Below, piece by piece: positions 1 through 32,000 of a DNA stretch of 32,000 bases. Position 1 is the stretch's first letter, and every line of letters starts with the position of its first letter. The notes under the pieces are model-generated. The model was not told the origin of the DNA. It was given only the letters and a program-made list of their open reading frames with translations, and searched no databases. Location of the stretch: assembly GCA_963663995.1 (NCBI GenBank), contig OY760660.1, positions 1,050,001 through 1,082,000 on the forward strand, written 5' to 3'. Origin of the DNA: Erysipelotrichaceae bacterium (GTDB lineage Bacteria; Bacillota_I; Bacilli_A; Erysipelotrichales; Erysipelotrichaceae). Made by a program: the position numbers and the translations under genes.

Positions 1-1
1 A

Positions 2-418
2 TTTATGCGCGCTAATGGAAATTTAACACAATGGCCAGATACTTATCCAAATGCTGATGTATTACGTGATGATATTAAAAAAGGTGAACTATTTGTCTTT
101 GAAGAAAATGGAAGAGTTCATGGTGTATTCGCCTTTATCTTAGGAAATGATCCAACTTATGATGTGATTGAAGATGGAGCATGGTTGAGTGATTCAGCTT
201 ATGGCACAATCCATAGAATAGCAAGTGATGGAAGTATTAAAGGACTTTTTGATCAATGTATTAGTTATTGTAAACAAAGTATTAATCACCTTCGCATTGA
301 CACCCATCAATATAATAAAACTATGCAATATGTCATTAAGAAAAATGGATTTCAATATTGTGGCATCATTTATACGGATAATGGTAGTCCAAGGGTAGCT
401 TTTGAATATCTTCCTTAA
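2..418 (+). CDS. GNAT-family N-acetyltransferase, probably 5'-truncated by the window edge
   Basis: ORF track 5..418. By eye the sequence resembles the C-terminal two-thirds of small GNAT acetyltransferases. The frame is open back to the window start, so the ATG at 5 is probably internal. Confidence 0.6.
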   Translation, partial: FMRANGNLTQWPDTYPNADVLRDDIKKGELFVFEENGRVHGVFAFILGNDPTYDVIEDGAWLSDSAYGTIHRIASDGSIKGLFDQCISYCKQSINHLRIDTHQYNKTMQYVIKKNGFQYCGIIYTDNGSPRVAFEYLP

Positions 419-421
419 ACT

Positions 422-2365
422 TTATCGGTTTGAAAAATAATCTAAATTAAGTATGCGATAGCTAAACTCAGCTGTCGTTTTTACTTTTTGTTTCATATTA
501 TCAATAAATGTATCGTCAAGCTCAATATTATCATTTGGAAAAAATTTAGCTTTACTGGTGTAGTAGTACCCTTCATCACTTATCCAAGAATAACTTGGAA
601 AACTAACAGTATGTTTAATGCTAGTATCAAAAATATCTTGACCAAAATAAAGTCGAGGATCATAGTCTATTCCAAATAAATTTGCAAGGGTTGGAGTAAT
701 ATCGATTGTACTAGATAGGGTTGAAATAGTTTGTCCAACTAATGTTGAATTGTAAATAATGAAAGGTGATTTATAAATATTTAAATCACTGCCACGATCA
801 ACATCTTGTTGAGTATTTTCAATAATATCCGTTTTAGATGTTTTTAGTGGGAAATGATCTGAATACAAGACAATAACGGTATTTTCTAATATTCCATCAT
901 TCTTTAATTCATTCAATAATGTTTCCAATGCTTTATCAACTTCGATTGCTTTTGATAAGTAACGTTGAATATTCAAAGGTGCATCAGGGTAGATTGATTG
1001 AACAGTATCTAAATAACGATTACCCAAGGTTGAGTCAACATCATAAGGAAAGTGTGTACTCGCACTAACAATAAAACTAAAGAATAGATTCTTATCAACA
1101 AAGTGTGGGCATGATTCTTCAATCAAGTTAACATCACTTGGCCAACCATATAGAGTCTTTATCTCAAGACTTTGGTTATCATAGAAGTGATCACTTCCCA
1201 TTGATTCATGCCAAATGGTACGATCGTAAAATTCATCTGAATAACTATGATAAGAACTGGAATAGTAATTGGCACTATTAAAGATTTCAAAGATATTTTG
1301 ATCAAACGCATTAGTTGTATAAGTATTTGGCGAACAGATTCCTAATCTTGGAATCAGTGATGTAAGTGCCATAAACTCACTGTCCCCGGTTGTACAAGAA
1401 AACTGTGGAGCATAGAACTGGTCAAAGTAAAATGAATTTTGACTCATCATGTATAAAGTTGGCGTTAATTGCTCATCGATCGCCATTAAATCAAAGGCTT
1501 CAATTTGCATTAAAATTAGATTTTTACCCGCAAATAAACCTGTCATTTCATTTTTAGGACTAATTGTTTTAGACATCAAATACTGATCAATTTCTTTTAT
1601 CGTCTCATTATTTTCGACAGCACTTAATTCAATCCATGCACTATCATCAATAACTCTTGAATAATCGACTTCTACAATTTCCTCAACTTCCTCAGTTTCT
1701 TCCTCTGGAAGAATTAATACAGGTTGGAATTGCGATTGATCACTCAAGATATCTCTGACACTTGTCGTGATTAAGCCTAATTCCTTGAAGCTAGTTTCAA
1801 TCAAAAAAGGTTGATGATAGAGTTCAACGGCTGTGTACACACTGTTATTGTTTTCAAATAATTTTAATATTTTATCTATTTGCAAATGAACAGAAAGACT
1901 GATAAACAACAATACAAAAGCTGCCCGAAATTTGAAATGATACCCTTCTTTATTAGTAAAAAAAGCATAGATGATAAGTGGTACAAAAAGTAGAACACTA
2001 TTTATTGGGATAAATTTGAGAAATTCAAAAGCAAAACCTTCACTCACTTTAAACAACATATCTTTGACAAGTTGATACGTAAAGAACACATTCATATATT
2101 TGATATATGTCAGCTGCGCAATCGCTATGATGATAAAGAAAGAAATAATAATGACATGTAAAATCACTCGATATCTAGCATTAAAGATTAATGAAATGGA
2201 ATAGATGAATAAAGCAGAGGAGAGTGAGAGTATTATTATCTGCATCAGTTCTTCGAAACTTAATGTCAAACCTAATAATAATCTAAAAATAATCTCTATT
2301 GATAATAATAAAGATGCTAAAGAAAGTAGCTGTATAAATAGATTCTTTAATAAGTGCTTTATCAT
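422..2365 (-). CDS. LtaS-family (lipoteichoic acid synthase-like) membrane sulfatase-fold protein / phosphoglycerol transferase
   Basis: 647 aa. The N-terminal ~170 aa are strongly hydrophobic (multiple TM helices), followed by a soluble sulfatase-type domain. It contains CTTGDSEF, which resembles the catalytic Thr motif region of LtaS-type enzymes (from memory). Confidence 0.7.
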   Translation of the reverse strand: MIKHLLKNLFIQLLSLASLLLSIEIIFRLLLGLTLSFEELMQIIILSLSSALFIYSISLIFNARYRVILHVIIISFFIIIAIAQLTYIKYMNVFFTYQLVKDMLFKVSEGFAFEFLKFIPINSVLLFVPLIIYAFFTNKEGYHFKFRAAFVLLFISLSVHLQIDKILKLFENNNSVYTAVELYHQPFLIETSFKELGLITTSVRDILSDQSQFQPVLILPEEETEEVEEIVEVDYSRVIDDSAWIELSAVENNETIKEIDQYLMSKTISPKNEMTGLFAGKNLILMQIEAFDLMAIDEQLTPTLYMMSQNSFYFDQFYAPQFSCTTGDSEFMALTSLIPRLGICSPNTYTTNAFDQNIFEIFNSANYYSSSYHSYSDEFYDRTIWHESMGSDHFYDNQSLEIKTLYGWPSDVNLIEESCPHFVDKNLFFSFIVSASTHFPYDVDSTLGNRYLDTVQSIYPDAPLNIQRYLSKAIEVDKALETLLNELKNDGILENTVIVLYSDHFPLKTSKTDIIENTQQDVDRGSDLNIYKSPFIIYNSTLVGQTISTLSSTIDITPTLANLFGIDYDPRLYFGQDIFDTSIKHTVSFPSYSWISDEGYYYTSKAKFFPNDNIELDDTFIDNMKQKVKTTAEFSYRILNLDYFSNR

Positions 2366-2438
2366 GTGAAAATCATAACATAAGCTTTATATAATAAAAA
2401 ATTAAGAGTACAAATCTTTTACTGAAAGAAATTGTATA

Positions 2439-3761
2439 TTAAAAAATAACTTCATTTTCAGACTTTAGAAATACTTCAAATAAATAATAAGGAATATACA
2501 AGATTCCTAAGTCATCATTATAGCCCACATTTTTTGTTGATATACGAATTGATTGTCCTGGTGAATACTTATTAATGAAGTTTGAAAATGAGATTGAGTG
2601 TGTATTTGTGGATGATTTAACTTCAATAGGGCAAATTTGTCCTTCATAATTTATTATGAAATCAATTTCTGAATTGTTACTTGGTTCAAAATAATACATT
2701 TCTTTATCAAATGAATGTAGCATTTGGGCAGTTATATTTTCATAAATCGCACCCTTATATACACCTAAATCACCTTTTAATAATGAAGCAATCGTCCCAT
2801 CATCAAACTGGGAAACGAGCAATCCAGTGTCAGCCATGTATATCTTAAATGCTTCAAGTTCTTTATATGCTTCTATTGGGTTTAATATTTGACTAACACG
2901 ATTTACTTTTATTATCAAACCACTATCAACAAGCCAACGTAAACTCGACTCAAAATAACGAGCATTATATCCTCTTTTAATCACACTATATTGAAATTTT
3001 TTATTATCTTTTGCTAATTGGATAGGTATTGATTCAAAACATTCTCTAGTCTTAATTCGGTCACTACCACTTGCATATTTTGCCATATCATTAAAATAGT
3101 CGTGGTGGATTCTGCGTTGAACAATTAATGCTTCTCGATATGACTTATTTTCTAAAAAAACACTTACTACTTCTGGCATTCCTCCTACAATTAAATAGTC
3201 TCTAAAGAAATCATTCATTTTCAAATGAATAGATTCACTTAAAGCTTTTCGATGTATCAGAGAATTTTCAAGGTTTGTATATAAACTTTCATCCAGATCT
3301 AACGCCCATAAAAACTCAGTAAATGATAATGGATTCATGTCCCAAGTTTCTACATAACCAACTGGAAATGATGTGCTTTCTGAAATCGCCACACCTAAAA
3401 GACTACCTGAACAGATAATATCTGTTGGGAAATTTGTTGACATAAATTTTAAACTTGTTAATGCATCTGGACATGCTTGAATTTCATCAAGAAATAGAAC
3501 TGTCTCATGATTAAAATTTTTATCGAGATATGTCAGTTTTAGATATTCTAGTATGTCTTTAGGGTTTCTAGTTCTTTTAAATAAATCTACAAATTCTAGT
3601 TGCATCTCAAAATTAATTTCAATTACTTCCTTATAATTCAATTGTGCAAATTTTCGAATACTAAAAGTTTTTCCTACTTGCCGTGCCCCTTTTATAATGA
3701 GTGGTTTTTTTGATTCTAGTTGAAACCAATCATTTAATCTTGTATCAATGTGTCTTTTCAT
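2439..3761 (-). CDS. AAA-family ATPase with DUF4143-type C-terminal domain (function unknown)
   Basis: 440 aa with Walker A GARQVGKT near the N-terminus and Walker B-like LFLDEIQ. The overall layout matches the widespread AAA_14 + DUF4143 predicted ATPases. Confidence 0.7.
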   Translation of the reverse strand: MKRHIDTRLNDWFQLESKKPLIIKGARQVGKTFSIRKFAQLNYKEVIEINFEMQLEFVDLFKRTRNPKDILEYLKLTYLDKNFNHETVLFLDEIQACPDALTSLKFMSTNFPTDIICSGSLLGVAISESTSFPVGYVETWDMNPLSFTEFLWALDLDESLYTNLENSLIHRKALSESIHLKMNDFFRDYLIVGGMPEVVSVFLENKSYREALIVQRRIHHDYFNDMAKYASGSDRIKTRECFESIPIQLAKDNKKFQYSVIKRGYNARYFESSLRWLVDSGLIIKVNRVSQILNPIEAYKELEAFKIYMADTGLLVSQFDDGTIASLLKGDLGVYKGAIYENITAQMLHSFDKEMYYFEPSNNSEIDFIINYEGQICPIEVKSSTNTHSISFSNFINKYSPGQSIRISTKNVGYNDDLGILYIPYYLFEVFLKSENEVIF

Positions 3762-3801
3762 AGGTATATTTTACATCTATGCGTATTAAAATGCAATTAT
3801 C

Positions 3802-3815
3802 ATATTTTTACGCAT
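3802..3815. repeat. 14-nt direct repeat copy 1 (atatttttacgcat)
   Basis: Identical to 3834..3847. An inverted partner of the core (atgcgta) lies at 3779..3785. All copies are in the upstream region of the ATPase gene. Confidence 0.8.
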
Positions 3816-3833
3816 GTTTTATAGGTCATAGAT

Positions 3834-3847
3834 ATATTTTTACGCAT
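3834..3847. repeat. 14-nt direct repeat copy 2 (atatttttacgcat)
   Basis: Exact copy of 3802..3815, 32 bp away, directly abutting the polyamine-operon terminator. Confidence 0.8.
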
Positions 3848-3848
3848 C

Positions 3849-3872
3849 AAAAAAAGCTCATTAATGAGCTTT
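3849..3872 (-). terminator. Intrinsic terminator of the polyamine operon
   Basis: On the minus strand AAAGCTCA-TTAA-TGAGCTTT (8-bp stem) is followed by a T run. It starts 4 nt after the stop of the last operon gene. Confidence 0.7.
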
Positions 3873-3875
3873 GAT

Positions 3876-4991
3876 TTATAATCTTGACTTAAAATCTGAA
3901 TAGCTGAACTCTTTCAAGCATTTTATTTCACCTTTTAAGTTCTTAAGTGCAATGCTTGGAAGTGGAATACCATTAAATGTGTTTGTTTTCACGATTGTAT
4001 AGAGTGCCATATCCTCAAAAACAAGTTCTTCACCTATCTCAAGTTTATGATCGAAGCTATAATCCCCAATCACATCACCTGCTAAACAAGAAGGACCCCC
4101 CAAACGATATTTGTAATGTGCATCCTTTAATGAACTCGTAATTCTAGGTGTATAAGGTACTTCTAATACATCAGGCATGTGGCAAGTAGCAGAAGTATCT
4201 AATATCGCAATATCAATGCCATTGTTTACAAGGTCTATGACTTTTGAGACAAGTACTCCAGCGTTTAAAACGACAGCCTCACCAGGTTCTAGATAGATCG
4301 TTAAATGTGGATGTCTAGCTTTAAATGCTTGAATACTAGTGATGAGCAGTTCTACATTATAATCATCACGTGTAATGTGATGACCTCCACCAAAATTAAC
4401 CCATTTCAATTGAGGAATATAGTCTTTAAATACCTTCTCAAAAACATCTAAAGTTTCTACAAAGGGCTCTGAGCCTTGCTCACATAAAGTATGAAAATGT
4501 AATCCATCCACATGAGACATTAAATCATCACGCATATCAGAGATTTTGACTCCAAAACGAGATCCAATCGCACATGGATCATACATTCCACCCCCTTGGG
4601 TTGAATGTTCAGGATTAATTCTTAATCCAAAGCTTTTACCTTTTAGAATTACTTTGTCTTGAAACTTCTCAAGTTGTGAAAAGGAGTTGAAGATAATATG
4701 ATCACAGATATCAACAATCTCATCAAAATCTTCATCTTGATAAGCAGGAGAAAAAACATGATTCTCCTTTTTCATTTCTTCAAAGCCAAGCTTTGCTTCA
4801 TACAAGCCACTTGCGGTTACACCATCAAGATATTCAGCAATCAATGGATAAAATGCATAAGAAGAAAAGGCTTTTTGGGCAAGTAAAATCTTACAGCCTG
4901 CTTTTTCTTTAACTTCTTTTAAAAGTTTTAAATTCTTTAACAGCTTATCTTCTTCAATGAGAAAATAAGGCGTTCTAATATTTGACAACAT
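3876..4991 (-). CDS. nspC: Carboxy(nor)spermidine decarboxylase (CASDC/CANSDC)
   Basis: The N-terminus MLSNIRTPYFLIEEDKLLKNLKLL...KILLAQKAFS...LDGVTASGLYEAKLG matches the NspC family by eye. I place the start at the ATG at 4991 (TAATG overlap with the upstream stop), not the track start at 5039. Confidence 0.85.
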   Translation of the reverse strand: MLSNIRTPYFLIEEDKLLKNLKLLKEVKEKAGCKILLAQKAFSSYAFYPLIAEYLDGVTASGLYEAKLGFEEMKKENHVFSPAYQDEDFDEIVDICDHIIFNSFSQLEKFQDKVILKGKSFGLRINPEHSTQGGGMYDPCAIGSRFGVKISDMRDDLMSHVDGLHFHTLCEQGSEPFVETLDVFEKVFKDYIPQLKWVNFGGGHHITRDDYNVELLITSIQAFKARHPHLTIYLEPGEAVVLNAGVLVSKVIDLVNNGIDIAILDTSATCHMPDVLEVPYTPRITSSLKDAHYKYRLGGPSCLAGDVIGDYSFDHKLEIGEELVFEDMALYTIVKTNTFNGIPLPSIALKNLKGEIKCLKEFSYSDFKSRL

Positions 4992-6190
4992 TAATCTACC
5001 AAGACTGGATTGAAGTCTTCTTGCCATGGGAGTCCCCACTCATTTAAAGCATCCATAAACGGATCTGGATCAAATTCTTCAATATTGTGAACACCTGGCA
5101 TATTCCATTTGCCTTGAAGTATCAACATCGCACCAATCATCGCAGGAACACCAGTTGTATATGAAATCGCTTGTGAACCAACTTCTCTATAACAATCTTG
5201 ATGATCTTTAACATTGTAGACATAATATTTTACATCTTTACCATCTTTAGTCCCTTGGTAAATGCAACCAATATTGGTTTTACCCACTGTTCTAGGTCCA
5301 AGTGAAGCAGGATCTGGAAGGACAGCTTTTAAGAATTGTAGGGGAATAATTTCTTTGCCTTCAAAAAGTATAGGTTCGATGGATGTCATTCCCACATTTT
5401 CTAAAACAGTTAGATGACGAATGTAGCTTTCTCCAAATGTCATAAAGAAACGAATACGTTCGATGCCTTTAATATTTTGAGCCAATGATTCAAGTTCTTC
5501 ATGGTAAAGAAGATACATGTCCTTTTCACCTACTTGATCAAAATTATAAACACGCTTGATTTCTAGTGGTTTAGTCTCATGAAATTCACCATTTTCAAAA
5601 TAACGTCCATTCGATGTTATTTCACGAATATTAATTTCAGGGTTGAAGTTAGTCGCGAATGGATAACCATGGTCTCCACCATTACAGTCTAAGATATCAA
5701 TTTGTTTGATTTCATCGAAGTAGTGTTTCATCGCATAAGCACTGAAAACACCTGTAACACCTGGATCAAAACCACTGCCTAAAAGAGCAGTAATCCCAGC
5801 TTTTTCAAAACGCTCACGGTAAGCCCATTGCCAGCTATATTCAAATTTAGCAGTATCTTTTGGCTCATAGTTTGCAGTATCAACATAATGTGTTTTTGTC
5901 ACTAAACAAGCATCCATAATTTTTAAATCTTGATAAGGTAGTGCTAAGTTTACGACAACATCTGGTTGATATTCATTGATGAGTTCAATCAGTGCTTGTG
6001 TATCATCAGCATCAATAGCACGTGTACTGATGTTTACACCTTTGCCATTGAGTTCTTTCTTAAGGGCATCACATTTTGAAACAGTGCGTGATGCGATCAT
6101 TAAATCGGTAAATACGTCTTTATTTTGGACCATTTTATGAATGGCAACGGATGCGACGCCTCCACATCCAATAACTAAAGTTTTTGACAT
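4991..6190 (-). CDS. Carboxy(nor)spermidine dehydrogenase / synthase (saccharopine dehydrogenase family)
   Basis: 399 aa with N-terminal Rossmann motif VIGCGGVASV. Length and synteny directly upstream of nspC are typical of CASDH/CANSDH. An AAGGAGG SD precedes the ATG. Confidence 0.85.
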   Translation of the reverse strand: MSKTLVIGCGGVASVAIHKMVQNKDVFTDLMIASRTVSKCDALKKELNGKGVNISTRAIDADDTQALIELINEYQPDVVVNLALPYQDLKIMDACLVTKTHYVDTANYEPKDTAKFEYSWQWAYRERFEKAGITALLGSGFDPGVTGVFSAYAMKHYFDEIKQIDILDCNGGDHGYPFATNFNPEINIREITSNGRYFENGEFHETKPLEIKRVYNFDQVGEKDMYLLYHEELESLAQNIKGIERIRFFMTFGESYIRHLTVLENVGMTSIEPILFEGKEIIPLQFLKAVLPDPASLGPRTVGKTNIGCIYQGTKDGKDVKYYVYNVKDHQDCYREVGSQAISYTTGVPAMIGAMLILQGKWNMPGVHNIEEFDPDPFMDALNEWGLPWQEDFNPVLVD

Positions 6191-6202
6191 TTTAGTCCTC
6201 CT

Positions 6203-7057
6203 TTATTTAACAATGGTTAATAATAATTCTCTAAATGTTTTAATCGCAACAGCGGTTGATGCCCCACTTGGATCTATGTGAGGAGCAAGTTCAACTAAAT
6301 CTGCTCCGACAATCTTTAAATCTTTGAGTGAATATATTGCATTCACTAGTTCTTTAAAACTAACACCTCCAGGTTCAGGTGTCCCTGTTCCTGGAAAAGC
6401 ACTTGGATCTAAGACATCTAAATCAATGGTGAGATACACATCTTTACCTTTAAGTTTTTCGACAACTTCTTCTAAACCATCAAAATTATGTAAGTTAATA
6501 AATTGATGTTCTTTCGCATAATCAAATTCTTCTTTTAAACCTGAACGAATACCAAATTGGAAGAGTTTATGATCTCCAGCCAACATCGCCATTTTCTTTA
6601 AGACCGTTGCGTGAGATAGAGGTGATCCACCAAATTCATCTCTTAAATCTGTATGTGCATCAAAATGAATGATATGTACATCAGGGTATTTCTTAATGAT
6701 TGATCTAAACGCACCTAAACTGACTAAATGTTCGCCACCAATCATGATGGGTGTTTTATCATCATTTAAAACTTCATCAGTAAAGGCTTCAATGTTATCT
6801 AAGACTTTAGCGGCTGAGCCATAAGGAAGTTCTAAGTCACCACCATCAAATATTTTTAACTCATATAAATCTTTATCTAAAACAGGTGAGTATGACTCGT
6901 AGCCTAAAAATGAATCATGTCTCATCACAGCAGAGGCAAAACGTGTTCCTGGTCTATAACTTGTTGTCCCATCAAAAGGAGCTCCAAAGACAACATGCGT
7001 TGCTTCTTCGTAATCAGCTTCACAACCAATAAAAGTTTCAATGTTTGCTTTCAACAT
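6203..7057 (-). CDS. speB: Agmatinase-family ureohydrolase (agmatinase, or possibly aminopropylagmatine ureohydrolase)
   Basis: Arginase-fold Mn-binding motifs are present: GGEH, HFDAHTD, DLDVLDP. The start overlaps the speE stop (TAATG). Confidence 0.8.
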   Translation of the reverse strand: MLKANIETFIGCEADYEEATHVVFGAPFDGTTSYRPGTRFASAVMRHDSFLGYESYSPVLDKDLYELKIFDGGDLELPYGSAAKVLDNIEAFTDEVLNDDKTPIMIGGEHLVSLGAFRSIIKKYPDVHIIHFDAHTDLRDEFGGSPLSHATVLKKMAMLAGDHKLFQFGIRSGLKEEFDYAKEHQFINLHNFDGLEEVVEKLKGKDVYLTIDLDVLDPSAFPGTGTPEPGGVSFKELVNAIYSLKDLKIVGADLVELAPHIDPSGASTAVAIKTFRELLLTIVK

Positions 7058-7899
7058 TATTTAAGTAACTCCTTAACATAGTTAGGTAGCGCAAAGGCTC
7101 CACGATGTAAATCTGTATTGTAGTATTCAGTATCTAAATCTAAAGCATTCCACTCATCAGCTTTTAAATCCTTAATCGCATCTAAACCCTTTGACGCAAA
7201 TCCAAATGTCCAATGTCCAGCTGGAAATGAAGGAATATGAGCTTCATAAATTTGTGAAACCTCAAAGGTTTTTGAAATACGTTTATGAATTCTTTTTAGA
7301 ATATTCGCATCATTTTCATAGAATGGTGATTCATGTTGGTTTACTAAAATACCATTGTTTTCAAGAATATTATAACAGTGACCATAAAATTCTTTGGTAA
7401 ATAGCACTTCACCTGGTCCATAAGGATCTGAAGAATCAACAATAATTAAGTCATATTTGATTTTAGAATGACGCATAAATTTTAATGCATCTTGAACATA
7501 CAAAGTACAACGGGGATCATCAAAGCCTGCTGCTTCATAAGGGAAAAACTCTTTAGCGACTTCAACAAGTTGTTCATCAATTTCAACAACATCAATTTTC
7601 TCGATTGTTTTAAAATCACTTAGTTCACGGGCAACTCCCCCATTACCTGCTCCAATAACTAAAACTTTTTTAATATCTAAGTTCACAGCCATTGGTACAT
7701 GTACTAACATTTCGTAGTAAATGAAATCATCTTTCTCAGTTAACATTAAATAACCATCTAAGGTTAAAAAACGACCATATTCAACGGAATCAAAAACATC
7801 GATTCGTTGATATTCGCTTTGAGAACTATGTAATTGTTTTTCAATTTTAATGGAGAATTTAACATTATCCGTATGTAATTCTGAATACCATAAATCCAT
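7057..7899 (-). CDS. speE: Polyamine aminopropyltransferase (spermidine synthase family)
   Basis: N-terminus MDLWYSE..., then VLVIGAGNGG and DSSDP motifs typical of SpeE. The start overlaps the speA stop (TAATG). Confidence 0.88.
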   Translation of the reverse strand: MDLWYSELHTDNVKFSIKIEKQLHSSQSEYQRIDVFDSVEYGRFLTLDGYLMLTEKDDFIYYEMLVHVPMAVNLDIKKVLVIGAGNGGVARELSDFKTIEKIDVVEIDEQLVEVAKEFFPYEAAGFDDPRCTLYVQDALKFMRHSKIKYDLIIVDSSDPYGPGEVLFTKEFYGHCYNILENNGILVNQHESPFYENDANILKRIHKRISKTFEVSQIYEAHIPSFPAGHWTFGFASKGLDAIKDLKADEWNALDLDTEYYNTDLHRGAFALPNYVKELLK

Positions 7900-9356
7900 T
7901 ACTTTTCCTCCATAAGAACTTCAATATAACGTTCTTCTCTTTCTTCTGTTCCAATTAAGAAACAACCTTTATCAACCGCATAAACAATGTAGTCGATAAT
8001 TTCTTTAGTAATTCTTTCACCAGGTGCCAAAATAGGAATACCTGGTGGATACAACATAACAAATTCGCCACAGATTTTATCTTGAGCTAAACGCATTGGG
8101 ATAAAATCTTGGTAAGCATAGAAAGCATCTTGTGGTGTCATCACGACATCAGGAGAGATGTATTCATGGTCTAACATACCAGTACTTTCTTTTTTATAAA
8201 TACGCTTAATATCAACTAAAGCTGAAACTAATCGTTCAATATTTTTTTGTGTATCTCCTAAAGAAATATAAGCAAGTGTATTACCAATATCTCCAAATTC
8301 AAGTTGTATATCATAATCATCACGCAGGATATCGTAAATTTCAATCCCGGCTAAACCTAAACCTAAAGTATTAATCGATAGTTTTGTTGGATCAAAATCA
8401 TAAATGGTGTCACCATTGACTAGTTCATGGGCAAAGGCGTAATAATCACCAATATCATTGATTTCTTCACGTGCATATTCAGCTAATTTTGCGACTTTCG
8501 CAAAGATTTTCTTTCCATCAAGTGCCAATTTCTTACGTGATATATCTAAACTAGATAAGAGTAAATATGAACCAGAGGTTGTTTGCGTTAAGTTAATGAT
8601 TTGACGAACATCATTCACATCTACATTCTCACCTAATAATAAGAATGAACTTTGGGTTAATGAACCCCCACTTTTATGCATACTGACACTACTCATATCA
8701 GCTCCAGCGGCCATCGCTGTCATTGGCATATCATCACCAAAATAGAAATGGGTTCCATGTGCTTCATCGACTAACATCTTCATACCATATTCATGGGCTA
8801 AATCAGTAATTGCTTTTAGGTTTGAACATATCCCATAATACGTTGGATTATTTATCAGCACCGCAACTGCATCAGGGTTATCTTTAATCGCTTTTTCAAC
8901 AGATGAGAGTTTCATCCCTAAAGGAATCCCTAGTTCTTTATTAATTTCAGGATTCACATAAATTGGTGTTGCCCCATTTAGTACTAAGGCATTAATAACT
9001 GAACGGTGCACATTACGAGGAAGTATAATCTTATCCCCTCTTTTACAAGAAGCAAGAATCATTGCTTGTACAGATGAAGTGGTTCCACCGACCATAAAGA
9101 AAACATGAGCTGCTCCAAATGCATCTGCAGCGAGTTCTTCAGCTTGTGAAATGATGGATGTTGGATGACAAAGATTATCCACAGGTTTCATGGAATTAAC
9201 ATCTAAGCTCATTGCTTGTGCCCCTAAGAATTCTGTTAATTCTTTATTTCCTACACCACGCTTATGTCCTGGCACATCAAACGGTACTAAACGAGAACGT
9301 TTAACCTGTTCGAGGGCTTCTTTAATCGGTGCTTTATTTTGATCTAATTTATACAT
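7899..9356 (-). CDS. speA: Arginine decarboxylase of the Orn/Lys/Arg decarboxylase (fold-type I PLP) family, Bacillus SpeA type
   Basis: Collinear by eye with B. subtilis SpeA (FDVPGHKRG..., PRNVHRS, VDEAHG, PLP-lysine motif SMHKSGGSLTQSS). I place the start at the ATG at 9356 because GGAG lies 8 nt upstream. The track's GTG start at 9440 runs through the leader terminator. Confidence 0.82.
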   Translation of the reverse strand: MYKLDQNKAPIKEALEQVKRSRLVPFDVPGHKRGVGNKELTEFLGAQAMSLDVNSMKPVDNLCHPTSIISQAEELAADAFGAAHVFFMVGGTTSSVQAMILASCKRGDKIILPRNVHRSVINALVLNGATPIYVNPEINKELGIPLGMKLSSVEKAIKDNPDAVAVLINNPTYYGICSNLKAITDLAHEYGMKMLVDEAHGTHFYFGDDMPMTAMAAGADMSSVSMHKSGGSLTQSSFLLLGENVDVNDVRQIINLTQTTSGSYLLLSSLDISRKKLALDGKKIFAKVAKLAEYAREEINDIGDYYAFAHELVNGDTIYDFDPTKLSINTLGLGLAGIEIYDILRDDYDIQLEFGDIGNTLAYISLGDTQKNIERLVSALVDIKRIYKKESTGMLDHEYISPDVVMTPQDAFYAYQDFIPMRLAQDKICGEFVMLYPPGIPILAPGERITKEIIDYIVYAVDKGCFLIGTEEREERYIEVLMEEK

Positions 9357-9374
9357 GACAATTTCTCCAGACAT

Positions 9375-9400
9375 TAAAAAACCAAGTATTACACTTGGTT
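9375..9400 (-). terminator. Leader (attenuator) terminator just upstream of the speA SD
   Basis: Minus strand: AACCAAGT-GTAAT-ACTTGGTT followed by TTTTT. It ends about 10 nt before the GGAG SD of speA. Confidence 0.7.
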
Positions 9401-9429
9401 TCAAAGAGTCGATTGGGTCACAACAATTA

Positions 9430-9448
9430 CTGTCCGACACGTATGGCT
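9430..9448 (-). repeat. Leader motif copy 2 (RNA sense AGCCAUAC-GUGU-CGGACAG)
   Basis: Same as copy 1 at 9571..9584 except for a 5-nt insertion (ACACG as read on the plus strand). It lies inside the helix-enclosed domain upstream of the terminator. Confidence 0.75.
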
Positions 9449-9507
9449 GAAGTTATGTTAGCTTCTACCACTCTTATTGATCTTTTCACAAGTGTATTTT
9501 AACTTAT

Positions 9508-9529
9508 AAAAATTGAGCTCTTAACTCAA
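9508..9529 (-). terminator. First hairpin + U-tract inside the leader (possible upstream attenuator)
   Basis: Minus strand: TTGAGTT-AAG-AGCTCAA (7 bp including one G-U) followed by TTTTTAT. Confidence 0.4.
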
Positions 9530-9570
9530 ACAATAAGGCAACAATGTTGCCGGTCCGGCTAACGACCTAG

Positions 9571-9584
9571 CTGTCCGTATGGCT
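9571..9584 (-). repeat. Leader motif copy 1 (RNA sense AGCCAUACGGACAG)
   Basis: Direct repeat of the motif at 9430..9448. It is followed by a perfect hairpin GGCAAC-ATT-GTTGCC (plus 9537..9551). Confidence 0.75.
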
Positions 9585-9627
9585 ACTCACAATTGATACT
9601 CATAAGTATGGTCGAATAACTAATTTT

Positions 9628-9644
9628 TGTGAATTTTGTTCACA
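9628..9644. promoter_or_regulatory. Palindrome TGTGAA-N5-TTCACA at the probable polyamine-operon promoter
   Basis: Perfect 6-bp arms. One arm (minus-strand TTCACA) doubles as a possible -35 located 17 nt upstream of CATACT (plus 9605..9610). Confidence 0.4.
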
Positions 9645-9732
9645 TCAAATAATAGTCGTGTCAATCATATATGACTTTGTACGCTTTTACAAGGACTCTC
9701 ACAAAAAACATGAAAAATAATCATGAAAATAC

Positions 9733-9754
9733 AAAAAAAAGAGGTTTCCCTCTT
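9733..9754 (-). terminator. Intrinsic terminator of the GH13 gene
   Basis: Minus strand: AAGAGG-GAAA-CCTCTT followed by a T run. The stem begins within the stop codon. Confidence 0.7.
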
Positions 9755-11439
9755 TATAAACTAATCCATTTATATTCAAACGCTTCAAGTTCAATCTTAT
9801 CCTTTAACATTACACTCTCACCATCAATAACTTGTTTCACTGATGATAGATTTTGTAAAACACAAACTTGATCATCTTGATAAGCTCTTCGATAAGCTAA
9901 GATATGTTTATTTACAGTTCCATCAGGTTTTTTTGCTTCAATAAATTCGAGTGTTCCTCTGGCGAATGCAGGATGTTGAGCTCTTAGTTTTGTCATCGCT
10001 TTTATTTCATTATAGATTTGTGAAGCAAGTGATTTAGGATCTTTTAAGTCTTCATCAATTGTCTTCCAATCCATCCGCCCACGACCTAAATAACGCGAAT
10101 CTTTATATCCACTTAACTTATACATTTCATCAAAATATTCATAATCATTTAATTTAGCAATTTCATCTCCATAATAAATGACTGGTGTACCAATTAATGT
10201 AAACATAATCGAATAAGCTAAACAAATTCGTTTAGGATCACGATCAAATAAATCCGCTAAACGAGCTGAGATACCTTCTCCTTGTCTAAAATCCCATGAA
10301 GCATCTTTTGCATAATAATTAAAGATATACTTACGCTCTTCAGGTGAAACCATTTCTAAGGTCAACTCATCATGACATCTTAGAAAACTAAACCACTGAC
10401 AAGCATCAGGTATTTCTGGGGTAACAGCTACAGACATAACCTTTTCAATAGCCGACCCATCCTCTTCTGCCATGGCTTTATATATTCTTGGCATAACTGG
10501 AAAATGATAAGCCGCATTACATTCAGCCCCTTCACCGAAATATTCAACAACTTGTTTAGGTGGTTGACATGCTTCTGCTAAAAGTAAATTATCTTCACTT
10601 AAATAATCCAATGTTGCTTTAAAGAATTGAACGATTAAATGTGTTTTAGGCAAGTTCTCACAAATGGTATTTTCTTCTTTCCAAAGATAAGGCACGGCGT
10701 CAGCTCTAAATCCATCCACCCCTTTGATTTTCCATCCAATCAACATATTTGTCATGGCAACTAATACATCAGGGTTTCGATAGTTTAAATCCGGTTGAAT
10801 ATCAAAGAAACGGTGGAAGAAATATTGTCCAGCCACTTCATCCCACTGCCAATTACTATCCATCATCCCTTTAAAGATAATTCGAGCATCTTTATATTTT
10901 TCTTGATCATCATTCCAAATGAAATAATCACGATACTTATTATCTTTTGAACTACGTGCTTCTAAAAACCAATGATGTTGATTGGAACAATGATTCATCG
11001 CCACATCAAATATTACTTTTATTCCTTTTTCATGAGCTGTATCTATAAATTCTTTAAAGACTTTATCTTTTACTTTTTTATCACTATCTTTGTCTAAGCC
11101 TAATAAATCAGGACGTATCGATTCGTAATCTGAAATATCAAAGCCAGCATCCTTCATGGGTGATTCAAGAATTGGTAATAACCATAAGCAGTTCACACCT
11201 AATTCTTGAAGATAATCAAGCTTAGCCTTTAAGCCATTAAAGTCTTTATTAAATAAATCAACATAAGCTGAATAAACGACTGCATCTTTATACCAATCAT
11301 TTTTCCCATTATTATTCTTTGAAAAATAATCACGTTTAATCTGTTCGACTTCTTCAATGAAAGCTTCAAGTTTATCATGTGCACCATGATCAATGAAATC
11401 ACCATAGATTTCATTCCATAATCTTTTTATATTTTGCAT
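9754..11439 (-). CDS. GH13 alpha-amylase-family enzyme (trehalose synthase / amylosucrase-like transglucosidase; specificity not resolved)
   Basis: The four GH13 conserved regions are visible: VIFDVAMNH, GFRADAVPYL, LLLAEA, FLRCHDE. No signal peptide is apparent. AGAGG SD. Confidence 0.8.
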   Translation of the reverse strand: MQNIKRLWNEIYGDFIDHGAHDKLEAFIEEVEQIKRDYFSKNNNGKNDWYKDAVVYSAYVDLFNKDFNGLKAKLDYLQELGVNCLWLLPILESPMKDAGFDISDYESIRPDLLGLDKDSDKKVKDKVFKEFIDTAHEKGIKVIFDVAMNHCSNQHHWFLEARSSKDNKYRDYFIWNDDQEKYKDARIIFKGMMDSNWQWDEVAGQYFFHRFFDIQPDLNYRNPDVLVAMTNMLIGWKIKGVDGFRADAVPYLWKEENTICENLPKTHLIVQFFKATLDYLSEDNLLLAEACQPPKQVVEYFGEGAECNAAYHFPVMPRIYKAMAEEDGSAIEKVMSVAVTPEIPDACQWFSFLRCHDELTLEMVSPEERKYIFNYYAKDASWDFRQGEGISARLADLFDRDPKRICLAYSIMFTLIGTPVIYYGDEIAKLNDYEYFDEMYKLSGYKDSRYLGRGRMDWKTIDEDLKDPKSLASQIYNEIKAMTKLRAQHPAFARGTLEFIEAKKPDGTVNKHILAYRRAYQDDQVCVLQNLSSVKQVIDGESVMLKDKIELEAFEYKWISL

Positions 11440-11512
11440 GTTAAAACCTCTGATTTCATTATAGACTTCTCAAAAACTTTTTATTTATGCAACATGCACA
11501 AATAAAACACAA

Positions 11513-12055
11513 TTAAGATTTCAACGATATCTCTAAGAGTTTCTTAGTGGTATTTGCATTTCGAATTGTTGTTGAATTCAATAATTTTTTAGAAACAAGT
11601 TTTGAAAGTCTTTGTCGATCATAACTATCTTTATGCATTGAGTAAAAAATCAATTTCCCATAGTAACTAACTTTATCATCGTCCAACTTATTCTCTATCA
11701 TTGATTCAATCACATCATCCCTAAGATCATCATTCATTATAAAAATTGTATTGTGAACATATTGATCATCATTTCCCCATCCTTGATGACTATGATCTAA
11801 AGCATTTTTCAAATCTTCTTCTTTAATGACTGCTAGATCGATATTTAAGTTAAAGTTTGTATTGATTAGATTTTTACATATCTTTTCTAGATCACTTATT
11901 TGAATATCATTGGCATTAAAGAAAAGATTTCCACTATTGATGTATGATTGAACATTTGAAAATTCTCGTGAAAAAACGGATTTTAGATCATCCATTTTCA
12001 AGATCTTTTTAGAACCAACATTTATGCCTCTAAGAAGTAAAATTACTTTTATCAT
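11513..12055 (-). CDS. DUF1697-family protein
   Basis: The N-terminus MIKVILLLRGINVGSKKILKMDDL matches the characteristic DUF1697 start (recognised from memory). Confidence 0.6.
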   Translation of the reverse strand: MIKVILLLRGINVGSKKILKMDDLKSVFSREFSNVQSYINSGNLFFNANDIQISDLEKICKNLINTNFNLNIDLAVIKEEDLKNALDHSHQGWGNDDQYVHNTIFIMNDDLRDDVIESMIENKLDDDKVSYYGKLIFYSMHKDSYDRQRLSKLVSKKLLNSTTIRNANTTKKLLEISLKS

Positions 12056-12183
12056 TCTATCTAGATTTTACACCTTTAATCTTTAATCCATGTGATTTAC
12101 TCTTTAATGATTAAAACAACTATTTCTAGACGTTTATTATGGTTTAAGATAAAGATAAGAGTTTAATCAAAAAGAGGTCATAT

Positions 12184-13074
12184 ATGAATACACAGATCGA
12201 TTTACACATGCATTCTTATTTTTCAGATGATGGACAATTTAATGAAGAAGAACTCATTGATATCGCAAAGAAAAATAAATTAAAAATTATTGCAATTGCT
12301 GATCACAATAGTGTTGAAGCTATTGAGAAAGCACATGTTCTAGCAGATGAAAATAATATTAAACTTATCCCAGCCATTGAAATAGATTGTACTTATAATG
12401 ATATCAATCTTCATGTTTTAGCTTATGGAATAGACTACAAGAATCCAAAGTTTAATCAATTAGGTCAAGACATCATCAAACAAGAACTTGAAACAAGTTA
12501 TGAAAAAATAAAACTTGTTAATCAACTAGGTTTTGAAATCACAAAAGAACAATTAGACAAATTAAGCACAAATGGTGTTTACACTGGTGAAATGTTTGCG
12601 GAAGTCTTATTAGAAGATCAAAGATATTTGGACCATCAATTACTCATACCCTATCGCAAAAATGGAAATCGATCAGATAACCCTTTTGTGAATTTTTATT
12701 GGGATTATTTTGCCCAAGGAAAAGCCTGTTATACAAAAGTAATTTATCCAAGTTTAGAAGAAATTCTAAATCTAATTCACTCTAATGGTGGTATCTCAGT
12801 TTTGGCTCACCCAGGAAATAATCTTAAAGGAAAATTTGAATTATTAGATGAAATGGTATCTCTAGGTTTAAAAGGTGTTGAAGCTTTCTCTAGTTATCAT
12901 TCAAATGAAACAAACCTATATTTCTACGACAAAGCAAAAGAACTCAAACTCTTAATGACTTGTGGTAGTGACTTCCATGGGAAAACTAAACCTTCGATCA
13001 AGATGGGTGAGAGTGGCTGTTTAGTAGATTATGAAAGCATGAAAGAACAATTAGAATCCTACCAACTCATATAA
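12184..13074 (+). CDS. PHP-domain metal-dependent phosphoesterase
   Basis: N-terminal IDLHMHSYFSDDG (HxH), AIADHN, a C-terminal HP...GSDFHG pattern, and an AAGAGG SD. Confidence 0.75.
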   Translation: MNTQIDLHMHSYFSDDGQFNEEELIDIAKKNKLKIIAIADHNSVEAIEKAHVLADENNIKLIPAIEIDCTYNDINLHVLAYGIDYKNPKFNQLGQDIIKQELETSYEKIKLVNQLGFEITKEQLDKLSTNGVYTGEMFAEVLLEDQRYLDHQLLIPYRKNGNRSDNPFVNFYWDYFAQGKACYTKVIYPSLEEILNLIHSNGGISVLAHPGNNLKGKFELLDEMVSLGLKGVEAFSSYHSNETNLYFYDKAKELKLLMTCGSDFHGKTKPSIKMGESGCLVDYESMKEQLESYQLI

Positions 13075-13076
13075 AA

Positions 13077-13099
13077 AACATCCTTATAAAAAGGATGTT
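13077..13099 (-). terminator. Intrinsic terminator after patB
   Basis: AACATCCTT / AAGGATGTT 9-bp stem with a 5-nt loop. The T run is present only in the minus-strand sense. Confidence 0.6.
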
Positions 13100-13114
13100 A
13101 ATCTTCAAAACATT

Positions 13115-14281
13115 TTAGTCTATGAACTGTAAATCATAGGCTTTTTTTAAGCGATTTAATCCGTCGATAATATGATCTCGGCTTGTCGCACTGTTTAGTC
13201 TAATAAACGATTGACCATTTCCGCCATAATGATTCCCTGCAGAAATAATTAACCCTGTTTTCTCCCTAATAAAGTCAGCAAAATCTTCTGCATCAATAGC
13301 TAATTCCCTAATATCAATCCAAACTAAATAAGTCGCATGAGATTTAACAACCTGTAGTTTTGGACATTCTTTTTCAATAAATGAATAGATAAACTTTTTA
13401 TTTTCAAAAAGATACGCTCTCAATTCTTCTAACCATGATTCACCTTTTGTAAAAGCAGATACGGTAGAAAGTGTCGCAAACACATTGGGTTCTGCCACCT
13501 CATTTGAATTCAAACCACGCTCCATGATTGCTCTAAGCTTTGGACTAGGAATAATGACTGCAGCTGATTGAAGTCCAGCAAGATTAAATGTTTTACTTGC
13601 AGCAACACAGGTAACACTGTTATTTAAACAATTATCAGAAACTGAAGCAAACGGAATATATTCATAACCGGGATCACAAAGATCACAGTGAATTTCATCC
13701 GATATAACGACGACATTATATTTATAACATAAATCTCCAATTCTTTTTAAATCTTCTTTTGACCATATATTTCCACTTGGATTTTGCGGATTACAAAGAA
13801 TCATTAGACTAGATGTATCACGTGATAACTTTTCTTCTAAGTCATTAAAGTCTATTGAATAAGATTGACCATCATAGATAAGTTCATTTTCTAAAACATG
13901 TCGTCCATGATTTAAAATGGAGTTATAAAAGACATTAAAGGTCGGTGTTTGAATAATGACATTATCACCCACATTACTTAAACGTTGAACAGCTGTCGTA
14001 ATACTTGCGACAACACCAGTTGAAAAAATCATCCAGTCTTTTTCAAATTTAAAGTGATGGCGTTTAATCCACCAATTTTGAATAGACGAAGACCAATGTT
14101 CGTTAATACTTGTATAACCAAACACACCGTGTTCTACACGATTCTTTAAATCTTCAATTATTTCAGGAGCTGTCTGAAAATCCATGTCAGCAACCCACAT
14201 CGGTAACTCATGTTTCTTTATATCCCATTTATAGGAATCTGCACTAAAGCGATTTATCGATTTATCAAAATTGGTTTTCAT
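13115..14281 (-). CDS. patB: MalY/PatB-family C-S lyase (cystathionine beta-lyase-type PLP aminotransferase fold)
   Basis: N-terminal FDKSINRFSADSYKWD and the PLP-lysine motif SKTFNLAGL. The start overlaps the upstream stop (ATGA). Confidence 0.8.
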   Translation of the reverse strand: MKTNFDKSINRFSADSYKWDIKKHELPMWVADMDFQTAPEIIEDLKNRVEHGVFGYTSINEHWSSSIQNWWIKRHHFKFEKDWMIFSTGVVASITTAVQRLSNVGDNVIIQTPTFNVFYNSILNHGRHVLENELIYDGQSYSIDFNDLEEKLSRDTSSLMILCNPQNPSGNIWSKEDLKRIGDLCYKYNVVVISDEIHCDLCDPGYEYIPFASVSDNCLNNSVTCVAASKTFNLAGLQSAAVIIPSPKLRAIMERGLNSNEVAEPNVFATLSTVSAFTKGESWLEELRAYLFENKKFIYSFIEKECPKLQVVKSHATYLVWIDIRELAIDAEDFADFIREKTGLIISAGNHYGGNGQSFIRLNSATSRDHIIDGLNRLKKAYDLQFID

Positions 14282-15120
14282 ACTTTTCTTATCTTTATAA
14301 TTGTATTTTCCGCTTTAACATCTTCGTTGTCAAAAATAATTTCATTAACTTCATCCACTAAAATTTGCCCAGAGATTGGATTTTTTATACTTTCAAGCAC
14401 ACCATGAATTTCTGCATCAACACTTGAATATTCAAAGGCTAAATCAGTATGGACTAATGTACAATTTACTAATTTTACATTTTCCATATAACACATACCT
14501 TGATTACTCTCAATTGTACAGTTCTTGAATGTCACATTCTTTGAGTTCCAACCAATATATTCACCAGAAATAATTGAATCTTCAACCACAACGTTTTCGC
14601 AATTCCAAAAAGCATCTTTTGAAGCAAGTCGTGAGTTTTTAACAAGTACATTTACACAGCCATCAAATGCATAACTACTTGTGATTGATAGTTGATCAAC
14701 TTCAATGTTTTTGGATCCCATCGCAAAATACATACCATTAGCACTGACATTCTTCATCACAATATCATTACAATTCCAAAGTGTTTCTTCAGCATTTGAG
14801 AATTGGACATTTTCCAATTTAATTTGACTTGACCGTCTAAAACTTTTAGGTGCTTCGATACTTACATTCTTCAAATTAATATTATGTGTATACCATATAG
14901 CTGCACGTGCATTAATATTAAGAATACTGTTTGTTAATTCAATATCCTTGCTGTACCAAAATGGATACTTCCATTCAAATACACTTTGTTCTACTTTTAT
15001 ATTTTTACTTTCTTTTAAAGGTGACTCGCCATCAAAAAAAGTTGAATATTTAATATCTAAGTCATGACCTTGAAACAGTGCTCGTTCACCCGTAAATTTT
15101 TTATGTTCTAATATTTTCAT
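14278..15120 (-). CDS. DUF3737-family protein (beta-helix-like repeats)
   Basis: The N-terminus MKILEHKKFTGERALF and repetitive N-V/I-x segments match my recollection of DUF3737. The start is set at the ATG at 15120, 7 nt after GGAGG; the track begins one codon earlier at a TTG. Confidence 0.55.
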   Translation of the reverse strand: MKILEHKKFTGERALFQGHDLDIKYSTFFDGESPLKESKNIKVEQSVFEWKYPFWYSKDIELTNSILNINARAAIWYTHNINLKNVSIEAPKSFRRSSQIKLENVQFSNAEETLWNCNDIVMKNVSANGMYFAMGSKNIEVDQLSITSSYAFDGCVNVLVKNSRLASKDAFWNCENVVVEDSIISGEYIGWNSKNVTFKNCTIESNQGMCYMENVKLVNCTLVHTDLAFEYSSVDAEIHGVLESIKNPISGQILVDEVNEIIFDNEDVKAENTIIKIRKV

Positions 15121-15146
15121 CAATTTTCCTCCAACACAACAATGCT

Positions 15147-15177
15147 ATCCTACTACTTAGAGTTAACTTTAAGTCAA
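15147..15177 (-). promoter_or_regulatory. MerR-type promoter G (class-2 dyad) for DUF3737-patB
   Basis: Minus strand: TTGACT-TAAAGTTAACTCTAAGTAG-TAGGAT, an exact 19-nt spacer. The 18-bp dyad CTTAAAGTTAACTCTAAG matches 16 of 18 positions. The -10 lies 26 nt from the ATG. Confidence 0.65.
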
Positions 15178-15218
15178 GGGATTTTCAACATTATTTCAAA
15201 ATCATCATTTATTTCATT

Positions 15219-15263
15219 AAAAATCCCATCAACGTCACTTTTATATGTGACATTGAAGGGATT
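15219..15263 (-). terminator. Strong intrinsic terminator after the NTF2-like/AKR unit
   Basis: Minus strand: AATCCCTTCAATGTCAC-ATATAAAA-GTGACGTTGATGGGATT (17 positions, 1 mismatch, 1 G-U) followed by TTTTT. Confidence 0.75.
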
Positions 15264-15297
15264 GTATTTACTGCAATTATTTTGAAAATCTAAGAGA

Positions 15298-16164
<867 letters not shown>

Positions 16165-16524
16165 TTAATAAACAATTTTCGTGAATGATAGTGAAGCTAA
16201 TTTGTAACTATCTTCAGTTACAGTATAAACCTCTGTCACAACAAAAGGATTTGTCACTTCATTACCACCAACAATAGCGGTTAACTTCAACTTGTTTAAA
16301 ACAACAAAAATATTGTCCATTTGTTGAATGTTCTCTTCTTCAAAATCAATAGTTTGATAGGTAATTCGTCCTGTTTTAATGGTTTCCGCTTCCTGATTAC
16401 GATCAAGTGTTACACCCATGTGTACAAACAAGGCATTATCATGTGTCATTAACTTAAAAGCATCAACATCTCTGTCTTGAATTACTTTCCAAAGTGATCT
16501 TGAAAATTCATGTATTTTATTCAT
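16165..16524 (-). CDS. Small NTF2-like / SnoaL/DUF4440-like protein
   Basis: 119 aa, no TM segments. Size and pattern are compatible with an NTF2-fold protein, but the family assignment is weak. AGGAGG SD. Confidence 0.45.
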   Translation of the reverse strand: MNKIHEFSRSLWKVIQDRDVDAFKLMTHDNALFVHMGVTLDRNQEAETIKTGRITYQTIDFEEENIQQMDNIFVVLNKLKLTAIVGGNEVTNPFVVTEVYTVTEDSYKLASLSFTKIVY

Positions 16525-16544
16525 CTTATCCTCCTACTATTCTA

Positions 16545-16575
16545 ATTTTAGAACATTGTAGTAACTACAGGTCAA
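16545..16575 (-). promoter_or_regulatory. MerR-type promoter A (class-1 dyad) for NTF2-like + AKR
   Basis: Minus strand: TTGACC-TGTAGTTACTACAATGTTC-TAAAAT, an exact 19-nt spacer. Dyad TGTAGT-T-ACTACA. The -10 lies 20 nt from the ATG at 16524. Confidence 0.7.
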
Positions 16576-16580
16576 GCGTT

Positions 16581-17198
16581 TTAACGAATAAAGTGTGTAT
16601 GTACTCTTTCTTCTTTAAAGGGTAAGCCGAATTCTTCTTTACCTAATTGAATGCTTTTAATTAAGAAAGCCATATTTCTTCCAAGTGTTCGCATTGTTTG
16701 CATACCTTCTTCATCTTTGCGTACATCTTCAGATGTATAACCATGAACACTATTCCAGTACTGACTAGAAGCAATTGGCATTTGTGATAGTGTAAAATAT
16801 TTATTAATCTCATCAAAAGTTGCTGATGATCCACCACGTCTTGCGGAAACAACTGCTGCACCAACTTTCATGGTTTTATCAAATGATGCACTGTAGAAAA
16901 GCCGATCAATAAAAGAAATTAAAGTCCCATTCGCTGAAGCGAAGTATACTGGTGTACCAATGATGATTCCATCACATTTTTCAAATATCTTGTTTGTCTC
17001 ATTAACAATGTCATCAAAGACACATTGGCCTAGCTTTCGACATTGACGACAACCACTACATCCACGAATATCTTGTTTACCAAGTTGAAGAATCTCTGTC
17101 TCTATTCCATTTTCATTAAGTGTTTTTTCAACTTCACTTAAGGCAGTATATGTACAACCATTCTTGTTTGGACTCCCATTAATCATTAATACTTTCAT
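16581..17198 (-). CDS. Flavodoxin-like NAD(P)H-dependent FMN reductase with compact Cys motif (iron-sulfur flavoprotein-like)
   Basis: N-terminal MKVLMINGSPNKNG (flavodoxin-like fold) plus CSGCRQCRKLGQC, i.e. CX2CX2CX5C as in Isf-type proteins. Confidence 0.7.
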   Translation of the reverse strand: MKVLMINGSPNKNGCTYTALSEVEKTLNENGIETEILQLGKQDIRGCSGCRQCRKLGQCVFDDIVNETNKIFEKCDGIIIGTPVYFASANGTLISFIDRLFYSASFDKTMKVGAAVVSARRGGSSATFDEINKYFTLSQMPIASSQYWNSVHGYTSEDVRKDEEGMQTMRTLGRNMAFLIKSIQLGKEEFGLPFKEERVHTHFIR

Positions 17199-17213
17199 AT
17201 AAAATCTCTACCC

Positions 17214-18215
17214 TTATCTAAATTCATTTTTGCGAGGCAAGCTATACCATAATTGATCTAACCATTCTAATTGTTCTTGCGTTAAATCTTTCATATCTGC
17301 AGCCGCTAAGCTAGCATCCATTTGTGATACTTTACTTGCGCCAATAATGACAGAACTAATACCTTTTTGTTGGATTACCCACTTTACAGCTGTCGCAATC
17401 ATGTCAAGATTTTGATCTTCACACCATTTGCGATAGGCTTCTACTGCTTCAAATTGTGCTTCATGCCAATAACGTTCTTGATAGAGTTTTCCAGTAGCAG
17501 CAGCTAGTCCAAAACGAGTTCCTTCAATCGGTTCACTATTCTTTTTATATTTACCTGTTAACAATCCTGCTGCAAGCGGATTATAGCTAATCACCGCAAT
17601 ATTTTCCTCAATACACATTGGTAGTAGATCATCTTCAATCATTCTAAAAAGTAAGTTGTATCTTGGTTCAACTACACCATATGGGATAAAGTGTTTTAAA
17701 TTCGCAATTCCATTGGCTTTCATGATTTGCCAGGCACGCCAATTAGAAATCCCAATATATTTAACTTTTCCACTTTCAATCAGTTCATTAAAAGCTTCAA
17801 GTGTTTCTTCTAAATCTGCTTCAGGGTCAAACTGATGAGCTAAGTAGACATCAATATAATCTGTTTGTAGTCTTTTTAAACTGGCATCAATCGCTTTAAA
17901 GATAGCTTCTTTACTTAGTCCTCTATCATCTTTTTCTGGTCCCATGGTTCCAAAGACTTTTGTCACTAATATAAATTTCTCACGTTTACCTTTTAGCCAC
18001 TCACCAATATATTCTTCAGTTCTACCTGATTCGCTACTTGATGTTCGTCCAATTGGATATACATTAGCTGTATCAATGAAATTAATCCCAGCTGCTTCAG
18101 CCTTATCTAGAATTTTAAAAGCTTCTTCTTTGTCCGCTTGTACACCAAAAGTCATTGTACCTAAACATAAGCGTGATACTTTTAAACCTGTTTTTCCTAA
18201 TTCAACATATTCCAT
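17214..18215 (-). CDS. Aldo/keto reductase (Tas/YajO-like, ~330 aa subfamily)
   Basis: MEYVELGKTGLKVSRLCLGTMTFG..., IDTANVY, and a 333-aa length typical of this AKR subfamily. Confidence 0.85.
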   Translation of the reverse strand: MEYVELGKTGLKVSRLCLGTMTFGVQADKEEAFKILDKAEAAGINFIDTANVYPIGRTSSSESGRTEEYIGEWLKGKREKFILVTKVFGTMGPEKDDRGLSKEAIFKAIDASLKRLQTDYIDVYLAHQFDPEADLEETLEAFNELIESGKVKYIGISNWRAWQIMKANGIANLKHFIPYGVVEPRYNLLFRMIEDDLLPMCIEENIAVISYNPLAAGLLTGKYKKNSEPIEGTRFGLAAATGKLYQERYWHEAQFEAVEAYRKWCEDQNLDMIATAVKWVIQQKGISSVIIGASKVSQMDASLAAADMKDLTQEQLEWLDQLWYSLPRKNEFR

Positions 18216-18227
18216 ATTTTTATACCA

Positions 18228-19079
18228 TTAATACTTTCTTTCCCAAGCCGCAAAACGTTCAACTTGAGCAGGATCTTTATGTGATAAAACAATAGAAGCT
18301 CCTGTATCAAGTTTTTTAAGTTCAGTCATTTCTTCATCAGTAAAAGAGAAATTAAAAACATCTATGTTTTCTAACATTCGCTCTTTCTTAGTTGTCTTCA
18401 TAACTAAGGTAACCCCTTTTTGTATTAAGAAACGCAAAGCAATTTGAGCAATCGTTTTATCATATTTTTTAGCTAAACTGATTACATATTCATTTTCCCA
18501 TATGTTTTTATTTGCGCGAGCCAAAGGCATCCAAGCTTGTGCTTGAACATGATATTTATTCATGATTTCAATCGCAATATCTTGTTGATGAAGTAAATGG
18601 ATTTCTACCTGATTAACTTGAGGCACAACATCATTGAATTTTACAAAATCAATTAATCGATCAGGATATAAATTACTTACCCCTATTGCGCGTATTTTCC
18701 CAGCTTTATAAAATTCAGTAAGTGCTCGATATGCACCATATATATCATTGAATGGATGATGTATTAAAAACAAATCAATATAGTCTAGTTGTAGACGATC
18801 AAGTGATCCTTGAATGGATAATTTAGCTTTTTCATAAGTCGCATCAGCTAACCATAATTTAGTTGTAATAAATAATTCTTCACGTGGGACAGGACTTTTC
18901 TTTAAAGCTTTCCCCACAAGCGACTCATTTCCATAACCTTGTGCTGTATCAAACAAACGGTAGCCCGCATCAATCGCCTCTAAAATACATCTCTCAGCTT
19001 CAGTTTCTTCTGTTAGGCCAATAACACCATAGCCAATCTTTGGCATCTTAACACCATTATTCAAAGTAACATATTCCAT
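18228..19079 (-). CDS. Aldo/keto reductase (DkgA-like subfamily)
   Basis: Paralog of 15298..16149 (FDTAQGY, ITTKLW, FLIHHP). The start is set at MEYVTLNNG (ATG 19079) with a GAGGAAAG SD, because the track start at 19118 falls inside promoter D. Confidence 0.85.
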   Translation of the reverse strand: MEYVTLNNGVKMPKIGYGVIGLTEETEAERCILEAIDAGYRLFDTAQGYGNESLVGKALKKSPVPREELFITTKLWLADATYEKAKLSIQGSLDRLQLDYIDLFLIHHPFNDIYGAYRALTEFYKAGKIRAIGVSNLYPDRLIDFVKFNDVVPQVNQVEIHLLHQQDIAIEIMNKYHVQAQAWMPLARANKNIWENEYVISLAKKYDKTIAQIALRFLIQKGVTLVMKTTKKERMLENIDVFNFSFTDEEMTELKKLDTGASIVLSHKDPAQVERFAAWERKY

Positions 19080-19109
19080 TTTCTTTCCTCGACTTTCATG
19101 TTCACTTTT

Positions 19110-19140
19110 ACTATACAACCATGTACTTACTACATGTCAA
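19110..19140 (-). promoter_or_regulatory. MerR-type promoter D (class-1-like dyad) for the AKR-AKR-flavoprotein unit
   Basis: Minus strand: TTGACA-TGTAGTAAGTACATGGTTG-TATAGT, an exact 19-nt spacer. Dyad CATGTA-N5-TACATG, sharing TGTAGTA..TACA with sites A, B and C. Confidence 0.65.
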
Positions 19141-19159
19141 AAAATATGAGCAATTTCAT

Positions 19160-20542
19160 TTATATAACACTATGACTTAACCACTTCCCTGATCTGAATC
19201 GGAAATGATTGAGGATTGCTCGTACACACCAGTCGGCAACCATCGCTAAAGCAATACCGATGACTCCTAGATTGAAGACAATACCCAATAAATACGATAG
19301 TATGACACGAACAACAACTGTCGCAAATAATGAAGTGTACATGACATACTTGACATCACCAGCAGCTCGAATCCCAAAGGCCATCGCATGACTTGTTGGG
19401 GTGGCGATAAAATTAAAGACGTTATGTATGATGACTAAAATAACGATTAAATTTCGTGTTTCAGCTGATATATCATAGGTTCTTAATATTAGTGGTAAAA
19501 GAAGTAATATCACACTATTCCAAACAAATGCACCAGCAAAGGTCACTCGAGTTAATTTTTTCATATAGAATTTTGCTGCTTTGACTTCATGTGCGCCCAA
19601 TGATTGTCCAACGATTGTAACAAAAGCTGGTCCCATCGCAAAGGTAAATAATGCAGACATCGTCCAAAAACTTTGGGCAATTCCATTCGCAGCAATTTGA
19701 CTTGTTCCAAACAAAGCTGTAATTGAGCTTAAGATCACTTTTGATAATTGAAACAATCCTTGTTCAACACCATTTGGAATGGCTATTTTTAGAATTCGAT
19801 TAACCATATCTTTGTGCCAACTGAAAATATTTTTAAAGTGTAAAGTAATTGGATTATTCTTATTGAAGTTCAACGCAAGAATGACAACTGCTGCAAATAC
19901 CCTGGAAATAAAACTAGGCCAAGCTACCCCAGCAACTCCTGCATGTAAAACAAATATTCCTATGTAATTACCAATGGCATTAATTAAATTCATTAGTAAT
20001 GAAATATACATTGTAACTTTAGTTTTACCCATACTTCTAAAGATGGCAGCTCCACTATTGTAAATTGCTAATGCTGGAAATGAATAGGTTGTAATCTTTA
20101 AATATGTCACACTAGCTTGCATAACGGCATCATCAACTTGTCCAAAAAGGAATGACAATATTTGTTGATTAAAGATTAATGTAAAGATTAAGAAAACCAT
20201 CGACACCATTAAACCAATATTAATAATTTGAGCTGCTGCTTGATCACCTAAGTCTTTATCTTTTTTACCAATATATTGACTTATAACAACGGATCCTCCA
20301 GAAGCCAAAGCTATAAATACATAAAGAAAAATCGTAATAAACATATTAACTAATGAAACACCGGATACAGCAGCTTCACCAGCATAACTAATCATCAACG
20401 TGTCAAAGATACCCACCAACATAACTAAAAATTGTTCAACAAGTAGTGGAACAATTAAGTGAATCAAAAATTTATTATCAAATCTCTTTTGAGATGTTTC
20501 TAAAGTGTTTTTTGGTTCTAATAAAGACATTATTAAATTCAT
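19160..20542 (-). CDS. MATE-family efflux transporter (copy 1)
   Basis: 460 aa, about 12 hydrophobic segments, typical MATE N-terminal region (LIVPLLVEQFLVMLVG). GGAGG SD. Confidence 0.85.
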   Translation of the reverse strand: MNLIMSLLEPKNTLETSQKRFDNKFLIHLIVPLLVEQFLVMLVGIFDTLMISYAGEAAVSGVSLVNMFITIFLYVFIALASGGSVVISQYIGKKDKDLGDQAAAQIINIGLMVSMVFLIFTLIFNQQILSFLFGQVDDAVMQASVTYLKITTYSFPALAIYNSGAAIFRSMGKTKVTMYISLLMNLINAIGNYIGIFVLHAGVAGVAWPSFISRVFAAVVILALNFNKNNPITLHFKNIFSWHKDMVNRILKIAIPNGVEQGLFQLSKVILSSITALFGTSQIAANGIAQSFWTMSALFTFAMGPAFVTIVGQSLGAHEVKAAKFYMKKLTRVTFAGAFVWNSVILLLLPLILRTYDISAETRNLIVILVIIHNVFNFIATPTSHAMAFGIRAAGDVKYVMYTSLFATVVVRVILSYLLGIVFNLGVIGIALAMVADWCVRAILNHFRFRSGKWLSHSVI

Positions 20543-20544
20543 AA

Positions 20545-20579
20545 AAGACCTCCATATAAGTAACTATAAAGGTGGTCTT
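20545..20579 (-). terminator. Hairpin downstream of lysR whose 3' arm contains the MATE SD
   Basis: Minus strand: AAGACCACC-17 nt loop-GGAGGTCTT followed by TTATG (9 positions, 1 mismatch). GGAGG is the SD of the MATE gene. Confidence 0.45.
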
Positions 20580-20600
20580 AAGATATAACAAATAGTTATA
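20563..20600 (-). promoter_or_regulatory. LysR-type box plus candidate promoter for MATE copy 1
   Basis: Minus strand: TATAAC-TATTT-GTTATA (contains a T-N11-A core) overlapping a -35 TTGTTA, then a 17-nt spacer and -10 TATAGT (plus 20563..20568). Confidence 0.5.
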
Positions 20601-20618
20601 TTAAATAGTTTATTATGC

Positions 20619-21497
20619 TTACTTTGAATTGTTAATAATGGCCTCAATAAACATTTGTGCTGCTTGTGATTGGAGTCTATTTTTCTTCCACGCAAAAATA
20701 TGGTTCAGTCGTTTTTCAGGTTTAAATGGTACAAAACTCAAACCATCAACTGGCCTAATAGCTAATGCCCCTTCAATCGTAATTGAAAACCCAATATTCA
20801 ATTTCGCATACTCTAATGAATTGCTAATTAGATTATGAAATCCAACAAAGTTTAGTTTATTTGAATCAATGTCTAACCAATCTAATACATCATCTAAGAC
20901 AATTGATCGTCGAGATATCATTAAAGGTAAGTCGATAAGATCTATTGCTTCTACATAACCTTTACTGGTTAAAGGATGCTGGCTTGGAAGTATTAATCCC
21001 TGTTTTTCAAAAAGCGATAAATTTACAGAACTGTATTTTGCTGTTTCTATAGGTTCAAGTACAAAGGCACAATCTATTAACCCTTGATCTAATCGCTCTC
21101 GCAAATCATCACCATTGGCTGAATAGATATCAAACTGTACTTGTGGGTACTGTTTGATAAAATCACTTGTCCATTTTGCAACAACTTTTGAAACGGACGA
21201 TTCAACACATCCAATACTTATTCTTCCACTCAAATACGAATCAGGACCTTTTAAATCCCTCTCTGTTTTTTGAATCAATTCAACAATTTCCTGAGCTCGC
21301 TGTTGATAAAGTAAACCAGCTTCTGTAAGGATTAGACTTCGTTTGCCTCGAATAAAAAATTGTACACCCAATTGTTCTTCCATGTCCATAAGTTGGCGGC
21401 TTAGAGTTGGTTGAGTTATGTGTAATTTTTCGGCAGCACGCGTTAAATTTCCTTCTTGTGCAATTTTTAAAAAGTAAGTCAAAAAACGTGTATCCAT
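20619..21497 (-). CDS. LysR-family transcriptional regulator (copy 1)
   Basis: N-terminal wHTH (LTRAAEKLHITQPTLSRQL) plus a C-terminal LysR substrate-binding domain. 292 aa. Confidence 0.88.
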   Translation of the reverse strand: MDTRFLTYFLKIAQEGNLTRAAEKLHITQPTLSRQLMDMEEQLGVQFFIRGKRSLILTEAGLLYQQRAQEIVELIQKTERDLKGPDSYLSGRISIGCVESSVSKVVAKWTSDFIKQYPQVQFDIYSANGDDLRERLDQGLIDCAFVLEPIETAKYSSVNLSLFEKQGLILPSQHPLTSKGYVEAIDLIDLPLMISRRSIVLDDVLDWLDIDSNKLNFVGFHNLISNSLEYAKLNIGFSITIEGALAIRPVDGLSFVPFKPEKRLNHIFAWKKNRLQSQAAQMFIEAIINNSK

Positions 21498-21526
21498 ATT
21501 CCTATCATACTTTAAAATATGGAAAT

Positions 21527-21573
21527 ATAAAAAGACTTGTCAAACATGTGGGTATCACAGTTTAACTAGTCTT
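21527..21573 (-). terminator. Hairpin/terminator after the AKR pseudogene, embedding a TTGACA that may be the lysR -35
   Basis: Minus strand: AAGACTAGTTAAAC-14 nt-GTTTGACAAGTCTT (1 mismatch, 1 G-U), then a T-rich tail. TTGACA (plus 21538..21543) sits 18 nt upstream of TATTTT. Confidence 0.45.
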
Positions 21574-21583
21574 CTAATTATTT

Positions 21584-22499
<916 letters not shown>

Positions 22500-22521
22500 A
22501 TAAGTTAAAAGGAGCTCAATT

Positions 22522-22917
22522 ATGTATACTATGAAAGATGTTTGTGATAAATACAGAATGCCCTATGAAACACTTCGTTATTACTGTAATGAAGGATTAA
22601 TCCCTAACGTAAAACGTGATCATAATAATTACAGGATGTTTGATGAAAGAGATTTAGCATGGATTGAAGGTCTGCAATGTCTTCGCAAATGTGGACTTGG
22701 AATCAAAGACTTAAAAGTTTATTTGGATCTTGCAATGGAAGGTCCATCAACCATCAACAAACGTAAGAAAATGTTAGAAAAGCAAAGAATTGAACTTTTA
22801 GAAAAGAAAAAGGAAATCGATAAAAGCTTAGCTTACATTGAGAAGAAAAATCAATATTATGATGATGTTCAAAACGGAAAAATAAAATATACAAGTAATA
22901 TCATAGATATAGACTAA
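22522..22917 (+). CDS. MerR-family transcriptional regulator (NmlR/AdhR-like, Cys-containing)
   Basis: N-terminal wHTH (YETLRYYCNEGLIPNVKRD...YRMFDERDL), a coiled-coil C-terminus, and Cys53/Cys57 in LQCLRKCGL. AAAGGAG SD. Confidence 0.85.
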   Translation: MYTMKDVCDKYRMPYETLRYYCNEGLIPNVKRDHNNYRMFDERDLAWIEGLQCLRKCGLGIKDLKVYLDLAMEGPSTINKRKKMLEKQRIELLEKKKEIDKSLAYIEKKNQYYDDVQNGKIKYTSNIIDID

Positions 22918-22920
22918 AGA

Positions 22921-22956
22921 AAATCAGCTCGCGATATGGTCAAGCTGATTTTTTTA
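22921..22956 (+). terminator. Bidirectional terminator between merR and the MFS gene
   Basis: AAATCAGCT-13 nt-AGCTGATTT followed by TTTTT on the plus strand. The reverse sense is followed by a T-rich tail. It overlaps the MFS stop codon. Confidence 0.65.
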
Positions 22957-24099
22957 TTTACTCTTTTTACCTTCAAACCAGAATAGAACTGCTGCAAACA
23001 AGACAAAACCTCCTGCCGCTATAGTCATGAAAGGAATCCCAATTGATTCGACGAGCACTCCACCAATAATTGCTCCTCCAGCAAAACCAAACTGAACCAT
23101 CGTACCATTAATACTTAATAAGATAGCAGTACCTTTAGTAAAACGCGTGTTGATATTGAGGTTGAAAATCGGTCCACATGTCCAAGCAGAAACTGCCCAA
23201 ATAAATAAGAACAAAATGACAAGATAGACAGATTGACTAAAGACTGTAGCCAAAACAAGTGCAATTCCTTGAACAAACAAAGCTGTCTCAATAACACGCG
23301 CAACGCCATATTTGTCAGATAAAACACCACCCATTCTTGAACCAATCGTACTAGCAATCCCAACAACCATTAACACCCAGGAAATTACTGAACTTAACTG
23401 CTCAGAAGTATTTAATAAGTAAGGGGTAATATAGGTATTCATAATTGAATAGCCTAAGAACATTGAGAAAGTAACAGTAAACAACATAGCTGTTTCTTTA
23501 CTGAGAAGATATGATAATTGTTCTTTCAAAGTAACTGCTTCTCTAGTACTTGTCGATTGTAATAATCTTGTAAGAACTAACATAACTAAAGCCATAACGA
23601 CACTTAAGCCTAAAAAAATATAACGCCAATCAATCACTGCCGTAATAGCACGACTGAATGGAACACCAAAGACTAAAGCTAAACTTGCGCCAATCGCAAT
23701 CATACTTAGATCACGACCACGCCTTTCTGGTTTCGCCTTTTCAGCAATAATTGAGAAAGCTGCAATTCCATAAACACCTGCTCCTAAACCAACAAAGACA
23801 CGAGCTAATAATAATAGTGCATAGTTTGGGGCAATGAACATCATTCCATTCCCTATGATCATACTAATCAAACCGACAAATAAAATTTTATGAAGTGCTT
23901 GTTTAGCTAAAATAATCATCACAATTGGAGTTCCGATGGCAGCTGATAATGAGTAAACTGTTGTTAATTGTCCAATCGCCGCAATACTTACACCAATAGA
24001 TTCAGAAACTTTATCAATAATCCCACCAAATATAAACTGGGCAACACCCATTAAAAAGCTTAATAACGCAAACAATAAAACTAAAATTGATTCTAACAT
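22954..24099 (-). CDS. MFS transporter
   Basis: 381 aa, about 12 hydrophobic helices, with a loop motif RRGRD after TM segments typical of MFS. GGAGAAGGAG SD. Confidence 0.8.
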   Translation of the reverse strand: MLESILVLLFALLSFLMGVAQFIFGGIIDKVSESIGVSIAAIGQLTTVYSLSAAIGTPIVMIILAKQALHKILFVGLISMIIGNGMMFIAPNYALLLLARVFVGLGAGVYGIAAFSIIAEKAKPERRGRDLSMIAIGASLALVFGVPFSRAITAVIDWRYIFLGLSVVMALVMLVLTRLLQSTSTREAVTLKEQLSYLLSKETAMLFTVTFSMFLGYSIMNTYITPYLLNTSEQLSSVISWVLMVVGIASTIGSRMGGVLSDKYGVARVIETALFVQGIALVLATVFSQSVYLVILFLFIWAVSAWTCGPIFNLNINTRFTKGTAILLSINGTMVQFGFAGGAIIGGVLVESIGIPFMTIAAGGFVLFAAVLFWFEGKKSK

Positions 24100-24127
24100 T
24101 TGACTCTCCTTCTCCTATTAATTTCGA

Positions 24128-24158
24128 AGTATAAAGCGCTGTAGTTACTACAGGTCAA
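24128..24158 (-). promoter_or_regulatory. MerR-type promoter B (class-1 dyad) for the MFS transporter
   Basis: Minus strand: TTGACC-TGTAGTAACTACAGCGCTT-TATACT, an exact 19-nt spacer. Dyad CTGTAGT-A-ACTACAG with perfect 7-bp arms. Confidence 0.7.
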
Positions 24159-24174
24159 GTAATTTAAATTTCTT

Positions 24175-24212
24175 CAGAAAAATAAAATACCAACAACAAA
24201 AATCGGTATTTT
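24175..24212 (-). terminator. Terminator after the Fe-ADH gene
   Basis: Minus strand: AAAATACC-13 nt-GGTATTTT followed by ATTTTTCT. Confidence 0.55.
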
Positions 24213-24228
24213 ATAAAATGTTTAAAAT

Positions 24229-25398
24229 TTATAGGCACATTCTATAGATATTTTCGATATCTTGAGCATTAAGAGTTTTAAATCCAGAAAGTTCTTTTCC
24301 TTTACATGCATTCGTAGCCATTGCTTTAAAATGTGTTTCATCAATTCCAATTTCTGTTAAAGTACTTTGTAAGCCTAATTCATCAAATAAGAATGAACTA
24401 AATCTTTTAATAGCTTCCTTTGAAGCATCCATATCAGATAATGATGTATCCACACCAAAGATATTAACACCAAATTTCTTAATTTGTTTTGCAGTGTTTT
24501 CATCCAAAATATATTCTAACCAACGAGGCATTAAAATTGCTAAACCTAAACCGTGTGTAATGTCATAGTAAGCAGAAAGTTCATGTTCCATCGCATGATT
24601 ACTTGCAGCTTGACCACCACCAGAGAATAGAATGCCATTTAGAGCCCAAGAACTTGCCCACATTAAATTTGCACGTGCATCATAATTTTCAGGTTCTTTT
24701 AAGGCAATAGGTGCCCATTTAACAACTGTCTTAATGATATTTTCCATCGTCAAATCAACCATATCCATTTTTGGATGTTGGGTTAAATAAAAGACATCGA
24801 TAACATGTGCGATAATATCCGCTGCACCACTGGCTGTTTGAAATGGGCTAACAGAAAACGTGTTCTTTGGATTTAAGAATGAAGCTTTTGGAAATTGAAG
24901 TGGGTGCACTAGCCCATACTTCTCATTTGTTTCAACATTTGAAATTACACCCCCTGGATCCATTTCAGACCCCGTTGCTGATAAAGTAAGAATCGTCACA
25001 AGTGGTAATGCATTGGAAATTTGAGCTTTTTTGGTGACCAGATCCCAAGAATCGCCATCATAGAATGTAGAACTGGCGATGACTTTTGAACAATCGATGG
25101 TTGAACCACCACCGACAGCTAAAATAACATCGATCTTTTCCTTTTTACATATATCTGCGCCACGATTTACCGTAGTATGTCTTGGATTTGGTTCAATACC
25201 ACCAAACTCAAAAACTTCAAAGTCTGCTTTTCTAAGTTCATTCATGACTTCATCATATAAACCAATCTTCTTGATTGAACCTCCTCCATAGGCAAATAAA
25301 ACTTTATTACCATATTTTTGAAGTTCACTTGTTAAATGTTTTAGTTGATCTTCACCAAAATAAATTTTTGTTGTGTTTTGAAATATAAAATCGTACAT
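24229..25398 (-). CDS. Iron-containing (group III) alcohol dehydrogenase, butanol dehydrogenase/YqhD-like
   Basis: AVGGGSTIDCSK glycine motif and HAMEHELSAYYDITHG metal-binding His cluster. 389 aa. Confidence 0.85.
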   Translation of the reverse strand: MYDFIFQNTTKIYFGEDQLKHLTSELQKYGNKVLFAYGGGSIKKIGLYDEVMNELRKADFEVFEFGGIEPNPRHTTVNRGADICKKEKIDVILAVGGGSTIDCSKVIASSTFYDGDSWDLVTKKAQISNALPLVTILTLSATGSEMDPGGVISNVETNEKYGLVHPLQFPKASFLNPKNTFSVSPFQTASGAADIIAHVIDVFYLTQHPKMDMVDLTMENIIKTVVKWAPIALKEPENYDARANLMWASSWALNGILFSGGGQAASNHAMEHELSAYYDITHGLGLAILMPRWLEYILDENTAKQIKKFGVNIFGVDTSLSDMDASKEAIKRFSSFLFDELGLQSTLTEIGIDETHFKAMATNACKGKELSGFKTLNAQDIENIYRMCL

Positions 25399-25429
25399 TT
25401 TTTTCTCTCTCTTTATTTATTTCTTAGTT

Positions 25430-25460
25430 AGTTTAATACTTGAAGTAAACTCCAAGTCAA
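25430..25460 (-). promoter_or_regulatory. MerR-type promoter E (class-2 dyad) for the Fe-ADH gene
   Basis: Minus strand: TTGACT-TGGAGTTTACTTCAAGTAT-TAAACT, an exact 19-nt spacer. Dyad CTTGGAGT-TT-ACTTCAAG with 7 of 8 arm positions complementary. Confidence 0.65.
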
Positions 25461-25476
25461 GAATATTTTATGAAAC

Positions 25477-26364
25477 TTACTTTTGAGTCTCCCAAAATTT
25501 AAATGCTTGTTTTATCCAACCTTCTGCTTTAATATCTAGTCCTAAACCAAAACCATGAGGAAGTCCATCATAGACATGTAACTCTGTTGGAATTCCCATT
25601 TTTTCTAGTTTATTTAAACGGTTTTGCATAACTCGCCAATCGGCTATCCAATCATTTGTGCCAATACAAGCATAGGTAGGCGCATCATATTGATTAACTT
25701 GAGAATGACCCGTATATTGCATAATCACGGCTGTTGCTTGAGGTATATCATCTCTTTGAGTAAGTTGATTTAAATATTGTTTATTCGCTAAAGTGGCTGC
25801 CATTCTTGCTCCAGCTGATCCACCCCATAATGAGTATGAGTTCTTTTTAACTTTTAATTCATCAGAATGATCATAAACAAATTTTATGGCTTGCGCTAAA
25901 TCATCATAGGCACTATTTGGACGATAAATTAAGGCGAATGCGTTATATCCATTCTTACTTGCTTCTAATGCATGTGGAAAACTATCATGCATCGCTCCTA
26001 CATACATCATCCCTCCACCCGCACTCATAATGGCAAACTTCTCATATTCATTGCCTCGAAAGAAGAATAAACCGGTATCCTTTTTGTTTGGATCACGTCT
26101 TATTTCTTCATCAGTATAGATTGAATAGAAAATTTGTTGATGATTTAAAGCTTCAGTTTTTAAATAATTCAGTATTTCAATGGTCGTTTTAACTTTTATA
26201 TTGTTGTACCAAATATATACATTTGACGTACTAATATCACTTAGTGTTGCGTATCTGCTAATCGATAAATCAATTGGAAACAACAAATGAGCGAATCCAT
26301 TGAACGCTGGATCGTTAAGTACATCTTCTACTATTGATTTTTCATTAAAATATTTTTCTGCCAT
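25477..26364 (-). CDS. Alpha/beta hydrolase (esterase/lipase-like)
   Basis: Nucleophile elbow GGSAG and a C-terminal GLPHGF His region. 295 aa. Confidence 0.75.
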   Translation of the reverse strand: MAEKYFNEKSIVEDVLNDPAFNGFAHLLFPIDLSISRYATLSDISTSNVYIWYNNIKVKTTIEILNYLKTEALNHQQIFYSIYTDEEIRRDPNKKDTGLFFFRGNEYEKFAIMSAGGGMMYVGAMHDSFPHALEASKNGYNAFALIYRPNSAYDDLAQAIKFVYDHSDELKVKKNSYSLWGGSAGARMAATLANKQYLNQLTQRDDIPQATAVIMQYTGHSQVNQYDAPTYACIGTNDWIADWRVMQNRLNKLEKMGIPTELHVYDGLPHGFGLGLDIKAEGWIKQAFKFWETQK

Positions 26365-26373
26365 TTTTGACCT

Positions 26374-27009
26374 TTAATAAAATGATGGTTTAGGAAAATC
26401 TGTGTTTGGTTCACTGACACCAAGACTCGTATTCTTAAATCTCTTAGGGTCATTGATGATATCTACTACTAATCTAGCCACTGCTTGACGTGTCACTTGT
26501 GCACCAATAAATGGCTCACCCTTTTGACTAATCATGTATTTTTCATTCCCATTTTGATTATATAACCAGGTTAAACGTAACAATGTATAATCTAAACCTG
26601 ATTCTTCAATTATTTGTGCTGAACGCTTATGACGATCTGTTCCTGGACCACCAACCATCATTTCATTCCATTTCCCAAATTCACCAATAACTTCATCATA
26701 TATACCTAGAATGGTTGCGGCAATAATCTTTTCTACACCAGATTCTTTAGCCGCATTAACTATATTCTCAGTTGCTAAGTTTGAATTGACATCGTTTAAA
26801 TAAATCAAATCAACTCCTTGCATCGCAGTTAGTAGTTTTTCTTTATCTTTGAAGTCACCATCTATAAGCTCAATGTGATGTCCTGTTTCAGTTAATCTGT
26901 TTTTAGCACTTCGAGCATAAAGAACTAAATCATGTTTGTCTTCTTGTATTAATTTTTTTGTGAGCATACGAGAAATTTGACCTGCTGCTCCTAAAATTAA
27001 AATTTTCAT
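26374..27009 (-). CDS. NAD(P)H-binding protein (NmrA-like / atypical SDR)
   Basis: MKILILGAAGQIS (GxxGxxG) at the N-terminus. The start is set at the ATG at 27009 (AAGGAG 8 nt upstream), because the track start at 27057 lies inside promoter F. Confidence 0.75.
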   Translation of the reverse strand: MKILILGAAGQISRMLTKKLIQEDKHDLVLYARSAKNRLTETGHHIELIDGDFKDKEKLLTAMQGVDLIYLNDVNSNLATENIVNAAKESGVEKIIAATILGIYDEVIGEFGKWNEMMVGGPGTDRHKRSAQIIEESGLDYTLLRLTWLYNQNGNEKYMISQKGEPFIGAQVTRQAVARLVVDIINDPKRFKNTSLGVSEPNTDFPKPSFY

Positions 27010-27031
27010 AGTGTGATCTCCTTGTGAATCT

Positions 27032-27062
27032 ATCTTAAGCCTTGGAGTTCGCTCCAAGTCAA
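27032..27062 (-). promoter_or_regulatory. MerR-type promoter F (class-2 dyad) for NmrA-like + hydrolase
   Basis: Minus strand: TTGACT-TGGAGCGAACTCCAAGGCT-TAAGAT, an exact 19-nt spacer. Dyad CTTGGAG-CGAA-CTCCAAG with perfect 7-bp arms. Confidence 0.7.
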
Positions 27063-27219
27063 GTTTCTCATTATCGTTCTTTTAAATAGTTACCTATACG
27101 CTATTTTTATACTGATGAAAATAACTATGCATTTTTTATATACTCATTAATTCAAAATACCTATTAGTCTTCTTTATTTAGTCGTTATAAACTTAAAGTA
27201 AGAAAAGTAGGAGATAAAT

Positions 27220-28044
27220 ATGAAAACATGGTTTATAACTGGAAGTAGTACAGGAATTGGTCGTGGTATCGCTGAATCAGTTCTCGCTAAAGGTGAGCAA
27301 GCAGTTGTCACCGCACGTAACACAAAATCTTTACAGGACTTAGTGGATCGCTATCCTGATACATGTTTAGCTGTATCTTTAGAACTCAATAATTCTGAAA
27401 GCATTCAAGCATCTATCACAAAAGCATTTGATAAATTTTCTAAAATCGATGTCTTAGTTAATAATGCAGGTTATGGTTATCGTGCGGCTGTGGAAGAAGG
27501 TGAAGTGGACAAAGTAATGTCTATGTTTAATGCAAACTTCTTTGGTGCAGTTGAATTAATCAAACTTGTATTACCAAAAATGAGAGAACAAAGAAGTGGA
27601 ACGATCATAAATATTTCATCGATTGCTGCTGCTCGCACTGGCGCAGCATCTGGCTATTACGCTGCTTCAAAAGCAGCTATTGAATCATTAACTGAAGGAC
27701 TTAAAGCAGAATGTGAACCTTTAGGTATTAAAGTTATGATAGTTGAACCTGGAGCATTTAAAACTGATTTCTATGATCGCTCACTAGCTGGAACAGATAT
27801 TAAAATCGATGACTATGCAAATACAGCTGGACCTCGACGTAAAGAAAATGCGATTGATCCTAAGAACCAACCTGGTGATCCAATGAAAGCTGGACAAGTA
27901 ATTGTTGAAGTATGCGAACAAGCGAAATTACCAAAACGACTATTACTTGGATCTGATGCTTTACGTATTGTCAAAGCAGCCCTAGAAGATCGACTAAAAG
28001 AAATGGACGAATACGCTTCATACAGTCAACAAAGCGACTATTAA
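27220..28044 (+). CDS. Short-chain dehydrogenase/reductase (classical SDR)
   Basis: TGSSTGIGRG cofactor motif, NNAG, catalytic YAASK. GTAGGAG SD. Confidence 0.85.
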   Translation: MKTWFITGSSTGIGRGIAESVLAKGEQAVVTARNTKSLQDLVDRYPDTCLAVSLELNNSESIQASITKAFDKFSKIDVLVNNAGYGYRAAVEEGEVDKVMSMFNANFFGAVELIKLVLPKMREQRSGTIINISSIAAARTGAASGYYAASKAAIESLTEGLKAECEPLGIKVMIVEPGAFKTDFYDRSLAGTDIKIDDYANTAGPRRKENAIDPKNQPGDPMKAGQVIVEVCEQAKLPKRLLLGSDALRIVKAALEDRLKEMDEYASYSQQSDY

Positions 28045-28052
28045 AACTTATT

Positions 28053-28087
28053 AAAAGACATCCTAGATTGATAAGATGTCTTTTTTT
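28053..28087 (+). terminator. Bidirectional intrinsic terminator between the SDR and MATE copy 2
   Basis: AAAAGACATC-12 nt-GATGTCTTTT plus further T's on the plus strand. The complementary sense also ends in a T-rich tail. Confidence 0.7.
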
Positions 28088-28094
28088 AGGTCAA

Positions 28095-29435
28095 TTAAAC
28101 TAAACGATAGTTTGTCCATTTGTTTGAGTAATAGCGATATAGATTTATAAATATTCTTGCAGTCCAATCGACAACCATGGCATACCATAAACCATAAACA
28201 CCTAACCCCATAACAATAGAGAAGATATAAGCACTAACCATTCTAAAGACTACTGTTGAAACAATTGATGCATACATCGTGAATTTTGAATCACCAGCTC
28301 CACGAAGTGCGTTAGGTAAAACCATTGAAATTGGCCAAATAATCAACGCAAATCCGTCATGAACTAAAATCAGTTGATAAGCAATTTTAGAAATTTCAGG
28401 TGACAGATTATATAAACTCAAGATATAAGGGAGTGCAAGGGTATGAATGATAATCATTCCCCCATCGACCACATAGGTCCACTTTAAAAGTTTCTTTATA
28501 TAATATCGTGCTTGATCAAAGTCATTTGCTCCAACGACTTGGCCAACAACCGTAACCATAACTAAGTTAACAGCCAATCCAAAAGAAACGGCTATAGGGA
28601 CCACTGAGTTTACGACTCCATTAGCTGCAATATGTGTTGTTCCAAATCGAGCTAACATGGTAGCCAATAACAAACGTCCTAGGGTTAATGCACCATTTTC
28701 AATCCCATTAGGTACAGCAACAGCGACAATCTTACCAATGATTTCTTTATGGTATTCAAACATATGTTTGATCTTAATATTGAAGACATGACTTCCTCTT
28801 AATGCTAAGAAGAAGACAATGAGTGATGCCAATAAACGGCCAAAGATGGCTGACATACCAAAACCAAAGACACCTGCATGGAATACATAAATACTTAAAG
28901 CATTTCCAAAGAAAGTGAGAAAGTTCATTAAAATTGAGCTCATCATTGGAATTTTAGTATTTCCAATTGATCTGAACACTGCATTTCCTGATTGATATAA
29001 AGAATAAAACGGATATGAGAAAACAGATAAATAGAAATAAAGCGAAGCCGTACTAATAACTTCTGCATCCGCTTGCCCAAATAACAGGGTGATTATTGGT
29101 CCACTTAAAATCGCTAATACGATTGTAAACACTAAAGAAATAACGATATTAAAACTAAAGAGTTGAGCAGCTGAATGCTCAGCCATTGAATTGTTTTTAC
29201 TTCCAATATATTGTGAAATAACCACTGATCCACCAGAGGCTAAAGCAGTAAATACGAAAAACATAAAGGTATTTATCATATCGACTAACGAAACACCAGA
29301 CATCGCATTTGCACCTGCTTGGGCAATCATTAAATTTGATAGAAATATAACAGTCAACAATAATAATTGATCAACAAAAAGTGGTGCAATTAGATTCCTC
29401 AAATCCTTATTCGAAAACATATAATTTTTACTCAT
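28095..29435 (-). CDS. MATE-family efflux transporter (copy 2, more divergent)
   Basis: 446 aa, polytopic, alignable by eye to the other two MATE proteins. The start overlaps the flavodoxin stop (ATGA). Confidence 0.85.
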   Translation of the reverse strand: MSKNYMFSNKDLRNLIAPLFVDQLLLLTVIFLSNLMIAQAGANAMSGVSLVDMINTFMFFVFTALASGGSVVISQYIGSKNNSMAEHSAAQLFSFNIVISLVFTIVLAILSGPIITLLFGQADAEVISTASLYFYLSVFSYPFYSLYQSGNAVFRSIGNTKIPMMSSILMNFLTFFGNALSIYVFHAGVFGFGMSAIFGRLLASLIVFFLALRGSHVFNIKIKHMFEYHKEIIGKIVAVAVPNGIENGALTLGRLLLATMLARFGTTHIAANGVVNSVVPIAVSFGLAVNLVMVTVVGQVVGANDFDQARYYIKKLLKWTYVVDGGMIIIHTLALPYILSLYNLSPEISKIAYQLILVHDGFALIIWPISMVLPNALRGAGDSKFTMYASIVSTVVFRMVSAYIFSIVMGLGVYGLWYAMVVDWTARIFINLYRYYSNKWTNYRLV

Positions 29436-29950
29436 AGATTAATCTCCTTTAACCAATTCTTAATTTCTTGATCAGAATGTTCAACACAACTACCTTTTAT
29501 TGCCAATCCTTTTCCAATCTTAGATTTAGGACACAAACTTTTAATATCTTTAAGACTTGAACCTAATCCACTACCTTCGTGCGTACAAAGAGGATAAATT
29601 ATTTTATTTGAAAAGTTATATTTTTCTAAAAAAGTCCAAACAACCATTGGCATTGTATTCCACCAATTTGGATAAGCTAATATGATGTTTTCATATTTAT
29701 CAATTGAATCTAAATAAGTATTACAGTCAGGACGAGCATTCGAGTGAAATTCATCAGCAGATTCTTCTGTACAAACATGATAATCCTTAGAATAAGCTTT
29801 CAAACTTTCAATTTCAAAAATATCGGAATTAATCATTTCGTGAATTTTAGTTACAACCAGTTTTGTATTACCAACTTTCAAATCAACTATTCCACCTTTT
29901 GAATAATTATTACCTGCTCTTGAAAAAAATAATAGTAGTGTTTTTGACAT
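29432..29950 (-). CDS. Flavodoxin-family protein
   Basis: 172 aa with N-terminal LLLFFSRAGNN phosphate-binding-loop-like motif and a flavodoxin-like alternating pattern. Strong GGGGGAGGAG SD. Confidence 0.6.
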   Translation of the reverse strand: MSKTLLLFFSRAGNNYSKGGIVDLKVGNTKLVVTKIHEMINSDIFEIESLKAYSKDYHVCTEESADEFHSNARPDCNTYLDSIDKYENIILAYPNWWNTMPMVVWTFLEKYNFSNKIIYPLCTHEGSGLGSSLKDIKSLCPKSKIGKGLAIKGSCVEHSDQEIKNWLKEINL

Positions 29951-29962
29951 ATACTCCTCCCC

Positions 29963-31345
29963 CTATATCACTTGAAATTGGAGCCATTTTTCGCTTCTAA
30001 AACGATAAGCCATAAAGATTGCCCGTGTTGTCCAATCAACACCCATCGCTAAAGCAATTCCAATAACGCCTAAATTAAAGACAATTGCGAAAATATAAGA
30101 TAGTACAACACGTACAACAACTGTCGCAAACATTGATACTTTCATCGCAAATTTCACATCACCAGCTGCTCTAATCCCACTTGAGAATGGAGATGAGACA
30201 GGGAATACTAAGGCATTAAAACTATTATGTATTAAGACTAGAATGATAATTAAATTTTTTGTTTCAGCAGATAAGTCGTATAAATTTAAGACGAATGGAG
30301 TTGCGACTAATATCAACACGTTCCACACAACCGAACTTATATAGGTAATTCTTAAAAGCTTCAACATATAGTATTTAGCTGCCTCAATACTTTTAGCACC
30401 TAAACTTTGACCAATGACCGTAATAAAAGCTGGATTTAAGGCTACCCCAATCAAGGCTGACATCGACCAAAAGCTTTGAGCTACCCCATTTGCGGCAATT
30501 TGACTTGTCCCAAATAATGCAGTAATCGTACTTAAAGCCACTTTTGAAATTTGAAACAAACCTTGTTCAACACTATTTGGTATCGCAATATTTAAAATTC
30601 GTTTCATCATATCAGCATGCCAAGAAAAAATATGTTTAATTCTTAAGGTCACTGATTGATCAGGATTGAATGCCCAAACCACCATAATAACTGCCGCTAA
30701 GACACGTGAGATAAATGAAGGCCAAGCAACGCCAGCAACCCCTGCATGTAAAATAAAAATACCGATATAGTTTCCAATCACATTTACTAAATTCATAATC
30801 AGTGAAACATGCATTGTCTTCTTTGTTTTTCCCATACTTCTAAACATCGCAGCACTACTGTTATAAATAGCTAAAGCAGGAAAAGAGAAAGTTGTAATAC
30901 TTAAATAAGTAACACTTGCTTCCATAACGCTTGGATCAACTGTTCCAAATAGTAAACCTAAAATTTGATGATTAAAAATTAACACAAAAGCTAAGGCAAC
31001 AAATGATATAAGTGAAGAAAGCGTCAAAATTTGACTTGCGGCTATATCACTTAATTCTTTATCTCCTTTACCAACATATTGGCTGATAACTACTGCCGCA
31101 CCTGACGCCAAGGCTACAAATATATAGATGAATATTGTTATAAACATGTTTACTAAAGAGACGCCTGAAACAGCTGCTTCACCTGCATAACTAACCATTA
31201 AAGTATCAGCAATCCCGATTAACATTACCAAAAATTGTTCCACAAATAATGGGGCAATGAGATCCCATAATTTCTTATTACTAAACTTCTTTTCAGACTC
31301 AGTCACTTTTACATTTGGTTCAATCCAGTTTAATATCATTCGCAT
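29963..31345 (-). CDS. MATE-family efflux transporter (copy 3, close paralog of copy 1)
   Basis: Shares long identical runs with copy 1 (SYAGEAAVSGVSLVNMFITIF, LHAGVAGVAWPSFISRV). The start is set at the ATG at 31345, 7 nt after AAGGAG; the track start at 31366 has no SD. Confidence 0.85.
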   Translation of the reverse strand: MRMILNWIEPNVKVTESEKKFSNKKLWDLIAPLFVEQFLVMLIGIADTLMVSYAGEAAVSGVSLVNMFITIFIYIFVALASGAAVVISQYVGKGDKELSDIAASQILTLSSLISFVALAFVLIFNHQILGLLFGTVDPSVMEASVTYLSITTFSFPALAIYNSSAAMFRSMGKTKKTMHVSLIMNLVNVIGNYIGIFILHAGVAGVAWPSFISRVLAAVIMVVWAFNPDQSVTLRIKHIFSWHADMMKRILNIAIPNSVEQGLFQISKVALSTITALFGTSQIAANGVAQSFWSMSALIGVALNPAFITVIGQSLGAKSIEAAKYYMLKLLRITYISSVVWNVLILVATPFVLNLYDLSAETKNLIIILVLIHNSFNALVFPVSSPFSSGIRAAGDVKFAMKVSMFATVVVRVVLSYIFAIVFNLGVIGIALAMGVDWTTRAIFMAYRFRSEKWLQFQVI

Positions 31346-31349
31346 AAGA

Positions 31350-31382
31350 AAACTCCTTACAAACATAGTTTAAAAGAAGTTT
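31350..31382 (-). terminator. Hairpin downstream of lysR copy 2 whose 3' arm contains the MATE SD
   Basis: Minus strand: AAACTTCTT-15 nt loop-AAGGAGTTT (9 bp including one G-U) followed by TCTTATG. Same layout as 20545..20579 with a different sequence. Confidence 0.45.
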
Positions 31383-31404
31383 ATTATTATTAACACTACT
31401 TATA
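31367..31404 (-). promoter_or_regulatory. LysR-type box plus candidate promoter for MATE copy 3
   Basis: Minus strand: TATAAG-TAGTG-TTAATA overlapping a -35 TGTTAA, then a 17-nt spacer and -10 TAAACT (plus 31367..31372). Positionally equivalent to 20563..20600. Confidence 0.45.
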
Positions 31405-31424
31405 ATAAATATATTACTATACAA

Positions 31425-32000
31425 TTAATGTATAGTTTTTAAATCATTTTCAACAAATTTTATAAAGCTTTCAACACTTGGATTAAAAGTAAAATTCTTC
31501 TTATAAGCAAAAACATGTCGACTCACTCGTTCAGGTTTTAAAGGAACAAACTTTAAACCGTCAACTGGTCTCATACTAAATGCACCTTCAATGGTAAAAG
31601 GATAAGCTATATCTTTTTTAACTAATAATAATGAATTTGATAATAGATTGTGTTGAACTTTTAAATTAATATCTTTGATATCTTTCTTTAACCATTGGGC
31701 AATTTCATTTAAGACAATTGAACGATTGGTTCCAATCAAAGGTAAATTAATAATATCAATCTCATCGACTTCACCTTTAATCGATAACGGATGTTCAACA
31801 GGTAAAATAACACCCCATCTTTCTTCAATGAGTAAAGGGGAACTATGATATTTTGCAACTTCAATCGGTTCCAATAAAAACCCACAATCTATAATATTTT
31901 GATCAATTTTTTCTTTAATACCATCACCATTCCCAGTAAAGATTTCAAATCTCACATTTGGGTTATCTACTGAAAACTGTTCAATTAAACTGGCGACATA
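31425..32000 (-). CDS. LysR-family transcriptional regulator (copy 2), N-terminus beyond the window
   Basis: The C-terminal substrate-binding domain aligns by eye with copy 1 (RPVDGLKFVPLKPER vs RPVDGLSFVPFKPEK). The frame stays open from 31955 to position 32000, so the track's GTG start is internal. Confidence 0.8.
   Translation of the reverse strand, partial: YVASLIEQFSVDNPNVRFEIFTGNGDGIKEKIDQNIIDCGFLLEPIEVAKYHSSPLLIEERWGVILPVEHPLSIKGEVDEIDIINLPLIGTNRSIVLNEIAQWLKKDIKDINLKVQHNLLSNSLLLVKKDIAYPFTIEGAFSMRPVDGLKFVPLKPERVSRHVFAYKKNFTFNPSVESFIKFVENDLKTIH

Follow-up and report, generated by a model that had tools for sequence, protein, structure and literature searches.

A divergent ldcC-type leader RNA with a probable terminator/antiterminator switch upstream of a polyamine operon

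Results and discussion

The window (the whole 32,000-nt stretch of Erysipelotrichaceae DNA analysed here) contains a five-gene polyamine operon preceded by a structured leader that, by its sequence and predicted fold, is a divergent member of the ldcC family (RF02440), just below the score threshold of that family. Pairing potential within the leader indicates that the operon is probably controlled through a terminator/antiterminator switch. We consider it reasonably probable that this is an ldcC-type leader in which a hairpin, Pb, an antiterminator and a terminator form the switch, and that the operon is turned off by a polyamine, spermidine or a close relative. The homology, most of the helices and the complementarity between terminator and antiterminator are shown by the present analysis. 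All the elements named in the original prediction lie where it placed them, and they go beyond what chance would give. Its view that the polyamine operon has a structured leader that acts in cis and ends in an intrinsic terminator stands, with several changes in detail that are described below.

The genes were assigned by Pfam and NCBIfam scans:

3876..9356, minus strand: regulated operon of five genes
9356-7899, minus strand: Orn/Lys/Arg decarboxylase, speA-like
7899-7057, minus strand: spermidine synthase
7057-6203, minus strand: agmatinase
6190-4991, minus strand: carboxynorspermidine synthase
5039-3876, minus strand: carboxynorspermidine decarboxylase

Membership of the ldcC family

The ldcC motif is a catalogued orphan riboswitch candidate that precedes polyamine genes in Bacillota (Weinberg 2017, PMC5737381). 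A scan of the whole window at Rfam gathering level gave no matches. RF02440, named 'SpF59_sRNA' in Rfam (the SpF59/ldcC RNA motif), surfaced only in E-value mode, in a 501-nt search, where the full model was covered at 9614-9555 on the minus strand with 32.6 bits and E = 3.8e-4. The score is below the curated gathering threshold of 37.2 bits, so the Rfam check proposed with the original prediction assigns a known family only in part. L122 and L127, the two closest relatives, reach 32.6 and 33.3 bits, and canonical relatives 48-77 bits. This shows that Rfam-based annotation overlooks divergent members such as the leader in the window.

The window shares with the published motif (RF02440; Weinberg 2017, PMC5737381) a GACC/GGUC-type P1 around the P2 hairpin, the exact core GCCAUACGGACAGC at 9583-9570 and the trailing GCCG at 9559-9556, and the columns of both are invariant in 33 sequences. 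The location agrees as well: both stand ahead of an Arg/Orn/Lys decarboxylase gene, within its 5' UTR, in a Bacillota-type genome, and both are followed by a terminator; in the window the operon is speA-like-speE-speB-CANSDH-nspC. It differs in its long P2, in the AGC/GCU form of P2b and in its score.

Homology is also clear from sequence profiles. A profile made from 30 canonical leaders, with the lineage of the window left out, matches 9559-9467 at E = 1.1e-15, and the full profile matches 9583-9460 at E = 7.6e-25, that is, over about 125 nt. The description of the leader as unclassified is thus superseded. The nearest named homologues are from Thomasclavelia and Clostridium. Carriers in culture include Thomasclavelia spiroformis and strains of Paenibacillus or Brevibacillus.

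Other families were searched for in Rfam: no SAM-family riboswitch was matched in 9300-9800 at E up to 10, no T-box leader in either the window or 13 related loci, and no other protein-binding leader family in the window or the related loci. In the literature searched for ldcC, SpF59 and RF02440 we found no follow-up work and no ligand reported since 2017.

A conserved RNA longer than the Rfam model

The comparison set consists of about 37 homologous leaders from Bacilli, Clostridia and Negativicutes, of which 33 were aligned and 34 scanned for an antiterminator. A genome-wide scan with GCCATACGGACAGC gave at least 120 loci; among the matches listed 32 were usable, because about 88 matched by chance or within coding sequence. 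Window-type variants were also looked for in metagenomes, with a gapped pattern for a second motif inside P7 and with an exact 23-mer; neither scan gave any, so the window-type lineage rests on three distinct sequences. A viral-contig scan gave one canonical example and nothing further. The top protein matches P0001, P0004 and P0007 were rejected as close relatives; they are about 68% identical genes with internal partial duplications.

Among these roughly 37 leaders, conservation runs about 180 nt past the 54-nt model of Rfam. The conserved fold consists, in order, of P1/P2/P2b (the Rfam core), P3, a three-way junction formed by Pa, P4 and Pb, P5/P6, and P7. The published motif is a hairpin with a bulge and a possible pseudoknot, while the RNA described here adds P3, Pa, P4, Pb, P5, P6 and P7. 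As far as alignment and predicted folding go, the comparison shows that the ldcC motif makes up just the first quarter of a conserved RNA of about 200 nt, about four times the published model. Downstream of the core the window retains P3, Pa, P4, Pb and P7; P5/P6 is lost, and P7 is enlarged to a three-way junction by a 60-nt insertion.

To a large degree the fold is supported by compensatory changes. In the comparative model 94.9% of the cells are paired, against 29-46% when the partners are slid, and compensatory changes occur in 16 pairs against 4-8, a value reached by none of 500 shuffles. The compensatory support is found in P1, P2b, P3, P4, P5 and inner P7. The two helices on which the switch chiefly depends, Pa and Pb, hardly vary among the 33 sequences and so give no compensatory proof. 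The 284-nt leader of the window has a folding z of -3.96, and none of 200 shuffles folds as well.

The elements of the 5' part, with all leader coordinates given on the minus strand, are:

9664..9692, minus strand: putative sigma-70-type promoter TTGTAA-17 nt-TATGAT (consensus scan; same hexamers in L122)
9628..9644, minus strand: tentative P0 hairpin UGUGAA/UUCACA (MFE folds)
9555..9614, minus strand: ldcC core, the part modelled by RF02440 (Rfam match; covariation in P1 and P2b)
9614-9610 with 9567-9563, minus strand: P1, CGACC/GGUCG (covariation)
9608-9600 with 9592-9584, minus strand: P2 hairpin, part of the ldcC core
9584-9569, minus strand: P2b, AGC/GCU around the invariant loop CAUACGGACA (covariation)
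9559-9556, minus strand: invariant GCCG, possible partner in a CGG:CCG pseudoknot
9537..9551, minus strand: P3 hairpin GGCAAC-AUU-GUUGCC (all six pairs changed on both sides across relatives)

Transcription is inferred to start near 9657, giving a leader from about 9657 to 9357. The feature had been predicted to span 9357-9600; it reaches further in the 5' direction, with the 5' strand of P1 at 9614-9610 and the promoter-like site at 9692-9664. At the position of P0, canonical leaders carry a covarying hairpin, UUGGAAAG/CUUUCCAA versus UUUGAAAGAC/GUCUUUUCAAA, as read from the alignments. Pairing of an upstream AGAGUC with GACUCU was considered as an alternative helix and rejected, since AGAGUCUUUUC is the 3' strand of the covarying P0.

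The closing pair of P1 is UA in 13, GC in 13, CG in 3 and AU in 1 of the leaders. In P2b a pair is GC in 29 and AU in 4, and the window has the compensatory A-U form. The perfect GGCAAC-AUU-GUUGCC hairpin of the original prediction is found as P3; a consensus scan flagged it as terminator-like, but it is a conserved internal hairpin. A leader peptide is unlikely: when the alignments are judged by eye, there is no conserved AUG, and the conserved segments contain stops in all three frames.

The elements of the 3' part are:

9531..9536, minus strand: Pa 5' strand UUAUUG (pairs with CAAUAA; invariant in 33 sequences)
9474..9479, minus strand: Pa 3' strand CAAUAA, the partner of UUAUUG
9513..9529, minus strand: P4 hairpin UUGAGUU-AAG-AGCUCAA (three pairs with compensatory changes)
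9483..9512, minus strand: Pb hairpin UUUUUAUAAGU / ACUUGUGAAAA, 11 bp (MFE fold; near-invariant columns with one-sided, pair-preserving changes only)
9489..9496, minus strand: antiterminator 5' strand UACACUUG, overlapping the Pb 3' strand (RNAduplex)
9405..9474, minus strand: P7 region (outer helix family-wide; insertion lineage-specific)
9474-9470 with 9409-9405, minus strand: P7 outer helix AGAGU/ACUCU (G-C to G-U changes in relatives)
9471-9462 with 9452-9443, minus strand: P7a (RNAalifold on the window, L122 and L127)
9438-9431 with 9425-9417, minus strand: P7b (RNAalifold on the window, L122 and L127)
9375..9400, minus strand: intrinsic terminator AACCAAGU-GUAAU-ACUUGGUU and U-tract (sequence, MFE fold; equivalent in relatives)
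9397-9390, minus strand: antiterminator 3' strand CAAGUGUA, within the terminator 5' arm
9368-9365, minus strand: Shine-Dalgarno sequence GGAG (read from the sequence)
9356-9354, minus strand: ATG start of the speA-like gene (confirmed by homologue alignment)

P4 is wholly missing in L043, L053 and L131, where the U-rich strand 3' of it is retained. In L131 (Clostridium aminobutyricum) the 3' domain occurs alone, without the ldcC core. A profile alignment with P5/P6 deleted places the Pb loop of the window, 8 nt, where canonical leaders have the P5 and P6 hairpins.

In canonical leaders P7 is a single hairpin of about 26 nt. Several of the pairings originally proposed in this region hold: AAGAGU/ACUCUU, at 9475-9470 and 9409-9404, contains the outer P7 helix AGAGU/ACUCU, which is conserved family-wide, GAAG/CUUC is present at 9465-9462 and 9452-9449, and the look of a three-way junction enclosed by a helix is seen in the lineage of the window, where the outer P7 helix surrounds two hairpins. 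Two do not. The extension of the helix by UCA/UGA is not kept in relatives, which have UAA or AAA for UGA, and UCA is part of the conserved Pa. The GUCG/CGAC hairpin conflicts with the outer helix, as CGAC (9411-9408) has 2 nt in common with the ACUCUU strand; in the RNAalifold structure for the window, L122 and L127, GUCGGACA pairs with UGUU-G-UGAC instead, 9438-9431 with 9425-9417.

The terminator/antiterminator switch

The terminator had been predicted immediately before the Shine-Dalgarno sequence of speA, and it is present at 9400-9375. The antiterminator partner was found by an unbiased best-duplex scan of each leader. In the window, the best partner of UACACUUG (9496-9489) in the 330 nt downstream of P7 is CAAGUGUA (9397-9390), in the 5' arm of the terminator, at -10.1 kcal/mol (RNAduplex). 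Across the family, the segment that ends in ACUUGUG has its best duplex partner in the terminator 5' arm in 31 of 34 leaders. Further, the segments pair better with the terminator of their own leader than with those of other leaders (-14.6 against -11.8 kcal/mol; permutation p ~5e-5, a value within which shared ancestry remains), and the variable flanks alone behave likewise. As the flanks co-vary and the pairing recurs in 31 of 34 leaders, the antiterminator that had been read from the complementarity of ACACUUG (9495-9489) to CAAGUGU in the terminator is supported.

In the window, with no ligand present, the terminator state (the MFE fold) lies 8.4 kcal/mol below the fold in which the antiterminator is forced. 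Kinetic help or a factor may thus be required for read-through.

The mechanism that we favour would work as follows. The 5' domain consists of the Rfam core P1-P2-P2b with its invariant loop CAUACGGACA, followed by P3; in the 3' domain Pa closes a junction holding P4 and Pb, with P7 next. The 3' strand of Pb (ACUUGUG and a few bases 5' of it) can instead pair with the 5' arm of the terminator. A folded domain would keep Pb shut, so that the terminator at 9400-9375 forms and transcription halts before speA, while an open Pb would let the antiterminator form and the operon be read through. A polyamine end product would stabilise the folded state, which makes an OFF switch.

The direction of the switch, the direct binding of a ligand and the identity of that ligand are inferred. 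The first downstream gene is speA-like in 16 loci, AdoMet decarboxylase (speD) in 8, carboxynorspermidine synthase in 8 and potA in 2, in agreement with Weinberg 2017 (PMC5737381). Because the family precedes speA-like genes, speD, carboxynorspermidine synthase and potA, the signal is most likely their shared end product, a polyamine. More speculatively, and with less confidence than we have in the switch itself, the 54-nt ldcC motif may make up only the 5' quarter of an aptamer of about 200 nt that has two domains, the 3' one outside Rfam, and the family may be a second, widespread class of polyamine (spermidine) OFF riboswitch in Bacillota. On this view ldcC would have stayed an orphan because only a truncated core was modelled.

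Alternative explanations

Strong conservation of primary sequence is also typical of leaders bound by proteins or ribosomes. Attenuation could depend on a conserved RNA-binding protein or another macromolecule, for example a tRNA, that senses polyamines in place of the RNA, binds the conserved single-stranded and junction sequences and chooses between Pb with the terminator and the antiterminator. The primary sequence is very conserved across three Bacillota classes, with Pa and Pb near-invariant, the terminator state of the window is favoured already without ligand, and a ligand of ldcC is absent from the literature searched since 2017. However, no gene for a candidate regulator recurs next to the leader in the loci examined, Rfam matches no T-box or other protein-binding leader family, and metabolite aptamers typically have a multi-junction fold and invariant loops like those seen here; we regard such a factor as unlikely. 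The stability of the terminator state, together with the fact that Pb in the window is a local 11-bp hairpin that forms first, would also fit an ON switch, in which the domain is folded by default until Pb is opened, in favour of the antiterminator, by a precursor (arginine, agmatine) or by a signal that polyamines are needed. Against this, the only validated polyamine riboswitch works as an OFF switch (PMC10853860), and the regulated genes represent two alternative spermidine routes and the importer potA, which have a product but no precursor in common. An ON switch is accordingly quite improbable.

Two further readings concern the nature of the RNA. RF02440 is typed by Rfam as Gene; sRNA, and premature termination would free a short stable RNA, as expected of the trans-acting sRNA that the name 'SpF59 sRNA' implies. 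That the RNA acts in this way rather than as a cis regulator is very improbable, as all 37 leaders lie in sense orientation directly upstream of a polyamine gene and the terminator is constrained to pair with the leader. To a tandem arrangement, as suggested in the original prediction, we give next to no credence. It would consist of two aptamers with AGCCAUAC...GGACAG, each with its own terminator, and the repeat itself is real: the two-part motif occurs twice in the window, as AGCCAUAC-GUGUC-GGACAG at 9448-9430 and as AGCCAUACGGACAG at 9584-9571, against no occurrence in 100 shuffles, and a hairpin and a U-run lie downstream of each copy. The resemblance to tandem riboswitches such as those for glycine is superficial, however, as the second copy is not conserved and differs from the first in structure, and there is one domain. 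While the first copy is invariant in 33 of 33 aligned leaders, the second is UACCAUAC in L122 and UACCACGC in L127; its letters form one side of each of two stems (3' side of P7a, 5' side of P7b), not a loop, and the whole second 'domain' is an insertion missing from canonical leaders. The proposed upstream terminator, UUGAGUU-AAG-AGCUCAA-UUUUU, is present at 9529-9508, but is P4 plus the 5' strand of Pb; this hairpin and U-tract sit inside a single conserved domain from which P4 may be absent with the U-rich strand kept. Rfam and the profile HMMs both detect one copy only in the window.

Relation to known systems

Polyamines are synthesised by nearly all cells, and to our knowledge a riboswitch for polyamines has been validated only in the case of a rare SAM-I variant. 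This spermidine riboswitch, with 13 representatives, is an OFF terminator switch for which binding of spermidine has been shown (Salvail et al. 2023, PMC10853860), so the earlier remark that Bacillota have no validated polyamine riboswitch is outdated. Like the leader in the window it is found with ldcC/speA-type decarboxylase, speE and speB genes in Bacillota and uses a terminator/antiterminator platform, and it has the logic expected for the window, in which the end product turns the switch OFF. The folds are unrelated, and the SAM models of Rfam do not recognise the four-stem SAM-I architecture in 9300-9800 at E up to 10. While the spermidine riboswitch is rare, the ldcC leader is described as widespread in Firmicutes and is found here in three classes.

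As in classical transcriptional OFF riboswitches (SAM-I, lysine), the 3' strand of an aptamer helix, here Pb, would double as antiterminator; unlike in these, the antiterminator of canonical ldcC leaders would bridge 130-200 nt, with P7 and a variable spacer in between. The speF and odc1 motifs of Alphaproteobacteria are likewise orphan structured leaders of polyamine decarboxylase genes, but they come from another phylum and have no sequence or Rfam similarity to the window, and odc1 involves a uORF (PMC8632094).

Compared with the SAM-I-variant spermidine riboswitch, the ldcC motif occurs far more widely in Bacillota. The multi-junction fold supported by covariation, together with the conserved terminator/antiterminator, provides concrete full-length constructs and Pb/antiterminator mutants for the question of the ligand. 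In the model, the substitution of UACACUUG by UAGUGUUG would disrupt Pb and the antiterminator alike.

A divergent member of the ldcC family

All elements of the original prediction are found on the minus strand; their recomputed coordinates are listed below.

Elements of the leader (window positions)
Read from the sequence:
9400-9375, minus: intrinsic terminator AACCAAGU-GUAAU-ACUUGGUU and U-tract, directly before GGAG
9475-9470 / 9409-9404, minus: AAGAGU opposite ACUCUU
9448-9430, minus: second motif copy, AGCCAUAC-GUGUC-GGACAG
9584-9571, minus: first motif copy, AGCCAUACGGACAG
9551-9537, minus: GGCAAC-AUU-GUUGCC hairpin (P3)
9529-9508, minus: UUGAGUU-AAG-AGCUCAA-UUUUU
Further elements:
9368-9365, minus: GGAG, between the terminator and the ATG at 9356
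9614-9610, minus: 5' strand of P1
9692-9664, minus: putative promoter, TTGTAA-17-TATGAT (consensus scan)

These features exceed chance: the two-part motif has 2 copies in the window compared with 0 in 100 shuffles, and the leader folds with z = -3.96. Some details do not hold. The CGAC strand of the proposed GUCG/CGAC hairpin shares two bases with ACUCUU, the UCA/UGA extension of the outer helix is lost in relatives, and the element begins upstream of the proposed limit at 9600.

The leader had been described as unclassified. At gathering thresholds Rfam gives no match anywhere in the 32-kb window. When 9300-9800 was searched permissively, a single credible match appeared: RF02440, "SpF59_sRNA (ldcC RNA)". 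It spans the full model, lies at 9614-9555 on the minus strand and scores 32.6 bits against a threshold of 37.2 bits (E = 3.8e-4). The leader is a real and functional-looking regulatory element, and it belongs, as a divergent member, to an orphan family that was already known. Both this membership and the terminator/antiterminator architecture described below are, in our judgement, very probable.

The ldcC motif, widespread in Firmicutes, was described by Weinberg et al. 2017, who place it in the 5' UTRs of potA and of genes for arginine, ornithine and SAM decarboxylases; they describe a bulged hairpin with a possible invariant pseudoknot and give no ligand (PMC5737381). No later work on the motif was found in the searchable literature.

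A few observations concern the annotation. In a mechanical ORF list the speA-like ORF runs across the terminator (window 9357-9440) to a GTG at 9440; this start was rejected, as alignment to homologues places the true start at ATG 9356. A consensus scan labels the P3 hairpin (9537-9551) and UUAUUGUUUG terminator-like and omits the real terminator at 9400-9375, one possible reason being that the stem extends into the U-run. The upstream gene (window 9754-11439, 561 aa; alpha-amylase family in the relative L122) is closed by its own terminator, AAAGAGGGAAACCUCUUU with a U-tract (window 9738-9755), so the leader putatively has its own promoter.

Extent of the conserved RNA

A one-genome-per-species scan for GCCATACGGACAGC returned at least 120 loci. 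Among the matches listed 32 are true leaders, which span three classes: Bacilli (Priestia, Paenibacillus, Brevibacillus, Neobacillus, Weizmannia, Alkalihalobacillus), Clostridia (Ruminococcus, Blautia, Subdoligranulum, Butyricicoccus, Agathobaculum, and Lachnospiraceae and Oscillospiraceae MAGs) and Negativicutes (Acidaminococcus). Further loci were obtained through protein homologues of the window's decarboxylase. Closest are L127, with 93% amino-acid identity, and L122-124, with 89%, all of them metagenomic contigs; L129 (Thomasclavelia spiroformis), L130 and L131 (Clostridium aminobutyricum) follow at about 72%.

The 14-mer scan was swamped by false matches because GCCATACGGACAGC also occurs in coding sequence: many non-Bacillota matches (L012, L020, L027, L030, L033, L049, L070, L087, L089, L091, L092, L112 and others) fall in coding sequence reading ...EGHTDS...N..LS..RA, which we take to resemble the OmpA C-terminal domain signature.

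Every complete canonical leader shows sequence conservation that runs about 180 nt beyond the 54-nt Rfam model. RF02440 scores 48-77 bits in eight canonical loci, in which no other Rfam family covers the downstream part. A profile HMM from 30 canonical leaders, with the window and its two closest relatives left out, matches window 9559-9467 (E = 1.1e-15), and the full-length profile matches 9583-9460 (E = 7.6e-25), as a single copy in the window. Among all loci examined, the core (P1, P2 and P2b, modelled by Rfam) and the 3' domain downstream of it occur together almost without exception. The conserved RNA of the family has about four times the length of the Rfam model; this length, the coupling of the terminator to helix Pb and a 3' domain that can occur without the core are what the analysis adds, and none of them was found in Rfam 15 or the searchable literature.

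A weak profile match to the P5 part of the 3' domain at window 31522-31557 (E = 0.011), within an ORF at 31425-31955 on the minus strand, we take as noise.

Predicted fold

The fold comes from RNAalifold and from a structure specified by hand, whose pairs were counted on alignment A1.

Helices of the leader
P1: GACC/GGUC; closing pair UA:13, GC:13, CG:3, AU:1
P2: variable hairpin; covaries
P2b: GGC/GCC around invariant loop CAUACGGACA; outer pair GC:29, AU:4, the A-U form in the window
P3: GGCAAC/GUUGCC hairpin; double-sided changes at all six pairs
Pa: UUAUUGA/UCAAUAA, long range, closing a junction with P4 and Pb; invariant
P4: hairpin in the Pa junction; three compensatory pairs
Pb: UUUUAUAAGU/ACUUGUGAAA, enclosing P5 and P6; near-invariant, one-sided changes only
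P5: hairpin in Pb; covaries
P6: variable hairpin in Pb; left out of pair scoring
P7: AGAGU/ACUCU and inner stem; inner stem covaries

Paired cells amount to 94.9%, compared with 29-46% when partners are slid by 1-3 columns, and 16 pairs are changed on both sides compared with 4-8 in the slid controls; 0 of 500 shuffles reach the observed values. Homologous leaders are conserved, with compensatory changes in most helices of the predicted fold. Pa and Pb show only pair-preserving one-sided changes, which fit pairing without being covariation proof.

Terminator and antiterminator

In each of 34 leaders the 17 nt ending in CUUGUGA were taken and their best pairing site was sought in the 330 nt downstream of P7. 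In 31 this site is the 5' arm of the hairpin and U-tract terminator just before the gene, the exceptions being L016, L043 and L053. On the 5' side of ACUUG the bases are variable, and they change together with the terminator arm.

Pairing of the flank with the terminator arm
Bacilli: CAUCAACUUGUG with GCAAGUGAUG
Clostridia: GCGCAGACUUGUG with CGCAAGUCUGC
L045: CUUGUAA with UUUACAAG
L127: AAUACACUUG with CAAGUGUAU
Window: UACACUUG (9496-9489) with CAAGUGUA (9397-9390)

The antiterminator proposed in the original prediction is thereby confirmed. Pairing is stronger with a leader's own terminator than with those of other leaders (-14.6 vs -11.8 kcal/mol; variable flanks alone -7.2 vs -5.3), with a permutation p of about 5e-5 in both cases that is inflated by shared ancestry, so we regard this preference as supporting evidence and not as a probability.

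The strand that serves as antiterminator is at the same time the 3' strand of Pb, so the folded domain excludes the antiterminator and vice versa. For the window, the minimum free energy fold, with Pb and the terminator, has -71.1 kcal/mol, compared with -62.7 kcal/mol when the antiterminator is forced.

Downstream genes and probable signal

In the window, the operon consists of genes for a speA-like Orn/Lys/Arg decarboxylase, spermidine synthase, agmatinase, carboxynorspermidine synthase and carboxynorspermidine decarboxylase. The first downstream gene is a speA-like decarboxylase at 16 of 34 loci, AdoMet decarboxylase at 8, carboxynorspermidine synthase at 8 and potA at 2. What these genes have in common is the product, spermidine and related polyamines, not the precursor. 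The only validated polyamine riboswitch, a rare SAM-I variant, senses spermidine and is an OFF terminator switch (PMC10853860).

Given the leader architecture, an OFF switch is the most economical mechanism: a polyamine would stabilise the folded domain, Pb would then stay closed, the terminator would form and transcription would stop. We give direct polyamine sensing of this kind close to an even chance, if not slightly less. Room has to be left for a mechanism dependent on a protein or other factor, or for an ON switch, as the primary sequence is very strongly conserved, compensatory changes are absent from Pa and Pb, and in the window the terminator state is by itself the more stable one.

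Two genomic details may be added. In the speA-like genes of L121, L125 and L126 (P0001, P0004, P0007; 607-687 aa) part of the decarboxylase domain is duplicated internally, as two overlapping tblastn segments indicate; the duplications could be assembly artefacts or real. Blautia glucerasea has a glycine riboswitch (L036:4024-4133, 53 bits) about 300 nt away from its ldcC leader, on the other strand.

Rearranged leaders

The window's lineage is a rearranged variant of the family. An 8-nt loop replaces P5 and P6, Pb is a simple 11-bp hairpin (9512-9483), P7 carries a 60-nt insertion and the terminator directly adjoins P7. The earlier description of an outer helix around two hairpins has the right topology for this lineage, where P7 contains P7a and P7b.

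A tandem arrangement had also been suggested, from the repeated motif and from an upstream hairpin and U-tract. The latter is P4 followed by the 5' strand of Pb; P4 is missing in L043, L053 and L131 while the U-rich strand is kept, so this is not the terminator of a first aptamer. The repeat itself is real in sequence. However, the second AGCCAUAC...GGACAG sits within the lineage-specific P7 insertion and reads UACCAUAC in L122 and UACCACGC in L127, whereas the first copy is invariant in 33 of 33 aligned leaders. According to RNAalifold on the window, L122 and L127, AGCCAU is the 3' strand of P7a (GUGGUAGAAG/CUUCAGCCAU, with pairing-preserving changes) and GUCGGACA the 5' strand of P7b; the same letters in the first copy form a small stem and an invariant 10-nt loop. 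As it decays in relatives and lies in stems, the second copy was rejected as a second aptamer, and the repeat may be a relic of internal duplication.

In L130:1-115 P5 and P6 are absent too (AUAAGUUGUUUUUAAUACACGCACUUGUG) and the short canonical P7 is kept, so that P5/P6 loss can be separated from P7 expansion. An uncultured Oscillospiraceae (L108:4800-4908) has an independent large P7 insertion with UGUCC-UUAAA-GGACAGUAUAAUUG; this segment resembles GGACAGUAAUUG of the window, by common origin or convergence.

Upstream of speA in Clostridium aminobutyricum (L131:1230-1356) the 3' domain (Pb, P5, P6, the Pa 3' strand and P7) is followed by a terminator, and a short unrelated hairpin stands in place of the RF02440 core (no RF02440 match), P3 and P4. 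The 3' domain can thus occur without the Rfam core and may be a self-sufficient module. The converse is seen in Ruminococcaceae RUG12748 (L120:4330-4700): the core, P3, P4 and P5 are kept, the ACUUGUGAAA...CAAUAAGAGU...GACUCU part is absent, and a GCAAGUUGUG-type terminator still precedes the speA-like gene. Finally, an otherwise canonical leader (L125:1755-1790) has a 15-nt tandem duplication, GUGAAACGGUCAAU GUGAAACGGUCAAU, in the Pb/Pa 3' strand region.
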